Shown: positions 1 to 64,000, counted from the stretch's first letter. The stretch: 64,000 nt of DNA from an uncultured Fidelibacterota bacterium (GCA_937888365.1 CALBFA010000073.1:44686-108685), one strand, 5' to 3'. Made by a program: numbers and translations. The notes: generated by a model from the sequence alone, not told the origin.

Positions 1-306
1 ACATTAACTTATAATCCAACTACCAGCATTGATGGCTCAAAACGCCCCATACAGATGTCATTTTCAGCCTACCCAAATCCTACAAACGACTTTATTTCAC
101 TCCAAATTCCCACCGAATACGCAGACGGTATTTCCACGATGAAGATTTACGATATTACTGGACGAAACGTCTTAGAAAAACAACATTCCATAAAAACAGG
201 ACAAAATGCGTATATAGATGTTAGTTCACTATCGTCAGGTATGTACTTTGTCTCTGTTCAACAAGGTAATCTAATAACTCAAACAAAAATACAGGTGGTA
301 AAATAA
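1..306 (+). CDS. T9SS type A sorting (C-terminal) domain protein, 5' part outside the window
   Basis: Frame is open from base 1. Sequence ...AYPNPTNDFISL...IYDITGRNV...IDVSSLSSGMYFV...TKIQVVK matches the Por secretion CTD pattern (YPNP, YDxxG, SGxYF, terminal K). Confidence 0.88.
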   Translation, partial: TLTYNPTTSIDGSKRPIQMSFSAYPNPTNDFISLQIPTEYADGISTMKIYDITGRNVLEKQHSIKTGQNAYIDVSSLSSGMYFVSVQQGNLITQTKIQVVK

Positions 307-881
307 TGAAAACATTAAGACGCATCAGTATCATTTTATTAGCATTATTTATTCTAAATTTCGCAGGAGATAAAGTTTTTCCACATTCTAAGATAAAGAC
401 AATGAAGGGTGAGACTATTTCTTCGGGGAAAATACTCAATCATAAATTGACATTGATTAATTTTTGGTCCACTTGGTGTGTACCCTGTAAAAAGGAAATG
501 AAATACCTTCAGGAACTTCATCAAAAATATGCTAAAGATGATTTCCAAGTCGTTGGTATTTCAATAGATGATTCAAAAACTGTTTCGCGCGTTCCATCTA
601 TTATAAAAAGCAAAAAATTAAGCTATCCAATTTTTTTAGATACGGATAAATCGCTTTATAGAAAATTTCATACTTCGTCCGTTCCATTTTCCGTACTCGT
701 TGATCAAAATGGAAATATTATTTGGGAGCATCAAGGCTATACGCCTGGAGATGAAAAATTGATGGAAAAACAAATTTTTGCGTTTTTAAATCAAAAGAAC
801 CACATAAAAGATTTGCCCAAAACAAAAACATTAAGAGAAAAACCACAAGACAAAGGTCGAATTCAAAAAGCAAACGGCTAA
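306..881 (+). CDS. TlpA/ResA-like thiol-disulfide oxidoreductase, exported
   Basis: N-terminal signal/TM segment; INFWSTWCVPC motif; SVP cis-Pro loop; start overlaps the upstream stop (TAATG). Confidence 0.9.
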   Translation: MKTLRRISIILLALFILNFAGDKVFPHSKIKTMKGETISSGKILNHKLTLINFWSTWCVPCKKEMKYLQELHQKYAKDDFQVVGISIDDSKTVSRVPSIIKSKKLSYPIFLDTDKSLYRKFHTSSVPFSVLVDQNGNIIWEHQGYTPGDEKLMEKQIFAFLNQKNHIKDLPKTKTLREKPQDKGRIQKANG

Positions 882-959
882 CTTCATAGGTTTTGAAAGC
901 GCAACCCCGTTTTTTTATTCAGAATATAGACGTTGAAATATTTGAAATATTGAGAATGA

Positions 960-2687
960 ATGAATTTTAAAATATCAAGACGTTTATTGTTCGTCTGGAT
1001 ACTATTCTTATCAGCGACACTAATCGCGCAATCCATTGAATATAGTTTAGGATTTCAATCAAGATTAGGTCGAGGTGACCAAATTGGAATTCCTTATGAC
1101 TATTCTGAAAGCTACTTAGATTTACAAGCATCTGCGAAGAATTGGACATTGATGACTCAGCTCGAGTGGAGTCAACCCCCTGAATATGGGCGTGAATTAA
1201 TTGGCATTCATCGCTTTTCTGTCGAGCGGTTTAAGGGCTCAGCATTATTTCAGTTGGGGCATTTAGCGCATATTTTTGGGTCTGGAATGAGCTTGAATTT
1301 ATATGAAGATCAAAACATCAATCTTGACAATATGCCATTGGGTTTAAAACTATCTTTTAGAACAAAAAATGACGCATTGATTACAGCTTTGGTGGGACGT
1401 AAAGACAATTTTCAATACTATGCGCCTGGGAGCAATAGTCGTGTTCCTGATGGAGATGTCTCATACGACATTGCAGGTATTGAACTTGAAAAGTCACTTT
1501 TTGATGGAGCGATTGGATTTCAACCTCGCTTGGTCTGGAGCAATTTTAAATCTGATATTCAGCACTTATCTCTCAATACGCCTGGGCAACTCATCCAAAA
1601 TCAAATACGCCAGCAAATGATGACGTGGGATATGGGCGTTTCAAGCGGATTCTATGGATTGAACTGGGACATAAAAATGGATGCATCATACCAAATGAAA
1701 CTGGCCGATGTTCCCTTTCTTAATCAAGAAATTCATTTTGATGCTCATGTCGCTTCAATCGTCAATACCTCATTGGATCAAAATTTTTCTGGAAAATCTG
1801 TATATTCTCGGTTCTCCTGGTACCCTGATTGGATGACAGCGAGTTTAGAATATAAATATTACGGATTGAATCAAACGTCTCCTAATGACCGTATTGATGT
1901 GTATCGCTTAGGTCTCCAACCCTTGCCTTTTCAAGTGGGTCCAACGGTCATTCGGCAACATGAATTAGCGCTCCTCGCATCCGTAACACATCCCGTTGAT
2001 TATGCGGACGAAATGGGTTTTTATGGCGAAATTATTATCCCTATGCAAAATTTTATATTAAGTATGGATGCCACTATTGCATCATGGACAACAAATTGGT
2101 CCAACGAATTTTATCAAGACAGTCGTTATTTCCCTTCCTTACATTCAACGTATCAACCCTTTTGGGAACTCCATTCTGAATTTGATTACAGTGGCGATTC
2201 CTTCACATCAAAATCAGGCATTGCGCTGACGGAATCAGCATTAAACGGAATTGATGTCGCCGAGATTACGCGTCATTTTACACTTGTCCCAACTTATTTT
2301 TCCTGGCACTTCAATGACACATACTCAATCGGTGGATTAATGGAGTATCAAAACTCTTCGGTTTTTTCATTGCCATTTGAAACTGATATTAGATCACATG
2401 GGCATGATTATGAGAGTTATCATTTTATTGCTTCTGTTGATATAATGTCCAAATATTCATTGGCTTATATTTCCGATTTTAGTTCGGATCCAGCGCTCTA
2501 TCAAGGTGATCGAACAGAAGGATTTCAATCGTGGAATAGTGTCGAAGTTTCTTCTCGCACCCTTGAAAATTTATCAATTAGGATGAGTTATGGCTCGGAA
2601 AAAGGAGGCGTTCGCTGCACAGGAGGTGTTTGCCGACTGATCAATCCTTTCGAAGGTTTTCGCATGATTATGGAGTATAGACTATGA
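960..2687 (+). CDS. DUF6029-like outer-membrane beta-barrel protein
   Basis: Signal peptide; amphipathic beta-strand pattern; FGSGMSL motif; C-terminal GGVRCTGGVCR..PFEGFR..EYRL; TlpA/Omp28 neighbours typical of this family. Confidence 0.75.
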   Translation: MNFKISRRLLFVWILFLSATLIAQSIEYSLGFQSRLGRGDQIGIPYDYSESYLDLQASAKNWTLMTQLEWSQPPEYGRELIGIHRFSVERFKGSALFQLGHLAHIFGSGMSLNLYEDQNINLDNMPLGLKLSFRTKNDALITALVGRKDNFQYYAPGSNSRVPDGDVSYDIAGIELEKSLFDGAIGFQPRLVWSNFKSDIQHLSLNTPGQLIQNQIRQQMMTWDMGVSSGFYGLNWDIKMDASYQMKLADVPFLNQEIHFDAHVASIVNTSLDQNFSGKSVYSRFSWYPDWMTASLEYKYYGLNQTSPNDRIDVYRLGLQPLPFQVGPTVIRQHELALLASVTHPVDYADEMGFYGEIIIPMQNFILSMDATIASWTTNWSNEFYQDSRYFPSLHSTYQPFWELHSEFDYSGDSFTSKSGIALTESALNGIDVAEITRHFTLVPTYFSWHFNDTYSIGGLMEYQNSSVFSLPFETDIRSHGHDYESYHFIASVDIMSKYSLAYISDFSSDPALYQGDRTEGFQSWNSVEVSSRTLENLSIRMSYGSEKGGVRCTGGVCRLINPFEGFRMIMEYRL

Positions 2688-3898
2688 AATATTTTCTAAT
2701 GATTTTTAGTCTTATTTTATTGATGAGCTGTGACGTTTGGGAAAATTGGTCATTACCAAATTCAACAATTAGCTCCCATATCATCATTCAAAAGAATAAA
2801 GAGACCATAATTACACTTCAAGAGGTTTTCAAATTAGAGAATCAAGTTCTACAAATAAATAATATTGATGCCTCTGACACTTCGCTCTTAGCTATTACTG
2901 AAGGGCAGAATGATACCCTTATTTTATGGGGTAAAGATATTGGTAGTGCCACTATTTCAGCGACATTTGAATCAGAGTATTATTATGATGCACTTCTCAA
3001 TATTGAGATAACAGATGGCTATCCCGTCGATACGAAAATGGGTGAAACGTCTATCATCAACTTGAGCAATATTTTTAATATTGATAGCACTGGATTTGAT
3101 TCAATTGCTGTTTTGAGTCCTTCAAGTGACGTTGCAACTATAAATCTATTATCAAATGGACGCATTGAAATATATGGCGTATGGCCCGGAGAACTTCAAA
3201 GTCAAATTGAATTATATTTTGCGGGAAATTTGGTTGAAATTGGCTTACTCGCCATCAACGTTACCAACCCATTACGTGCACTGGTTGAGTTATTTACGAA
3301 TTCAGGGTGCATTAATTGTCCTGTCGCAAATGAATTCCTTGATGATAAATTAGTAATGCATGATGAATACATGTCTATTATACGTTACCATGCTTATTGG
3401 CCTGAATTTGGTGATATTATGTATCATTATAATACACCCGTCAATCAAGCTCGCTTAGACTTCTATATGGTTCCTCTAACACCGTATCTTGTAGTGAATG
3501 GAAATATTATTGGTGAATGGAACGAAGCGGATTGGGAACAGTCATTGCAAGAATCTTATGAAATAGAATCTCCTTTGTATCTCAATCTAGGAGCAAATAT
3601 AATAAGTGATTCCTTAATTGCAGTTCTTGATGTTATTGAAGTTGAAAATATTACGGAAGTCCTTACGCTAAGCTTCGTTTTGATTGAAGATTCTATTGAG
3701 TATGCCGGAACAAATGGTGAAATATTGCATCAACAAGTGATGCGAAAAAAAATTGATTATGCGTTAGCAGACATCGAAAACGGATCTTGGCGTGCCAGTT
3801 TCTTTTTAGATGATGTCTTAGTTCGTGAGCATTTATCGGTAGTGGCCTATGTACAGAACAACACAAAGGTCGTTTATCAATCCACGGTTATTAGATAA
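2684..3898 (+). CDS. Omp28-related outer-membrane lipoprotein with thioredoxin-like CxxC domain
   Basis: Lipobox LLMSC; LVELFTNSGCINCP; YH motif; TP..VNG; LIED...HQQVMR; VVAYVQN. Confidence 0.82.
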   Translation: MKYFLMIFSLILLMSCDVWENWSLPNSTISSHIIIQKNKETIITLQEVFKLENQVLQINNIDASDTSLLAITEGQNDTLILWGKDIGSATISATFESEYYYDALLNIEITDGYPVDTKMGETSIINLSNIFNIDSTGFDSIAVLSPSSDVATINLLSNGRIEIYGVWPGELQSQIELYFAGNLVEIGLLAINVTNPLRALVELFTNSGCINCPVANEFLDDKLVMHDEYMSIIRYHAYWPEFGDIMYHYNTPVNQARLDFYMVPLTPYLVVNGNIIGEWNEADWEQSLQESYEIESPLYLNLGANIISDSLIAVLDVIEVENITEVLTLSFVLIEDSIEYAGTNGEILHQQVMRKKIDYALADIENGSWRASFFLDDVLVREHLSVVAYVQNNTKVVYQSTVIR

Positions 3899-3929
3899 TA
3901 ATTACGACATAAATAGTTAAAAATTTAGA

Positions 3930-3962
3930 TTCAAAAAGGCTCCTCAAAGGAGCCTTTTTGAA
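3930..3962. terminator. Bidirectional rho-independent terminator
   Basis: TTCAAAAAGGCTCCT-CAA-AGGAGCCTTTTTGAA, a perfect 15-bp stem between convergent operons. Confidence 0.85.
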
Positions 3963-3982
3963 AGAGGACGAAACAGCATTTT

Positions 3983-4606
3983 TTAACACCCACCAGCGGG
4001 TGCTTTCTTTGCCTTTTTACGTTTGATTACGGGTTTGTTTGTGTTCGTTGCAGGGGCCGTTGCTTGGATTTCTGCACCACCGCCACCGAAATATTCACTG
4101 GCTCCTTTTTTGAAATCGTATTTCGCGATTTCTTCATCAGAACTATAAATGGACGGTGCCTTTGGGCTAAGAATCGATTCAAACCAATAATTTAAGCCAC
4201 CTTGAAGAACATAATTATTTTCATAGCCTAATTGACGTAAAACCATCCAAGCTTGATGAGAATACATGGTTCCATTAGAATAAAATACATTCATTTTGAC
4301 ACCCTGATCTAAAATGTCAACGTAGTCGTCATTTAGAATATCAGCGATAGGAATATTAAATGCGTTGGTCAAATGGTACGTAGCGAATTCATCGGGAGAG
4401 CGAACATCAATAATTTGAATGGATGGATCTTTCGTGATAATCCAATGGGCCAAATCTTCAGGCGAAATAATTTCGGATCCGTCTCTAACCTCAGTTATCA
4501 TATCAGAAGCCGTGAGTTTATACCGTTTGGTCGTATTTTCGGGTACCATAGCAATGACGACACCCAACAATAAAGTAACAGCTAATGTCAATATACGTGC
4601 ATTCAT
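3983..4606 (-). CDS. Membrane-anchored rhodanese-like protein with C-terminal GGC tail
   Basis: IIDVRSPDEF..YHL.NAFNIP and LGY.N.YVLQGGLNYW motifs. Start moved to the ATG at 4606 (MNARIL, signal/TM) just after the upstream stop. Active-site loop reads VFYSNG. Confidence 0.82.
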   Translation of the reverse strand: MNARILTLAVTLLLGVVIAMVPENTTKRYKLTASDMITEVRDGSEIISPEDLAHWIITKDPSIQIIDVRSPDEFATYHLTNAFNIPIADILNDDYVDILDQGVKMNVFYSNGTMYSHQAWMVLRQLGYENNYVLQGGLNYWFESILSPKAPSIYSSDEEIAKYDFKKGASEYFGGGGAEIQATAPATNTNKPVIKRKKAKKAPAGGC

Positions 4607-4607
4607 T

Positions 4608-5198
4608 TTAATACTCCTCTCTAGTGAATTTCTTCTCGGCCCATTCGCCAATCCAAAACATGATTCCAGCAGCAATAATGACGAGTAAAGCCATCACACC
4701 ACCCGAAACACCCAGTATTTCGCTGATTTTGGGATTCCCTAAATTACCAGAATTATAAAATTCTTTCCAAAGAGGATAACCTTCTCCGAAAACAAAGATG
4801 CCAATAACGACGCCTGCGAGAAATATCATTGCATCAATTTTACCGATGGCAGCAGCGCAAACACTGGTGCCAGGACAGAAACCGCCAATAATAAAGCCAG
4901 CCCCCATAATGACGCCGCCACCTATTGCAGACCAAATAAAAGTTGGGTTAACATAGACGAGGTTTAAATCAATCCATCCGAAAAGACTAAAATATAGAAG
5001 CCCAAGCATGGCGGTGACAGCTGCGGTGAAGAAAACTTTTAAAACGACCGTATCATATCCATAAAATAATCCGGCCAATTTTCGGCTTGACGAAAATCCA
5101 GCTTGTTCTAATGCAAAACCAAATCCGATACCAATAATAAACGCAATGAGCATATTCCAATCTTGCCCAATGATTTCTTGTGGAACTAAAGGACCCAT
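4608..5198 (-). CDS. YeeE/YedE family sulfur-compound transporter subunit
   Basis: Hydrophobic; GFGFALEQAGF and GFIIGGFCPGTS motifs. Confidence 0.88.
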   Translation of the reverse strand: MGPLVPQEIIGQDWNMLIAFIIGIGFGFALEQAGFSSSRKLAGLFYGYDTVVLKVFFTAAVTAMLGLLYFSLFGWIDLNLVYVNPTFIWSAIGGGVIMGAGFIIGGFCPGTSVCAAAIGKIDAMIFLAGVVIGIFVFGEGYPLWKEFYNSGNLGNPKISEILGVSGGVMALLVIIAAGIMFWIGEWAEKKFTREEY

Positions 5199-5207
5199 GA
5201 TTGCCTC

Positions 5208-5717
5208 CTAAATCCAATTTTTTCTAAAAGTGTAAGCTAAGCCAAAAGCTGTTCCAAAAATGGCAGCCATGGTTATAAAGCCGCCAAGAGATAGTACCGC
5301 CATTCCTGTAAGTGCGGAACCACTCGTACAGCCTCGACCCAACTGTGAACCAAAACCAAAAAGAACACCGCCAATTAAAGCCATGGTAAGTCTCTTATTC
5401 GCTGTTATTTTTGGAAAATGTTCAACTTTGATTTTAAGACGACCTGAAAGTGCACCCGAGATAAAACCGCCAACTAAAACGCCCAAAATTTCAAAAGAAA
5501 GCCAAGAGTTTAGAGGGTTTTTACCATCGGCGACGTACTTGCCAAAATAGCCGTTTGTTTCAACATGTTCTGCAGCTACAATATGCTCAGAAGCTACTAA
5601 AAGATTTTTAAACGCTCCACTTGCTCCTAGACCGCGTCCGGAAAAGAAAAAAGCCATGAGCAAAACCAAGCCAAGCATCAAGCCAGCTAGGTAGGGATTC
5701 ATATACTTTGTTTTCAT
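5208..5717 (-). CDS. YeeE/YedE family sulfur-compound transporter subunit
   Basis: NPYLAG, GLGASG and GGVLFGFGSQLGRGCTSG motifs. Confidence 0.88.
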   Translation of the reverse strand: MKTKYMNPYLAGLMLGLVLLMAFFFSGRGLGASGAFKNLLVASEHIVAAEHVETNGYFGKYVADGKNPLNSWLSFEILGVLVGGFISGALSGRLKIKVEHFPKITANKRLTMALIGGVLFGFGSQLGRGCTSGSALTGMAVLSLGGFITMAAIFGTAFGLAYTFRKNWI

Positions 5718-5752
5718 CAGTTATTCCTTTATTTAATTAATATTGGCATTTA

Positions 5753-6694
5753 TCAATACAACCAACGACTTGCTTGGCCCGCTGAAACAACGATGAAGCG
5801 CAACATGAGATTTCCCATAACGATTAAAACGACAGGGACAATGGCTGGTATAAATTTTTTCCGCAATTCCATTAATTCGAGTCCACCAGGTAGAATGAGT
5901 CCCATTGCAACGACAAGAACCCAAAAGGGGACCGTATAACTTCCGCCGAGGAACATATGAGCGGCTTCAATATGAACAGCAGTACTTGCCAATAATCCCA
6001 TAAATAAGTGGACGATTAAAAAAAATTCGGTGACGATTAAAAATAAGTCAATCTTGATAAAATGTTTTTTCTCTTCATGAGATTTGGCGAAATAAGCCGT
6101 TAAAGCGGCGGCAGCAGACAATCCTGAAATTAAAAATAAAGGGCCGAGGATTGATGTGTTCCAAAAGGGTCGTGCATTAAACGCCGAGAGCAAAATCCCC
6201 GTGTACATTCCCAATGTAGTGGCTAAAGCTATCAAACCGTAAGCCATGCTTTTTTCGTATTTTTTTAAGACATCAATTAAATCATAAATGAGTTGATATT
6301 TTAAGTCGAGTTTTGGGAACATATCCGGTAGCCATCGCAATATCCAAGCTATGGAAAGCGGTGTTATAAATAAAAGTGTCCAAGCGCCCCAAGACATCGG
6401 AGACTCCCATCGGATATTGGTGTAGAGTTGCCAGAAATAGAGTTTATGAGACAAATCAAACAACAATGCCAGTAAGCCAATACCAATAAGTACTGGAACC
6501 GCTAAAGGCATCCACATGACGGAAACAGGATATTTTTTAGCTTTCCCTTGTATCGAAAGCAAGGCTGCAAAAAAAAGTAAACCTGCAGAAATTCCGCCTA
6601 AAAAAAGGTAAAGTGGAATTTCCCAACCCCACGCGTGTAAGACGGGATCAATCCCTGGATTCATCCGCCCGCTGGTAATAATTTCTTCAATCAT
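5753..6694 (-). CDS. psrC: Polysulfide reductase membrane anchor (NrfD/PsrC family)
   Basis: WGWEIPLYLFLGGISAG, SPMSWGAW, YTGILL...RPFWN; about 8 TM helices; follows the 4Fe-4S subunit. Confidence 0.85.
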   Translation of the reverse strand: MIEEIITSGRMNPGIDPVLHAWGWEIPLYLFLGGISAGLLFFAALLSIQGKAKKYPVSVMWMPLAVPVLIGIGLLALLFDLSHKLYFWQLYTNIRWESPMSWGAWTLLFITPLSIAWILRWLPDMFPKLDLKYQLIYDLIDVLKKYEKSMAYGLIALATTLGMYTGILLSAFNARPFWNTSILGPLFLISGLSAAAALTAYFAKSHEEKKHFIKIDLFLIVTEFFLIVHLFMGLLASTAVHIEAAHMFLGGSYTVPFWVLVVAMGLILPGGLELMELRKKFIPAIVPVVLIVMGNLMLRFIVVSAGQASRWLY

Positions 6695-6706
6695 AGCAGA
6701 TTCCCT

Positions 6707-7240
6707 TTATGTTAAGTAATAAACTTTGGGTTTTGTGCCGGCTTCTGGAATGAGGGTTTTCCATTTCCGTCGTGCGATTGTTTTACTAATTTCGCTATTG
6801 GGGTCGTCAATATCACCAAAAATCATGGCATGCGTTGGGCAAACGGACACGCAGGATGGCTTTTGCCCTAGCTCCACCCGATGGAAACAGAATGTGCATT
6901 TATCAACGTATCCTTCGGGATGTACATATCGTGCGTCATAGGGACATGACGTAATACAAGCTTTGCACCCGATACATTCATCTTCATCGACAAGAACAAT
7001 TCCGCCTTCGACTTTATGGCTCGCTTCCGTTGGGCAGGTTCGAACGCAAGGCGCATCTTCGCAATGATTGCACCGTTCGGATCGAATTTCCATGGCGAGT
7101 TGAGGATAGGTTCCCGTCGTAACTTCCACGATCCAATCACGGCAATATCCAATTGGGACATTGTTTTCAGTTTGGCAGGCGACAACACAGTCATTACATC
7201 CGACACATCTTATGGTATCAATGGCCATTGCGTATCTCAT
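6707..7240 (-). CDS. psrB: Polysulfide reductase Fe-S subunit (4Fe-4S dicluster, NrfC/PsrB)
   Basis: CVGCNDCVVAC, CNHCEDAPCVRTCP, CIGCKACITSCP, CTFC...CVSVCP. Confidence 0.88.
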   Translation of the reverse strand: MRYAMAIDTIRCVGCNDCVVACQTENNVPIGYCRDWIVEVTTGTYPQLAMEIRSERCNHCEDAPCVRTCPTEASHKVEGGIVLVDEDECIGCKACITSCPYDARYVHPEGYVDKCTFCFHRVELGQKPSCVSVCPTHAMIFGDIDDPNSEISKTIARRKWKTLIPEAGTKPKVYYLT

Positions 7241-9483
7241 GATGCCACCTCCTCTTTGCCTTCAAATCGAAAGGTTACGAAATTGCCTCGCATTCCTGTG
7301 CCGCCCATTATTGGGTCAATATGTACGCGTGTAATGAGGTCTGAATCGCTGGCTCCTTTTCCGAACGCTCGTTTCAGCCGTTTATCCGTATGTCCAAATC
7401 CATGCACCATATAAACGGAATCAAAACGAATCCTTTCCGTAACGCGCACTTTGATTGGTGTGTCAGAGACAACGCCATCTTGATTCTCAAGCCATATTTT
7501 TTGGTCGTTTTTCAATCCCCATTCTTTCGCAACTTTTGGATTTACCCAGACAGAGTTTTCGTCCATTAAATCATTCAAGTTCGGATTGTTGGATGTGCGA
7601 CTAAAGGTATGCATGGGAGCGCGACCGTAAATGAGTCGATAAAATCCAGATTGAGGTTCTTCATGTGCTGTGTATTGCGGCATTGGATCAAAGCCTTCTT
7701 CTTCAAGAGAAGTCGAATATAGCTCAATTTTACCAGTATTTGTATTGAACTCAAAATCCTCCAAGCCCGTCATGGGATACATGTCGTCTTCTTCGCGTAC
7801 AAATTTTTTGACGCCGATTTGCTTCATTTCTTCGAGGGACGAACCGACTTGTTTTAGTTGCCAATCCAATAGTTCGGACACATCCTCATAAGGGAAGTAA
7901 TCTTTAAGTCCTAATCGATTGGCCAATTGTTTCGCCATCCACCATGCTGGTTTTGTATCAAATTTGGGTTCAGCAGCAGGCATTCTCAATGCGATATTGG
8001 GTTCTCGATTTTGAGAAACGCGAATCATGTCGTAGCGCTCTAAATACGTACATTCAGGTAAAACAACATCAGCGTAGCCCGTAATTTCCATCGGCATGGT
8101 ATCAACAACAACCATTAGCTCTAAAGCATTGATAGCAGCCAAAGTCTTTTCACGCTCTGGAAGCGTATGAATAAGATTCGTCCCATTGACAATCCATCCT
8201 TTTAGAGATGCGGGTTTTTCTAGTGTTGGAGTTGACGCATCAACGAATCCATTGGCAAGAGACAAGCCAGCCAAGTTATACTTTCCGTTTAAGTCATCAC
8301 GCCAGGTGCGCTTTAATTTGGGATATTTAGGGTGTGGATATTTGGGTAATTTTGCTTTTACAGGATAATAAAACCCCCCTCGTTGTCCCCATGAACCGAG
8401 GAGCGCATTTAAAATAGCAACAGCTCTAAGTCGTTGAGTGTCATCACCATACCATGTAACATGACGTCCTGGATGAACAATGACAGCCGGTGCTGCATTG
8501 GCCATTTCTTTTGCTGTTTTACGAATAACATCAGGCTTTATAGTTGTGATGCCATAAGCCCATTCGGGTGTCATAGTTTTAACATGCTCTTTAAGTTGAT
8601 CAAAACCGTAAGCATATTTTTCGACATATTTCTTGTTATAAAGTTCATCATAAATAAGTACGTGAATCCACGATAGGAGCAACGCAATATCGGTGGCAGG
8701 TTTAATAGGCAACCAATGTTTTGATTTACCAGCCACAATTGAAAAACGAGGATCAACCGTAATGATTGTTGCACCTTTTCCATTGGCTTCGGACAATTCT
8801 TGTACTTGACCATTATGCATATTTTCGCCTAAATGCGAGCCTATAAGAACAAGACATTTTGTATCGCGAATGTCAGTGCGCTCCGGTGAACTGATGCCTT
8901 CACCGTAAGTTGCAAAAAATGCGACTTCGCGAGGTCCGCGACATTGTGCATACGAAGGTGCGGTAATGCTATCTGATCCATAGGATTTCATGAGGTGACC
9001 TAAAAAATCGCCACCACTGCCATGTGAAAAAAGCGCCATTGACTCTGAACCGTATTCGGTGCGAATATGATTCATTTTATTGCCAATGAAATCAAAGGCC
9101 TCATCCCAGGTTGCTTGTTTGTATTTCTGAATGCCATTTTCAGTGACACGAAGGAGTGGCGTTTTGAGACGATCGTCGTCATAATACATACCGACACCTC
9201 CAGTGCCTCGCGGACAAAAACGACCATTTGAATGGGGATCATCATCATTGCCTGTAATTTTCCAAATATCACCGTCGGCATTTGTATGGACCCAACCAGC
9301 GCATTTCCAAAAACAGATTTCGCAATAGGTTGGCGTTCGTTTTGAGTAAAGTCCGGGTAATTTATCAGGTGCTAAAATTGCACCTTTTAATGAATCAAAA
9401 ATAGGGTTCGCGATGGCTAAACCGCCCATTCCCATTCCCGCGATTCGAATAAATTCCCGCCTTGTTAATTGTTTTTCGCTCAT
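7237..9483 (-). CDS. psrA: Molybdopterin oxidoreductase catalytic subunit, polysulfide/thiosulfate reductase (PsrA/PhsA)
   Basis: Start moved to the ATG at 9483 (ATGA overlap with merR). Tat signal TRREFIR; CEICFWKC...CPRG cluster; YAQCRG Mo-ligand Cys; ADVVLP..TYLER; C-terminal molydop-binding domain. Confidence 0.85.
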   Translation of the reverse strand: MSEKQLTRREFIRIAGMGMGGLAIANPIFDSLKGAILAPDKLPGLYSKRTPTYCEICFWKCAGWVHTNADGDIWKITGNDDDPHSNGRFCPRGTGGVGMYYDDDRLKTPLLRVTENGIQKYKQATWDEAFDFIGNKMNHIRTEYGSESMALFSHGSGGDFLGHLMKSYGSDSITAPSYAQCRGPREVAFFATYGEGISSPERTDIRDTKCLVLIGSHLGENMHNGQVQELSEANGKGATIITVDPRFSIVAGKSKHWLPIKPATDIALLLSWIHVLIYDELYNKKYVEKYAYGFDQLKEHVKTMTPEWAYGITTIKPDVIRKTAKEMANAAPAVIVHPGRHVTWYGDDTQRLRAVAILNALLGSWGQRGGFYYPVKAKLPKYPHPKYPKLKRTWRDDLNGKYNLAGLSLANGFVDASTPTLEKPASLKGWIVNGTNLIHTLPEREKTLAAINALELMVVVDTMPMEITGYADVVLPECTYLERYDMIRVSQNREPNIALRMPAAEPKFDTKPAWWMAKQLANRLGLKDYFPYEDVSELLDWQLKQVGSSLEEMKQIGVKKFVREEDDMYPMTGLEDFEFNTNTGKIELYSTSLEEEGFDPMPQYTAHEEPQSGFYRLIYGRAPMHTFSRTSNNPNLNDLMDENSVWVNPKVAKEWGLKNDQKIWLENQDGVVSDTPIKVRVTERIRFDSVYMVHGFGHTDKRLKRAFGKGASDSDLITRVHIDPIMGGTGMRGNFVTFRFEGKEEVAS

Positions 9484-9947
9484 TTGCCTTTCCAATTCTC
9501 TTTCAAAAAAGTTTTCATATTGTGGCATGTTGATAAGTCTTGATATACCATACAATCTCTGCAATCCGCCATCTTACAGCATTCACCTACATTTGTAAGT
9601 GACCAACAAGGTGCTAAAGTAGAGGTGTAGGCATCACAGTTTTTCCGATCTTTGTCGGAGCATTGAATCATATCCCAACACGGCGCCATACTCAACATCA
9701 TTTTAATGCCGGCAAGATTAAGTCCGTTTTCTTCAATCATGATGCGGATACATTTCAAGCGTTCAATATCCGCTTGGGAATAGAGACGACGTTTTGAGTT
9801 AGTGCGCTTGGGGGAGAGTAAGCCTTCTGTTTCGTACATTCTTAACGAGTGTACTGAAACGCCAATCAGTTCCGCTACAATCCCAATTGTATATACAGGT
9901 TTGTGTTTGTCGTTTAATGTGTCGGATAGGGTTTGAAGCGGGCTCAT
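9480..9947 (-). CDS. MerR-family regulator with Cys-rich C-terminal 'two-CW'-like domain
   Basis: YTIGIVAELIGVSVHSLRMYE...R.YSQADI HTH; C-terminal CW-x4-C...CDAY...CW...CC...CRDC. Confidence 0.85.
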   Translation of the reverse strand: MSPLQTLSDTLNDKHKPVYTIGIVAELIGVSVHSLRMYETEGLLSPKRTNSKRRLYSQADIERLKCIRIMIEENGLNLAGIKMMLSMAPCWDMIQCSDKDRKNCDAYTSTLAPCWSLTNVGECCKMADCRDCMVYQDLSTCHNMKTFLKENWKGK

Positions 9948-9977
9948 AGCAAATCTATATTTCTCAATATAGCTTCG

Positions 9978-9992
9978 ACAATTTTGATGCCA
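9978..9992 (-). promoter_or_regulatory. Putative sigma-54 (-24/-12) promoter for the merR-psr operon
   Basis: Minus strand TGGCAT-CAAAA-TTGT versus consensus TGGCAC-N5-TTGC; about 30 nt upstream of the merR start. Confidence 0.55.
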
Positions 9993-10100
9993 TACTATTT
10001 GTTAATCGTTAATAGTATGTATTAGTAACTATGTTGCTTGTATATGCTTGCTTCTACCAAATAATAAAAAAGTAATGGAATAAATTAGGGATTTAGGACA

Positions 10101-11468
10101 CTAATTTCGTTTCCCCAATTTCCGCCATAGAGTTGCGATACCAATACGCAAAGCATCAGCTGTTTTCGTTCTATTGCCGTTAAAGTGATTCAATACACGT
10201 CGAATATAGGCATTTTCATAATCTTTTAATGGTACGATGCCTTTTAATGTATCGCTTTTGATATCTTCTGAGGGATGATTTTTTAAAAAATCGAAATCTT
10301 TCATTTGTAGCACATCATTGTCCATTAATAGAATTGCACGTTCCAACGCATTTTTTAGTTCGCGAACGTTTCCATTCCAACTTTGATCCGTAAGATTGAG
10401 AAGTGCATCTTTAGAAATGGAAACATTATTTTTACCATACTGAGACTGGTAATATTGGATAAAATGGTGGGCGAGAAGGGGGATGTCTTCTTTACGTTCT
10501 CGTAATGGCGGAATGTTGATTTCCATAATATTTAAGCGATAAAAAAGGTCTTCTCTAAATTTTTTTTGTGCGACAAGTTTCTCCAAATTTTGGTTTGTCG
10601 CTGCGATAACTCTGAAATCCGAATGGATTGTCTCCGTTCCACCCAATCGTTGAATTTCTTTCGTTTCGAGGACTCGAAGTAATTTTGCCTGTAAATTGAG
10701 GGGCATCTCACCAATTTCATCTAAGAAAATCGTTCCACCATTGGCTTGCTCAAAACTACCAATTTTTATTGATTTTGCATCAGTAAAGGCACCTGGTTCA
10801 TGCCCAAAAAATTCACTTTCCATGAGTGTCTCAGGAATTGCAGCCAAATTTCGTGCAACAAAATCGTGATCTTCTCTCGAACTTTGTCTATGGATTTCGT
10901 TGGCGACAACTTCCTTTCCCGTCCCACTTTCGCCTGTTATTAAAACAGTTGTGTCAGATAAAGAAATGCGTTGAATAAGATTTTTTATACTTAAAATGGA
11001 AGAAGATTTACCGATTAATTTCTGCTGTTTTGTCAGTACTTTAACCTTATTTTTTAGAAAGATATTTTCTTGAGATAAACTGATTTTTTCATCAATATTC
11101 CGAATGACAAGTCGTAATTCATCGGGAGTGAATGGCTTTTCCAGATAATCAAATACGCCAAATTTAAGAGCTGTTACAGCGGATTCGTAAGAAGTGAAGG
11201 CGGTAATGACAATAAACTCTGTTTTCTTGCCTTCCTCCTGCATGCGTTGAATCATTTCAAGACCCGTCATACTTTTCATTTTCAAATCGCTGATGACGAG
11301 TTGGAAATCGTTTTCTTTATAAAGCTGAAGCGCTTTTTGAGGGGATGACTCCGTTGTAATTGTATGACCAAGCTTCTTAATAGATTGAGTAATCGTTGCT
11401 AAAATATCGACTTCGTCATCGACGGCTAAAATATTAAGAATACTTGAGGGTGTTTTAGAAAAATTCAT
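10101..11468 (-). CDS. Sigma-54-dependent response regulator (NtrC/AtoC family)
   Basis: REC domain (VDDE, ISDLKM), GESGTGKE Walker A, GAFTDA loop, FLDEIGEM, FREDLFYRL, WNGNVREL, Fis-type HTH. Confidence 0.95.
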   Translation of the reverse strand: MNFSKTPSSILNILAVDDEVDILATITQSIKKLGHTITTESSPQKALQLYKENDFQLVISDLKMKSMTGLEMIQRMQEEGKKTEFIVITAFTSYESAVTALKFGVFDYLEKPFTPDELRLVIRNIDEKISLSQENIFLKNKVKVLTKQQKLIGKSSSILSIKNLIQRISLSDTTVLITGESGTGKEVVANEIHRQSSREDHDFVARNLAAIPETLMESEFFGHEPGAFTDAKSIKIGSFEQANGGTIFLDEIGEMPLNLQAKLLRVLETKEIQRLGGTETIHSDFRVIAATNQNLEKLVAQKKFREDLFYRLNIMEINIPPLRERKEDIPLLAHHFIQYYQSQYGKNNVSISKDALLNLTDQSWNGNVRELKNALERAILLMDNDVLQMKDFDFLKNHPSEDIKSDTLKGIVPLKDYENAYIRRVLNHFNGNRTKTADALRIGIATLWRKLGKRN

Positions 11469-11472
11469 GCTT

Positions 11473-12978
11473 TTAGCTTTCTTGAATCGGTAAGTTTATG
11501 CTGACAATAGCCCCTTTTAATCGAAATAGGCTAGGTGTTTTTGGATTCCGTATTGTGAGTGTTCCTTTATGTTGATAAATAATCTCATAGCTTAAATAGA
11601 GTCCAATTCCTGTACCCGTATCTTTTGTCGAAAAAAAAGGTTCAAAGAGCTTGTCAGCGTCTTCCATATTAATGCCTGGTCCAGAATCTTGAATATCGAT
11701 ACAAATTGTTTTCTCCGTTTGAGCGAGTTGAATTTCTATTTCGCCATCATGTTGAATGGCATCAAAGGCATTTTGTAAAATATTGATAATAACGCGAGAA
11801 ATATGAGGTTTCATGATTGGAATCTTTGAAATAATGCTGCGTTTAGTAAGACTTATTTTAATATTTTCTCGTTTCGCCTTTTTCTCAAATATGTTGATGG
11901 CTTCTGCGATGAGTTTTGATATATCCGTCAAAGATTTAATAATTTGTCCGCGACGCGATAGCTCTGAGACATCACGAATAAGGCGATGCGCTCTTTCGGT
12001 ATTTCGTATGACGCGTTCAATATTTTCCAGGTTATCTTTATTTTTCAATTCTTCCTCAAGAAGCTTTGCCGACATCAATATCGAATTAAGAGGGTTGTTT
12101 AATTCGTGGGCGATACTTGCCGTTAAACGTCCCAGTGACGCGAGGCGTTCTGTTCTCGCTAAATCTTTTTCGAGTGCCAAACTTTTGGCGACACCGACTT
12201 TTACCTGTTCATGGAGATGGAGATTAAAATCGTTTAGTACTTTACGATTCCGACGTAATTCATCAATCATGCTATTGTAAGCATGAGAAACTTGACCAAA
12301 TTCATCACGCCGAACGATATCAAGACGATAGAGAAAGTTTCCCTCAGCTAATTCGCGAAAGCCTTTTCGCAATTGTTTTAGAGGCAAAATAATGACTTTA
12401 TTAAGAAGAAAAATTACGATATTCCCAGCAAAGAAAAACGTTATCAATACAATGGTGACGGCTTGTTTAATGCGATTAAATTCATCATCGATTTGGTTAA
12501 CAATATGATCAGGAAGTGTGAAAATAACAACGCTCATCGATGTATGATTGTTTTTTGTTAAAGGAAAATAGTAGCCTAATAAACCATTTGGAAGGAGTTG
12601 TTTGTCTTGATACCGAACATCAGTAAAAACACTACTTGGATTCAGTTTCAAAGAAGGTGAATATTCACCGATATTATGAATCAGTTCGTACTTATCATCC
12701 AATAAAAGGATAGCATAAGGTTGATGTTTCGCGTAAAAACTGAGCAATATTTTATCAATGAGCGTAAAATTGGAATTTAAAAACGGTTGTTCAGAAAGGG
12801 AGAGAATATTAACGCCATCGGATTTAAAACTCTTTTCATATTGATTTTGGAAAACATTCTGAGTGGCTTGAAGAGTAATGAGGCCCAGAAACAAGAGTAG
12901 TAAAAATGCAGAATAGAAAAAAGAAATGATTTTAAAGCGAATCGAAAAAATGCCGTCAAACGAGAATCGTATTTTCAT
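11473..12978 (-). CDS. Sensor histidine kinase (2 TM, HAMP, HisKA, HATPase)
   Basis: RRDEFG HAMP, IAHELNNPL H-box, NILQNAFDA, DSGPG, PFFSTK..GTGIGL. Confidence 0.93.
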   Translation of the reverse strand: MKIRFSFDGIFSIRFKIISFFYSAFLLLLFLGLITLQATQNVFQNQYEKSFKSDGVNILSLSEQPFLNSNFTLIDKILLSFYAKHQPYAILLLDDKYELIHNIGEYSPSLKLNPSSVFTDVRYQDKQLLPNGLLGYYFPLTKNNHTSMSVVIFTLPDHIVNQIDDEFNRIKQAVTIVLITFFFAGNIVIFLLNKVIILPLKQLRKGFRELAEGNFLYRLDIVRRDEFGQVSHAYNSMIDELRRNRKVLNDFNLHLHEQVKVGVAKSLALEKDLARTERLASLGRLTASIAHELNNPLNSILMSAKLLEEELKNKDNLENIERVIRNTERAHRLIRDVSELSRRGQIIKSLTDISKLIAEAINIFEKKAKRENIKISLTKRSIISKIPIMKPHISRVIINILQNAFDAIQHDGEIEIQLAQTEKTICIDIQDSGPGINMEDADKLFEPFFSTKDTGTGIGLYLSYEIIYQHKGTLTIRNPKTPSLFRLKGAIVSINLPIQES

Positions 12979-13015
12979 ATTGACAAAAAGTAATGTTTAT
13001 GACCTAAATCACAAC

Positions 13016-13054
13016 AAATCATTTCATAATGAAATGATTTGTATCAATATGAAA
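13016..13054. promoter_or_regulatory. Putative enhancer (UAS) for a sigma-54 activator
   Basis: Perfect inverted repeat AAATCATTTCAT-A-ATGAAATGATTT (13016-13040), a second site TATCAATATGAAA (13042-13054) and a third TTTCATATTGACA (12973-12985); all share TCA-N3-TGA. Confidence 0.55.
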
Positions 13055-13112
13055 ATGTCTAAATATTAGAAAAAACCATCTAAAATATTGTTTATTAAGT
13101 AATAATGACAAA

Positions 13113-13127
13113 TGGCACATCATTTGA
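13113..13127 (+). promoter_or_regulatory. Putative sigma-54 promoter for the porin-liv operon
   Basis: TGGCAC-ATCAT-TTGA versus TGGCAC-N5-TTGC; AT-rich spacer to the palindromic sites upstream. Confidence 0.6.
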
Positions 13128-13222
13128 GAAAAGAAGGGTATGCAGACAGAGCATGTTTTAATGAACTTTTCAGGAATGGACCTGAACGGCTCCAGAGAAA
13201 TAACGAACTAAAGGAGAAAAAA

Positions 13223-14308
13223 ATGAGAAAAAATCTCAGCTTAACCTTGGTACTCATCTTGGTGTTGACCATGGCAACAGCCTATGCAGATATCACGTTT
13301 AGTGGTGATGCACGTGTCCGCCCTAGAATGGATGTAAAAACATATGGCGAGAACGCCGAAAAAACCGTTACGGACAATTATTACTACTACCGAGCTCGTT
13401 TAAATGTTATGGCAAATATGAGCGAAGGTTATTACTTCAAAACTCAATTAGGAACAAATGGAGTAGCAACTTGGACGGGTAAATTTGGTACAGGTTCAAC
13501 TCCTAGCGGATCTTCTATTCCTTCTGCAGGTCGTGGAACACTTTCCTTTTTGCAATTGTATTTTGGACACAAAGGTGATGCTTTTGGTTGGTCTGCAGGG
13601 ATTATTCCTGTTTCGGGTAATTCCATGACGGATTTTCATTATTATCCTACTATTGCACTTGATATCCCTTGGGTGATTTATAACAATAGTGCCGCATCTG
13701 GTTTTAATTTTTATTACATGTTGGCTGGGAACAAGCTCGATTTGAAAGTTATAGTTGATGACAATCTTGGTGTCGTTACTGATGATGTTGGAGACTCACT
13801 TGATGTTACAACCAAAGATGCATATTCTATACATTTAAACTACCCTGTTAAATTTGCAGGCGTTAAGATTTCTCCCGAATTTATTAAAACATTAGGCGAT
13901 GAGGGAAAAGCATCTCCAATGACGTTTGGAGCAGAAGTAGCCTTGCCCAAAATGGCAGGTTTTGGGTTTTCTATGTTTGCTGGCTTAACATCTCAAACTG
14001 TTGTAGATGCAGGAACCTATGCTGGTTTCATTGCACGGGGAAAACTAGTTGGAAAAGTTGGACCTGGATCTATAACGGCTTGGTATGATATGGCTAAACT
14101 GACAGATACATCAGGTGATGTAGATGTCATTACCAATTTTTCGTATATTTGGCTCGCATACAAATATACGGCTCATAAATCAGACCAAGGATCTCTTACG
14201 TTTGCACCAACTATTAGAATTTACAACAAGAATACGGATACTGACGGTGTCATGAGCGGATATTATTCGCGCTCAAAATTTGAATTAACAACAGAAGTAA
14301 AGTTCTAA
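13223..14308 (+). CDS. Outer-membrane porin-like beta-barrel protein
   Basis: AAGGAG RBS before the ATG at 13223; signal peptide ending AYA; ITFSGDARVR first strand; C-terminal ELTTEVKF (terminal Phe). Confidence 0.72.
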   Translation: MRKNLSLTLVLILVLTMATAYADITFSGDARVRPRMDVKTYGENAEKTVTDNYYYYRARLNVMANMSEGYYFKTQLGTNGVATWTGKFGTGSTPSGSSIPSAGRGTLSFLQLYFGHKGDAFGWSAGIIPVSGNSMTDFHYYPTIALDIPWVIYNNSAASGFNFYYMLAGNKLDLKVIVDDNLGVVTDDVGDSLDVTTKDAYSIHLNYPVKFAGVKISPEFIKTLGDEGKASPMTFGAEVALPKMAGFGFSMFAGLTSQTVVDAGTYAGFIARGKLVGKVGPGSITAWYDMAKLTDTSGDVDVITNFSYIWLAYKYTAHKSDQGSLTFAPTIRIYNKNTDTDGVMSGYYSRSKFELTTEVKF

Positions 14309-14322
14309 CACATTAATTTTAA

Positions 14323-14354
14323 TCCGAGGTGGTTTTAAATTAAACCACCTCGGA
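14323..14354 (+). other. Intergenic stem-loop between the porin and SBP genes
   Basis: TCCGAGGTGGTTT-N6-AAACCACCTCGGA, a perfect 13-bp stem with no U-tract. Confidence 0.7.
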
Positions 14355-14372
14355 AATTACACGAGGTATCGT

Positions 14373-15608
14373 ATGAAAAAAATATTAGTACTTAGCTTAA
14401 TTGTGGCAATAGGATTAACATTTTTAATAGGCTGTTCTTCAAAAGAAGAAGGATCCATTAAAATTGGTGTACTTTTGCCTCTGACGGGCTCACAAGCGAA
14501 ATTTGGTGAGATGGAAAAGAATTCTTTTGATATTGCTCAAGCAGAGATTAATCAAGCAGGCGGTATTAAAGGCCGTCAATTAGAATTTGTATATGAAGAT
14601 GATACAGGCAAACCGGACGTTGGACGTATGGGAATGGAAAAACTGATTGCTCAGGATAAAGTCCCCATGATTACAGGCGGTTACAGCTCATCTGTGACAT
14701 TCGCAGCAGCACAAGTCGCTCAAAAATATCGCGTCCCATTTATGGTTTGTACAGGAAGTGTTGACAAAATTACGGAGCCAGAGGCGTATGATTTGAACAA
14801 AAACGATGGTGATAAATTTTATGTATATCGCATAAATCCACCTGTGTCAGAATATGCATCTGGACTAGAAGGATTTATTAATAGCGTTGTAAAACCAAAA
14901 TCCGTGATGATTTTTCACGAAGGTACAACTTTTGGAACGAAGGGCGCTGAAGCATTTGCTAAAACTTGCAGCAAATTAGGCATTGATGTTTTGGGAACAG
15001 AATCTTACACCGAAGGAACAGTCGATTTCAAACCCATGCTCCTCGGCGTGAAAGAAAAAAATCCCGATGTTGTTTATATGATTGCCTATGTTATGGATGC
15101 TGCTCTTTTAATGAAACAGTCAAAAGATTTACAATTATCACCTCAGATATTTATTGGTGCTGGTGCTGGATTTACGATGCCTGCATTTAGAGAAAATGCT
15201 GGAGTTGCATCACGCAAAGTTGTTTCTTCAACCTTATGGCATCAATCCTTGCCTTTGGCAGGTGCACAAGAGTATTTCGATAAATATGTTGAAAAATTTG
15301 GTGCCGAAAACACGCCTGATTATCATGGAGCTGAAGCTTACGCCGCAGCTTATGTCGTGAAAGATGTACTCAACAGAGCGACTGACTACACGCCTGAATC
15401 ATTGAAAAATGCCCTTGATAAATCAGATCTTATGACGGTATTTGGCCCCGTCAAATTTACGAGTTATGGCAAGAAAATTCATCAAAACAAGATGGATACC
15501 TATGTTGTACAGTGGATTAATGATGAGTTGAAATTAATTTGGCCTCAATCGCTTGCGGATGCTGACTATGCATTCCCAATTAATTATGCAAAAGAATGGG
15601 CCGAATAA
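14373..15608 (+). CDS. livK: Branched-chain amino acid-type ABC transporter substrate-binding lipoprotein
   Basis: Lipobox LIGC; IKIGVLLPLTG...G...EIN.AGGI.GR...EDD; GGYSSS. Confidence 0.85.
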   Translation: MKKILVLSLIVAIGLTFLIGCSSKEEGSIKIGVLLPLTGSQAKFGEMEKNSFDIAQAEINQAGGIKGRQLEFVYEDDTGKPDVGRMGMEKLIAQDKVPMITGGYSSSVTFAAAQVAQKYRVPFMVCTGSVDKITEPEAYDLNKNDGDKFYVYRINPPVSEYASGLEGFINSVVKPKSVMIFHEGTTFGTKGAEAFAKTCSKLGIDVLGTESYTEGTVDFKPMLLGVKEKNPDVVYMIAYVMDAALLMKQSKDLQLSPQIFIGAGAGFTMPAFRENAGVASRKVVSSTLWHQSLPLAGAQEYFDKYVEKFGAENTPDYHGAEAYAAAYVVKDVLNRATDYTPESLKNALDKSDLMTVFGPVKFTSYGKKIHQNKMDTYVVQWINDELKLIWPQSLADADYAFPINYAKEWAE

Positions 15609-15634
15609 TACAAGCCTTTTCTTGATCTTTGGCG

Positions 15635-15706
15635 TGTTTTTCACCTAAGGTGAGAAACAAAAAATTGCAGGGCTCATGCAGAATTAAATGGGTGAGCCCC
15701 GCAATT
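15635..15706 (+). other. Two stem-loops after the SBP gene (likely mRNA stabilising or attenuating)
   Basis: TGTTTTTCACCT-A-AGGTGAGAAACA (15635-15659) and AATTGCAGGGCTCA...TGAGCCCCGCAATT (15663-15706). Confidence 0.55.
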
Positions 15707-15754
15707 CTATGAAATAAGTTATTTAATAGCAAAATAATTAAAATTGGAAATTCC

Positions 15755-16666
15755 ATGGAAACGTTTCTTCAAACATTAGCTTCGGGAATACTTATTGGCG
15801 GACTTTACGCCATAATTGGAATTGGCATGACATTGATTATGGGCGTCTTAAATATTATCAATTTAGCCCACGGTCAAATTTTAATGATTTCAATGTATAT
15901 CACATGGGTATTGTGGCATTATTTCGGAATTGATCCCTACATGTCAATCTTTATAACCATTCCAACTGTATTTTTGATTGCCGAAGGCATCAGCAAATAT
16001 TTTCTACATCCTTTAATTGATAAAGATTCAATTTTGCCTGAAAATCAAGTTCTAATGACCGTAGGAATCGGAATGGTCATCATGGAGCTTGCCCGCACAA
16101 TTTTTACCAGTGATTTTAAGTCTATTTCGCCAACGACCACACTTCGTGGTGAAAAAATTGATATCCCAGGATATTTACAAAATTCAATTCATATAGCGAA
16201 TATAAGTATTTCAATCCCACTTTTAATTGCATTTTCCATTTCAATCTTTTTGACCTTAGGTTTGTTTCTCTTTTTAACAAAAACTGACAAAGGTCGTTCC
16301 GTTCGTGCTACGGCGCAAGATAAAGGTGCCGCAGCCTTAATGGGTATTTCCACCGCTAAAATTACGATACTTACGTATGGAATCGGCTCAGCTTTGGATG
16401 CTGCGGCTGGTTCATTATTGCTTCCTATTTACTATTTGTACCCAGATGTTGGTCCCATTTTTACGGTGAAAGCCTTTGTTATTACCATATTAGGGGGACT
16501 TGGGTCAACTGTTGGAGCAATCTTTGGTGGTCTAATTCTTGGTTTGGCTGAAACCTTTGGTGCAACGTACATTTCTATGGGATATAAAGATGCTGTTGGT
16601 TTAATAATTTTCTTACTCGTACTCGTCTTCTTTCCCGGTGGACTCAAACGGTTTACAAAGGTTTAG
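15755..16666 (+). CDS. livH: BCAA ABC transporter permease
   Basis: GGLYA..GIG.TLI.GV...INLAHG; T..GR..RA.AQD..AA.LMGI. Confidence 0.9.
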   Translation: METFLQTLASGILIGGLYAIIGIGMTLIMGVLNIINLAHGQILMISMYITWVLWHYFGIDPYMSIFITIPTVFLIAEGISKYFLHPLIDKDSILPENQVLMTVGIGMVIMELARTIFTSDFKSISPTTTLRGEKIDIPGYLQNSIHIANISISIPLLIAFSISIFLTLGLFLFLTKTDKGRSVRATAQDKGAAALMGISTAKITILTYGIGSALDAAAGSLLLPIYYLYPDVGPIFTVKAFVITILGGLGSTVGAIFGGLILGLAETFGATYISMGYKDAVGLIIFLLVLVFFPGGLKRFTKV

Positions 16667-16675
16667 GAGCTGAAA

Positions 16676-17677
16676 ATGACAAATAATACACAAAATGGCT
16701 TCTTTAAATTGACTAAGTTTGAATTTACAGCAATTGCCATCATTATGATTTCACCTCTTCTATTTTCTTGGTCTATGTATTTTCAAGGATTACTCATTAT
16801 CGTTATGTTATGGATTATTTTAGGTTTAAGCTGGAATTTAATGGCTGGATATACGGGCCAAGTATCTTTTGGACATGCAGCCTTTTTTGGTATCGGCGCC
16901 TATGCGGCCGCATTACCATATTTCCATTGGAGAATATCACCTTGGTGGGGACTCATTACGGGTCCTATAGTTGCTGTTGCTTTTGGATATTTTTTAGGAA
17001 AATTAGTATTTAAGCTAAAGGGTCCCTATTTCGCCCTTGGTACCTTGGCATCAGGTGAGATTCTACGCATCATATTTGGCGAAGAAGAACTCATCACGAA
17101 TGGGCATAATGGTATTTTTTATATGACAACTTGGACGAGTAAACTACCCTATTTTTATATCGCTGCCGCTCTCGCCATTTTTTCGATATTAATTATTCGA
17201 AAAATTATTCAGAGCAAATTGGGCTTCTACTTTCTTTCCATTCGTGAAGATCAAGATGCGGCCGAAGCTTTAGGCATTGATACGGTGAAGTACAAAAATC
17301 TAAGTCTGGCAATCTCAGCAGCAATGGCTGGAGTCGCGGGGGCATTCTATATGATTTATATGGGATTTATCGATCCCGAAGTCGTTTTTGCACTACACAA
17401 TATTTCTATAATTACCATACTCGTCGGTATCATTGGTGGCGTTGGTACAATTTGGGGACCAGCAGTTGGAGCCATCGTCATGATATTTATACAAGAATTA
17501 TTTAGGTCGTCACTTTTCGGCCTTGGACCCGAGTGGTTGTCGCGACTACATTCGCTGGTTTTTGGAGCACTTGTCGTTTTAATTATTTTATATATGGCGG
17601 GTGGTATTGTGGGTGATTGGCCAATCATTGCTAATAAAATTAAATCCTGGAAAAATAAGACTGAGGGTCAATCATGA
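16676..17677 (+). CDS. livM: BCAA ABC transporter permease
   Basis: SWNL..GYTGQVSFGHAAFFGIGAY; L.GPYFALGT; IREDQDAAEALGI. Confidence 0.9.
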   Translation: MTNNTQNGFFKLTKFEFTAIAIIMISPLLFSWSMYFQGLLIIVMLWIILGLSWNLMAGYTGQVSFGHAAFFGIGAYAAALPYFHWRISPWWGLITGPIVAVAFGYFLGKLVFKLKGPYFALGTLASGEILRIIFGEEELITNGHNGIFYMTTWTSKLPYFYIAAALAIFSILIIRKIIQSKLGFYFLSIREDQDAAEALGIDTVKYKNLSLAISAAMAGVAGAFYMIYMGFIDPEVVFALHNISIITILVGIIGGVGTIWGPAVGAIVMIFIQELFRSSLFGLGPEWLSRLHSLVFGALVVLIILYMAGGIVGDWPIIANKIKSWKNKTEGQS

Positions 17678-18417
17678 GTATTTTAGAAATTGATGGTCTC
17701 ACTAAACACTTTGGTGGATTAACGGCTGTCGATCATGTTAGTTTTGAAGTTCAAGAAGGTGAAATCTTGGGTCTTATTGGTCCAAATGGAAGCGGGAAAA
17801 CGACGCTGTTTAATTTAATTAATAGTTTTTATACGGTTTCCAGCGGAAAAATAATATTCAATAAGCAAGATATCACGCATCTCAAAACGAATGAGATAGC
17901 CAAAGCAGGTATCGGACGAACGTTTCAAGTCGTTAAACCGCTTAAAAGATTGTCGGTAGAAGATAATGTTATGGCAGGTGCTTTTGCCCGTGAAAATTCG
18001 TTCTCGGGTGCTCGAGAAGTCGCACATGAGGTATTGAAATTTTGCCATTTAGATGATTATTCACAGATGAAAGCCGATAGTTTACCCATTGGTGGACGGA
18101 AACGTCTTGAAATTGCAAAAGCACTCGCCACACGCCCTTCCTTACTTTTGCTCGATGAAACAGCCGCAGGTCTTAATCCCACAGAAGTTGTGGAAGCCAT
18201 CCAAATTATGAAAAACATCCGTGACGAATTAGGCATAACTATTATTATTGTTGAACATATTATGAAAGTAATAATGACGATAAGTGATAGAATTTTAGCC
18301 ATCGCACACGGCTCAACCATTGCCGAAGGAAAGCCGGAAATAGTAGCTCAAGACCCTGCTGTCATTCAAGCTTATCTAGGTTCAGAATTTAATATAGGAG
18401 ACCACTTCAATGCTTAA
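17674..18417 (+). CDS. livG: BCAA ABC transporter ATP-binding protein
   Basis: KHFGGL.AV, GPNGSGKTT, GIGRTFQ, LLDE.AAGL, VEH, V..AYLG. Confidence 0.92.
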   Translation: MSILEIDGLTKHFGGLTAVDHVSFEVQEGEILGLIGPNGSGKTTLFNLINSFYTVSSGKIIFNKQDITHLKTNEIAKAGIGRTFQVVKPLKRLSVEDNVMAGAFARENSFSGAREVAHEVLKFCHLDDYSQMKADSLPIGGRKRLEIAKALATRPSLLLLDETAAGLNPTEVVEAIQIMKNIRDELGITIIIVEHIMKVIMTISDRILAIAHGSTIAEGKPEIVAQDPAVIQAYLGSEFNIGDHFNA

Positions 18418-19114
18418 AGTCAACCATGTCGATATGAGTTACGGCGATTTGCAGGTGTTGTGGGATGTCTCTTTTGAAGTTCGACAGGGTGAAATCATTG
18501 TACTTGTTGGAGCGAATGGCGCTGGAAAGTCATCCATTTTAAAAACAATTTCCAATATTAAAAATCCATCCCATGGCGAAATTATTTTTGAAGATTTTAA
18601 TCTAGTAACGGCGCAACCCCATGAAATAATAGAGCATGGCGTTATTCATGTACCGGAGGGGAGGCATCTCTTTAATGAAATGACGGTTGAAGAGAATTTA
18701 ATTATGGGGAGTCTTTCCCAACGTGCAAAACCTAGGCGAAATGAGATGATAGATTATTGTTTCGGACTATTTCCTCGATTAAAAGAAAGACGAAAGCAGA
18801 TTGCGGGAACACTTTCGGGTGGAGAACAACAGATGGTTGCAATTGCTCGAGGTTTAATGGCTTTACCAAAAATATTAATGCTTGATGAACCATCGCTAGG
18901 GCTTGCACCGATTTTAGTGCAAGAAATCTTCGAAATTGTCCGTAATGTCAGCAAGGAAGGCATCACAATACTACTGGTTGAACAAAATGTTCGGCAAACA
19001 CTTGCCTTTTGTGACAGAGCCTACGTATTAGAAAATGGACGTGTTACAAAAGAGGGAACAGGAAATGAACTGCTGAACGATGAATATGTGCGTGAAGCTT
19101 ATTTGGGAATATAA
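18410..19114 (+). CDS. livF: BCAA ABC transporter ATP-binding protein
   Basis: GANGAGKS, VPEGR, LSGGEQQM, LDEPSLGLAP, LVEQN. Confidence 0.93.
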   Translation: MLKVNHVDMSYGDLQVLWDVSFEVRQGEIIVLVGANGAGKSSILKTISNIKNPSHGEIIFEDFNLVTAQPHEIIEHGVIHVPEGRHLFNEMTVEENLIMGSLSQRAKPRRNEMIDYCFGLFPRLKERRKQIAGTLSGGEQQMVAIARGLMALPKILMLDEPSLGLAPILVQEIFEIVRNVSKEGITILLVEQNVRQTLAFCDRAYVLENGRVTKEGTGNELLNDEYVREAYLGI

Positions 19115-19135
19115 TATTATAGAAAGGATTCAACC

Positions 19136-19777
19136 ATGTTTGTACGTTTTTTAATGACTAGTCCTGTGATAACGATTGAAGAAAATGAATCCGTATTGGA
19201 TGCCATCCACCTCATGCGAAAGAATAAAATTCGCAGATTACCCGTTGTTGACAAAAAAGGCGCGCTTGTAGGTATTGTGGCGGATATTGATGTTGTTGAG
19301 TTTTCGCCCAGTAAGGCGTCTTCATTAGATCGCTTTGAATTAAACTATTTAATTGCCAAAACTCCGATTCAATCCATCATGTCAAAAGAGCCTTATTCGG
19401 TTGCGCCAGACGACCCGATTGAGATGGCGGCCTATCTTATGGAAAAATATAATATCGGGGGTTTACCCGTAATCTCTAATGGCGGACTCGTCGGCATCAT
19501 TACAGAAATTGATGTCTTTCGTGCTTTCATGCAAATTTTAGGTGTGAAACAGGATGGCATCAGGCTTTCGGTTGAAATTCCAAATCAAACAGGTGAGTTA
19601 AGAAAACTTGTCGCCATGTTATCAGATGATTTGGTCTCAAAAATTATCAGTATTGCGAGTCATAATCAGGGAAATGACAATCATAAACGATCGGTGATTT
19701 TACGCTTAGAAACAAAGTTCGAAGCTCAAATCCGTCAATTATTCCTCGATGCTGGATATAAAATAAGAAACGGTTAA
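19136..19777 (+). CDS. CBS-pair plus ACT domain protein (AcuB-like)
   Basis: Two CBS repeats (IRRLPVVD, IGGLPVI..LVGIITE.D.F) followed by an ACT-like C-terminus. Confidence 0.85.
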   Translation: MFVRFLMTSPVITIEENESVLDAIHLMRKNKIRRLPVVDKKGALVGIVADIDVVEFSPSKASSLDRFELNYLIAKTPIQSIMSKEPYSVAPDDPIEMAAYLMEKYNIGGLPVISNGGLVGIITEIDVFRAFMQILGVKQDGIRLSVEIPNQTGELRKLVAMLSDDLVSKIISIASHNQGNDNHKRSVILRLETKFEAQIRQLFLDAGYKIRNG

Positions 19778-19798
19778 ATTAAAATATTCGATATTTTG

Positions 19799-19830
19799 AA
19801 AGGGTTGGTTTTATGCGAACCCTTTTTTTT
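19799..19830 (+). terminator. Rho-independent terminator of the liv operon
   Basis: AAAGGGTT...AACCCTTT followed by a T run. Confidence 0.65.
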
Positions 19831-19988
19831 ATTTGATGTAAAATAATACCTGATACCGTTTAAAGTTATGAGAAGGAAAAAAAAATAATTTGAAAGAAAT
19901 GTATATTTTTAACAATTTGATGTTAGAAAGTGGCTATCTTCTAATATGGTGAGAAGGAAAATAGTTTAACACGTAGAAAACAAGAAAC

Positions 19989-20888
19989 ATGTTAAAATCA
20001 TTATTAACTGAATATTTACATTTCTTGCGTATTGAACGGAATCTTAGCGAGAATACGCATACGGCCTACCAGTTTGATTTAATGCAATTTATTGATTTTT
20101 TTGATGCTCAAGGCATCACCTCACCTCAAAAAATTAGAGAGAAAAATTTACGTGATTGGATTCATGAATTTTCGAAACACAATTATTCACCGTTGACATT
20201 GTCGAGACATTTTTCAGCCTTAAAGGGTTTTTTTAAATATCTCGTTATGGAAGGATATATCACTATCGACCCGAGCAAAATTTTAGAGTCCCCTCGAATG
20301 GCAGCTCGCCTTCCAAAAATCCTATCAATTGAAGACATCGAAAAGCTCTTTTCGGTTATTCCTCTTGATAAACCTCGAGGCCTTAGAGATAGAGCATTTT
20401 TTGAATTGCTTTATGCGACAGGTATGCGTGTTAGCGAAATATGTAATTTGACCATAGATAAAATCTTTTTTGATGATGCCTTAGTTCAAGTTATTGGTAA
20501 GGGGAATAAAGAGCGTATTGTTCCAATGGGAGAAGAATCGCAATATTGGTTAGGGAAATATTTAAATGAAGGACGAGAAAATTTAAAAAAAAGGCACCTT
20601 ACAAACGGAATTGTGTTTTTAAATAATAGAGGCTTGGGATTGCAGCGAAAAGGCGTTTGGTTTTTGCTAAAAAAATATGCACATCTCGCAGGTATCAAAA
20701 AACCGTTGAGTCCACATACTTTTCGCCACTCTTTTGCAACGCATCTTCTTGAAGGCGGAGCTGATTTAAGAGTTGTTCAGGAGCTTTTAGGGCATTCGGA
20801 CCTTACAACAACTCAAATATATACACATTTAGATAATCGTTATTTATTTGAGGTTTTTCAATCTTTCCATCCTAGAGCGAGAAAATAG
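19989..20888 (+). CDS. xerD: Site-specific tyrosine recombinase XerD
   Basis: RDRA..ELLYATGMRVSE, GKGNKERIVP, SPHTFRHSFATHLLEGGADLRVVQELLGH..TTQIYTH, FHPRA end. Confidence 0.92.
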   Translation: MLKSLLTEYLHFLRIERNLSENTHTAYQFDLMQFIDFFDAQGITSPQKIREKNLRDWIHEFSKHNYSPLTLSRHFSALKGFFKYLVMEGYITIDPSKILESPRMAARLPKILSIEDIEKLFSVIPLDKPRGLRDRAFFELLYATGMRVSEICNLTIDKIFFDDALVQVIGKGNKERIVPMGEESQYWLGKYLNEGRENLKKRHLTNGIVFLNNRGLGLQRKGVWFLLKKYAHLAGIKKPLSPHTFRHSFATHLLEGGADLRVVQELLGHSDLTTTQIYTHLDNRYLFEVFQSFHPRARK

Positions 20889-20948
20889 GTTTTGAAAAAG
20901 GTAAATAATTTTGTATTTGATCCCTAAACAAACAAGAGGAGGAATTAT

Positions 20949-21137
20949 ATGAAATGTAACGTAGGTGGTAGGGACAGATGGATCCGCATGATTTTGGGCA
21001 TCGTTATCCTTGGGGTGGGATATTATATGCAGTCATGGTGGGGATTGGTCGGTTTAATCCCATTATTGACAGGAGCAACCAAACGTTGTTTAATATATTA
21101 TCCTATGAAGGTTAGCACTGCTGAGACAGAGGAGTAA
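20949..21137 (+). CDS. DUF2892 / YgaP-like small membrane protein
   Basis: MKCNVGG.DR.IR..LG...WGLVGLIPLLTG...C..Y; GAGGAGG RBS. Confidence 0.85.
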   Translation: MKCNVGGRDRWIRMILGIVILGVGYYMQSWWGLVGLIPLLTGATKRCLIYYPMKVSTAETEE

Positions 21138-21148
21138 TATCGACGTTT

Positions 21149-21190
21149 AATAGCAAAAGAGGTCAACAAAAGATGACCTCTTTTGCTATT
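21149..21190. terminator. Rho-independent terminator
   Basis: AATAGCAAAAGAGGTCA-N8-TGACCTCTTTTGCTATT, a perfect 17-bp stem. Confidence 0.85.
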
Positions 21191-21252
21191 ATAATTATTC
21201 CTAGTATGACGTTAAAATATCAAAAAATGCATCATATTGCCTTCATGTTTTA

Positions 21253-21396
21253 ATGTCAAAACAAGCAAGCAAAAGCGTACAAGACCTGGCAACTGCTGCT
21301 AAGGAACTTGATTCAGAAGTAGATCGACTCGCAAATCACGAACTCAAAGAGATCCTGAAAGATGTAGGAGGTAAACGTGTCAGAACTAATAAGTGA
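21253..21396 (+). CDS. Possible 47-aa helical small ORF or gene remnant
   Basis: MSKQASKSVQDLATAAKELDSEVDRLANHELKEILKDVGGKRVRTNK, read by hand; overlaps the hemerythrin start; no clear RBS. Confidence 0.3.
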   Translation: MSKQASKSVQDLATAAKELDSEVDRLANHELKEILKDVGGKRVRTNK

Positions 21397-21778
21397 GCTC
21401 ATTCATGAGCACGCATTATTATTATCAGCATTAGATAAAGCTGGAAATATTAGCCTATCAATCGAAGATAGGAAAAAAGAGTTTGATGCCATCAAAGAAC
21501 TTTTGCTTTTACATATTCAAAATGAAGATAAAAATTTATACCCTGTTCTCAAGGAAGCGGCTAAAACGGATCCAACCATAAACCGCCTTCTCAATTCCTA
21601 TTTCAATAGTATGTCAGAAATTTCTCAAATGGTGTTTGATTTTGTTGAAAAATATTCAAAAGAGAAATCAGATATGGCATATATCGCAGATTTTCAAGTC
21701 CTTTATTTAAAATTAAAATCGAGGATTAATAAAGAAGAGAATATCCTTTTCCCAAAATATGAAAGTCTTTTTTCGTAA
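21377..21778 (+). CDS. Hemerythrin/HHE-domain protein
   Basis: L..EH, H...ED..LYP, R...EE..LFP; AGGAGG RBS before the GTG. Confidence 0.75.
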   Translation: MSELISELIHEHALLLSALDKAGNISLSIEDRKKEFDAIKELLLLHIQNEDKNLYPVLKEAAKTDPTINRLLNSYFNSMSEISQMVFDFVEKYSKEKSDMAYIADFQVLYLKLKSRINKEENILFPKYESLFS

Positions 21779-21932
21779 AAACACTTAGCCCTACATGTTT
21801 GGGCGATAATCATTCCAAAAATAGAAGTATATGAAATCATTAGGAACTAAAAGGCTCCCAAATCAGGACCTTTTTTTATGATGTCCCTATTATTCGATTA
21901 GATTCTTTGCCTAATGACACAGGAGAACACAC

Positions 21933-22493
21933 ATGTCATCAATTAAGAATGATAATATGATTGTTATTAATTCGGATTTCTATTTAGATCAAGTCAACGA
22001 AAATGACATCCCCAACTTAATAAAATACTTGAATGACGAGGAAACATATTCCAATTTGTTAGCTATCCCGCATCCATATACCAAAACAAGCGGTCTGTGG
22101 TGGGTGAATCATGTCGAGGAAATGCGCCTCATCTTTAATCGATTATATCAATGGACGATTAAAGACAATACCGGTCAATTAATTGGCGGCATTGGGCTCC
22201 TCAATAAATATGGCCCTGACAGCCATAAAGATGAGCTTGGGTATTGGTTGGCAAAACCCTATTGGGGAAATGGTGTGATGCCTATTGTCGTCAGAAAATT
22301 TGTGGAAGTTGGCTTTGAAAATTGGTCGCTATCTCGAATTGAAGCAACAACTTTTGAGTGCAATAAACCGTCTCAGCGTGTTCTCGAAAAAGTTGGTTTT
22401 AAACTGGAGGGTTGCTTAAGAGATTATCATTTAAAACAAAACCAACTTGTTAATGCATACATGTTTAGCCTTATAAAATCGGATACAGAATAA
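21933..22493 (+). CDS. GNAT N-acetyltransferase (RimJ/RimL family)
   Basis: ELGYWL..YWG.G; N..SQRVLEKVGF..EG.LR. Confidence 0.9.
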   Translation: MSSIKNDNMIVINSDFYLDQVNENDIPNLIKYLNDEETYSNLLAIPHPYTKTSGLWWVNHVEEMRLIFNRLYQWTIKDNTGQLIGGIGLLNKYGPDSHKDELGYWLAKPYWGNGVMPIVVRKFVEVGFENWSLSRIEATTFECNKPSQRVLEKVGFKLEGCLRDYHLKQNQLVNAYMFSLIKSDTE

Positions 22494-22495
22494 TA

Positions 22496-23581
22496 TTGAA
22501 ATTTGTCACGATTGTGTTTTTACTCGTTATGAAAGCGACGGTATTCTCCTCTGAACCTACCATAGAGCAGATAATTGGCCGAAAACTTCTCATAAGTTTA
22601 CCCGGTGTTAGTTTGTCAGATTCGACCCTAATCCTAGCCAAACAGTGGATAGACAAAGAACAAATTGGTGGAATCATTTTTTTCGAATACAATATTGAAT
22701 CGAAAAATCAGATTCAATCATTGATTCGTAATCTAAAAAAGGATGCGCCTTTTTTACCCATATTTGCAGTGGATGAAGAAGGTGGATATGTAAAAAGGCT
22801 CAAGAAGAAAAAAGGATTTTTAAGTTTACCATCGGCTAAATGGATAGCACAAAATAAAAATGTAGAAGATTCACAAAAAATTTATTTTAAACACAGTCAA
22901 GAACTTCAATCACTTGGATTTAATGTGAATTTAGCCCCCGTTGTTGATTTAGACATCAATCCAAAATCTCCCGCAATAGGGAAAGCAAATCGCAGTTTTT
23001 CGAAAGATCCCAAAACCGTAATTAAATTTGCCAAAACAATGATTGATGCCATGGAAGCATCGGAAATCATCCCGACATTAAAGCATTTTCCAGGTCACGG
23101 TTCGGCAGAAAATGATTCTCATTTAGGTCTAACAAACATTAGCGGTACTTGGACCCAAAAAGAACTGGCTCCCTTCGAATATTTTATAAAAAATGAGACG
23201 CCCATTATCATTCTTATCGGGCATTTATATCATGATCAAATTGATTCACTTTATCCCGCAACGATGAGTGCTAAAACGATTCAAGGACTCTTGCGCAATA
23301 AACTTGGATTCCATGGTGTTGTATTGTCGGATGACTTACAAATGGGGGCATTGACTGCGCAGTATTCGATTGAAGATATTGTGATTGAATCAATTAGAGC
23401 AGGGAACGATTTATTGCAATTCTCAGATCCTTTAAAGATTGATGAAAATTTCCCCCAATGGTTTTATACAACCGTCGCGAAAGCCATGGATGAAGGGATA
23501 ATTGATAAGCATGAACTGGAAAAATCATTTTACCGCATTGATAAATTAACAGCAAAACCCTCAATAATATTTCTCAAGTAA
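22496..23581 (+). CDS. nagZ: Glycoside hydrolase family 3 beta-N-acetylhexosaminidase
   Basis: AVDEEGG.V.RL, NLAPVVD, KHFPGHG...DSH, SDDLQMGA. Confidence 0.85.
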   Translation: MKFVTIVFLLVMKATVFSSEPTIEQIIGRKLLISLPGVSLSDSTLILAKQWIDKEQIGGIIFFEYNIESKNQIQSLIRNLKKDAPFLPIFAVDEEGGYVKRLKKKKGFLSLPSAKWIAQNKNVEDSQKIYFKHSQELQSLGFNVNLAPVVDLDINPKSPAIGKANRSFSKDPKTVIKFAKTMIDAMEASEIIPTLKHFPGHGSAENDSHLGLTNISGTWTQKELAPFEYFIKNETPIIILIGHLYHDQIDSLYPATMSAKTIQGLLRNKLGFHGVVLSDDLQMGALTAQYSIEDIVIESIRAGNDLLQFSDPLKIDENFPQWFYTTVAKAMDEGIIDKHELEKSFYRIDKLTAKPSIIFLK

Positions 23582-23693
23582 AATGAATTCACGTCCCACT
23601 TATAAATGAATAGTTACTGTCCTTCATGAGCTTGATTTTTATATTTCTAACGAATGATGACAAAAACAAAGCAATAGCATAAAAGGATAGTTT

Positions 23694-24536
23694 ATGAAAA
23701 TTGGACCCTATACTCTCAGCACAATAGTTACCAGTGAATTTGCATTGGATGGAGGAGCGATGTTTGGTGTCGTCCCCAAAACACTCTGGAATAAAGTTGC
23801 ACCAGCGGATGCATTGAATCGTATCCCCATGGTGACACGCACCTTGTTGATTGAATCAGAGGATAGAAAAATTTTGGTTGATACGGGAAACGGCGACAAA
23901 TGGACCGAAAAATTCAAGAAGATTTATAATATTAATTGGGATAAATATAGTCTTCGTCAGGGACTCAAGAAAAAAGGCATCGAACCAGAAGACATTACGG
24001 ATGTGATTTGTACCCATTTACATTTTGACCATGCAGGTGGAAATACACACTATGAGAATGGTAAAATCGTAGCAACTTTTCCCAATGCAAAATACTGGGT
24101 GAGAGAAGCAAATTTGGTCTTAGCAAATTCTCCAACGGAGAAAGATCAAGCCAGTTATTTATCAGAAAACTGGGATGTCCTCGCCGAAAATGACATGATT
24201 CACATTTTGAAAGATGATATTATTTTTATGCCAGGAATCAATTTTATTGTTGTTGACGGACACACAAGGGGTCAACAACTTCTACTGATTTCAGACACTT
24301 CGACGACACTTTTGTATGGGGGTGACCTTTTCCCAATGGCGCCGCACTTGTCTGTCCCATGGGTTATGGCCTATGATATTGATCCCTTACGAACCATTCA
24401 GGAAAAGAAGATTGTCCTCCCAAAAGCGACACTAGAACAATGGATTATCTTTTACGAACATGACCCTTATATCGAGGCAAGTCGTGTAATCGAAAACAAA
24501 AATGGTTTCTCGGCTGGCGAAACAATTGAGATGTAA
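23694..24536 (+). CDS. MBL-fold metallo-hydrolase (YtnP-like)
   Basis: LDGGAMFGVVPK.LW; THLHFDHAGG; GHT.GQ; WVMAYD..P; HDP. Confidence 0.9.
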   Translation: MKIGPYTLSTIVTSEFALDGGAMFGVVPKTLWNKVAPADALNRIPMVTRTLLIESEDRKILVDTGNGDKWTEKFKKIYNINWDKYSLRQGLKKKGIEPEDITDVICTHLHFDHAGGNTHYENGKIVATFPNAKYWVREANLVLANSPTEKDQASYLSENWDVLAENDMIHILKDDIIFMPGINFIVVDGHTRGQQLLLISDTSTTLLYGGDLFPMAPHLSVPWVMAYDIDPLRTIQEKKIVLPKATLEQWIIFYEHDPYIEASRVIENKNGFSAGETIEM

Positions 24537-24628
24537 AAATAATCCGCCATCGAATGACTCAATGTGTGAACCATTCGTAATAATCAACACAACTTTTTCC
24601 CTAAGATGAGATCTGAAAGAAGCTGCAA

Positions 24629-25576
24629 TTGTTAAGCAATACAACGTTACAGTCACTTGGTGCAAAATATGGAATTACGAAAGTTGGCGTGGCAAAAGCT
24701 GGCACGATTGGACATGGGGATTACTTAGATAATTGGCTTAAAAATGGTTTTCACGGAGAAATGTCATATTTGTCGAATTATGCCGAGATGCGGAAGGATG
24801 TTTCGAAATTATTGCCTGGAGCCCAATCGATTATTAGCTGTTATTTTAATTATTATCAAAACGACAATGCCGAAAATTCGCATCTTAAAGGCAAGATTTC
24901 ACGCTATGCTTGGGGGGAAGATTATCATTCTATTATCCGCGAAAAGCTCCAAACATTTGCCGACAAATTGCATGGAAGCGAGATAGCGTTGTTGACGAGA
25001 AAAGAGCGACATAGAATATATAGAGTCTTTGTAGATTCAGGCCCCGTGGCGGAAAAATTGTGGGCTCAAAAAGCGGGGATCGGTTGGCAGGGGAAGCATA
25101 CAAATATCATTACTAAAGAGCGAGGTAGCTGGGGATTTCTAGGGGAAATTATTACACGCAAAGTGTTTGATGTCTATGATGAACGTCATGGTGATTTTTG
25201 CGGTTCTTGCACCGCTTGTATGGATGCGTGTCCGACTCACGCGATATTCAAACCTTATGAACTGGACGCATCTAAATGTATTTCTTATGGGACTATAGAG
25301 TTAGACCCTAAAATAGCCATGCCCGTTAAAATCGCTCAAAATCAGGGACAATGGCTTTTTGGATGCGATATTTGTCAGGATGTTTGTCCCTGGAATCGGT
25401 TTCAAGTTGAGTCAGAAGAAACCCGCTTTCACGTTCTCCCGAATCTAAAAAAACCGTTACAACTTGAATCAATGACGCGTGACACTTTCGAAAATCAATT
25501 TCATAAATCGCTTTTATTACGACCTCATTTAGATGGATTAAAGCGCAATATTAAATCACGAGATTCGCATGTTTAG
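24629..25576 (+). CDS. queG: tRNA epoxyqueuosine(34) reductase
   Basis: ISRYAWGEDYH, VDSGP, GIGWQGK, CGSCTACMDACPT, CISY, GCDICQDVCPWN. Confidence 0.93.
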   Translation: MLSNTTLQSLGAKYGITKVGVAKAGTIGHGDYLDNWLKNGFHGEMSYLSNYAEMRKDVSKLLPGAQSIISCYFNYYQNDNAENSHLKGKISRYAWGEDYHSIIREKLQTFADKLHGSEIALLTRKERHRIYRVFVDSGPVAEKLWAQKAGIGWQGKHTNIITKERGSWGFLGEIITRKVFDVYDERHGDFCGSCTACMDACPTHAIFKPYELDASKCISYGTIELDPKIAMPVKIAQNQGQWLFGCDICQDVCPWNRFQVESEETRFHVLPNLKKPLQLESMTRDTFENQFHKSLLLRPHLDGLKRNIKSRDSHV

Positions 25577-25943
25577 CAAGGATGAGTTGCAGTTCCTCCA
25601 TGAGGCGATTCTCCTTTTTAATGACGAAGCGTTTTATGAATGTCATGAGATTTTAGAAGAATTATGGGAAAAGCTTAAGGGCGAGGAAAAGCGGTGGATT
25701 CAAGGATTATTACAAATCTCAGTGGGTTTTTATCATTTACGCACTGACAATGAGAAGGGGTGTCGTAGCCAATTTACAAAGTCCCTTGATAAATTTTCAC
25801 AGAATTCGCACCATCATATGCCGTTTCGCCTCGAAAGTATTTTGGATATAGTAAAAGGTATCGCAACGGGATTCATTATTTTCAATCCTAATTACAATGC
25901 GCCTAAAATTAAATTTGACGAGAGAAGTAAGTACAGCATTTAA
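25569..25943 (+). CDS. DUF309 domain protein
   Basis: LFN...FYECHE.LEELW...QGL.Q..VG.YH. Confidence 0.88.
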   Translation: MFSKDELQFLHEAILLFNDEAFYECHEILEELWEKLKGEEKRWIQGLLQISVGFYHLRTDNEKGCRSQFTKSLDKFSQNSHHHMPFRLESILDIVKGIATGFIIFNPNYNAPKIKFDERSKYSI

Positions 25944-26006
25944 AAGGCTGAATTTAACAAAATTATAGACAAAAATTATCTTCGTGATTCATCATCAATA
26001 TTGCGT

Positions 26007-26034
26007 TTGACAAGCTAAATGCCCCGTTTAGATT
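26007..26034 (+). promoter_or_regulatory. Putative sigma-70 promoter of the efp operon
   Basis: TTGACA-N16-TAGATT, about 36 nt upstream of efp. Confidence 0.5.
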
Positions 26035-26070
26035 GCTGGACTGCAAAGAAAGAAAGGAAAATAATTTCTT

Positions 26071-26634
26071 ATGGCAACCACAGCAGATATACGGAATAAC
26101 TTAGTAATGGAATTTAATGGCGGATTGTGGAAAATAGTAGAATTTCTTCATGTAAAACCTGGAAAAGGAAACGCCTTTGTACGAACAAAACTAAAAAATA
26201 TACCTAATGGAAAAGTTATCGATCACACATTTCGTTCCGGTGAAAAAATTGTTGATGTTAAACTAGATGCCCGTCAAATGACATATATGTATCACGATGA
26301 CAATCATTTCCATATGATGGATAGTGAAACTTTTGATCAATTATCGATAGACGCCATTTTATTTGAATCGGCTCGAGCATTTATGAAGGAAAATGATGTG
26401 GTTAAAATGCTATTTCGCGAAGATTCCGCAGTCGATATAGAAGTTGACGCACATGTCATCTTAACAATTACTGATACTGATCCTGGTTTAAAAGGAGATA
26501 CTGCAACGGGTGGTACGAAGCCTGCATTTTTAGAAACGGGTTTGAAAGTAATGGTACCATTGTTTTTGAATATTGGTGATAAAGTTAAAGTAGATACTCG
26601 CTCAAGTGAATATCTAGAACGCGTAAGAGAGTAG
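26071..26634 (+). CDS. efp: Elongation factor P
   Basis: HVKPGKGNAFVRTKLKN; PGLKGDTA.GG.KPA.LETG..V.VPLF...DTR..EY. Confidence 0.97.
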   Translation: MATTADIRNNLVMEFNGGLWKIVEFLHVKPGKGNAFVRTKLKNIPNGKVIDHTFRSGEKIVDVKLDARQMTYMYHDDNHFHMMDSETFDQLSIDAILFESARAFMKENDVVKMLFREDSAVDIEVDAHVILTITDTDPGLKGDTATGGTKPAFLETGLKVMVPLFLNIGDKVKVDTRSSEYLERVRE

Positions 26635-26637
26635 AAA

Positions 26638-27114
26638 ATGAGCATAAATATTAAAGAAATCAGAGAACTTGTTCAAATATTACAAGATTCTTCAGTGAAC
26701 GAAATAGAAATATCTAATTTCGGCAAAAAAGTTAAAGTTTCGAAATGCATGAATGGTGTCGTTGCGACATCTACTTTTCAAGCTCCTCAACAAATGACTG
26801 CGGCTCCCGCTCCTGCAGTAAAATCTGCACCTACTCCTGAACCAGTGACGGGTGCAAAAGCTCCCGAAGAGGCTAAAGGAACAAAAATTAATTCGCCAAT
26901 GGTGGGTACTTATTATAGCTCGCCGTCGCCAGAGGCTGAATCTTTCATTAAAGTAGGCGATCATGTGGTTGTAGGGCAAACACTATGTATTGTTGAAGCT
27001 ATGAAAATCATGAACGAAATTGAATCTGAGGTTTCAGGTGTCGTAGTTGACATCCTCGTGGAGAATACGGATCCTGTTGAATACAACCAACCCTTGTTTA
27101 TTGTAGAAACGTAG
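26638..27114 (+). CDS. accB: Acetyl-CoA carboxylase biotin carboxyl carrier protein
   Basis: Ala/Pro linker; SPMVGT.Y; EAMKIMNEIE biotinylation motif. Confidence 0.96.
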   Translation: MSINIKEIRELVQILQDSSVNEIEISNFGKKVKVSKCMNGVVATSTFQAPQQMTAAPAPAVKSAPTPEPVTGAKAPEEAKGTKINSPMVGTYYSSPSPEAESFIKVGDHVVVGQTLCIVEAMKIMNEIESEVSGVVVDILVENTDPVEYNQPLFIVET

Positions 27115-27227
27115 TCTCACTGCACTTAAATTATGAAAATGCAAAGAATACGGACGTTTCACCTTGTTCTTTCACCTGTTCATAATCCCACAACCCCAAT
27201 AATTGCCTGTTGTAAAAGGAATTATAT

Positions 27228-28592
27228 ATGTTTAAAAAAATACTTATAGCAAATAGAGGTGAGATTGCGCTTCGAATCGTTCGAGCGTGTCAAGAAATGG
27301 GTCTTCAATCCGTTGCAGTATATTCTGAAGCGGATGCGAATTCTCTTCATGTCAAATATGCTGATGAAGCTGTGTGTATTGGTCCCGCATCTTCTACCAA
27401 AAGCTATCTTAATGTAAATTCGATTTTAGCTGCCGCCGAAATTACAAATGCCGACGCAATTCATCCTGGTTACGGATTTTTAGCCGAAAATGCTGCGTTT
27501 TCAGATATTTGCGCTGAACATGATATCGAATTTATCGGTCCAACAGGTGCTATTATTAATGCAATGGGCGACAAAGCTACCGCCAAGAAATCAATGAAAG
27601 AAGCTGGAGTGCCGGTGATACCAGGCTCCGAAGGTTTGTTGGCATCGCCTGAGCAAGCATTAGAACTCGCCGAAATAGCCGGATACCCCGTTATACTCAA
27701 AGCCACTGCCGGTGGCGGCGGGCGAGGCATGCGTAAAGTCGATCGTCCCGAAGACTTGGTCTCGCTTTACAATATGGCCAGCTCTGAATCAGAAAGTGCA
27801 TTCGGCAACGGTGCTCTTTATCTTGAGAAATATATTGTCCAACCACGTCATATTGAGATTCAATTAATCGCAGATTCATTTGGTAATGTTTATCATTTAG
27901 GCGAACGAGAATGTTCTATTCAGAGACGTCATCAAAAACTATTAGAAGAGTCACCATCTGTTGCAGTATCACAAGAATTGCGCGAAAGAATGGGTCACGC
28001 AGCGATTCTAGGTGCTAAAAAAGCTGGATATGTGGGTGCCGGAACAGTCGAATTCCTTTTGGATGCAAAGGGCGATTTCTATTTCATGGAAATGAATACA
28101 CGCATCCAAGTCGAACATCCTGTAACTGAATTTGTGACAGGAACAGACTTGATTAAACTACAGATTATGTCACATGCAGGCGAAAGATTACCGGATTGGT
28201 TAGGAAATATTCGACTTCGAGGTCATTCCATTGAGTGTCGCATCAATGCCGAAAATCCAGCTAAAAACTTTATGCCATCTCCCGCACTTATTAATGAATT
28301 TCATGTCCCAGGTGGACCCGGCATTCGTGTTGATTCGCATATTTATTCTGGATTTCATATCGTACCACACTATGACAGCATGATTGCAAAGTTGATTGTG
28401 CATGGTAGAGATAGATCCGAAGCTATTGCACGCATGAAACGTGCTTTGGAAGAATTTACGATTGAAGGACCCAAAACGACAATCCCATTCCATCTACAAC
28501 TCTTGGATGATCCAGATTTTGTAGCAGGAAATTTTGATACAAGTTTTTTAGAAACTTTTACATTTGATCCAGATAAAGCGCTATTACGGTAA
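27228..28592 (+). CDS. accC: Biotin carboxylase
   Basis: [55 protein letters not shown]. Confidence 0.96.
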
Positions 28593-28636
28593 GTTTTTTG
28601 CTTTGTAGCGACTAAAATATTGATAAGGAGAGGCTA

Positions 28637-29014
28637 ATGAACGTGCCAGAAAATTTAAAATATACTGAAGACCATGAATGGGTAAAAGTTGACGGCGATG
28701 AACTCATTATTGGTATTACTGATTACGCTCAAGGAGAATTGGGCGATGTTGTTTTTGTCGAAACACCTTTTGAAGGAGATACCTTTGAAAAAGGCGAAAG
28801 TGCTGGAACTATCGAGGCTGTTAAAACGGTTGCAGATGTCTTGATGCCTATTTCAGGTACTGTAACCGCCATCAATGACGCCTTGGAGGATACACCTGAG
28901 CTGCTCAATAAAGACGCTTTTGGTGAAGGTTGGATCATGAAAATTAGACCTGAGTCGATGGAAAGTGTCAATCATTTACTCGATGCAGAAACCTATCAAC
29001 GATTGATTTCATAG
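28637..29014 (+). CDS. gcvH: Glycine cleavage system H protein
   Basis: YTEDHEW, GITDYAQ.ELGD, IEAVKTV lipoyl-Lys, GEGW. Confidence 0.96.
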   Translation: MNVPENLKYTEDHEWVKVDGDELIIGITDYAQGELGDVVFVETPFEGDTFEKGESAGTIEAVKTVADVLMPISGTVTAINDALEDTPELLNKDAFGEGWIMKIRPESMESVNHLLDAETYQRLIS

Positions 29015-29019
29015 CAATA

Positions 29020-30354
29020 ATGCACAATAATATTCCATCTAATCAAGACATTCAACGGGAAATGTTGCATGCAGCAGGTTATGCAAATTTTGACGAATTA
29101 GCGGACAAACTTATCCCAAAATCGTTTCGATTAAGGGAAAAACTAGACTTGAATGACGCCATGTCCGAATGGGAACATAAACGCGATATAGCAGAGAGGG
29201 ACAAGTTAAGTTCATCCAACAGCACACACATAAGTTTTTTAGGAGGCGGTTCTTACGACCATTTTGTTCCTCATGTTGTGGATGTCTTAATTTCACGTTC
29301 TGAATTCTATACGGCATACACACCTTATCAGGCGGAAGTTAGCCAAGGTACATTGCAAGCGATGTATGAATATCAATCCATGATTTGTGAATTGACAGGA
29401 ATGGATTTAGCGAATTCCTCCATGTATGACGGCGCATCAGCCTTGGCAGAAGCCTGTCTTTTGGCGGTGCGTCATACTCGCAAGAATAAAATTGCAATCT
29501 CTAAAAGCGTCAATCCTACCTATCGAGAAGTCGCTTATACCTATGCCCGCTATCTTGATGTAGAATTTGTAGAACTTGATTTAGAAGGCTTGCATACAGA
29601 TTTCAATGCTCTTTCTGATGTCTTAGATGAGAGTTTTGCGGCTGTTGTCATCCAAACCCCCAATTTTTACGGCGAACTCGAAGATGTTTCCAACGTTAAA
29701 TCAATTATAAAAGGTTCGACTCAACTCATTGCAGTCGTAAACCCTATGAGTTTATCTTTAGTTAAATCACCTGGCGAAATGGGTGCCGACATTGCCGTTG
29801 GCGAAGGTCAATCCTTAGGGAATCACATTAGTTTTGGTGGCCCCTACATTGGTTTCTTTGCCGTTAAAAAACCACTTATTCGCAAAATCCCAGGTCGTAT
29901 TGCAGGGGAAACCGTTGATGCCGATGGCAATCGTGCATTTGTTATGGTGCTTAGAACCCGCGAACAAGACATCCGTCGGGAAAAAGCCACATCAAATATT
30001 TGTACGAACCAAGGTCTCAATGCCTTGGCTGCTTGCGTTTACATGGCGTCGATGGGGAAAAATGGATTGAAACGCATTGCTGAATTAAATATTCAAAAAG
30101 CTCATTATCTGGCTGATGAAATCAATGCACTTAAGGGTTGGGATGTCAAATCTCAGCAATTTTTCAATGAATTTACGGTCGAATGCCCAATCCCGGCTGA
30201 CGATGTTGTGTCAAAATGCCTCGACGCTGGTTTCTTTGCTGGCATATCACTTCGTAAATTTGGACTCAATGAGAATCAATTACTCGTAGCCGTTACGGAA
30301 AAAAGAACGCGTCAGGATATGGATGCGTTTGTAGCCTTGTTAAAAACGATTTGA
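29020..30354 (+). CDS. gcvPA: Glycine dehydrogenase (decarboxylating) subunit 1
   Basis: TAYTPYQAEVSQG.LQ, SMYDGA, GGPY.G, TREQ.IRREKATSNICTNQ; split-P length. Confidence 0.95.
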   Translation: MHNNIPSNQDIQREMLHAAGYANFDELADKLIPKSFRLREKLDLNDAMSEWEHKRDIAERDKLSSSNSTHISFLGGGSYDHFVPHVVDVLISRSEFYTAYTPYQAEVSQGTLQAMYEYQSMICELTGMDLANSSMYDGASALAEACLLAVRHTRKNKIAISKSVNPTYREVAYTYARYLDVEFVELDLEGLHTDFNALSDVLDESFAAVVIQTPNFYGELEDVSNVKSIIKGSTQLIAVVNPMSLSLVKSPGEMGADIAVGEGQSLGNHISFGGPYIGFFAVKKPLIRKIPGRIAGETVDADGNRAFVMVLRTREQDIRREKATSNICTNQGLNALAACVYMASMGKNGLKRIAELNIQKAHYLADEINALKGWDVKSQQFFNEFTVECPIPADDVVSKCLDAGFFAGISLRKFGLNENQLLVAVTEKRTRQDMDAFVALLKTI

Positions 30355-31103
30355 TAAAAACTGAGATATATAACAAACTTCTGACTTCCCAAAAAAATAA
30401 TGGGACGTCTTTTTGCGTACTTATTGATCCCGATGAACATTCCGTTGAGAGCTTAGAGTCCTTCGTAAAAGCCATCAATAAGGCAAAAGTGGATGTAATT
30501 TTAGTGGGCGGAAGTTTGCATCTTGGCGATGCTTCAGCCCATAAATATCAAATTATTAAATCCGAATCGAATTGCCCGGTGCTCCTTTTCCCCGGATCCA
30601 TAGCCCAATTGACGCCTCATGTCGATGCAGTGCTATATATTTCCGTCGTAAGTGGACGGAATCCTCAATATCTCATTGGTGACCATGTTCATGCTGCGCC
30701 AATCATTCGTCAGCTGAATTTGGAAGCGATTCCAACGGCTTATATGCTAATTGATGGTGGGCGCGTAACATCCGTCGAATTTATGAGCGGGACGAAACCT
30801 ATCCCTCATGACAAAATTTCCATCGCTGTTGCCCACGCGATGGCGGCTGAATATTTAGGCTTTAAACTGATTTATTTAGAGGCGGGAAGTGGTGCAGTTA
30901 ATACGGTTTCGCCTGAAATGATTAAGGCCGTCAAATCAGCAGTTGAAATTCCTGTTATGGTGGGTGGTGGAATCAAAACACCTGAAATGGCAAAAATATT
31001 AGCAAACGCTGGCGCTGATTTTATTGTAACAGGTAATGTATTAGAAAAAGAAAATTCAGTCTCTTTATTAGAGGCATTTACTCAAGCTTTACACTCAAAC
31101 TAA
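30351..31103 (+). CDS. Geranylgeranylglyceryl phosphate synthase, group II (GGGPS/PcrB family)
   Basis: VLIDPD, VGGS, LFPG, SGRNP.YLIG, TAYMLIDGG, YLEAGSGA, VGGGI; TTG start overlaps the gcvPA stop. Confidence 0.9.
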   Translation: MIKTEIYNKLLTSQKNNGTSFCVLIDPDEHSVESLESFVKAINKAKVDVILVGGSLHLGDASAHKYQIIKSESNCPVLLFPGSIAQLTPHVDAVLYISVVSGRNPQYLIGDHVHAAPIIRQLNLEAIPTAYMLIDGGRVTSVEFMSGTKPIPHDKISIAVAHAMAAEYLGFKLIYLEAGSGAVNTVSPEMIKAVKSAVEIPVMVGGGIKTPEMAKILANAGADFIVTGNVLEKENSVSLLEAFTQALHSN

Positions 31104-31181
31104 ATCTAAAACTGGATAGTTTAGACGTTGCCAACAAGGCGATGCTTGTTGCATTGCGAATATTTAGTAAAATCTAAAATT

Positions 31182-32219
31182 CTATTTTTTCCATTTGTGG
31201 TCTGGGATTGATTTATAACGTCCCCAAAATTTAAAATGAGTCAGTGATGAAAATGAAATGATACGCGCTATCCATTTGTACGTCAGTATAACATGTTGAA
31301 ATTTATAGAGTAGCCATAATAATATGATAAAAATTATGTTTGAAAGGATGAAGCGTAAGTTCTCGTAATAAAGCGAATGTAAAAGCAAGCCATCCAATAA
31401 ATAGGTGACAAATATTGAGATAATCGTGATGACTACAAAAAATCCATGGCCGGTTTCGATGGCATTTTTTGGACAGGAATTCATGCACTTCATACAGCTT
31501 TCACACTGAAATGTCCAAAACGGGCGGTTTTGAATTGAAATGATGGCATGAACGGGACAATTTTTCTCGCAGATGCCACAATTATCGCAAGCATCTGTTG
31601 CATAAAACGATTTCGCAAAGGCGAATCGCCCAACCAAATAATAACTTAGAGACACGGGAGAAATGAGGACATCTTGAACAATATCTCGGTAAGCATGAAA
31701 ATCTGTTTGGCCAGAAAATACTTGACTCGCATGTTTTTGAACACGCTCATAATTTTTTCTATGTAAAAATTGAATTGATTTATCCCTAAGTGCTGGATGA
31801 ATGGAAATCCAATTGGAGGGCATGTCAAAGGGAATTTGCCCAATTATTCTATAACCTTTTCTCTTTAAGAAAAATGATGCTAGCATAAATGCAACACCTG
31901 TAAGTCCTGGCGTTGCAAAACGACCGATTCGCATCCCAGCTCGCGTATTGAGCAGAAGAATATTGTTTTCTCCTCGTGGAAAATGCTCTATAAATTTGAG
32001 TGTGATTTTAGGAAAATTGAAACCATGAATGGGGGAAATAATGGCGATCAAAGTTTCTGGACTTGACTCTTGAATTGCAGAAACCTCTGTCTTTGCAATA
32101 TTAAAAAGATGAGATACAATACCTCTATCTTGCGCTATTTGAGAAAACCACAATGCGACCTGTTTCGCGTTTCCTGTCCCTGAAAAGTAGTACAGTTTCA
32201 ATTCTTTTATAGGAGTCAT
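31182..32219 (-). CDS. EFR1-family flavodoxin/ferredoxin fusion with C-terminal TM helices
   Basis: YYFSGTGN flavodoxin loop, DMPSNW, CDNCGICEKNCP and CESCMKCMNSCP. Confidence 0.85.
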   Translation of the reverse strand: MTPIKELKLYYFSGTGNAKQVALWFSQIAQDRGIVSHLFNIAKTEVSAIQESSPETLIAIISPIHGFNFPKITLKFIEHFPRGENNILLLNTRAGMRIGRFATPGLTGVAFMLASFFLKRKGYRIIGQIPFDMPSNWISIHPALRDKSIQFLHRKNYERVQKHASQVFSGQTDFHAYRDIVQDVLISPVSLSYYLVGRFAFAKSFYATDACDNCGICEKNCPVHAIISIQNRPFWTFQCESCMKCMNSCPKNAIETGHGFFVVITIISIFVTYLLDGLLLHSLYYENLRFILSNIIFIILLWLLYKFQHVILTYKWIARIISFSSLTHFKFWGRYKSIPDHKWKK

Positions 32220-32360
32220 GTTAAAGGTAAAATAATTTTATTGAGGTCAATAGGTATCAAAATCTTTTATTGAGATATGCGAACGGGGCACGAACGATGC
32301 CAAGAAAACTTCTCAAATTCTTTCTATCTTGTTTTGTTGTATTAATTAGATTCAGGCTCA

Positions 32361-33059
32361 ATGCACTTTCTTGTTCAAAGAATGACAAACGCGTTCCTCG
32401 ACTTAATCTTTCCTGACTTTTGTCTTCTGTGTGATGGAAAACTTCCGTATGACGAAACAGACTTTTGTCTATCATGCGCCAGTATGCTTCCCCTGCGCCC
32501 CGATATAAATATGACGCTTTCAACGCCTGACGAAATTTTTCTCGACAATTCCTGGTCTTTTTTTGATTTTGACAAAAATATTCAATCCCTCATTCATCGA
32601 CTAAAATATTCGCAACGCGAGCGACTCGGTGTTCGTTTGAGTCAATTAGGCTTGGATTCGCTTAAAGACATCATAAAGAATAATCCTATCGACATGATTT
32701 TGCCTATACCCTTGCACTCACGAAAATTTCGCGAGCGTGGATATAATCAAGTCGATAAAATGGGAAAATTTCTAGCGCAGGAATTAGGTGCAAAATTTTC
32801 GCCTAAACTTGTTAAGCGACAAAAGGATACATCAACTCAAACAAAATTGAATCGAGAGGAACGGAAAAATAACATGAAAAGCGCTTTCCGCGTTCCAAAC
32901 GTTCGCCGCATAAAAGATGCCTCTATTTTACTCGTCGATGATGTTTTAACGACGGGTGCTACGGCAAATGCATGCGCTCGAATATTAAAAAATGAGGGCG
33001 CGAAAAAAGTTTCATTATTAACACTAGCAACGCCTCAACAAAAAACTATAATACAATAA
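32361..33059 (+). CDS. comF: ComF family protein (Zn ribbon plus PRTase)
   Basis: FP..CLLC...CLSC; PIPLH...ERGYNQ; LLVDDVLTTGAT. Confidence 0.9.
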   Translation: MHFLVQRMTNAFLDLIFPDFCLLCDGKLPYDETDFCLSCASMLPLRPDINMTLSTPDEIFLDNSWSFFDFDKNIQSLIHRLKYSQRERLGVRLSQLGLDSLKDIIKNNPIDMILPIPLHSRKFRERGYNQVDKMGKFLAQELGAKFSPKLVKRQKDTSTQTKLNREERKNNMKSAFRVPNVRRIKDASILLVDDVLTTGATANACARILKNEGAKKVSLLTLATPQQKTIIQ

Positions 33060-33128
33060 ATTTAGTAGTGACCATGAAATGAGTCACTCTTTTTGAAAAC
33101 CCATGAAGCGCTAGATAAGGAGAATCCT

Positions 33129-34313
33129 ATGAAAACATATTCAAAACCACCCGTACTTAATAAAGAGAGACGTTTCTCTGATAATATTGTCAACGCCCAT
33201 TCGCTGATTTTAAAAGCAAAGAATGGCGAAAAAGGAAATCAAAAAGGTACTCCTTATGCCGTGCCAGCTTTCAATGTTACGACGTTTCAAGGCATCAACG
33301 CAGCGATGGATGCTTTTGAAATATTGGGGTCTTCAGGATTGATGGCTTTCTCCAACAGCGCATTAAAACATTTTGGGTTTGGCGACCAAGTTACGGGTCT
33401 TGAAATAGCCTCAAATTACATTGAACAACGGGCTAAAAAGTCATCGACAAAGGTATCAACACACTTGGATCATGGCGATTATATTTCCGAAGGCGGCCGT
33501 AAAGTTGTTAAAGCAGCGGTTCAATATTTAACCTCTGTGATGGCTGATAACTCGACGAATCACGCTGAGAAAAAAGCGACGGATTTGAAAGACAATATTG
33601 GCTACACAAGAGAAGTCGTTGAGATGGCGCATCCGTTGGGCATTTCTGTAGAAGGTGAACTCGGTGTTTTAGCTGGCGAGGAAGACGAAGATACAAAATC
33701 AGAATTTTCTACTTATACAAGTCCCGAAGAATTTTCACAATTCATCGAAGGCACAGGTGTTTTGATGATTGCCCCAACTATCGGTACCATGCATGGACCC
33801 AATAAAGGCAAACCAGGACAAGTTGTTAAATTGAATGTTGAATTGGCACATGAGCTATTAGGTATTGCAAATGCCTTTAATCCAGACACAATATTTGTAG
33901 CACATGGCGCTTCCACCTTATATCCCAACGTATCGGATTATGCTATTAAAAGCCTTGAAAAATTAGGCGCTGGCATGGACGAAAAATTTGGTCAAACATG
34001 GAAAAATTTCGTAGGCACGGATTGGAATCAAATTCAAGGATTAATTGGGGCTGGTTTTGCGAAAATCAATACGGACACCGAAAATCGTCAAACATTTTTA
34101 GCCGCATTATTAGGTGCAGTCGCTGAAAATTCTGCAAAAATTGACATTCGCTGGTACGATACAAAAACCACGGAAGCCTTGACGCAGAGCTATTTACAAA
34201 AATTAATAATGGCGGGGAATTACGGCGTATGGCACGAACCAAAAATTAATATTAATAAATTCAAATTTGACTTAAGCCTTGGATTAAAAGACGCAATGGC
34301 GAGCGCTACATAA
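33129..34313 (+). CDS. fba: Class II fructose-bisphosphate aldolase (divergent)
   Basis: YAVPAFN, HLDHG, SVEGELG, GTMHG, AHGAS, KINTDT; AAGGAG RBS before the ATG at 33129. Confidence 0.82.
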   Translation: MKTYSKPPVLNKERRFSDNIVNAHSLILKAKNGEKGNQKGTPYAVPAFNVTTFQGINAAMDAFEILGSSGLMAFSNSALKHFGFGDQVTGLEIASNYIEQRAKKSSTKVSTHLDHGDYISEGGRKVVKAAVQYLTSVMADNSTNHAEKKATDLKDNIGYTREVVEMAHPLGISVEGELGVLAGEEDEDTKSEFSTYTSPEEFSQFIEGTGVLMIAPTIGTMHGPNKGKPGQVVKLNVELAHELLGIANAFNPDTIFVAHGASTLYPNVSDYAIKSLEKLGAGMDEKFGQTWKNFVGTDWNQIQGLIGAGFAKINTDTENRQTFLAALLGAVAENSAKIDIRWYDTKTTEALTQSYLQKLIMAGNYGVWHEPKININKFKFDLSLGLKDAMASAT

Positions 34314-34323
34314 GGAGTCACTT

Positions 34324-35523
34324 GTGCAACCACGTCTTCTAAAAGACATCAATGTCGCTGGCAAAAAAGTATTGGTGAGGGTTGATTATAATGTGCCTCT
34401 TGATGCTCAGCAGAATATCACGGATGACTTTCGCATTGAGGCATCACTTGAGACGATTCAGTACCTGTTACAACAGGATGCGATAGTCATTTTGATGTCG
34501 CATTTGGGGCGCCCGAAAGGAAATAGAGTTGCGGAAATGAGTCTCGCACCCGCTGCAAAACGTCTCTCTGAAATGCTAAAACAAAAGGTCATTTTTGTTG
34601 ACGATTGTGTTGGCGAAATCGCTGAAAAAGCGGTGGCGATGTTAGCTAAGGGATCCGTTGCGTTGTTGGAGAATCTTCGTTTTCATAAAGAAGAAACGTC
34701 CAATGATGATACATTTTCCAAGCAACTGGCGGCATTAGCTGATGTTTATATTAATGATGCCTTTGGAACAGCGCATCGAGCGCATGCTTCGAATGTGGGT
34801 ATTACGGCTCATTTTTCAGAAAAAGGCATTGGCTTTTTATTACAAAAAGAGATCGAATTTTTAGTCAAAACCATTGAAACTCCCGAGCGCCCTTTTACGG
34901 TTATTATGGGAGGTGCGAAAATTAGCGGAAAAATTGATTTAATTGAAAAACTATCTGAAAGTGCCGACTCGATTTTAATTGGTGGCGGTATGGCCTATAC
35001 TTTTTTATCGGCTCCTCCCTATAATTATAATGTGGGAAATTCTTTGGTTGAAGAAGATCGAAAAGAGACAGCGACTCTTGTTGTTGAAAAATTTGCCAAA
35101 GAAGGAAAACGTTTGGCCTTACCATCAGACAGTATTGTTGCAAAAGAAATATCGCCTGAAGCAGAGACCCGTATTTTTCCTATTGAAGCTATGAAAATGG
35201 GCTGGATGGGATTAGACATTGGTCCTAAGACACAGAAAGAATTCAAATCGATTTTAGAGACATCCAAAACGGTGCTTTGGAATGGTCCAATGGGTGTTTT
35301 TGAAGTCGCACCTTTTGCAAATGGAACGAAATTTATTGCAGAATATTTAGTTGAGTTAACGGAAAAAGGTGTCACGACTATCATTGGTGGAGGAGATTCT
35401 GCCGCAGCGCTAAAGGCTTTCGGGCTAGAAGGTCGCGTAAGCCATACATCCACTGGCGGAGGAGCATCACTTGAACTTTTAAGCGGTGCTAAACTTCCTG
35501 CATTTGAAGCATTGAAAGGATAA
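34324..35523 (+). CDS. pgk: Phosphoglycerate kinase
   Basis: RVDYNVP, SHLGRP, LLENLRF, NDAFGTAHRAHAS, WNGPMGVFE, STGGGASLE. Confidence 0.98.
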   Translation: MQPRLLKDINVAGKKVLVRVDYNVPLDAQQNITDDFRIEASLETIQYLLQQDAIVILMSHLGRPKGNRVAEMSLAPAAKRLSEMLKQKVIFVDDCVGEIAEKAVAMLAKGSVALLENLRFHKEETSNDDTFSKQLAALADVYINDAFGTAHRAHASNVGITAHFSEKGIGFLLQKEIEFLVKTIETPERPFTVIMGGAKISGKIDLIEKLSESADSILIGGGMAYTFLSAPPYNYNVGNSLVEEDRKETATLVVEKFAKEGKRLALPSDSIVAKEISPEAETRIFPIEAMKMGWMGLDIGPKTQKEFKSILETSKTVLWNGPMGVFEVAPFANGTKFIAEYLVELTEKGVTTIIGGGDSAAALKAFGLEGRVSHTSTGGGASLELLSGAKLPAFEALKG

Positions 35524-35526
35524 AAA

Positions 35527-36294
35527 ATGAAAAGAAATAAAGTTGTAGCTGGGAACTGGAAAATGCATTTGACGGCAAATGAAGCCCAACAATTTGCGAA
35601 CAAGTTAAGGATTAACTTATTGGATACCCACGGTGTCTCGATTATAATATGCCCGCCTTTTTTGGGCTTGAAGTCGGTTTTTGACACAGTAAAGGATTCA
35701 TCTATCAAAGTGGGAGCTCAGAATATGCATAATGAGACCCAAGGTGCGTTCACTGGAGAGATTTCTGGTGAAATGATAAAAGATATTGGAATTCAATACG
35801 TGTTACTTGGTCATTCAGAGCGACGACATGTTTTTGGTGAAACAGATGATTTCATCAATAAAAAAATGGCCAGTTCTTTGAGAGTGGGATTAGACCCAGT
35901 TTTGTGTGTGGGAGAGCGTTTGGAAGAACGCGAAGCAGGCAAAACATCCGAAGTTGTGATTCGTCAACTTCGTGCTGGACTAAAAGAAATTTCTGAAGCA
36001 CAGATGGCACATGTCATGATTGCTTATGAGCCTGTTTGGGCGATTGGTACGGGCTTAACAGCCTCTCGCGAGCAAGCAGTGGAAGTTCATGAGATTATTC
36101 GTGATGAGCTCGCGAGCCTTTATTCTGGAGTGATAGCAGAGAAAACGGCTATCCTTTATGGAGGCAGTGTGAAAGCTGAAAATGCAAAGGATTTGATGTC
36201 TCACGAGGAAATAGATGGAGTTTTAGTTGGTGGTGCAGCCTTGAAAGTTGATTCTTTTGTAGGGATTGCAAAAGCTGCCATGGAAATTAATTAG
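35527..36294 (+). CDS. tpiA: Triosephosphate isomerase
   Basis: AGNWKM, GHSERR, AYEPVWAIGTG, LYGGSV, LVGGA. Confidence 0.98.
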   Translation: MKRNKVVAGNWKMHLTANEAQQFANKLRINLLDTHGVSIIICPPFLGLKSVFDTVKDSSIKVGAQNMHNETQGAFTGEISGEMIKDIGIQYVLLGHSERRHVFGETDDFINKKMASSLRVGLDPVLCVGERLEEREAGKTSEVVIRQLRAGLKEISEAQMAHVMIAYEPVWAIGTGLTASREQAVEVHEIIRDELASLYSGVIAEKTAILYGGSVKAENAKDLMSHEEIDGVLVGGAALKVDSFVGIAKAAMEIN

Positions 36295-36302
36295 AGGATT
36301 TT

Positions 36303-36659
36303 ATGATTTATCTTTACATTATTTTAGCAATTATTTCAATTTTATTAATTGGTACCATTTTATTGCAAAATGGTAAAGGTGGTGGCTTGACCGGCGCAAT
36401 TTCGGGACAAGGTGCGACATCTCAAATGTTCGGCGGTGCGGGTGCAGGCGATTTTTTAACAAAATTGACCACGGGTTTAGCAATTGGATTTATGGTATTA
36501 ATTATACTCATCGGTATCATGAATAAGGGTGGTACGGCATCGAGCACTGACAATTTTCAGAAAGAGATCCAAGAAGAAATTATACCTGGGACACAATTTG
36601 AAGCCAGTACTCCTGAAGTAGCTGCGCCTGCGACAGATAATACCGAAAAAACAAACTAA
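36303..36659 (+). CDS. secG: Preprotein translocase subunit SecG
   Basis: ILLQ.GKGGGL...FG...FL.K.T; follows tpiA. Confidence 0.9.
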   Translation: MIYLYIILAIISILLIGTILLQNGKGGGLTGAISGQGATSQMFGGAGAGDFLTKLTTGLAIGFMVLIILIGIMNKGGTASSTDNFQKEIQEEIIPGTQFEASTPEVAAPATDNTEKTN

Positions 36660-36692
36660 GCTTTTTTATACGTGGATTTTAAATATCCACAT

Positions 36693-36776
36693 GCCGAGGT
36701 GGTGGAATTGGTAGACACGCTATCTTGAGGGGGTAGTGAGCGGATGCTTGTGCGGGTTCGACTCCCGCTCTCGGTA
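36693..36776 (+). tRNA. tRNA-Leu (anticodon GAG), CCA not encoded
   Basis: GCCGAGG/TCTCGGT acceptor stem, TGGTAGAC D-loop, CTATC-TTGAGGG-GGTAG anticodon arm, long variable arm, GCGGG-TTCGACT-CCCGC T-arm; usual position after secG. Confidence 0.95.
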
Positions 36777-36784
36777 CATAAATT

Positions 36785-36817
36785 GAGGTTATATCGTTTC
36801 GGTCTAACCTCTTTTAT
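36785..36817 (+). terminator. Terminator after tRNA-Leu
   Basis: GAGGTTA...TAACCTC followed by TTTTAT. Confidence 0.6.
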
Positions 36818-36960
36818 TTAAACCATTTTAGGGGTGACAAATGGAGGACTCTCGTCTATATTGGCCGCGCCATATAAGGGCGAACGGCTCTTATACAATT
36901 ATTGACAATTGAAATTAAAAGATTGCATAACGATTAAATAATCGCCAAAGGATTAACATC

Positions 36961-38211
36961 ATGAAATTATTACAGACCTTTTTAATTATAACCTTTAGTT
37001 TGAGTGCCGTATGGGCGCAAGGGAATACGGATAAAATATTAGAACAAGCGCGAAATGCTATTGCCGACAATAAATATTCTGAAGCAAATGGTTTTTATCA
37101 AGATGGCATGAAAGCTGTTGCAGATGCAAATGGTGACGAAGAAGAGTATAACAAAATTAAAGCGGAGTGGGAGAAGCTGGAAGCCATAAACGTTTTAATG
37201 GCGGATGGTACTCGGGAATATGGTAGAGCAAATCATGATGAAGCTATTGCAAAATTCAATGCCGCTTACGAAAAAATGGCTTCCTATCAAAACACAATCT
37301 GGGCTTATGGACAAGCAGAAGCAAAATATAGCGCAGGCATGGTTTATAGATCAAAAAACAATACGCTTCGTGCAGCCAACTATTTCGTTGAAGCGCGTAC
37401 TCTATATCCCAAAGAACGGAAATATGAACAAGCCTTAGCCAATATTCGCAACAATCATTATAACGAAGGCAATAAACTCTTTCGTATTAAAGACTATGAG
37501 GGAGCGAAAAGAGAATATTTGCAGTCAGTAAAAGTTGACCCTGAGTTCTCGAATTCCTTTAACCAGCTTGCCATGATTGCAAAACGAGATGGTGACGATG
37601 CTGCCGCAGAATCCTATTATAAAAGTGCTGTCAATTTTTCCCCCGATTTTTATAAAGCATGGTATGGTTTAGGTCTTCTATATCATGATAAAGGTGATAA
37701 TAGAAATGCTATAAAAGCGTTAAAAGAATGTGTTAGAGTACAACCCGATTACTATAAGGCGCATTATATACTTGGTAAAGTGTATGAATCAGAAAAAAAT
37801 TATGATCAAGCTAAAAAATATCTTATAGAAGCTTTGAAATATGAAAAACAATACGCGAGGGCAAACTCATTACTCGCTCAAATTTATAATGATGAAAAAG
37901 ATTATAATGCGACTATAGAATTACTTTCTTCTGCAAAAGGAGAAGGTGTTGATTACAAAACATATTACTATTTAGCGCAAGCATACAATGCGACTCAAGC
38001 CTATGACAAAGCATTGACAGCGGTCAATACTTCACTTGCTCAAAAGAAAAATTGGGCTCCATCTTTAATGGAAAAAGGTGATGCTTTGGTAGGACTTGAA
38101 CGCCCAAAAGAAGCCATTACTGTTTTTAAACTTGCAGGGTCAAAAGATGCCAGATATAAAGCTACGGCCGATTATCGAATCAATGAATTGACTAAGTGGG
38201 CCAATAAATAG
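36961..38211 (+). CDS. Exported tetratricopeptide repeat protein
   Basis: Signal peptide; multiple TPR units (AWYGLG..Y...A...L..P.Y..AHY.LG). Confidence 0.88.
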   Translation: MKLLQTFLIITFSLSAVWAQGNTDKILEQARNAIADNKYSEANGFYQDGMKAVADANGDEEEYNKIKAEWEKLEAINVLMADGTREYGRANHDEAIAKFNAAYEKMASYQNTIWAYGQAEAKYSAGMVYRSKNNTLRAANYFVEARTLYPKERKYEQALANIRNNHYNEGNKLFRIKDYEGAKREYLQSVKVDPEFSNSFNQLAMIAKRDGDDAAAESYYKSAVNFSPDFYKAWYGLGLLYHDKGDNRNAIKALKECVRVQPDYYKAHYILGKVYESEKNYDQAKKYLIEALKYEKQYARANSLLAQIYNDEKDYNATIELLSSAKGEGVDYKTYYYLAQAYNATQAYDKALTAVNTSLAQKKNWAPSLMEKGDALVGLERPKEAITVFKLAGSKDARYKATADYRINELTKWANK

Positions 38212-38236
38212 TTTTAATTTTCATATTAATGGTTTT

Positions 38237-38265
38237 AAAACCACCTCGAACGAGGTGGTTTTTTT
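38237..38265 (+). terminator. Rho-independent terminator
   Basis: AAAACCACCTCG-AA-CGAGGTGGTTTT plus T run. Confidence 0.8.
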
Positions 38266-38314
38266 ATTTAAAACTAGATTTTATTAAGGCAATTCTATAC
38301 TAAATTCACCCATT

Positions 38315-38677
38315 ATGACGAATTCGGGAATCGGAACAGACATCGTTGCAACCAAGAGAATAAAAGACCTATTAAATCGTCTTGGCCAAAAATTCAAACA
38401 AAAGATTTATACTCAATCAGAGATGGAATATTGTGACCAAAGAGCAAGCTCCTTCTTGCATTACTCAGGTCGATTTGCTGCAAAAGAAGCTATCGCAAAA
38501 GCAATGTATCAAGCGGGCGTAGACGCCGTCATCCCATTTAATAAAATTGAAATCATGAATGATCCACAAGGAAGACCGCACGTTTCGATTCAAGGATATG
38601 AAAATTTTACATGCGATGTTTCTATTTCTCACGAAAAAGATTATGCAATCGCTTTTGCACGCGTGGAGCAGCTATAA
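38315..38677 (+). CDS. acpS: Holo-[acyl-carrier-protein] synthase
   Basis: GIGTDIV, GRFAAKEA..KA, G.P, SISHE..YA.A. Confidence 0.95.
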   Translation: MTNSGIGTDIVATKRIKDLLNRLGQKFKQKIYTQSEMEYCDQRASSFLHYSGRFAAKEAIAKAMYQAGVDAVIPFNKIEIMNDPQGRPHVSIQGYENFTCDVSISHEKDYAIAFARVEQL

Positions 38678-40206
38678 AAAAATATCTTAGCATTAAGGGC
38701 AATCGGAAAGTTGATGATTACGCCATTAAAGGATGTCATATCAAAGGCGATATTCTCATGGAAAATGCAGGCGTAAAAACGGTGTCCCTTATGTCCGAAA
38801 ATGGCTATCTCGATGAGAGTGTCCAAAATATTCTAGTGATTGCCGGTTCCGGAAATAATGGAGGCGACGGGTTTGTCATCGTTAGTGAACTCATTAAATT
38901 GGGTAAAAAAGTGATCCTTTTATTGAGCACATCTCCTGAAAAAATTAAAGGTGATGCACGTGTTCATTATACAAATCTAGCGACTCTAGATTTTGTTACA
39001 ATTCCCATTTCTCAACTGGATGAGACGCTATCAACGTGTCATCTTATCATTGATGCCTTATTAGGAACGGGTATTTCAGGTAAAATGAAAGAGCCATATA
39101 TTGAAATTATTAATGCTTGTAATAAGGCAAATCTCCCCATTATTGCCATTGATGTACCATCGGGTATGACGGGTGACGAAGGAGGGATTCTCGCGCCATG
39201 TATTCACGCTAATGTGACAATTTCAATGGGATATGGTAAAATTGGATCACTTCGAGAACCTGCGAGAAGTCATTGCGGTATTACTGAAATTATTGACATT
39301 GGATTTCCCCGTGACTCGCATAAAGATATAGGCGATGAAATAATGATTCAAGCGTTGGAATATGATGATTTTCAACCCTTCCCCATAAAACGATCTTCCG
39401 ATGTTCATAAGTATAAAGTAGGAAAAATTGGCGTTATCGCTGGGTCTAAAGGTTATTCAGGCGCCGCCATTATGTCTGCTTTAACAAGCCTAAAAAGTGG
39501 AGCGGGCATCACACGACTCGCCGTCCCGGAATCAATTGGACAAATAGCAGAAATGGCGGAAGCGGAGCTCATAGTTAGCTACGAAAAAGAGACAGCAGAT
39601 GGCGCGTTTAGCCGTAACGCTTTGGATTCGTTGGTAAAACTTGTGAAATGGAGTGACACTCTTGTACTCGGCCCTGGAATCGGTCGAAATGATGAAACTG
39701 TAACGCTTGTGCATCAGATATTGAAAACGTGTAATACACCACTTGTGCTAGATGCCGATGGCATATTTGCCGCATCGCAAGCACAAAGCCTGATAAAAAG
39801 CTATAAAAACGAGATCATCCTAACGCCTCATTGGGGAGAATTTAAATTTTTAGTCGCGAGTGTAGGTGATATCTGGAAACAAGCTCAATCCTTTGCAAAA
39901 GAAATGAACTGTCATCTTATTTTAAAAGGAGCTCCAACCATTTATTGCAATCCAACAGGTGATGTTTTTGTGAATTCGACAGGAAATCCTGGAATGGCAA
40001 CAGCCGGAAGCGGCGACATTTTATCGGGGCTTTTGGCATCATTTATTGCACAGGGAAATGACATAGAAAAGATGATACAACTTGCGATTTTTTTACATGG
40101 AACCGCTGGCGATTTTGCCGCCATGAACAAAGGCGAGTTTGGGTTAATGGCAGGTGATATTATCGAAAATATTCCTGATGCAATTTACGAAATGAGAGGG
40201 TTATGA
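38674..40206 (+). CDS. nnr: Bifunctional NAD(P)H-hydrate epimerase/dehydratase
   Basis: LMENAG, GSGNNGGDG, DALLGTG, AIDVPSG, HKY..G, GPGIG, DADG, LTPH.GE, MATAGSGD. Start uncertain: ATA at 38674 proposed; the ORF track gives 38611. Confidence 0.9.
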   Translation: MKKYLSIKGNRKVDDYAIKGCHIKGDILMENAGVKTVSLMSENGYLDESVQNILVIAGSGNNGGDGFVIVSELIKLGKKVILLLSTSPEKIKGDARVHYTNLATLDFVTIPISQLDETLSTCHLIIDALLGTGISGKMKEPYIEIINACNKANLPIIAIDVPSGMTGDEGGILAPCIHANVTISMGYGKIGSLREPARSHCGITEIIDIGFPRDSHKDIGDEIMIQALEYDDFQPFPIKRSSDVHKYKVGKIGVIAGSKGYSGAAIMSALTSLKSGAGITRLAVPESIGQIAEMAEAELIVSYEKETADGAFSRNALDSLVKLVKWSDTLVLGPGIGRNDETVTLVHQILKTCNTPLVLDADGIFAASQAQSLIKSYKNEIILTPHWGEFKFLVASVGDIWKQAQSFAKEMNCHLILKGAPTIYCNPTGDVFVNSTGNPGMATAGSGDILSGLLASFIAQGNDIEKMIQLAIFLHGTAGDFAAMNKGEFGLMAGDIIENIPDAIYEMRGL

Positions 40207-40589
40207 GACCAAAATATTGGATACCATTTATATGCTATACGGCACTAATTATATTTATGTCAAGTTTATCCCAGGGCGTTGTTTCTAAATATTTTTCGTG
40301 GGCAGATTTTGTCCTCCATTTTTTAGAGTACCATTTTTACGGACTCACCTTATCTTGGCTTATTATGCAGGATAAAGAAATTTCGGAGTATAAACATTAC
40401 CTAATCTATATTGTTGTCGCCGGAATTATTCTAGGGAGCGGAGACGAATTATATCAGTCGTTTACGCCCAGTCGCATTTCGTCTATTAATGATGTCATTA
40501 GTGATAGCGTTGGCGTATTGGTATCGCTAGGTAGTTTTAGGCTTGCCATGAATTTTGGATGGATCAATCGGTGGAGAACAAATGCTTAA
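40203..40589 (+). CDS. VanZ family membrane protein
   Basis: IF..SS, H..EY, DE.YQSFTPSR..S..D...D..G. Confidence 0.8.
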   Translation: MRPKYWIPFICYTALIIFMSSLSQGVVSKYFSWADFVLHFLEYHFYGLTLSWLIMQDKEISEYKHYLIYIVVAGIILGSGDELYQSFTPSRISSINDVISDSVGVLVSLGSFRLAMNFGWINRWRTNA

Positions 40590-42234
40590 AACTCTTAAGA
40601 TACAAAACTTCGCTATCGTAGATTCCGCAGAAGTCACTTTTGGTCAAGGATTTAACGTTATTACGGGCGAAACGGGTGCCGGGAAATCGCTTATTATTGA
40701 TGCCCTAAACGTCGCATTGGGAGAACGAATACATAAAGATATGATTCGCGATGGTGCCAAAACAGCGGAAGTTGAAGCAATATTCGACTTGAAAAATGGT
40801 GAGGTATTAACCCTTAGGCGTGTTGTCCCTTTATCCGGGAGTTCAAAAGTTTGGATTAATAACAAAAACTCTTCGGTGCAAGCTTTAAAGAAAATTAGCC
40901 AAAAGCTCGTAGATTTACATGGGCAACACGAACATCAATATCTGCTAAACGAAGATCATCACGCAGGCTATTTAGATTCTTTTGGAAATTATGAAAATCT
41001 ATTAATTGAAGTTCATGATTTGTATAAAAAATTGACGGATGCCATTCGACATCTTCATGAATACGAAATTATGAAAAATAAATTGGACGACCAACGTCAG
41101 CTCTATGAATTTCAATTAAATGAACTCAATCAGTTTAATTTTAAACTCGATGAACAAAAAAAACTTGAGCGCGATTTAATGGTTTTAGAGAATGCTCAAG
41201 AACTCATGGAGACGTCCAATTCCGCTCTAAATCTTATTTCTGGGCGGGATCGATTAATTGATTCACTACAATTGCTTATAAAAGATTTAAAGGATATTGG
41301 AAAAATTGATGATCAAGTATTGCCTTTTATTCAGGAGCTTGAAACGGTTGAAATTTCCATAGAGAGCGTTCAGGATTTCATCGATTCATTTTCATCAAAA
41401 TTGGAAGCAGATCCACTTTCATTAGAGAAATCGAGACAAAGGCTTAATCAAATCAATATGGTTTGTCAAAAATACAATAAAGCTTTTGGTGAATTAATTG
41501 CATATCAAGAAGAGATTTCGAAATGGCTTTCCGAAGCAGATAGTGGAATATTTGACAAAGAAAAGTTAGAGAAAGAAATTATGGAGTTAACCCAATCATA
41601 TTCTGAGAAAGCCGAATTATTACGAAAAAAACGCCAGATTACAGGTGTCGATTTAGGAAAACAAATTCGAGCTCGATTGAAACACATGGGTATTCCACAG
41701 GCTCAATTCGATGTTGTTGTGGAACTTGAGCCTCACGAAAAAGGGATCGCTCTTATTAAAAACAAGCGTTATCAAGGTACAGCAAACGGAATTGATCTTG
41801 TTAGTTTTTGGATGCAAGCGAATAAAGGTGAAACGCTAAAACCACTTTCGCGTATTGCTTCGGGTGGGGAAATCAGTCGAATTATGCTTGCCCTCAAAAC
41901 TATTATGGCGGGAAAAGATGGTATTGCGACCGTCGTATTTGATGAAATTGATGTGGGTATTAGCGGCAGGATAGCCCGAACCGTTGGGCATGAAATGCGT
42001 AAGTTAGGAGAATTCCATCAAGTAATAGCCATCACACATTTGCCACAAATTGCAAGCTTGGCGCATAATCATTATCGTGCCGAAAAAGTTGAAATTAACG
42101 AAAGGACAGTAACGCGAATTAGTTTACTGGAAAATCAAGAGAGAATTAATGAAATTGCGTTGCTCATCGGCGATGGAAAAGGTAGGGAAAGTTCTCGTCA
42201 GACGGCTATTGAACTCCTTGAAGATATCAATTAA
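40582..42234 (+). CDS. recN: DNA repair protein RecN
   Basis: ML..L.I.NFAI, TGETGAGKS, HGQHE, ASGGE.SR.MLA, FDEID.G, ITHLPQIA. Confidence 0.95.
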   Translation: MLKTLKIQNFAIVDSAEVTFGQGFNVITGETGAGKSLIIDALNVALGERIHKDMIRDGAKTAEVEAIFDLKNGEVLTLRRVVPLSGSSKVWINNKNSSVQALKKISQKLVDLHGQHEHQYLLNEDHHAGYLDSFGNYENLLIEVHDLYKKLTDAIRHLHEYEIMKNKLDDQRQLYEFQLNELNQFNFKLDEQKKLERDLMVLENAQELMETSNSALNLISGRDRLIDSLQLLIKDLKDIGKIDDQVLPFIQELETVEISIESVQDFIDSFSSKLEADPLSLEKSRQRLNQINMVCQKYNKAFGELIAYQEEISKWLSEADSGIFDKEKLEKEIMELTQSYSEKAELLRKKRQITGVDLGKQIRARLKHMGIPQAQFDVVVELEPHEKGIALIKNKRYQGTANGIDLVSFWMQANKGETLKPLSRIASGGEISRIMLALKTIMAGKDGIATVVFDEIDVGISGRIARTVGHEMRKLGEFHQVIAITHLPQIASLAHNHYRAEKVEINERTVTRISLLENQERINEIALLIGDGKGRESSRQTAIELLEDIN

Positions 42235-42237
42235 ATA

Positions 42238-42765
42238 ATGACTGGAACGAGAGGGAAAAGACGAAATATGATACAAAATATTATTAAAACGAATGGATTA
42301 ATACTCATAACTGGTATTGCTTTTTTAACAGGATTGTCATCTTGCTCTTCAAAAGATAAAGTCACTTTTGAAAATGGTATAGGTTTCAATATCCCCAAAG
42401 TAACATCACTATCCTTCTCGGATTTGGAAGTAATATTAAAAACAAATCATGAATTGCTCGGCCTAGAATTCACGCTCCTCTGGGATGACCAACTTATTGA
42501 AATCGGTGATCCTGAAGCTGGCGAGAGTAATAAAAATATGAACGTGAGATACAAAAAAGAAAAGGGTCGAATGCGTGTCATCATGTTTAGTTTTCAGGGA
42601 GATTTAATTCAGACCGGTGGGAGTATTATTCATTTACCTATCAAGGCAAAACTTAAAACAAAAGGAGAGACTGTTCTGGGTATTGAATCGGCAGTTTTCG
42701 CCGGAAGAAACGGCGCTTCTTTTGAGTTACCTGTTTTTTATTCATCCCTTAACCTAAAAGAATAG
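42238..42765 (+). CDS. Hypothetical lipoprotein, cohesin-like beta-sandwich
   Basis: Lipobox LSSC; ..[10 protein letters not shown].. and RVIMFS..G..I..G pattern resembles cohesin domains. Start may be the later ATG. Confidence 0.45.
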
Positions 42766-42773
42766 GACTCATT

Positions 42774-43802
42774 ATGATAGATTTACGTTCCGACACCGTG
42801 ACAAAACCCACCAAAGACATGCTAGCATATATGGTGCAAGCGGAAGTAGGTGATGATGTATATGGCGAAGATCCAAGCGTCAATATTTTGCAAAATAAAG
42901 TAGCCCAATTATTCAACAAGGAAGCAGCACTTTTTATGCCATCTGGTACAATGAGTAATCAAGTTGCTTTAAGGACGCATTCTGAACCAGGGGATGAGGT
43001 TATCTGCGATACGAACTGCCATATTTTTAATTATGAATCTGGTGCTGCGGCGGCCTTAAGTGGATTGCAATTATTTCCAGTTAATGGTGAAAAAGGTATT
43101 CTGACACTTGAGCAAATCGAAGATTTGGGTCGTCCTTTTGATCATCATTTTCCACAGACGAAAGTTGTGACGCTTGAGAATACGCATAATCGCGCGGGAG
43201 GCACCATTTATCCCATCAATGAGATTAAAAAAATTGGCAAATGGACGAGACAAAATGATTATGGATTTCATCTTGATGGTGCCCGTTTAATGAATGCTTC
43301 CGTGGCTACGGGCATATCGCCTAAGGATTATGCCGAATATTTTGACTCAATCAGTCTTTGCTTCTCGAAAGGTTTGGGGACACCTGCAGGGTCGATTCTG
43401 ATTGGTTCTCAATCTTTTATTCACAGAGCACATCGAAATAGAAAAATGTTCGGTGGTGGTATGCGTCAGGTTGGATTTCTCGCAGCAGGAGCCATCTACG
43501 CATTAGATAACCATGTTAAACGATTAGCCGAAGATCACCATCGAGCAAAACAATTGGCCGAAACATTAGACGAATTAGGTATGTTAGAAAATGAAATGAA
43601 GTGGACGCAAACGAATATTGTAATGATGAAAGCCCCCAATGGCAATGCAGATGATATCGTCGTTGCACTTTTTGAGGCAGGTTTAAAAGTTTCCCTCGTC
43701 AATAATCATAAAATTCGACTTGTAACACATTTGGATTTTTCAGATGACGATTTGGAACGATCAATCAAAATTCTGAAGAAAACCATGAAGGATTTTAATT
43801 AG
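42774..43802 (+). CDS. ltaE: Low-specificity L-threonine aldolase
   Basis: [49 protein letters not shown]. Confidence 0.93.
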
Positions 43803-45155
43803 ATGGGAAATAAAATCGTCATTGTTGGTGCTGGAGACGTAGGATTTTACCTCGCAAAAACACTCTCAAAAAGGGATAACAGCGTTACAATTATAGACCT
43901 CGTTGCTGCCAAATGTCAACGGGCTCGACAAAATCTAGATATTCTAGTGATTGAAGGTAATGGAGCTCAATCGAAAATTCTCCATGAAGCAAAAGCCGAG
44001 GAGGCTGATATTTTTCTGGCCGTGACTCGAACTGATGAAGTCAATATTATTGCTTGTATGAAAGCCCATAAAATGGCGCCAAAAGCGCGTATTTTGGCTC
44101 GAGTAAGAAGTAATGATTATCTAGATAAATATTCGGTTTTAAATCTAAAAGAACTCGGTATTGATCGTGTTATAAATCCAGAGCAAATGGTTGCGAAAGA
44201 GATTGTTCATCTGGTTCAAAATTCCATTGCTCAGGAAATTATGACCTATGCCAATAACGAACTTTATATGGTGGCGCTTTACCCAAAAAATGATTGCGAA
44301 ATTATGGGATGCTCGCTTCAAGAAATCGGTCAAAAATACGAAGATTTAGCATTTCGAACTGTTGCTATTGAGCGAAACGGCGAGACGATTATCCCAACGG
44401 GGAAAACTGTCTATATGAAAGATGACAAAACATTTGTCATTTGCCGAAAAGATCGGCTCGAAGAAATGTATCGATTGTCAGGCTATCGCCGCGAACGCAA
44501 GTTGAAAAATATCATGATCTTAGGGGGGAGTAAATTAGGACGGCTTGTAGCAGAGGAGCTGTCGGGACATTTTAATATCCGTTTAATTGAAAAAGATATT
44601 GAAAAACTCAAGCGTATTTCCAAAGAATTACCTGAAGTACTTCTCCTTGAAAGTGATGGCTTGGATATGGACTTTTTGGAAAGTGAAGGGATCGCCGAAA
44701 TTGACGCCTTTTTAGCGCTGACAAATGATCAAACGACCAATCTATTTGCGGGGCTAATGGCTAAACAAATGGGAGCTTCCAAAGCCATCGTTCATGTCAC
44801 AACACCCGATTATCTACCGATTGTACATGGATTGGGGATCAATTCCGTTGTCAGTAAAAATATTTCTACGGTGGATGCCTTTATGCGTTACGTATTGCGA
44901 GGTCGTGTGCACTCTGTTATGATGCTCGAAGGAATTGAAAGCGATATTATTGAATTATCGCCATCTCCTAATTCTAAGATTATTGGTATTCCATTGAGAG
45001 ACATGGATTTTCCAGTGGGAGCGATTGTCGGTGCTGTGATTCATCCTGATAGTGTAGAAATTGCAACCGGAAAAACAGTAATCGGTCCGCAAGATCGTGT
45101 TCTGGTATTTACAAAAGAGAATAAGGTAAGTGATGTCGAAACATTATTCGTTTAA
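43803..45155 (+). CDS. trkA: Trk system potassium uptake protein TrkA
   Basis: Two RCK/NAD-binding domains (GAGDVG; GGSKLG), DEVN, INPE. Confidence 0.92.
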   Translation: MGNKIVIVGAGDVGFYLAKTLSKRDNSVTIIDLVAAKCQRARQNLDILVIEGNGAQSKILHEAKAEEADIFLAVTRTDEVNIIACMKAHKMAPKARILARVRSNDYLDKYSVLNLKELGIDRVINPEQMVAKEIVHLVQNSIAQEIMTYANNELYMVALYPKNDCEIMGCSLQEIGQKYEDLAFRTVAIERNGETIIPTGKTVYMKDDKTFVICRKDRLEEMYRLSGYRRERKLKNIMILGGSKLGRLVAEELSGHFNIRLIEKDIEKLKRISKELPEVLLLESDGLDMDFLESEGIAEIDAFLALTNDQTTNLFAGLMAKQMGASKAIVHVTTPDYLPIVHGLGINSVVSKNISTVDAFMRYVLRGRVHSVMMLEGIESDIIELSPSPNSKIIGIPLRDMDFPVGAIVGAVIHPDSVEIATGKTVIGPQDRVLVFTKENKVSDVETLFV

Positions 45156-46626
45156 ACATTTCAGTATTCTGCCAATTATAAATTTAGTGGCAATTTTAAG
45201 CGCATTCATTGGCCTAACGATGGTCTTTAGCTTATTTGTTGCACTTGCTTATGGTGAAGGTGATGCGTGGGCAATTGGAAAGTCCATGATAATCTCACTC
45301 TCATTTGGAGCCATTCTTTGGGGTGTGAGTCGTCATGATTATGAAATGAATTCAAGACAGGGCTTCCTTTCTGTGACATTGAGTTGGATCGTTGCTTCCG
45401 CCTTTGGTGCATTGCCTCTCTATTTTGCAACAGATTTCTCATACACCGATTCTTTCTTTGAAGCGATGTCCGGATTTACGACGACGGGAGCTTCTGTCAT
45501 CAGTGATATTGAAGCGTTGCCACATGGCATCCTCTTTTGGCGGAGTTTTACACATTGGCTTGGTGGCATGGGAATTATTGTTTTTACAGTGACTATAATG
45601 CCCCTTTTAGGAAAATCAGGGACACTTCTTTTCGCTGCAGAAGCTCCTGGCCCCGTCAGTGACAAGTTGACGCCTAAAATCAGTGAAACTGCTACACTAC
45701 TTTATCTAGTTTACGCTGGGATTTCATTTGCTGAATATCTACTCTTGTGGTTGGGTCCAATGGATTGGTTTGATGCCGCTTGCCATACATTTGGTACAAT
45801 GGCGACAGGTGGATTCTCCACAAAAAATACAAGTGTTGCATATTTTAACAGCCCTTATGTCGATTGGGTGATCATTGTTTTCATGATTTTGGCGGGAACG
45901 AACTTTGTCTTACACTATGCAGGTCTCCATGGGAAAGTGCTAAAATATTTCAAAGACAGAGAATGGCGTTTTTGGATGTTTGTTCTCCTTGGTTCCACGC
46001 TTTTTATTTACGGCAATCTGCTAACGGATCATTTTTATGACCAATCAACAAAAGTAATATCAGATCTAAAAGAGAACCCATTTCGACAAATTGTATTTCA
46101 AGTTGTCTCTATTGTTACAACGACGGGGTTTGCAACGGCTGACTATGAAGGCTGGTCTATTTACAGTCAAATGCTGATATTTATGCTTATGTTTGTAGGT
46201 GGAATGGCAGGAAGTACTGCAGGTGGAATAAAAGCGATTCGAGTACTCCTTTTTATGAAAATGGCTTTCGTCGAACTCCGACGGATGATTCACCCCCATG
46301 GCTATCTACCCGTGAAACTTGGGACTGAAATCGTCGATGAGGGTGCTATTAAAAATACAATAGCCTTCCTCCTTTTTTATGTGTTAGTGATGGGAGTAAC
46401 GACGCTCACGTTTACATTTTATGGGCATGATATCGTTACCAGTATGACGGCAACCGTCTCGATGCTCAGCAATGTTGGCCCAGGATTAGGCGATATAGGA
46501 CCGACTAACAATTTTGCTTTTTTCGCCGATTCAGAAAAATGGATTATGTCATTCGTCATGTTAATGGGACGACTGGAAATCCTTACCGTTATAGTAATCT
46601 TTAATCGACATTTTTGGAGGTTTTAA
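45130..46626 (+). CDS. trkH: Trk system potassium uptake membrane protein
   Basis: FE.MSGFTTTGA, WLGGMG, ATGGFS, TTTGF, GSTAGGIK, NVGPG, GRLE. Confidence 0.94.
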   Translation: MMSKHYSFKHFSILPIINLVAILSAFIGLTMVFSLFVALAYGEGDAWAIGKSMIISLSFGAILWGVSRHDYEMNSRQGFLSVTLSWIVASAFGALPLYFATDFSYTDSFFEAMSGFTTTGASVISDIEALPHGILFWRSFTHWLGGMGIIVFTVTIMPLLGKSGTLLFAAEAPGPVSDKLTPKISETATLLYLVYAGISFAEYLLLWLGPMDWFDAACHTFGTMATGGFSTKNTSVAYFNSPYVDWVIIVFMILAGTNFVLHYAGLHGKVLKYFKDREWRFWMFVLLGSTLFIYGNLLTDHFYDQSTKVISDLKENPFRQIVFQVVSIVTTTGFATADYEGWSIYSQMLIFMLMFVGGMAGSTAGGIKAIRVLLFMKMAFVELRRMIHPHGYLPVKLGTEIVDEGAIKNTIAFLLFYVLVMGVTTLTFTFYGHDIVTSMTATVSMLSNVGPGLGDIGPTNNFAFFADSEKWIMSFVMLMGRLEILTVIVIFNRHFWRF

Positions 46627-47402
46627 TGCCCTTTGTACACTTTGATTTAAACGAAAATATTGCCATCGTTACCATTGCAAGGCAAGATAAAATGAATGCA
46701 CTCAATCCTGTTATTATGGATGAATTAGAATCCATATTTTGTGCGTTAGAAAAAAATGATGCGTGCCGGGTGATAATTTTGACAGGAGCGGGTGAAAAAG
46801 CGTTTGTTGCTGGAGCGGACATTAATCAATTCCCAACAATTACACCTGACGAAGCGATGAAAATCAGTAGACATGGCCAAAAGTTATTTACAAAAATAGA
46901 ACGCAGCACCAAACCTGTAATTGCCGCCGTTAATGGCTATGCACTCGGCGGGGGATGCGAATTGGCCCTCGCATGTCACCTTCGTTATGCCTCGGAGAAT
47001 GCGTTTTTTGGCCAACCCGAAGTTAATTTAGGTGTCATTGCGGGATATGGTGGAACCCAACGTTTACCACGACTTATCGGAACGGGAAACGCTCTCGATT
47101 TACTTCTTTCAGGACGAATGGTTTCGGCTCAAGAAGCGAAAGAAATGGGCATTGCCAATAAAGTATTCCCCCTAGCAACATTCATGGAAGATGTTTTAAA
47201 AGTCGCCAAATTAATGGTTCAAAAAGGACCACTCGCCTTAAAATACGCACTGAAATCTGTTTACGAAGGTCAAGGTCTTCCAATAGAAAAAGCGCTTGAA
47301 GTTGAAGCACAGATGTTTAAAGAAGTATTTAACTCACAAGATCGCGTTGAAGGATGTGCGGCTTTTATCGAAAAAAGAAAGCCTCTATTCAAAGGAAACT
47401 AA
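46626..47402 (+). CDS. Enoyl-CoA hydratase/crotonase
   Basis: NAL, AFVAGADI, AVNGYALGGGCELA.AC, QPEVNLG...GGTQRL.R; start at 46626 after GGAGG. Confidence 0.92.
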   Translation: MPFVHFDLNENIAIVTIARQDKMNALNPVIMDELESIFCALEKNDACRVIILTGAGEKAFVAGADINQFPTITPDEAMKISRHGQKLFTKIERSTKPVIAAVNGYALGGGCELALACHLRYASENAFFGQPEVNLGVIAGYGGTQRLPRLIGTGNALDLLLSGRMVSAQEAKEMGIANKVFPLATFMEDVLKVAKLMVQKGPLALKYALKSVYEGQGLPIEKALEVEAQMFKEVFNSQDRVEGCAAFIEKRKPLFKGN

Positions 47403-47409
47403 TATAGAT

Positions 47410-48423
47410 ATGACATTGCATTTGAGTTGGAGAATCGTTGAAATTCACCCAAAGTTTGCGTTTAAAATTGCGCGGAGTACCCGAACAAGTTATCGCGTTG
47501 TTATCGTTAAGTTAAGCGATGGAAACCATACGGGGATCGGTGAAGCTGCGCCTAATCCACGCTATGAAGGTGGGCCAGAGGACGTTATCGCGCGAATTCA
47601 TAATAATGAAAAGGCTATACTTGAATTGCCTATCAATGATTACTGCGAGAGGCAAGAACGACTCGAAAAACTTTTCCCCGATAGCTATTCGACTCAGGCG
47701 GCGCTTGATGTCGCATTTTGGGATTTATATGGAAAGCAAAATGACATTCCATTACATCAGGAATTTGGTGGCAGTATTATGCCAATTTCGTCCTATACCA
47801 TTGGAATCAGCGATGAGGAACTCATCAAAATAAAAATTGATGAAGCCAAGGATTACCCCATTCTCAAAATTAAATTGGGTAGTCCTGACGATATAAAAAT
47901 GATGAATACAATTCGTAAATATACGGACAAAAAACTCTATGTCGATGCGAATGAAGGCTGGAAAACGCTGGATTTAGCGAAGGAACGCGTGGAATGGCTA
48001 TCGTCGCAGGGTGTTGAATTTATCGAGCAGCCTATGCCCAGCAATATGTTGGAAATGACAGCAAAACTCCGAGAATTTTCGCCCCTTCCCATTGTGGCCG
48101 ATGAAAATTCCGTGCGACCCGAAGATGTTCCGAAACTGAAGGATGTCTTCGATGGCATCAATATTAAGTTGATGAAATGTGGCGGACTTACGAATGCTCG
48201 AAAAATGATTCGCACAGCGCGGGAACTCGATTTGAAGGTCATGCTTGGATGCATGGTGGAAACATCTGTCGGCATATCCGCCATGAGTCAACTCGGCAAA
48301 CTCGCTGACTGGCTAGATTTGGACGGCAATGTTTTACTTGCTGACGATCCATTTCAAGGTGTCAAAAATGAAAAAGGAAATATTATTTTGATGAATAAAC
48401 CAGGGATTGGAGTCATCCATTGA
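47410..48423 (+). CDS. Dipeptide epimerase (L-Ala-D/L-Glu epimerase, enolase superfamily)
   Basis: F.IAR, GEA.P, KIKLG, VDANEGW, IEQP, ADE, NIKLMKCGG, GCM.E, DLDG. Confidence 0.88.
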   Translation: MTLHLSWRIVEIHPKFAFKIARSTRTSYRVVIVKLSDGNHTGIGEAAPNPRYEGGPEDVIARIHNNEKAILELPINDYCERQERLEKLFPDSYSTQAALDVAFWDLYGKQNDIPLHQEFGGSIMPISSYTIGISDEELIKIKIDEAKDYPILKIKLGSPDDIKMMNTIRKYTDKKLYVDANEGWKTLDLAKERVEWLSSQGVEFIEQPMPSNMLEMTAKLREFSPLPIVADENSVRPEDVPKLKDVFDGINIKLMKCGGLTNARKMIRTARELDLKVMLGCMVETSVGISAMSQLGKLADWLDLDGNVLLADDPFQGVKNEKGNIILMNKPGIGVIH

Positions 48424-49922
48424 AGTGTACAAAATTGAAATTCGCACTCTTACTAATTCTTACATTGCTAATAGCTTGTAGCCATACATCACCCAATGCG
48501 ACAAAAGTAAAATCGGGGCCTTTTAGAAATGCTGATGCAAAAGCGGCATATAGCATTGATACTTTAATTCATAATAGTCCTACGGAGATGGCTTTTTGGG
48601 GCGTTCAAGTTCAAGACGCTAAAACAGGTGAGATTATTTACAGTAAAAATCCCAACAAAATATTTATGCCTGCCTCGAACATGAAACTTTATACGACTTC
48701 AACGGCGCTACAGCTTTTGGGTCCCGATTATCGATATCATACAGCTTTTACAACGACAGGTTCTATTGAAAATGGCACTTTATTAGGTGACATTATCATT
48801 AATGGAAGCGGCGATCCAACGTGGTCATGGCGTTTCTTTAATGACAGTCATGATTCGCTTTTTATTCGATTTGCCGATAGTCTCAAGGCCTTAGGCATCA
48901 ACAAAATTGACGGAAGAATCATCGGTAATGATAACATATTCGACGATCAAGCTCTTGGATATGGATGGAGTTGGGACGACGAACCTTATTACTACGCCGC
49001 GCAATTATCCGGATTATCGTATAATGAAAATTATGTGGATGTCATTGTTACGCCTGGCGAAGTAGGCGAATTAGTGCATTTAGAAAAGCGTCCGAATACG
49101 CATTATTTGACAATCAAAAATGAGCTGGTGACGGTTCATCCTGATTCGACGGGCAAATGGAATAATGGGCGTGATAGAGCGACGAATAAGGGTTGGTTTC
49201 GCGGTGAGTTTTCTGCATCTAAAGAAAAGAAAGAAGATGCGTTGACGGTGGAAAATCCGACTTTATTTACGGCAACATTATTTAAAGAAGTGCTTGAGTC
49301 TCAGGGGATAACGGTATCAGGCGAACCTGTTGATTTAGACGATTTATTCCTCGAATTGGACTCGACTTTAATCGACACTCTCTTTTTATATACGAGTCAT
49401 CCTATGTCAAAAATTATTGAAATGGTGAATAAACCCAGCCAAAATTTTATTGCTGAAACATTGCTCAAGACAATTGGCGTTGAACTTGGTAAAGAAGGCA
49501 GCACCGAAGAAGGCATCCGCTTAGAAATGGAAATGTGGGATTCCTTAGGTATGAACACGCGCGATTTAAAAATACTTGATGGTTCAGGTTTGTCACGACA
49601 TAATGTCGTTTCGCCCTATCATACAACAACACTTTTGCAACTCTTGTGGGAGCACGAATATCGCGACATATTTATCGAATCATTGCCCATTGCTGGCATC
49701 GAAGAATCGACACTTGAAAATCGAATGAAAAATAGCATCGCGGCGGGACGTGTCCATGCTAAAACAGGCTATATCGGGCGCGCTCGCACCTTAAGCGGCT
49801 ATGTTTATACACTGAGTGGCAGGACAATTATTTTCTCAATTATGGTGAATCATTACACGGTTCCGACGTCTGACATCAATGAATTACAGGATAAAATCGG
49901 TATTATCCTCGCGAGGTTGTAG
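48420..49922 (+). CDS. dacB: D-Ala-D-Ala carboxypeptidase/endopeptidase (PBP4, peptidase S13)
   Basis: PASNMK (SxxK), SQN (SxN), AKTG, GSGDP, DGSGLSR; lipobox LIAC. Confidence 0.92.
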   Translation: MKCTKLKFALLLILTLLIACSHTSPNATKVKSGPFRNADAKAAYSIDTLIHNSPTEMAFWGVQVQDAKTGEIIYSKNPNKIFMPASNMKLYTTSTALQLLGPDYRYHTAFTTTGSIENGTLLGDIIINGSGDPTWSWRFFNDSHDSLFIRFADSLKALGINKIDGRIIGNDNIFDDQALGYGWSWDDEPYYYAAQLSGLSYNENYVDVIVTPGEVGELVHLEKRPNTHYLTIKNELVTVHPDSTGKWNNGRDRATNKGWFRGEFSASKEKKEDALTVENPTLFTATLFKEVLESQGITVSGEPVDLDDLFLELDSTLIDTLFLYTSHPMSKIIEMVNKPSQNFIAETLLKTIGVELGKEGSTEEGIRLEMEMWDSLGMNTRDLKILDGSGLSRHNVVSPYHTTTLLQLLWEHEYRDIFIESLPIAGIEESTLENRMKNSIAAGRVHAKTGYIGRARTLSGYVYTLSGRTIIFSIMVNHYTVPTSDINELQDKIGIILARL

Positions 49923-49986
49923 GTTAATCCTACATAAATATTACCCATGATTTTGAAAAAAATCATCACGGCTTAAAAGACATTAA

Positions 49987-50637
49987 ATGACAAAGATAGA
50001 AAAAATATTAAATATAGATTTCTACAATAAAGTTGCGGAGCTCTTAAAAAGTGCTCGCAAAAGCGTTGTTCAGACTGTCAATAAAACGATGGTTTATACC
50101 TATTATGAAATAGGTAGAATGATAGTGGAACAAGAGCAAAAGGGAAAAGAACGTGCGCAATATGGGAAAAAGATACTAAAGGGGCTTGCTGAAAGATTAA
50201 ATGCTGAATTTGGTAAAGGGTTTTCAGTCGACAATTTAGAAAATATGAGAAGATTTTATTTAGCGTATGTTATTTCTGAATCATCATTAGGGATTGGTTC
50301 TTCAAAGAAATCCGAGACAGTGTCTCGGATTTCTAAGAACAAAGAGTTTCAATTAAGTTGGTCCCACTATTTAAAACTGATGCGAATTGACGATGAAAAA
50401 GAGAGGCGTTTTTATGAAATTGAAGCCTATAAAAATAATTGGAGTCTCAAAGAGCTTCAAAGGCAATATGATACTGCATTATATACGAGGCTTGCATTAA
50501 GCAGGGATAAAGATAAAGTTCTTGAATTATCTGCAAAAGGATTGATAATAGAAAAACCCAAAGATACGATTAAAAACTCTTACTTGAGAACGAAGATAAT
50601 GAATAAACTCGCATCATATATTTCCCGGAAAATGTAA
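49987..50637 (+). pseudogene. Truncated DUF1016/YhcG family gene (N-terminal domain only)
   Basis: VN..MV..YY.IG..I, RA.YG...L...L...FGKGFS..NL..MR.FY, LSWSHY, WS...L.RQ. Similarity ends at KDTIK, where DPY and the PD-(D/E)xK domain normally follow. Confidence 0.7.
50306..50334. repeat. Perfect 14-bp inverted repeat inside the DUF1016 CDS
   Basis: AGAAATCCGAGACA-G-TGTCTCGGATTTCT. Confidence 0.9.
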
Positions 50638-50651
50638 TAAAGGACACCTCA

Positions 50652-51059
50652 ATGAAAATAAACAGAATCGACCATATTGCTATTGCCACGAATGATGCGG
50701 CGGAGCTCAAATTTTTATATCATGATATTTTGGGATTGAATTATTTAGGTCAAGAAACTGTCGAGAGTGAAAAAGTTGAGACCTCTTTTTATGATGTATC
50801 AGAATCGAAGCTGGAGTTTTTAGAACCAACATCGCCTGAATCGACGGTGGCCAAATATTTAAATAAACGAGGACCCGGTTTGCATCATATCGCGCTGAAT
50901 GTCGAGGATCTCGATGGCTATTTGGTGAAGCTCAAAGAGAATCAAATTCAGCTCATTAATGACGAACCTATTCTAGGCGCCCATCATAAACGCATCATAT
51001 TTATCCATCCAAAAGCGACGGGCGGTGTTTTGATTGAACTTTGCGAAGACAAAAAGTGA
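50652..51059 (+). CDS. mce: Methylmalonyl-CoA epimerase
   Basis: IDHIAIA, E.LEP...S...KYL.KRGPGLHHIA, GA......FIHPK.TGGVLIEL. Confidence 0.93.
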   Translation: MKINRIDHIAIATNDAAELKFLYHDILGLNYLGQETVESEKVETSFYDVSESKLEFLEPTSPESTVAKYLNKRGPGLHHIALNVEDLDGYLVKLKENQIQLINDEPILGAHHKRIIFIHPKATGGVLIELCEDKK

Positions 51060-51115
51060 CACCATTTAACTTCATCTATTGGTTTGATGCATCCAAAAAA
51101 AAATCTCCTTAAATC

Positions 51116-52975
51116 ATGACTTCACAATTAAAAAAAGAAACGCCTGCACAACGAAAATCCAAAGAGCTTCCAGATCAACCAGGGGTTTATTTTTTCAAAG
51201 ATAAATCGGGTAAAATAATTTATGTTGGGAAAGCGAAAGTTCTAAAAAATCGTGTCCGCTCCTATTTTACGGGGCAACCTGACAGGCCCAAAACGGCTCA
51301 ATTAATTGAGCGGATTTGGGATTTAGAAATTATTATTACACGAACCGAAGTCGAAGCGTTGTTGACGGAAGCGAATTTCATTAAGGAATTCACGCCGAAG
51401 TATAATATCGATTTACGTGACGATAAAACATTTCCCTACATCCGCATTACGAAAGAGTCTTTTCCCCAAGTTTACGTGACGAGGACCGTCGTTAAAGATG
51501 GCTCGGTTTATTATGGGCCTTATACCAACGTCAAATATCTTCGTTCGGCGCTTCAAGTCATCAAACGCATTTTTACGATCCGTAGTTGTCGGTATCGCTT
51601 GGATGCGAAAACCGTTGAATCGAAAAAAATTGACCTATGTCTCGATTATCATATCAAAAAATGTGATGGCCCGTGCCAAGCTTTGGTTGATGAGACGAAC
51701 TATGACGAGATGATCAAGCGGGTCGAAGATTTTCTAAAGGGTCGGACGGAAAAAGTTGAAGCACATTTAGAGAATCAAATGAAAAAGGCGTCGTCGAATT
51801 TGGCATTTGAAGATGCGACTCGATACAGAGATCGATTGCTTGTGGTGCAAAATTATGTGAGCAATCAGCGATTGAAAACGAGTGATTTTGAAGATAGAGA
51901 TGTCATTGGCCTTGTGCGTCAGGATGCTCTAGCGACAGCGACTATGATTCGGATTCGCGGCGGCAAGCTGATTGGGAAGGAGCATTTCAAGTTTAAAAAT
52001 ATCGACGATGACGAAAATGGCGAAATTATTTCTCGTCTCATCATGAGTCTTTATGAGCAAGGGATGACGATTCCAGGCGAAATAATTGTCCCCGTAGAAC
52101 TCGCCGATAAAGAAGTTATTGAGACATGGTTGAGCGAAATTCGCGGTCTTAAAACAAAATTAAAAGTGCCTGAAATTGGCGAAAAGAAATCGCTCCTGGA
52201 ACTCGCTGAACGCAACGCCGAATTGAGCCTAAAAGAATGGGCATTGCAACAGACTCAAAAGGTCGATATCGTGCCGAAAATGATTCGTATGCTGCAAGAT
52301 GACTTGCAATTGCCAGGACCTCCGCGACGCATTGACGGCTTTGATATTAGTCATCTCGGCGGAACGGAAACTGTTGCATCGATGGTCTGCTTTATTGATG
52401 GTCGGGCAAAGCCATCGGAATATCGCAAATTTAAGGTGAAGACGGTTGAAGGAATTGATGATTTTGCGTCTATGCGAGAAGTTGTTGCAAGGCGATATAA
52501 GCGCGTTAAGGAGGAGAACCTCCCCACACCCGACCTTATCCTAATTGATGGCGGGAAAGGACAACTTAGTGCCGCATTAACGGCTTTGCATGAAGTTGAC
52601 ATGGCACATATTCCGATCCTTGGATTGGCGAAACGTCTGGAAGAAGTCTTTATCCCTGGCCATTCGGAAGCCTTACTCATCGGTAAGTCGAGTCCATCCC
52701 TCATTTTGCTTCGGAGACTGCGCGACGAAGCCCATCGTTTTGCCGTTACATTTCAGCGGAAACGACGAAAAACAACAACACTAACGTCAGTATTAGATAC
52801 GATTCCGGGAGTTGGGAAAAATCGTGTGAAAAGCCTCATGAAAGCATTTGGTTCTGTTGCGAAAATTAAAAAAGCTGAGATTCATCAAATCGCTGATGTT
52901 GGAGGCATCTCAATAAAATTAGCACAAAATATTTTAGATCATCTAAATGGAAAAAATAGCGAAATCAAGAATTAG
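51116..52975 (+). CDS. uvrC: Excinuclease ABC subunit C
   Basis: PGVY..IIYVGKAK.L..RV.SYF GIY-YIG, FDISH, DDFASM, LIDGGKGQ, RDEAHRFA, HhH. Confidence 0.97.
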   Translation: MTSQLKKETPAQRKSKELPDQPGVYFFKDKSGKIIYVGKAKVLKNRVRSYFTGQPDRPKTAQLIERIWDLEIIITRTEVEALLTEANFIKEFTPKYNIDLRDDKTFPYIRITKESFPQVYVTRTVVKDGSVYYGPYTNVKYLRSALQVIKRIFTIRSCRYRLDAKTVESKKIDLCLDYHIKKCDGPCQALVDETNYDEMIKRVEDFLKGRTEKVEAHLENQMKKASSNLAFEDATRYRDRLLVVQNYVSNQRLKTSDFEDRDVIGLVRQDALATATMIRIRGGKLIGKEHFKFKNIDDDENGEIISRLIMSLYEQGMTIPGEIIVPVELADKEVIETWLSEIRGLKTKLKVPEIGEKKSLLELAERNAELSLKEWALQQTQKVDIVPKMIRMLQDDLQLPGPPRRIDGFDISHLGGTETVASMVCFIDGRAKPSEYRKFKVKTVEGIDDFASMREVVARRYKRVKEENLPTPDLILIDGGKGQLSAALTALHEVDMAHIPILGLAKRLEEVFIPGHSEALLIGKSSPSLILLRRLRDEAHRFAVTFQRKRRKTTTLTSVLDTIPGVGKNRVKSLMKAFGSVAKIKKAEIHQIADVGGISIKLAQNILDHLNGKNSEIKN

Positions 52976-52987
52976 GAAGCACTTTCA

Positions 52988-53614
52988 ATGAATCTTACTA
53001 TAGATGGAAAACCCTATTCTGCCTCACTTCGAACCGTGTGGTGTTTAGGACGAAATTATGCGAAGCATGCGGAGGAATTAGGGAATAAAGTAGAAGCGAA
53101 GCCTCTCGTTTTTCAAAAAGGCCTCAATGCCATGCAAATATTTCAGGACACAATACAGCTTCCGTGGCATTTGGGTGATATTCATTACGAAACTGAGTTG
53201 GTTTATTTGGTGGAACGTGATGGCGCGGACGTTCGTTTCGTTGCTTATACATTAGGTTTGGATTTAACGCTTCGAGATTTGCAGACATCATTGAAACAAG
53301 CGGGGAAACCTTGGACATTGGCAAAATCTTTTGATGGAGCTGGTATTATTGGTGATTTTATGCCGCTTGTTGACTCTGAAAACAACATCGAATTTTCCTT
53401 GAGCGTCAATGGCGAAGTACGTCAATTGGGACAGAGTAAAAATATGAATTTGCAGCCCAACGATGTTATCGAATATCTTTCTCAATTCACCGAACTACAA
53501 ACAGGTGACATAGTTTTTACGGGCACACCAGAAGGCGTAGGGCAATTAAAACCGAACGATATTCTTGAACTCAAAATTGGTGCTGTTGGAATTGGGAATA
53601 TGAGGTTGGTCTAA
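52988..53614 (+). CDS. Fumarylacetoacetate hydrolase family protein
   Basis: GRNYA.H..E, HYE.EL, DLT.RD.Q...W..AK.FD, GD...TGTP.GVG. Confidence 0.9.
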   Translation: MNLTIDGKPYSASLRTVWCLGRNYAKHAEELGNKVEAKPLVFQKGLNAMQIFQDTIQLPWHLGDIHYETELVYLVERDGADVRFVAYTLGLDLTLRDLQTSLKQAGKPWTLAKSFDGAGIIGDFMPLVDSENNIEFSLSVNGEVRQLGQSKNMNLQPNDVIEYLSQFTELQTGDIVFTGTPEGVGQLKPNDILELKIGAVGIGNMRLV

Positions 53615-53615
53615 T

Positions 53616-54045
53616 ATGGGTAAGTCGTTTCAATTAAAAATGTCTTACAAAGAGTATCTCGCCCATTATTTAAAATCAATAGGGCTGGCGATATTTCTAC
53701 TTGTGATAGTTATAGATGTGAGAGTATTTACTAGTGATTGGATAAACAAGCAGGAAATCGGTTTAACTGTAGCAATTATTTTCCCTTTCCTAATCATAGC
53801 AGGAACTTTTTATAATTTCTATTCAAAAAGTAAAAATAAAATATATTTTCAATGCTGATAGTATTACTGTTTTAGCGAGAGATGTAAAACAAGAATATAA
53901 ATTAACAGAAATTGTTAAAATTAAATTTAAGAATGGTAAGAAAATCAAGTTTGACATGACTTTACCCTATTTCAGAGATTTTAAAAAGTTTTTCTCAAAA
54001 TTTATAATCGAGAAAAACTTATCTAGTTTAATACGGTATTGGTAA
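53616..54045 (+). pseudogene. Frameshifted hypothetical membrane protein
   Basis: 2-TM ORF 53616-53858 stops after an A-rich tract. The +1 frame is open across the tract and continues KYIFNADSITV...IRYW to the TAA at 54043-54045. Confidence 0.55.
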
Positions 54046-54085
54046 GACTTTTAACAACGTATTGCTGAAAGAATGATATAAAATA

Positions 54086-54147
54086 ATGGGTTAAAACCCA
54101 TATACTTTTAGGGAGACTTATTACCCAGGGATTAATCCCTGGGCTAC
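54086..54147 (-). repeat. Pair of REP-like palindromes
   Basis: Minus strand GTAG-CCCAGGGA-TTAA-TCCCTGGG (54124-54147) and GTAT-ATGGG-TTTTAA-CCCAT (54086-54105). Confidence 0.55.
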
Positions 54148-54286
54148 TTTTACAAAACAATCTGGGCAAATCCGCGAAAACTGCGGGAGAAAATCAAAGC
54201 CTCCTCAGAGTTTAATCGGTGTACCATCTTATTAATTTTGCCTTAGATTGTCCGCAACGAAAAAAGAAATAAGGATCGATTATCTT

Positions 54287-55468
54287 ATGAAAAAAATAGC
54301 AACTTTTATTACACTTCTTTTAACACTTTCGCTGATGTCGCCAGCACTATTTGCATTACCAAAAGGTGAAACCGGCAAGACGCAAATATTTATTGAGCCC
54401 TTTTTAAATACGGGGACAAATCCAGGTCCAACGTGGTTAAGCGGCACACTTTTGACCGTCGTGGAGACGCAATTAAAAATTGACGAAAATTATTTAATCT
54501 ACAAAACAAAAGCTATTCCTCAGGAAAACCTCGAACGTCCTTTTCGATTACAGAGGCATTTAAGTAAGGATGTCTTTGGCGAAAGCGCCTTGATTGACGG
54601 CATCGCATTTTTGCTAAGAGGGCGATATTATGTCGAAAATAATATGGTTCATCTTTCTCTCAATTTGTATGATGTCCACACGATGAATCTTCAAAATAAG
54701 ATCGAGATTTCACAGCCTATCAATGGTATCTACGGATTAAAAACAAATCTCGTTAATTGGGTTAAAGTGCAATTAGGTGCCGAGATAGAGTTGTCAGACA
54801 TGACGGATTCTAGCGTTAAAGCCATGGCGCCAGCGACAAAAGACATCAAACCCTATTGGGACAACACGGAAGGAAAGAAAAAGAATAAGGTCATGGCGTT
54901 GCAAGAGTTATGGAATACGATAATGTGGGATCCGTATCGGGTGGAAATATTTGATATTCAAACGCGCCGCGACGTTTATAGCCCCGATTCGATATATATC
55001 GATTTTCAAGTGAAATATGCCATTAATCCTCGCATTATTGATGCCTTAGAACAATTTGCAATTGAGCAAGAAAGCGCCAAAGAAGGCGAACTTCACTTCT
55101 TCTTTTCTGACATGGATTATGTTGATCCCGTCTTTTATGAGAATTTAAAATCGGGGATGTGGCGAAAATATCCTGTTGTTAGTGTGGGTGAAAATACCTA
55201 TGCAAAGCAACGGAAAATGGTGGACGGTCCTGCTATTTTAATGACGTATGGGTCGCCTCAGTATAGTCGTTACAGTGGCATTTTTACACAGCTTTTAATT
55301 GGATTGCCTGGTGTACGATCCATTCAAATTCTTGCAAATAATCATGGCATTACAAAAGCTTATTCTCTAAAAATTGGTCGTGATGAAATGTCAAAATTAA
55401 ACGCCATAAATGTAAAGTTTTATCAAGAAAACGACTTGTACGCCTTTTTCAATAAGCGAGAACGTTAA
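54287..55468 (+). CDS. Hypothetical exported protein
   Basis: MKKIATF...ALFA signal peptide. The N-terminal PF.N...W...G.Y...L.LYD pattern loosely resembles TolB-N/CsgG/FlgO-like domains. Confidence 0.6.
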   Translation: MKKIATFITLLLTLSLMSPALFALPKGETGKTQIFIEPFLNTGTNPGPTWLSGTLLTVVETQLKIDENYLIYKTKAIPQENLERPFRLQRHLSKDVFGESALIDGIAFLLRGRYYVENNMVHLSLNLYDVHTMNLQNKIEISQPINGIYGLKTNLVNWVKVQLGAEIELSDMTDSSVKAMAPATKDIKPYWDNTEGKKKNKVMALQELWNTIMWDPYRVEIFDIQTRRDVYSPDSIYIDFQVKYAINPRIIDALEQFAIEQESAKEGELHFFFSDMDYVDPVFYENLKSGMWRKYPVVSVGENTYAKQRKMVDGPAILMTYGSPQYSRYSGIFTQLLIGLPGVRSIQILANNHGITKAYSLKIGRDEMSKLNAINVKFYQENDLYAFFNKRER

Positions 55469-55474
55469 AAAAAT

Positions 55475-56758
55475 ATGATGGAAACAAATTTTATCTTTTG
55501 GGGCTTCGTTGTGGGAGCAGGCCTTGTTGGCTTGTTTATCGGTCGTTTATTGATGCAACGAAAATTGGCCGAATTTCAAGGCCAATACAATGAATTAAAT
55601 CGGAATCATGATACGCTCTTAGAAGAACATGCTCATGGCAAAACAGCATTCGAATCGAGAACGAATGAACTCAATGAAGCGAAACAAAATCAAGCGATTC
55701 TCGACACAAAAATTCAAGCCGCGAATGAGCGAATCGAAGAAGAAAAAGCCCGACTCCTAGCGATGCGTCAAGAAATGGAGAATTCGTTTAAAAGCCTGAG
55801 CCAAGATGTATTGCGTGCCAGTCAGAAAGAATTTTTACAATTGGCGGATGAAAAATTTACGAGTCAGACCCAACGTAATAAAGATGAATTATCGCAGAAA
55901 GAAGGACTCATTCAAAAATCTTTAGAGAATATGGATAATCGCCTTAAAGATATGTTGAATCAATCAACAGAATTAAAAAAAGAGGTCGAATCCACACGTG
56001 AAGAGACAGAAAAATTGAGATCAACGACAACTGGGTTGTCTAATTTGTTGGCAAGTTCACAAAAACGCGGGATGTGGGGCGAAGAAATTGTCGAGGATAT
56101 AATTCAGTATATTGGTTTGCGTGAGCACATCAATTATACAAAACAATCCGTTGTTGAAAGCGGGGAACGTCCTGATTTTACGTTCAAATTGCCGAAGCAT
56201 AAAGTCATCAACCTTGATGTAAAATTTCCGATTGATCATTATCGCGAGTATTTGAATGCCACAAATGGTAGTGATGAAGAAGAGCGGCATAAGAAGCAAT
56301 TTTTCAAAGATGTACGCTCTCATCTCAAAGCATTGACAAGGCGAGAATATATTAATTTAGCAGGTGGCACATTAGATTATGTTATGATGTTTATCCCCAA
56401 TGAGTCGATATATGGGTTTTTGAATTCGGAAGACTCTGAACTGATAGGCGATGCATTAAAGATGAAAGTCATGCTATGTAGTCCTATAACGCTTTATGCA
56501 ATTTTGTCATTGCTACATCAAGCGACCTCAAACTTTATAGTTGAACAACGGGCAACAGAAATACTCGAGCTTGTGGAAAAATTTCAGAAACAGTGGGAAA
56601 ATTTTACAGTAACCATGGACAAAACCCGCAAATCATTTGACCAAGCGGCGAGACATTTTGATGATCTCATGTCCACGCGTTCTAATGCGCTTGATCGCCC
56701 TATTCGTCAAATCATGGAATTGAGAAAATCAGATTCTCAGTTGGAGATTGGTGACTAA
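55475..56758 (+). CDS. rmuC: DNA recombination protein RmuC
   Basis: N-terminal TM plus coiled coil; RG.WGE, RPD...LP, D.KFP, MFIPNE, SP.TL. Confidence 0.92.
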   Translation: MMETNFIFWGFVVGAGLVGLFIGRLLMQRKLAEFQGQYNELNRNHDTLLEEHAHGKTAFESRTNELNEAKQNQAILDTKIQAANERIEEEKARLLAMRQEMENSFKSLSQDVLRASQKEFLQLADEKFTSQTQRNKDELSQKEGLIQKSLENMDNRLKDMLNQSTELKKEVESTREETEKLRSTTTGLSNLLASSQKRGMWGEEIVEDIIQYIGLREHINYTKQSVVESGERPDFTFKLPKHKVINLDVKFPIDHYREYLNATNGSDEEERHKKQFFKDVRSHLKALTRREYINLAGGTLDYVMMFIPNESIYGFLNSEDSELIGDALKMKVMLCSPITLYAILSLLHQATSNFIVEQRATEILELVEKFQKQWENFTVTMDKTRKSFDQAARHFDDLMSTRSNALDRPIRQIMELRKSDSQLEIGD

Positions 56759-56821
56759 TCCATAAAAAGAATCATGCTTTAGATTCTCGAGATTCAATTT
56801 TTTTAGAATAAATACAATATG

Positions 56822-56849
56822 AAGCTCATGCTACGTGGGCTTATTTTTT
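56822..56849 (+). terminator. Probable terminator between rmuC and the convergent gene
   Basis: AAGCTCATG-CTA-CGTGGGCTT (with G-U pairs) followed by ATTTTTT. Confidence 0.5.
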
Positions 56850-56874
56850 CGAACAGTCGAAACCGTATCTAAAA

Positions 56875-57594
56875 TTATTTGCTAAGAAGTGTTTTAAAAA
56901 ATAGAGGAATGGGTGTTACAAATTTCATCTTTTCTTTTGAAAATGGATGCAATATACTGAGAGAATTTGCGTGAAGAGCCAGTCTTGTCGAGCCCTTATC
57001 CGATTTATCACCATATATTTTATCACCGACGATTGGGTGACCAATATCGGCACAGTGCACTCGAATTTGCTTTTTATGATTGGTTCGGAGCTTGATTTCA
57101 ACAAGACTAAATTTGCTCGAACTTTTAAGCACTTTATACGTCGTCTTTGATAATGTACCTTCTTCTGATTTTTGAACAGAATACACTCTAAAAATTGAAT
57201 TTTCCTTTAGATACGAGCTAATTGTGCCTTCCGGTTTTTCAAAAATACCATGGGTAATCGCTATATATTTTCTGTCAAAATTTGACCAATTTTCTATTAA
57301 GAAATTCTTCGCCGCCTCACTTTTTGCAAAAACAAGGATGCCCGACATTTCTCTTTCTAAACGATGAACCGCAATAACGCGATTTCTCGATTTCATATTT
57401 CCTTTTTTGACATAATCATTCAAAAGATTAAAAACGGTCTTTTCTTTTTCTTTATTGCTTGCGATCGTAAGGAGACCATTTGATTTATTCACCACAATAA
57501 TGTCTAAATCCTCATGCAAAATTTCTAATCCACGGGGTTTGTATTTGGTTGGTGGCTTTTTAAACACTTTTTTACTTGATTGCATATTTGTCAT
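56875..57594 (-). CDS. RluA-family pseudouridine synthase homolog (catalytic Asp replaced by Glu)
   Basis: ILHED..IIVVNK..GL, VHRLEREMSG, QIRVH...GHPIVGD..YG, LALHA..L...HP. Confidence 0.85.
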   Translation of the reverse strand: MTNMQSSKKVFKKPPTKYKPRGLEILHEDLDIIVVNKSNGLLTIASNKEKEKTVFNLLNDYVKKGNMKSRNRVIAVHRLEREMSGILVFAKSEAAKNFLIENWSNFDRKYIAITHGIFEKPEGTISSYLKENSIFRVYSVQKSEEGTLSKTTYKVLKSSSKFSLVEIKLRTNHKKQIRVHCADIGHPIVGDKIYGDKSDKGSTRLALHANSLSILHPFSKEKMKFVTPIPLFFKTLLSK

Positions 57595-57644
57595 TTCTAA
57601 AGGTTAAGAATATTTAGAATTAAAATTCTTGTTTACCGTACACT

Positions 57645-59045
57645 CTATATGTGTTCGACTTGTTTTTCCAAATTGATAGGATGCTTTTTCTCAAGCGATT
57701 TAATCTTTGTCCAAAGCCATCCAAAACCAACAGAGCCCGCTGTAGTAGCCGAAAGGGCAATTGAATACCAAACCCAATAATAGGGTTTACCTGCGATTTG
57801 TGTGAAATAGTAAGTCAATGGAATCGAAATTAAAATAACACGTATCAAGGTAATAATTAACGGAGGCAATCCGTAGCCCATACCTTGCATCATCCGGCCA
57901 GAAAGCATACCGATGGATATGATCCAATAGAAAAAAGAAAGCGTTCGGACAAGGCTGACCGCGACTTCAATGACAAGCGGATCTTTTGTAAAGATTTGGA
58001 AAAAATGCGGTGAGAAAAAGTAAAAAATAATGCCACCGGTGATGCCTATTGTAAGACCGGTTCGTAATCCATAGAAAACGACTTTTTTGACTAAATCAAT
58101 TCGTTGAGCGCCTGTAAACATACCAACGAGTGTGACTAAACTATGACCCAAGGCCATAATCGGTAAGAAAAATATTTGGTCGAGTCTGCCAGATAGTTCA
58201 AACCCTGCCACAACTTTAGGGGAATAACCCACCAATATCTTATTAAAAACAGCATTCCCCAATGACATAACAACCATGGCCAATGATGATGGGATACCAA
58301 TCTTTGCGATGCTGATTAAAATATTTCTATTGAATTTAAAATGACGCATTTTCAGAGAAAGGAAGGTGCTTTTCTTAATAATGATGATATAAAGTAATCC
58401 GAAGGTTGTGATAAGCTGGGAAAGTATGGTTGCCAACGCGGCACCTTTAACACCCATATCCAGTCCAAAAATAAAAATAGGATCGAGGATGACGTTGACA
58501 ACAGTTGCTACGGCTTGAAATTTCATTGGCGTCATTGTGTCGCCTTCGCCGTTAAAAATAGACCGAAGAAGAATGCCTGCTAAAGAGAAAATAAATCCGC
58601 CAGCAATAATTCTAAAATATCCGAGCGTTTGGCTCATAAGGTTTGCTGGCGCGCCCATAACAGTCAGAATTTTTTCGCCAAACAAGAGCCCCGAACTGGC
58701 AAAAATAACGCCTAAAATCAGTCCAATAAGAAGTCCATGTTCAGCCGCATTATTGGCAGAAGCTTTATCTTTCCGTCCAATATTCTGGGCAATAACGGCT
58801 GTTACACCATTGCCTAAACCAAATGTAATACCATAGGAAAACCAAAATAATGGCATATTAAATGCGAGTGCGGTTATAGCGTCGGGTGAAATTCGCCCAA
58901 CGAAAACCATGTCTGTAATGCTATAGGCGGTTTGAACCAGCATCCCCATCATAACAGGAACGGCTAAAGTCCAAACGGCTTTGGTGGGATTACTTGCGAA
59001 CGATTCGAATCTATCTTTTGATTGTATTTTTGCCATAGGCGACAA
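57645..59045 (-). CDS. MATE family efflux transporter
   Basis: LA.P.......Y...D..FVG, G.GD..TP, N.ILDP.FIF..G.GV.GAA.AT; about 12 TM helices. Confidence 0.92.
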   Translation of the reverse strand: MSPMAKIQSKDRFESFASNPTKAVWTLAVPVMMGMLVQTAYSITDMVFVGRISPDAITALAFNMPLFWFSYGITFGLGNGVTAVIAQNIGRKDKASANNAAEHGLLIGLILGVIFASSGLLFGEKILTVMGAPANLMSQTLGYFRIIAGGFIFSLAGILLRSIFNGEGDTMTPMKFQAVATVVNVILDPIFIFGLDMGVKGAALATILSQLITTFGLLYIIIIKKSTFLSLKMRHFKFNRNILISIAKIGIPSSLAMVVMSLGNAVFNKILVGYSPKVVAGFELSGRLDQIFFLPIMALGHSLVTLVGMFTGAQRIDLVKKVVFYGLRTGLTIGITGGIIFYFFSPHFFQIFTKDPLVIEVAVSLVRTLSFFYWIISIGMLSGRMMQGMGYGLPPLIITLIRVILISIPLTYYFTQIAGKPYYWVWYSIALSATTAGSVGFGWLWTKIKSLEKKHPINLEKQVEHI

Positions 59046-59050
59046 GCTCT

Positions 59051-60487
59051 TTAAGAAAATGCTTTGAGCAAGGACGAAGAATGATTTAGATAAAATTCTT
59101 TTAAATTATTTCGAGACGTTTTTATGCCTGTATTTTCGAGTTCTGGTGGAAAAAGAAAAAATGCATCAGGAATCATAAAGAATGGGTGCTTTAGCTTGAG
59201 TGAATGTCGTACAAACGATTCCGCTATAATAATATCGTTGCTTTTTCGAATGAACGCGATGGGTCTTTCGCCAAATTCATTATTTGGGGTGCCGATTACG
59301 TAACATTCATCAACACCTTCGATTTGCATAAGTGATGTCTCTATTTCTTCTGCTTGGATATTTTCGCCACCCGAAATAATGATATTATGGATGCGACCTG
59401 TCACAATTAATTGGCTCTTATGATTGATATAACCTAAATCGCCGCTGTGAAACCAACCATCGTCGTCTCTAGGATCTATCAAATTATTGCGTTGTGTCGG
59501 ATTTAAATACCCGAGGCAAAGAGATTCGCCCCTCACCAATATTTCGCCATGATGATCGATTGTCATATCTGTATTTGCAAGGAGTTGTCCCGATGTATTC
59601 ATTTCAAAATCATCGGCATCTAGGCGAGTTGTCGTCACTTGAGACGCCATTTCCGTTAATCCATACGTTAGTTGAATAGGTAATCCTCGTTTTTTCGCTT
59701 CTGCAACGACGCTATAATCCGTTCGATCTCCACCGACTAAAACAGATGTTAAATTTAGGATGTCGTCGATTGAGAAATCACTCTTGAGTAGCGCTCTCAA
59801 CTGTGTCGGAACGAATGATACATGCGTTATTTGAGATTGAATCAATGTGTCGAGCATGGAAATATCTTTATCTTGAAAAACAAGTGTCGATTGCGTGAGA
59901 AGTCCTCGAATCAGCAATCCCATCCCCCCAACATGATTAAACGGAAGTATGGCTAAAGTCCTTGAATCTTCGCAGAGTTGCGAATTTTCCACAACCCCCT
60001 TCGCATTTGCCATCAATGTATCGAGTGTATGGACAACATATTTGGATTTTTGAGTGCTGCCGGACGTTTGGAAAATAATATGATTTTGAGGACGTAAATG
60101 AGTACTTCCAAATTTGAATTCACTCAAATCTTCAAAAGGAATAAAATCGACAGAAAAGTTGATGTTTTCAATTGTCCTCGGCCCCACAAGATATGCAAGT
60201 TTTGCGTCGGAAATGATGGTTTCTAATTGTTCATGAGGATGCCGTTTGGACAGCAGAAAAATGTCGTGTCCTTGCATCAATGCCACAAGAAATGCGAGGA
60301 TAAAATCAGGACTCGTTTCTTCGATAATACCAATAAATTGAGGCGATGAGCGTGGGACACGTTGGAGCAAATGATGAAGGTCATCGAATGAAAAATTAAG
60401 ATTCGGTGACTCCATAAATAATCTATCCTGACAATTTGTAGTGCTTGTAAGTTTGAGAAGAGTACTGGAATTAAGCGTGGACGGCAT
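59051..60487 (-). CDS. menE: o-succinylbenzoate-CoA ligase
   Basis: TSGST..K, LP..HVGG, S.VPTQL, TYGLTEMASQV, F.SGDLG, ISGGENI; within the men cluster. Confidence 0.85.
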   Translation of the reverse strand: MPSTLNSSTLLKLTSTTNCQDRLFMESPNLNFSFDDLHHLLQRVPRSSPQFIGIIEETSPDFILAFLVALMQGHDIFLLSKRHPHEQLETIISDAKLAYLVGPRTIENINFSVDFIPFEDLSEFKFGSTHLRPQNHIIFQTSGSTQKSKYVVHTLDTLMANAKGVVENSQLCEDSRTLAILPFNHVGGMGLLIRGLLTQSTLVFQDKDISMLDTLIQSQITHVSFVPTQLRALLKSDFSIDDILNLTSVLVGGDRTDYSVVAEAKKRGLPIQLTYGLTEMASQVTTTRLDADDFEMNTSGQLLANTDMTIDHHGEILVRGESLCLGYLNPTQRNNLIDPRDDDGWFHSGDLGYINHKSQLIVTGRIHNIIISGGENIQAEEIETSLMQIEGVDECYVIGTPNNEFGERPIAFIRKSNDIIIAESFVRHSLKLKHPFFMIPDAFFLFPPELENTGIKTSRNNLKEFYLNHSSSLLKAFS

Positions 60488-61544
60488 GGAGTAAATTCAT
60501 TTTATTTTTATTGAAAAAGCGTTGATGAGAAGGTGTAAGGATGGCTTCCAATCGACCCTTATTGATAAGCAAAGATTCGTTTAGAATATCGGTTTGCAAA
60601 TATCGATACGTGTCGATCCCCATTGGATTTGCATTGTTAAGGAGCTTCAAATTCATGCGGGCAATATTCATAAGGCCAATACCACTTTCGTAGCTAGAGC
60701 TTAAAACAAATTTGGGTGAAATCAATTCATAATGCGACATTAATCTTAGGAGTGTCGATTTCCCTCCCATCAGCGTTGGCTTATAAACAATGGCGTCAAT
60801 CCCTTGGAAAAATGGAAGTCTGCTCCAATCTTTTTCTCGCAACGACTCATCTAATGCGATAGGCATATTGGTTTTCAAATAGAGCTTTTTTAGGAGTGAT
60901 GGATTTTGCAATGGTTCTTCAATATATTCAATCACTTCGCGATTTTTAAGTCCATCCCAAAATATGCAGGCGTCTTCAAAACTCCACGCTTGATTGGCAT
61001 CAAGACGTATGGATTTGGGCGGTAAATGCGTTGATGTCATGGCGTTGATGCGACTGATTTCCTCTTGAATTGAAAGTTGACCAACTTTTATTTTGAAGCT
61101 AGAATATCCGTCCTCAATCAAGCGATTTAAGTCCATAGAATCATTTTGAATGAGTGCATTAATCGCTGCATTTGTAAATAAAATTTCGCCAGGATTCTCT
61201 TTTTGATGTCGGATGCAATTAAGCGCCGATTCTATCCCGAATTGAACGGATGGAGAGAGAGTCGATTGTTTCTCAAGATAAACCGCCACCATTGTTTCAA
61301 GCTCAAAAGAATTTGCAAATGCTTCCATGACCATTCTAATTTCGGCTTCTGCTTGAGGTAAAGTTTCATTGCTAAAGAAAACGAGCGGCGCGATATCGCC
61401 TGTTCCGTGTTTCCCTTCATTGTCGATGATATGGAGAATAAGTCCGTCGCGGGTCGAACGTGTCGTTTGCCCAAAAATAATGTTTTGTGTTAAAATATTC
61501 TGATATGAATAAAGTCGTATATGTGCTTTGGACATGTTTTTCAA
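60471..61544 (-). CDS. menC: o-succinylbenzoate synthase
   Basis: G.IAPL..FS.E, KIKVG, RLDANQAW, YIEEP, ALDESL, KPTL.G, SSSYES. Confidence 0.88.
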   Translation of the reverse strand: MKNMSKAHIRLYSYQNILTQNIIFGQTTRSTRDGLILHIIDNEGKHGTGDIAPLVFFSNETLPQAEAEIRMVMEAFANSFELETMVAVYLEKQSTLSPSVQFGIESALNCIRHQKENPGEILFTNAAINALIQNDSMDLNRLIEDGYSSFKIKVGQLSIQEEISRINAMTSTHLPPKSIRLDANQAWSFEDACIFWDGLKNREVIEYIEEPLQNPSLLKKLYLKTNMPIALDESLREKDWSRLPFFQGIDAIVYKPTLMGGKSTLLRLMSHYELISPKFVLSSSYESGIGLMNIARMNLKLLNNANPMGIDTYRYLQTDILNESLLINKGRLEAILTPSHQRFFNKNKMNLLHAVHA

Positions 61545-61554
61545 TTTCCTTTTG

Positions 61555-62433
61555 TTACGTAATAAGCCATCCCAGGGAAAAAAGTAAAGTAAAAACGAGC
61601 TGAATTCTTGCCGTCATGGGAAGAACTTCTAAAAGTTCGCGACTGTCGCTATAGGACAAAATCCGCTTAATAGGCATCACAAATAGAAAAAAAGTTAGCA
61701 TGCCGATGAGGCTGACATAATGGTCGTGCTGAAAAATGAGTAGAAAGAGTAGAGGCGAGACCAATGCCAGAGAAATGCTCGCGAGATACTCCGTTTCTCC
61801 AAAGGTTGCGCCGAAACGCGCAATGAGCGTATTCTTGCCAGTTTTACGGTCTTCATCAATGTCCCGCAGATTATTGATGGATAACAAGGCTACGGAAAAA
61901 AGCCCTTGAGCAGCGCCAAAAGCGAGAGCCAGATTTGAATGTTCCAGCGCTTGGACATAATAAGTTCCCCAGGTTGCAATGGGTCCAAAAAAGAGAAACG
62001 CGAAAATGTCGCCTAATCCATGATAGGCCAATGGAAACGGTCCACCCGTATAAATAACGCCGAGGAGAAGTGACGAAAGACCCAGAAAAACAATGGGCCA
62101 ACCGCCTCGCGAAACAAGATAAATCCCAATGATGAAAGCAAGGGCGAAAGAAAGTAGCATGGCTTTTTTCATGGCGTTTGGTGTGACAAGTCCTCGATGC
62201 GTGAGCCGTTGAGGACCGATTCGCTCGCTGGTATCACCGCCTTTTTTATAGTCGAAATAGTCGTTGGCGAAATTGGTTCCGATTTGAATAAAAAATGCAC
62301 CGAATAATGCCGCAATTGCAGACCATAAATGAAACACACCTTCAGAATACGCTAAAATTGTCGCCATTAAAACAGGTGCAAAAGCGGCACTTAGGGTTTT
62401 GGGTCGAGCGGCTTCTATCCAGAGCTTAAACAT
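61555..62433 (-). CDS. menA: 1,4-dihydroxy-2-naphthoate polyprenyltransferase
   Basis: AARPKTL, QIGTNFANDYFD..KG.D..R.GP.R, YTGGP.PL.Y.GLG, NNLRD...D..GK.TL. Confidence 0.95.
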   Translation of the reverse strand: MFKLWIEAARPKTLSAAFAPVLMATILAYSEGVFHLWSAIAALFGAFFIQIGTNFANDYFDYKKGGDTSERIGPQRLTHRGLVTPNAMKKAMLLSFALAFIIGIYLVSRGGWPIVFLGLSSLLLGVIYTGGPFPLAYHGLGDIFAFLFFGPIATWGTYYVQALEHSNLALAFGAAQGLFSVALLSINNLRDIDEDRKTGKNTLIARFGATFGETEYLASISLALVSPLLFLLIFQHDHYVSLIGMLTFFLFVMPIKRILSYSDSRELLEVLPMTARIQLVFTLLFSLGWLIT

Positions 62434-62462
62434 ATAATATATAAAAAAGAAAATTTAACATA

Positions 62463-62819
62463 TTACGTTTTTGACAGTGTTTTGCGAGTTGAAAAGAAAA
62501 TAGCAGTGAGTTCCTTTGCTTCTTTGAGTAGAGGTTCAATTTTAGATTCGATGACCAGTTTTTCATCCTGGCAGAACTCAATCCAAAAGACACTCTCATC
62601 TACTTCTTCTAAGACAATACTTTTTTTAGCTTTAAAAGCAGCCTTTAACTGGCCTAAAAGCGCTGCCCGATAATTTGCTGCTACTGATGTCGATGAACGG
62701 ATAAGCTGGTTTTGAATATGTCTTCCCAGTGTGTCACTTGGGAGCGAAAAAGCGAATTTAACGCAACGATGTGCAAAAGCTTTTGTTCTCAATTTCATTT
62801 GTTCATTAGCACTACTCAT
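62463..62819 (-). CDS. Four-helix-bundle protein (23S rRNA IVP-like family)
   Basis: RT..FA, QL.RS.TSV.ANY, F..K..I..EE.DE..FW, L.KEA.EL..I. Confidence 0.88.
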   Translation of the reverse strand: MSSANEQMKLRTKAFAHRCVKFAFSLPSDTLGRHIQNQLIRSSTSVAANYRAALLGQLKAAFKAKKSIVLEEVDESVFWIEFCQDEKLVIESKIEPLLKEAKELTAIFFSTRKTLSKT

Positions 62820-62822
62820 CGA

Positions 62823-62870
62823 TATTTTCTATTTTCTATTTTCTATTTTCTATTTTCTATTTTCTATTTT
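62823..62870. repeat. Heptamer tandem repeat (TATTTTC)x6 plus a partial unit
   Basis: Six perfect copies plus TATTTT, 48 bp, between menB and the four-helix-bundle start. Confidence 0.97.
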
Positions 62871-62882
62871 AAAGTTTTTTAA

Positions 62883-63710
62883 CTACGGCCGCCAAGGATA
62901 TTTCTTAAAGTTGGGTTTACGTTTTTCGTTGAACGCGTTTCGCCCTTCTTGGGCTTCTTCTGTCATGTAATAAAGCAACGTCGCATTTCCTGCCAGCTCT
63001 TGCAAGCCTGTTTGACCATCGACGTCGGCATTAAAGGCCGATTTTAGGAGGCGAATCGACAGGGGAGAATGCTCTAGGATTTCCTTCGACCATTTCACCG
63101 TTTCATTTTCCAATTCGGCGTAAGGTACAACCGTATTGACGAGTCCCATATCCAGCGCTTCTTGAGCATTATATTGACGACATAAAAACCAAATTTCACG
63201 CGCTTTCTTTTGACCCACGATAGATGCCATGTAGCTCGCGCCGTATCCACCGTCGAATGAACCAACTTTCGGCCCAGTTTGACCAAAAATAGCATTATCA
63301 GCGGCAATCGTTAAATCGCAAACCAAATGTAAAACGTGTCCGCCACCAATAGAATATCCAGCCACCATTGCGATGACAGGTTTAGGCAGCGTTCGAATTT
63401 GTCGCTGTAAATCAAGGACATTTAGGCGATGAACGCCTTGGCCATCTTTATATCCCGAATCGCCTCGTATGCCTTGATCACCGCCAGAACAAAAAGCTTT
63501 CTCGCCTTCGCCCGTCAAAATAATGACGCCAATTTTTGGATCTTCTCGTGCAATTTCAAACGCTTGAATCATTTCCATCACCGTTAGAGGGCGAAATGCG
63601 TTGCGTTTCTCAGGTCGATTAATCGTGATTTTTGCGATTCCTTCGAAGGTCTCAAATTTTATATCGGTGTAATCTGCGCGTTTTTTCCAGTTAAATGGGG
63701 TCATGTTCAT
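62883..63710 (-). CDS. menB: 1,4-dihydroxy-2-naphthoyl-CoA synthase
   Basis: [55 protein letters not shown]. Confidence 0.97.
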
Positions 63711-63801
63711 AGCCTTTCAATGGTCCATAAATTATTTCAATCATCATCATGCGACGAATCTATTTAAAGTTAGGGTTTTAAAAAGAGTATTGAGTCGGAA
63801 A

Positions 63802-64000
63802 TTACAGTTCAGCCACAAAGGTTTCGATTGATTGAGCCACAAAACTAGCGTTCTCAATATGTAGTGCATGAGAAGCATTTGGAATAGCTTTTACGTCGGC
63901 ATTAGGCAATATTGCGTTCATTTTATGCATGATAGTTGCATATTTAGAATCAAACTCGCCATGGAGAAATAATGTAGGCATTGCTAAGTTTTTTAGTCGG
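63802..64000 (-). CDS. menH: C-terminal part of an alpha/beta hydrolase, probably SHCHC synthase (5' part outside the window)
   Basis: Hand translation ...RLKNLAMPTLFLHGEFDSKY...IPNASHALHIEN...FVAEL*, showing GE.D.K and the catalytic His; directly upstream of menB. Confidence 0.75.
   Translation of the reverse strand, partial: RLKNLAMPTLFLHGEFDSKYATIMHKMNAILPNADVKAIPNASHALHIENASFVAQSIETFVAEL

Follow-up and report, generated by a model that had tools for sequence, protein, structure and literature searches.

How might reducing power reach proteins on the outer face of the outer membrane? To our knowledge, the outer membrane has no known supply of reducing power to surface proteins, with the exception of heme-based conduits. 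The question is raised by four neighbouring, co-oriented genes of a marine Marinimicrobia bacterium, which encode a cargo protein, a redoxin, a barrel and a lipoprotein and stand at the beginning of the 64,000-nucleotide stretch of DNA analysed here (the window; Table 1). A sequence-only reading had called four co-oriented genes and an ATGA overlap between the barrel and lipoprotein genes. Four plus-strand ORFs of the expected families bear out the first call, and the second agrees with the coordinates of the third and fourth ORFs, from which we judged the overlap. We propose that an envelope module conserved across the FCB group, of which this locus is the Marinimicrobial version, carries out thiol-disulfide exchange at the cell surface and the outer membrane, a reading to which we assign a probability of roughly 0.4. 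Our literature search found no published description of the four-gene module.

Table 1. Features of the locus, numbered from the first nucleotide of the window unless a locus coordinate (L003) is given.
Feature	Position	Strand	Basis
Probably PorA-like T9SS cargo, 235 aa; 3' part of gene, ORF open at window start	1..306	+	ORF, translation, Por_Secre_tail
TlpA/ResA-like thiol-disulfide oxidoreductase, putatively periplasmic, 191 aa, signal peptide, WCVPC	306..881	+	Redoxin profile
DUF6029 outer-membrane beta-barrel, 575 aa	960..2687	+	PF19494 profile, AF2 model
C553-T-G-G-V-C558 codons, the family's invariant Cys pair	2616..2633	+	A1 alignment, AF2 model
Omp28-like thioredoxin-fold lipoprotein, 404 aa	2684..3898	+	ORF, profiles, AF2 model
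Terminator-like hairpin, 15 pairs	3930..3962 (L003:13930-13962)	.	Consensus scan only

The cargo gene begins 402 nt ahead of the window (whole ORF, L003:9599-10306). At the other end, the terminator-like hairpin sits between the lipoprotein gene and a convergent rhodanese gene and likely marks the end of the operon. The next genes in the window, on the opposite strand, encode this rhodanese, two sulfur-transport halves and a psr-like NrfD/4Fe-4S/molybdopterin operon.

The gene order is identical in 19 of 20 Marinimicrobial loci, our own included, and the twentieth locus ends at a contig edge; each of the four proteins contains one Cys pair that is invariant across 19-20 Marinimicrobial orthologues. 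Among the 108 DUF6029 loci with adequate flanks, drawn from FCB phyla, a gene for a CxxC thioredoxin-fold protein lies at most 1.5 kb from the DUF6029 gene in 106 (28/28, 36/38, 30/30 and 12/12 by subset), and the co-occurrence that a synteny survey was to examine thus extends far beyond Marinimicrobia. A TlpA-like gene is near DUF6029 in 90 of the 108. Our genome contains seven Redoxin ORFs in 2.53 Mb, so that the chance of finding one within a 4.7-kb span is about 1%; adjacency at nearly every locus examined therefore indicates linkage beyond chance. No TlpA gene adjoins the barrel in 13 loci of the 38-member subset and 5 of the 30-member one; in three of these loci (L107, L109 and L112) a TPR protein is found instead. 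In another (L096), a SelA gene comes next after the barrel. The surface partner is Omp28-like in most loci, including true PF11551 matches of up to 84 bits. However, in a divergent barrel subfamily the partners are a CPHC redoxin lipoprotein unrelated to the Omp28-like protein (12 of 12 loci) and a redoxin with a T9SS C-terminal sorting domain (CTD; 11 of 12 loci). This non-orthologous replacement implies that the conserved trait is thioredoxin-fold chemistry and no single passenger.

What are the likely end points of such chemistry? On the periplasmic side, the second ORF matches Redoxin at 81.6 bits (cut-off 26.6) and AhpC-TSA at 74.9 bits in a Pfam scan, and its closest relative in the PDB is 2m72_A (E 8.3e-20). 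WCVPC occupies residues 57-61, a hydrophobic N-terminus is visible in the sequence, and C58 and C61 are retained in 20 of 20 Marinimicrobial orthologues. The prediction of an exported TlpA carrying WCVPC is thus confirmed, and the protein combines the redoxin fold match, WCxPC motif and export signal of the TlpA/ResA type. Because it scores below the NCBIfam cut-offs for the TlpA equivalog (NF047696, 63.8 versus 230 bits) and the ResA-like subfamily (NF002854, 80.6 versus 170 bits), we describe it as TlpA-like and not as an equivalog. A profile search finds one DsbD_TM gene in the genome.

On the surface side, the fourth ORF carries a lipobox-like LLMSC and, at residues 208-213, GCINCP. The earlier call of an Omp28 lipoprotein with this motif stands as to lipoprotein and motif, and the AF2 model (pLDDT 93.1) shows a thioredoxin fold, but the family name holds only as a sequence-level resemblance, since the scores lie below the cut-offs for DUF1223 (26.6 versus 30.7 bits), Omp28 PF11551 (18.6 versus 34.9) and NF033782 (Omp28; 26.9 versus 150). 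Proteins at the same gene position in loci of the phylum Bacteroidota pass PF11551 at 42-84 bits. The predicted architecture comprises the lipobox C16, two beta-sandwich domains, the thioredoxin fold and a C-terminal beta-sandwich. In the model, C209 and C212 follow strand 199-205 where helix 212-225 begins, and P267 lies just ahead of strand 268-271, which is the arrangement of thioredoxin-fold oxidoreductases: a CxxC motif opening helix 1 and a conserved Pro ahead of strand 3. An alignment of 45 sequences shows no variation at E202, C209, C212, P267 or R354. In eight Marinimicrobial cassettes and one from WOR-3, an in-frame TGA replaces the first Cys codon of the CxxC in the Omp28-like domain and the profile alignment continues across it, which indicates selenocysteine. 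A selenocysteine so placed is typical of redox catalysis. The nearest fold is HBP35 (5y1a; E 9e-11, rmsd 3.1 over 243 columns); the matches listed include HBP35 and 2axo and not Omp28 2r2c, while the A3 profile retrieves both 2axo (5.4e-7) and 2r2c (2.6e-4) from the PDB. Taken with the helix-terminal CxxC, the invariant Pro and the selenocysteine of its relatives, this match makes the surface partner look catalytic; HBP35 itself is reported to lie on the cell surface and to show, in vitro, a thioredoxin activity that depends on its cysteines (PMC2907840).

The export signals of this partner differ among lineages. The lipobox Cys is retained in 19 of 19 Marinimicrobial orthologues, which carry Asp or Glu at position +2 after it. 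An acidic +2 residue agrees with the Bacteroidota export signal, whereas under the E. coli rule it would mean retention in the inner membrane. Outside Marinimicrobia, the orthologues bear a T9SS CTD in place of the lipobox. Genes for Omp28 domains also occur away from any DUF6029, and our genome contains two more of them.

Between these end points lies the barrel. The third ORF matches DUF6029 (PF19494) at 63.3 bits (cut-off 27) in two stretches, and a genome-wide search finds the same ORF. Just as the sequence-only reading had it, the 575-residue protein contains only two cysteines, C553 and C558, both within GGVRCTGGVCR and with codons beginning at nt 2616 and 2631. In alignment A1, which holds 98 diverse DUF6029 proteins, only eight columns are invariant, among them the Cys pair and the Gly residues flanking it (C553, G556 and C558 included). 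Likewise, the hairpin motif GGxxCxxGxC, a criterion that we derived from the family alignment, precedes the last strand in 107 of 109 representatives of at least 450 residues. Conservation of the pair had been set beforehand as a test of the proposal, and it holds. All 106 motif matches are Cys/Cys, and none has selenocysteine in the barrel hairpin. The AF2 model (pLDDT 93.9, pTM 0.89) has 24 strands and accounts for residues 27-574 as barrel, with no plug and no extra domain. The model pairs C553 with C558 across the two strands of a mini-hairpin (550-554/557-561). This hairpin lies within loop 548-563, which standard barrel topology would make the last extracellular loop. With the pair in that position, contact with TlpA would require that TlpA enter the lumen or that the hairpin fold inward. 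The top full-length matches in a fold search are the FimD usher 3ohn_B (Z 16.9, 362 residues aligned) and PapC 2vqi (Z 15.5), and the predicted barrel, usher-sized and free of a plug, would in principle be wide enough for a 15-kDa domain. We considered membership of the chaperone-usher family and rejected it: the likeness is one of size, and the plug and the N- and C-terminal periplasmic domains are absent from the model.

The fold search also bears on a quite different function. DUF6029 could be a Wzi-like barrel for polysaccharide export or binding, with the redox genes as mere bystanders; PMC9603273 describes HHpred similarity to DUF6029 for homologues of the Wzi barrel near OPX genes, and Wzi 2ynk appears among our matches at Z 14.4. 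However, that match spans residues 27-444 only, and several porins, AlgE and the ushers rank above it. The strand count of the model, 24, differs from the 18 cited for Wzi-type barrels, and polysaccharide genes are absent from the flanks that we scanned with Pfam. We give this idea hardly any credence.

Another objection is that the Cys pair might simply staple the structure of a porin or anchor for some substrate unrelated to thiols. Its thioredoxin-fold neighbours would then be biogenesis helpers, forming, reducing or isomerising disulfides in the barrel and in the surface proteins encoded with it before these are exported. Short disulfides between adjacent strands often stabilise the tips of hairpins, and LptD-type barrels depend on periplasmic Dsb proteins for their disulfides. 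Most loci from Calditrichota, Cloacimonadota and WOR-3 retain TlpA and the barrel but have no surface thioredoxin close by. What a helper role leaves unexplained are the catalytically equipped, surface-targeted thioredoxin-fold neighbours, their selenocysteine forms and the exchange of one partner family for another; moreover, no motif of the family is more conserved than the hairpin, although extracellular loops usually vary. On balance we regard a purely structural role as quite unlikely.

A ligand, too, could be handed along a series of three stations that each bear a Cys pair. The module could move a thiophilic solute (a soft metal, selenium or polysulfide-type sulfur) from the surface CxxC to the barrel Cys pair and on to the periplasmic CxxC, and the rhodanese, sulfur-transport and psr-like neighbours in the window, as well as the SelA gene of L096, would fit such a substrate. 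These sulfur and selenium neighbours are not conserved at other loci, however, and the WCxPC of the redoxin and the CxxC with conserved Pro are redox signatures, with no His or Met metal ligands standing out. Foldseek matches to the copper transporter OprC are of the generic large-barrel kind (TM 0.45-0.48, rmsd >11). We see only a slim chance that solute transport is the function.

How does the first gene fit in? The cargo has a signal peptide, an N-domain that is Ig-like by an Atlas structure search, and a type A C-terminal sorting domain that scores 63.4 bits with Por_Secre_tail (PF18962; cut-off 27) and 53.6 bits with TIGR04183 (cut-off 23). The genome encodes SprA (SprA_N, 120.7 bits in a 2165-residue ORF), and sorting domain and translocon together identify a type A T9SS cargo. 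To this extent the earlier label of T9SS cargo stands, but the protein is probably PorA-like rather than generic. When the N-domain profile is searched against 177,635 PDB sequences, the top match is PorA 6kjk, at a marginal E value of 0.046 (16.7 bits), with an LC-x3/4-C-xP motif aligned between the two; the N-domain cysteines C77 and C82 (CFGSAC) are retained in 20 of 20 Marinimicrobial orthologues. PorA (PGN_0123) is described as a PorY ligand and regulator of T9SS genes, a role known from P. gingivalis genetics alone (PMC7712824, PMC12152298).

A cargo that is probably PorA-like opens another possibility, in which DUF6029 serves, in the manner of an usher, as export pore or dock for the PorA-like protein, and perhaps the lipoprotein, independent of the T9SS translocon; TlpA would keep the passenger cysteines reduced in the periplasm, and the hairpin would gate or transiently tether the passenger. 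Besides the aligned Cys motif, this proposal can draw on the 24-stranded FimD and PapC ushers as best full-length folds, on the similarity of the PorA N-domain to the FimH lectin domain that PMC7712824 reports, and on the Marinimicrobial Omp28-like protein, which lacks a CTD and would need another route if it is surface-exposed. In P. gingivalis, furthermore, PorA (PG2172, 6kjk) follows by consecutive locus tags a thioredoxin-domain protein (PG2175), an uncharacterised OMV protein (PG2174) and Omp28 (PG2173, 2r2c). Against it, the similarity to PorA is marginal, the barrel is without the plug and periplasmic domains of an usher, and most partners bear a T9SS CTD and hence have their own export route. 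Outside close relatives, a PorA-like N-domain adjoins few loci (25/80, 7/30 and 0/12), whereas thioredoxin-fold partners are present nearly always. An export pore is therefore unlikely in our view, though it is the rival that we take most seriously.

Returning to thiol-disulfide exchange, we picture the module as follows. The electron donor would be the periplasmic TlpA-like reductase, presumably fed by the single DsbD-type protein of the genome. DUF6029 would be a 24-stranded outer-membrane pore, and a hairpin at its outer mouth would bear the invariant cross-strand Cys pair. The Omp28-like lipoprotein would act as the surface oxidoreductase that takes up reducing equivalents, a role that T9SS-secreted, selenocysteine-bearing or redoxin-type counterparts would fill in other lineages, and the PorA-like Cys-pair protein may be a further surface client or partner. 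The barrel could join the compartments in either of two ways, its own Cys pair serving as a relay station or donor and acceptor meeting in the wide lumen. Beyond the observed linkage, invariant Cys pairs, folds, export signals and selenocysteine variants, we infer the compartments, the direction of electron flow and the contacts between the proteins. The module may carry thiol chemistry across the outer membrane. The stronger proposal, that DUF6029 is an outer-membrane counterpart of DsbD in which a strained disulfide or the lumen passes reducing equivalents from TlpA to surface enzymes of the thioredoxin and selenoprotein type, we consider possible but doubtful. Against thiol exchange at this locus count the predicted topology, which puts the Cys hairpin on the extracellular side, the purely structural role that a cross-strand disulfide can have, the lack of selenocysteine in the barrel hairpins, the loci where TlpA is not adjacent or no surface thioredoxin is near, the acidic +2 residue as read by the E. 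coli rule, and the Omp28-domain genes found away from DUF6029.

If the DsbD-like proposal is true, the barrel would be the first conduit known to pass electrons across a bacterial outer membrane by way of thiols, and the way in which surface cysteine and selenocysteine enzymes of the FCB group stay reduced would be explained. The gene for the large barrel, whose redox-type Cys hairpin is invariant, nearly always stands between those for a periplasmic reductase and for thioredoxin-fold enzymes directed to the surface, some of them selenoproteins, and the arrangement is spread across the abundant marine Marinimicrobia and Bacteroidota-related phyla. Judged by locus tags, it probably also adjoins porA in P. 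gingivalis, a periodontal pathogen that is open to genetics and in which the T9SS-independent route of PorA to the surface is a puzzle. Relay or export pore, either outcome would give a function to DUF6029 and Omp28.

Finally, we compare the module with known systems. In P. gingivalis, the lipoprotein profile matches Omp28 2r2c (PG2173) and the cargo N-domain profile matches PorA 6kjk (PG2172), the latter marginally; the PorA-like gene comes first in the window but last by tag order in P. gingivalis, and our lipoprotein differs from Omp28 in its two extra N-terminal beta-sandwich domains and its sub-cut-off score. The literature that we searched yielded a functional study of PorA alone among PG2175-PG2172, the other three appearing in proteome tables only. 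The C-terminal half of the lipoprotein resembles HBP35 of P. gingivalis (17% identity) in pairing a thioredoxin domain with a beta-sandwich, but HBP35 is a hemin-binding T9SS cargo with a CTD and no described barrel partner. FimD and PapC are likewise 24-stranded and of similar size, and they match the whole DUF6029 model over 362-366 residues at 9-12% identity, a match that may reflect size only. MtrB (6r2q) matches the model at Z 14.6 over 403 residues, and MtrCAB offers an analogous concept, a large outer-membrane barrel in which redox proteins of both sides exchange electrons; the DUF6029 module is heme-free, its carriers would be thiols, and a partner inserted in the barrel is hypothetical here. 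A further parallel is the reducing pathway of the periplasm from DsbD/CcdA to TlpA, ResA or CcmG, likewise a chain of thioredoxin-fold Cys pairs with a Cys-pair membrane protein between compartments. There the membrane protein is helical and sits in the inner membrane, whereas here it would be a beta-barrel of the outer membrane with its Cys pair on an extracellular hairpin.

What does the DUF6029 barrel do among the thioredoxin-fold proteins encoded beside it? We favor, at a probability of roughly 40%, a thiol-redox module of the outer membrane whose barrel would link periplasmic TlpA to surface thioredoxin-fold enzymes. Two versions can be imagined: electrons would hop via C553/C558 of the barrel, as a sequence-only reading of this DNA first proposed, or electron donor and acceptor would meet inside the barrel's wide lumen. 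The four genes look like one operon, to judge from how tightly they are packed (the first two overlap by 1 nt, the middle two are 78 nt apart and the last two share the 4 nt ATGA), and the ORF coordinates bear out both the shared orientation and the barrel/lipoprotein ATGA overlap that the same reading described. Genes beyond the terminator-like hairpin run convergent to the module. Two marine metatranscriptome runs, both from one study, contain short identical contigs on all four genes, some of them bridging cargo and tlpA (120-409) and barrel and lipoprotein gene (2644-2830); as such libraries can contain DNA, this hints at expression only weakly at best, and stretches without contigs carry no information. 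A contig of run X8 carries an extra A behind window position 3744, within the lipoprotein gene, at depth 3.8, which could reflect strain variation or misassembly.

Features of the module and its downstream neighbors (window positions; L003 is the module's own locus, including DNA upstream of the window)
Feature	Position	Strand	Remark
Cargo (PorA-like) ORF	1..306	+	open at window start; complete gene L003:9599-10306, 235 aa, from upstream DNA
tlpA-like ORF	306..881	+	ORF call
DUF6029 barrel ORF	960..2687	+	ORF call
Lipoprotein ORF	2684..3898	+	ORF call
Terminator-like hairpin, 15 pairs	3930-3962		3' of lipoprotein gene
Rhodanese-domain protein	3983-4675	-	convergent with module
Half-size Sulf_transp proteins, two	4608-5198, 5208-5717	-	
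NrfD	5753-6694	-	psr-like operon
4Fe-4S dicluster protein	6707-7240	-	psr-like operon
Molybdopterin oxidoreductase	7237-9564	-	psr-like operon

Window 3983-9564 is a cluster of the polysulfide/thiosulfate-reductase type. A functional tie of the module to the rhodanese and psr genes was rejected, since these neighbors are not conserved beside DUF6029 elsewhere. Upstream of the window, at L003:7102-9342 and on the cargo's strand, lie genes for a pyridine-nucleotide disulfide oxidoreductase of 451 aa and an OsmC-like protein of 142 aa, right in front of the cargo gene; these are likewise thiol/peroxide-related.

The first gene's product has a signal peptide and an Ig-like domain of about 130 aa and ends in a T9SS sorting domain of type A (PF18962, 63.4 bits); an NCBIfam scan of the full-length cargo returned only models of the C-terminal sorting domain (CTD). 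The top PDB match of its N-domain profile is the PorA N-domain 6kjk, at a marginal E of 0.046, with the conserved W..S.C-x4-C.P motif of the cargo aligned with PorA LCFGQC.LP. In the literature, PorA is PGN_0123/PG2172 (PMC7712824), PG2173 is Omp28 and PG2175 a thioredoxin-domain protein (PMC13744359), PG_2174 belongs to the uncharacterised vesicle proteins (PMC4335976), and the four Cys of PorA are dispensable for PorXY activation (PMC12152298); two of the papers found under the PG2173-2175 and PGN tags carry these in proteome tables only. A PorA-like N-domain adjoins the barrel gene in 20/20 close relatives but in 25/80, 7/30 and 0/12 loci of the other sets, counts in which some scored sequences also built the profile, and we therefore regard the PorA-like protein as an accessory component.

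The second gene encodes a Redoxin/AhpC-TSA protein (81.6 bits) that is exported, carries WCVPC and, because it lies under the NCBIfam cut-offs for TlpA and for ResA, is here called TlpA-like; its closest solved relative is 2m72_A (E 8.3e-20). The third encodes the genome's sole DUF6029 protein (63.3 bits against a cut-off of 27). For the fourth, a lipoprotein, the original label of Omp28 denotes a resemblance: its DUF1223 and Omp28 matches are both under threshold, the family profile matches 2axo and Omp28 2r2c, and the AF2 model (pLDDT 93.1) has two beta-sandwich domains, a thioredoxin fold and a C-terminal beta-sandwich. In that model C209-x-x-C212 begins helix 212-225 and the invariant P267 precedes the next strand, as in a canonical thioredoxin fold; in the fold search P. 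gingivalis HBP35 (5y1a) ranks first, with E 9e-11 and an rmsd of 3.1 across 243 columns, and 2axo next. The Marinimicrobial lipoproteins of loci L040, L044 and L047 have, in their N-terminal half, the first beta-sandwich region swapped for (L/I/V)DxCGVCNG-like Cys motif repeats, a spacer of another kind that is rich in Cys. Elsewhere in the own genome lie two more ORFs with a stronger Omp28 domain (G000:C36:3580-4050, 831 aa; G000:C104:748-1209, 327 aa) and no DUF6029 gene, and Omp28-type proteins thus outnumber the barrel there.

Exactly one Cys pair is kept in each module protein across the own locus and 19 relatives that share 33-40% barrel identity with it: C77/C82 of the cargo, C58/C61 of the TlpA-like protein and C553/C558 of the barrel, each in 20/20, and C209/C212 of the lipoprotein, together with the lipobox C16, in 19/19. 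Word-index searches brought up 2 barrel relatives and 3 lipoprotein relatives, whereas an exhaustive search of 1.84 billion representatives yielded 252 barrel relatives at E <= 1e-3. Among the matches listed, 107 of the 109 relatives of at least 450 aa carry CxxxxC within the last 45 residues (the exceptions are P0106 and P0122), and 55 of these 107 lack Cys elsewhere. The sole invariant columns in an alignment of 98 diverse barrels are G100, G109, G128, G146, G550, C553, G556 and C558. Conservation of the pair, which the sequence-only reading had named as a check, is thus broad enough to make C553/C558 a hallmark of the DUF6029 family.

The AF2 model of the barrel (pLDDT 93.9, pTM 0.89) has 24 long strands over residues 27 to 574, with every even-to-odd connection 2-5 residues in length and long loops at 102-126, 303-350 and 376-400. 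The Cys pair does lie just before the last strand, as originally described: strand 23 (538-547) leads into a mini-hairpin (550-554/557-561), after which comes the last strand (564-574), and C553 stands opposite C558 across the hairpin's GG turn. In the standard topology barrel termini are periplasmic and periplasmic turns short, so the hairpin would be the last extracellular loop. It is the family's most conserved motif, which is unusual for an exposed loop and suggests that it packs on other conserved loops, at the mouth of the pore or within it. This predicted placement on the outer side of the barrel speaks against the relay, as does the result of a motif search of the barrel hairpin, which found no selenocysteine (Sec). 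The same hairpin bears on another explanation, that the disulfide is structural and the redox genes are biogenesis helpers; we consider this distinctly unlikely, given the apparently catalytic character of the partners described below.

An exhaustive structural search placed 24-stranded ushers first among full-length matches (FimD 3ohn_B, Z 16.9, 362 residues; PapC, Z 15.5). MtrB reaches Z 14.6 over 403 residues and Wzi, for part of the model only, Z 14.4. With identities of 6-12%, we read these matches as indicating a large plugless barrel and no membership in the FimD/PapC, MtrB or Wzi families. In PMC9603273, DUF6029 is likened to Wzi and a polysaccharide role is suggested; we give that role hardly any weight. 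Foldseek returned generic TonB-dependent transporters (TM 0.40-0.48), and the barrel profile, searched against PDB sequences, met only spurious RecA fusions, with 0 matched stretches. A copper link via OprC was rejected, the Foldseek match to OprC being read as that of a generic large barrel.

How constant is the company that the barrel keeps? All loci were picked through the DUF6029 gene. In set 1 (the own locus and 19 relatives; 41 genomes searched, 31 with a match) the order cargo-tlpA-barrel-lipoprotein holds in 19/20 loci, the twentieth ending at a contig end. Sets 2a and 2b come from one GTDB species-representative scan with 80 loci in total, whose 14-sequence alignment and pattern E[KR]GG[VLI]xCTGG bias it towards CTGG-type barrels; set 2b covers Kapaibacteria, Ignavibacteria, Chlorobiota, Bacteroidota, Calditrichota, Cloacimonadota and WOR-3. 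Set 3 consists of the best 30 loci by score from an even draw of 201 genomes in the phylum of a 'Bacteroidetes' MAG, 52 of them with DUF6029, and its downstream proteins are true Omp28 members (42-84 bits). Set 4 represents 12 of the 22 matching genomes of that search without a locus, picked for a split, low-scoring match on large contigs.

Thioredoxin-fold genes beside the barrel gene, in loci with adequate flanks
Set	Adequate flanks	TlpA-like	Thioredoxin-like CxxC	Both	Neither
2a, Marinimicrobial-type loci	28	28 (<=1.5 kb)	28	28	0
2b, other phyla	38	25 (<=1.5 kb)	26	15	2
3	30	25 (<=1.5 kb)	23	18	0
4	12	12 (upstream)	12 (CPHC Redoxin-family lipoprotein, downstream)	12	0

Pooled over sets 2-4, at least one thioredoxin-fold CxxC gene adjoins the barrel in 106/108 loci and a TlpA-like gene in 90/108, related genomes being non-independent samples; the synteny survey across FCB genomes that was initially suggested thus supports the association. 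Chance adjacency of a Redoxin gene is expected near 1%, because the own genome (G000; 2.53 Mb, 95% complete), in which the window is C73:44686-108685, has 7 Redoxin ORFs. TlpA or the surface partner is missing from some loci, which again counts against the relay. In Calditrichota, Cloacimonadota and WOR-3 the genes downstream of the barrel are unrelated, and the minimal unit there is therefore TlpA plus barrel. The slot directly upstream of the barrel, usually TlpA's, is filled by a TPR protein of about 210 aa in L107, L109 and L112; its weak matches to the TPR of Slam (surface-lipoprotein assembly modifiers) are generic TPR matches. An additional paralogous redoxin with a T9SS CTD occurs in 11/12 loci of set 4. 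Since CPHC redoxins there replace the Omp28-like partners, the comparison shows that selection apparently keeps a surface thioredoxin-fold enzyme beside the barrel, and no particular passenger. Divergent DUF6029 barrels of about 505 aa with CTSGIC form a subfamily in loci L135-L146, where they lie between an upstream TlpA and two downstream paralogous CPHC redoxins, one lipoprotein-like and the other with a T9SS CTD; L135 has a PD40/TolB-like gene farther upstream.

Outside Marinimicrobia the thioredoxin domain forms the very start of the Omp28-like protein and a T9SS sorting domain its end, and the protein is therefore surface-exported there. The SprA translocon is encoded in the own genome. 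From its orthology, the Marinimicrobial lipoprotein is expected at the surface as well. Residue +2 after the lipobox Cys is D/E in most Marinimicrobial orthologues, which fits the Bacteroidota lipoprotein export signal but would mean inner-membrane retention by the E. coli rule. We regard as unlikely that the barrel is a T9SS-independent route or dock for the PorA-like and Omp28-like proteins.

The thiol-redox reading draws further on eight more distant Marinimicrobial cassettes (L039, L040, L042, L043, L047, L050, L051 and L054), in which the lipoprotein gene is followed by an ORF for an Omp28-like protein with a signal peptide, and an in-frame TGA stands precisely where the first Cys of its CxxC would be (...FTxTW-U-xYC...). 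The profile alignment runs across the TGA, and a T9SS CTD was detected in 6/8 of the proteins, the six where it could be seen; a WOR-3 cassette (L100:1409-2161) has a similar U-x-x-C protein adjoining TlpA. These domains are probably selenoproteins. Because Sec would stand at the attacking position, they point to redox catalysis and not to a structural or metal-binding role. That the module handles a thiophilic solute is, for all its conserved Cys pairs, very unlikely, and the probability left after these five readings goes to something else.

In the literature searched, where most subscription journals fall outside coverage, DUF6029 turned up in 2 papers and no account of the module was found. 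The lipoprotein's closest solved fold, HBP35, is reported to be a cell-surface protein with Cys-dependent thioredoxin activity in vitro (PMC2907840). The parts of the module are of known kinds; what is new is that they are grouped around a barrel of the outer membrane, and the relay, if real, would be a categorically new system.
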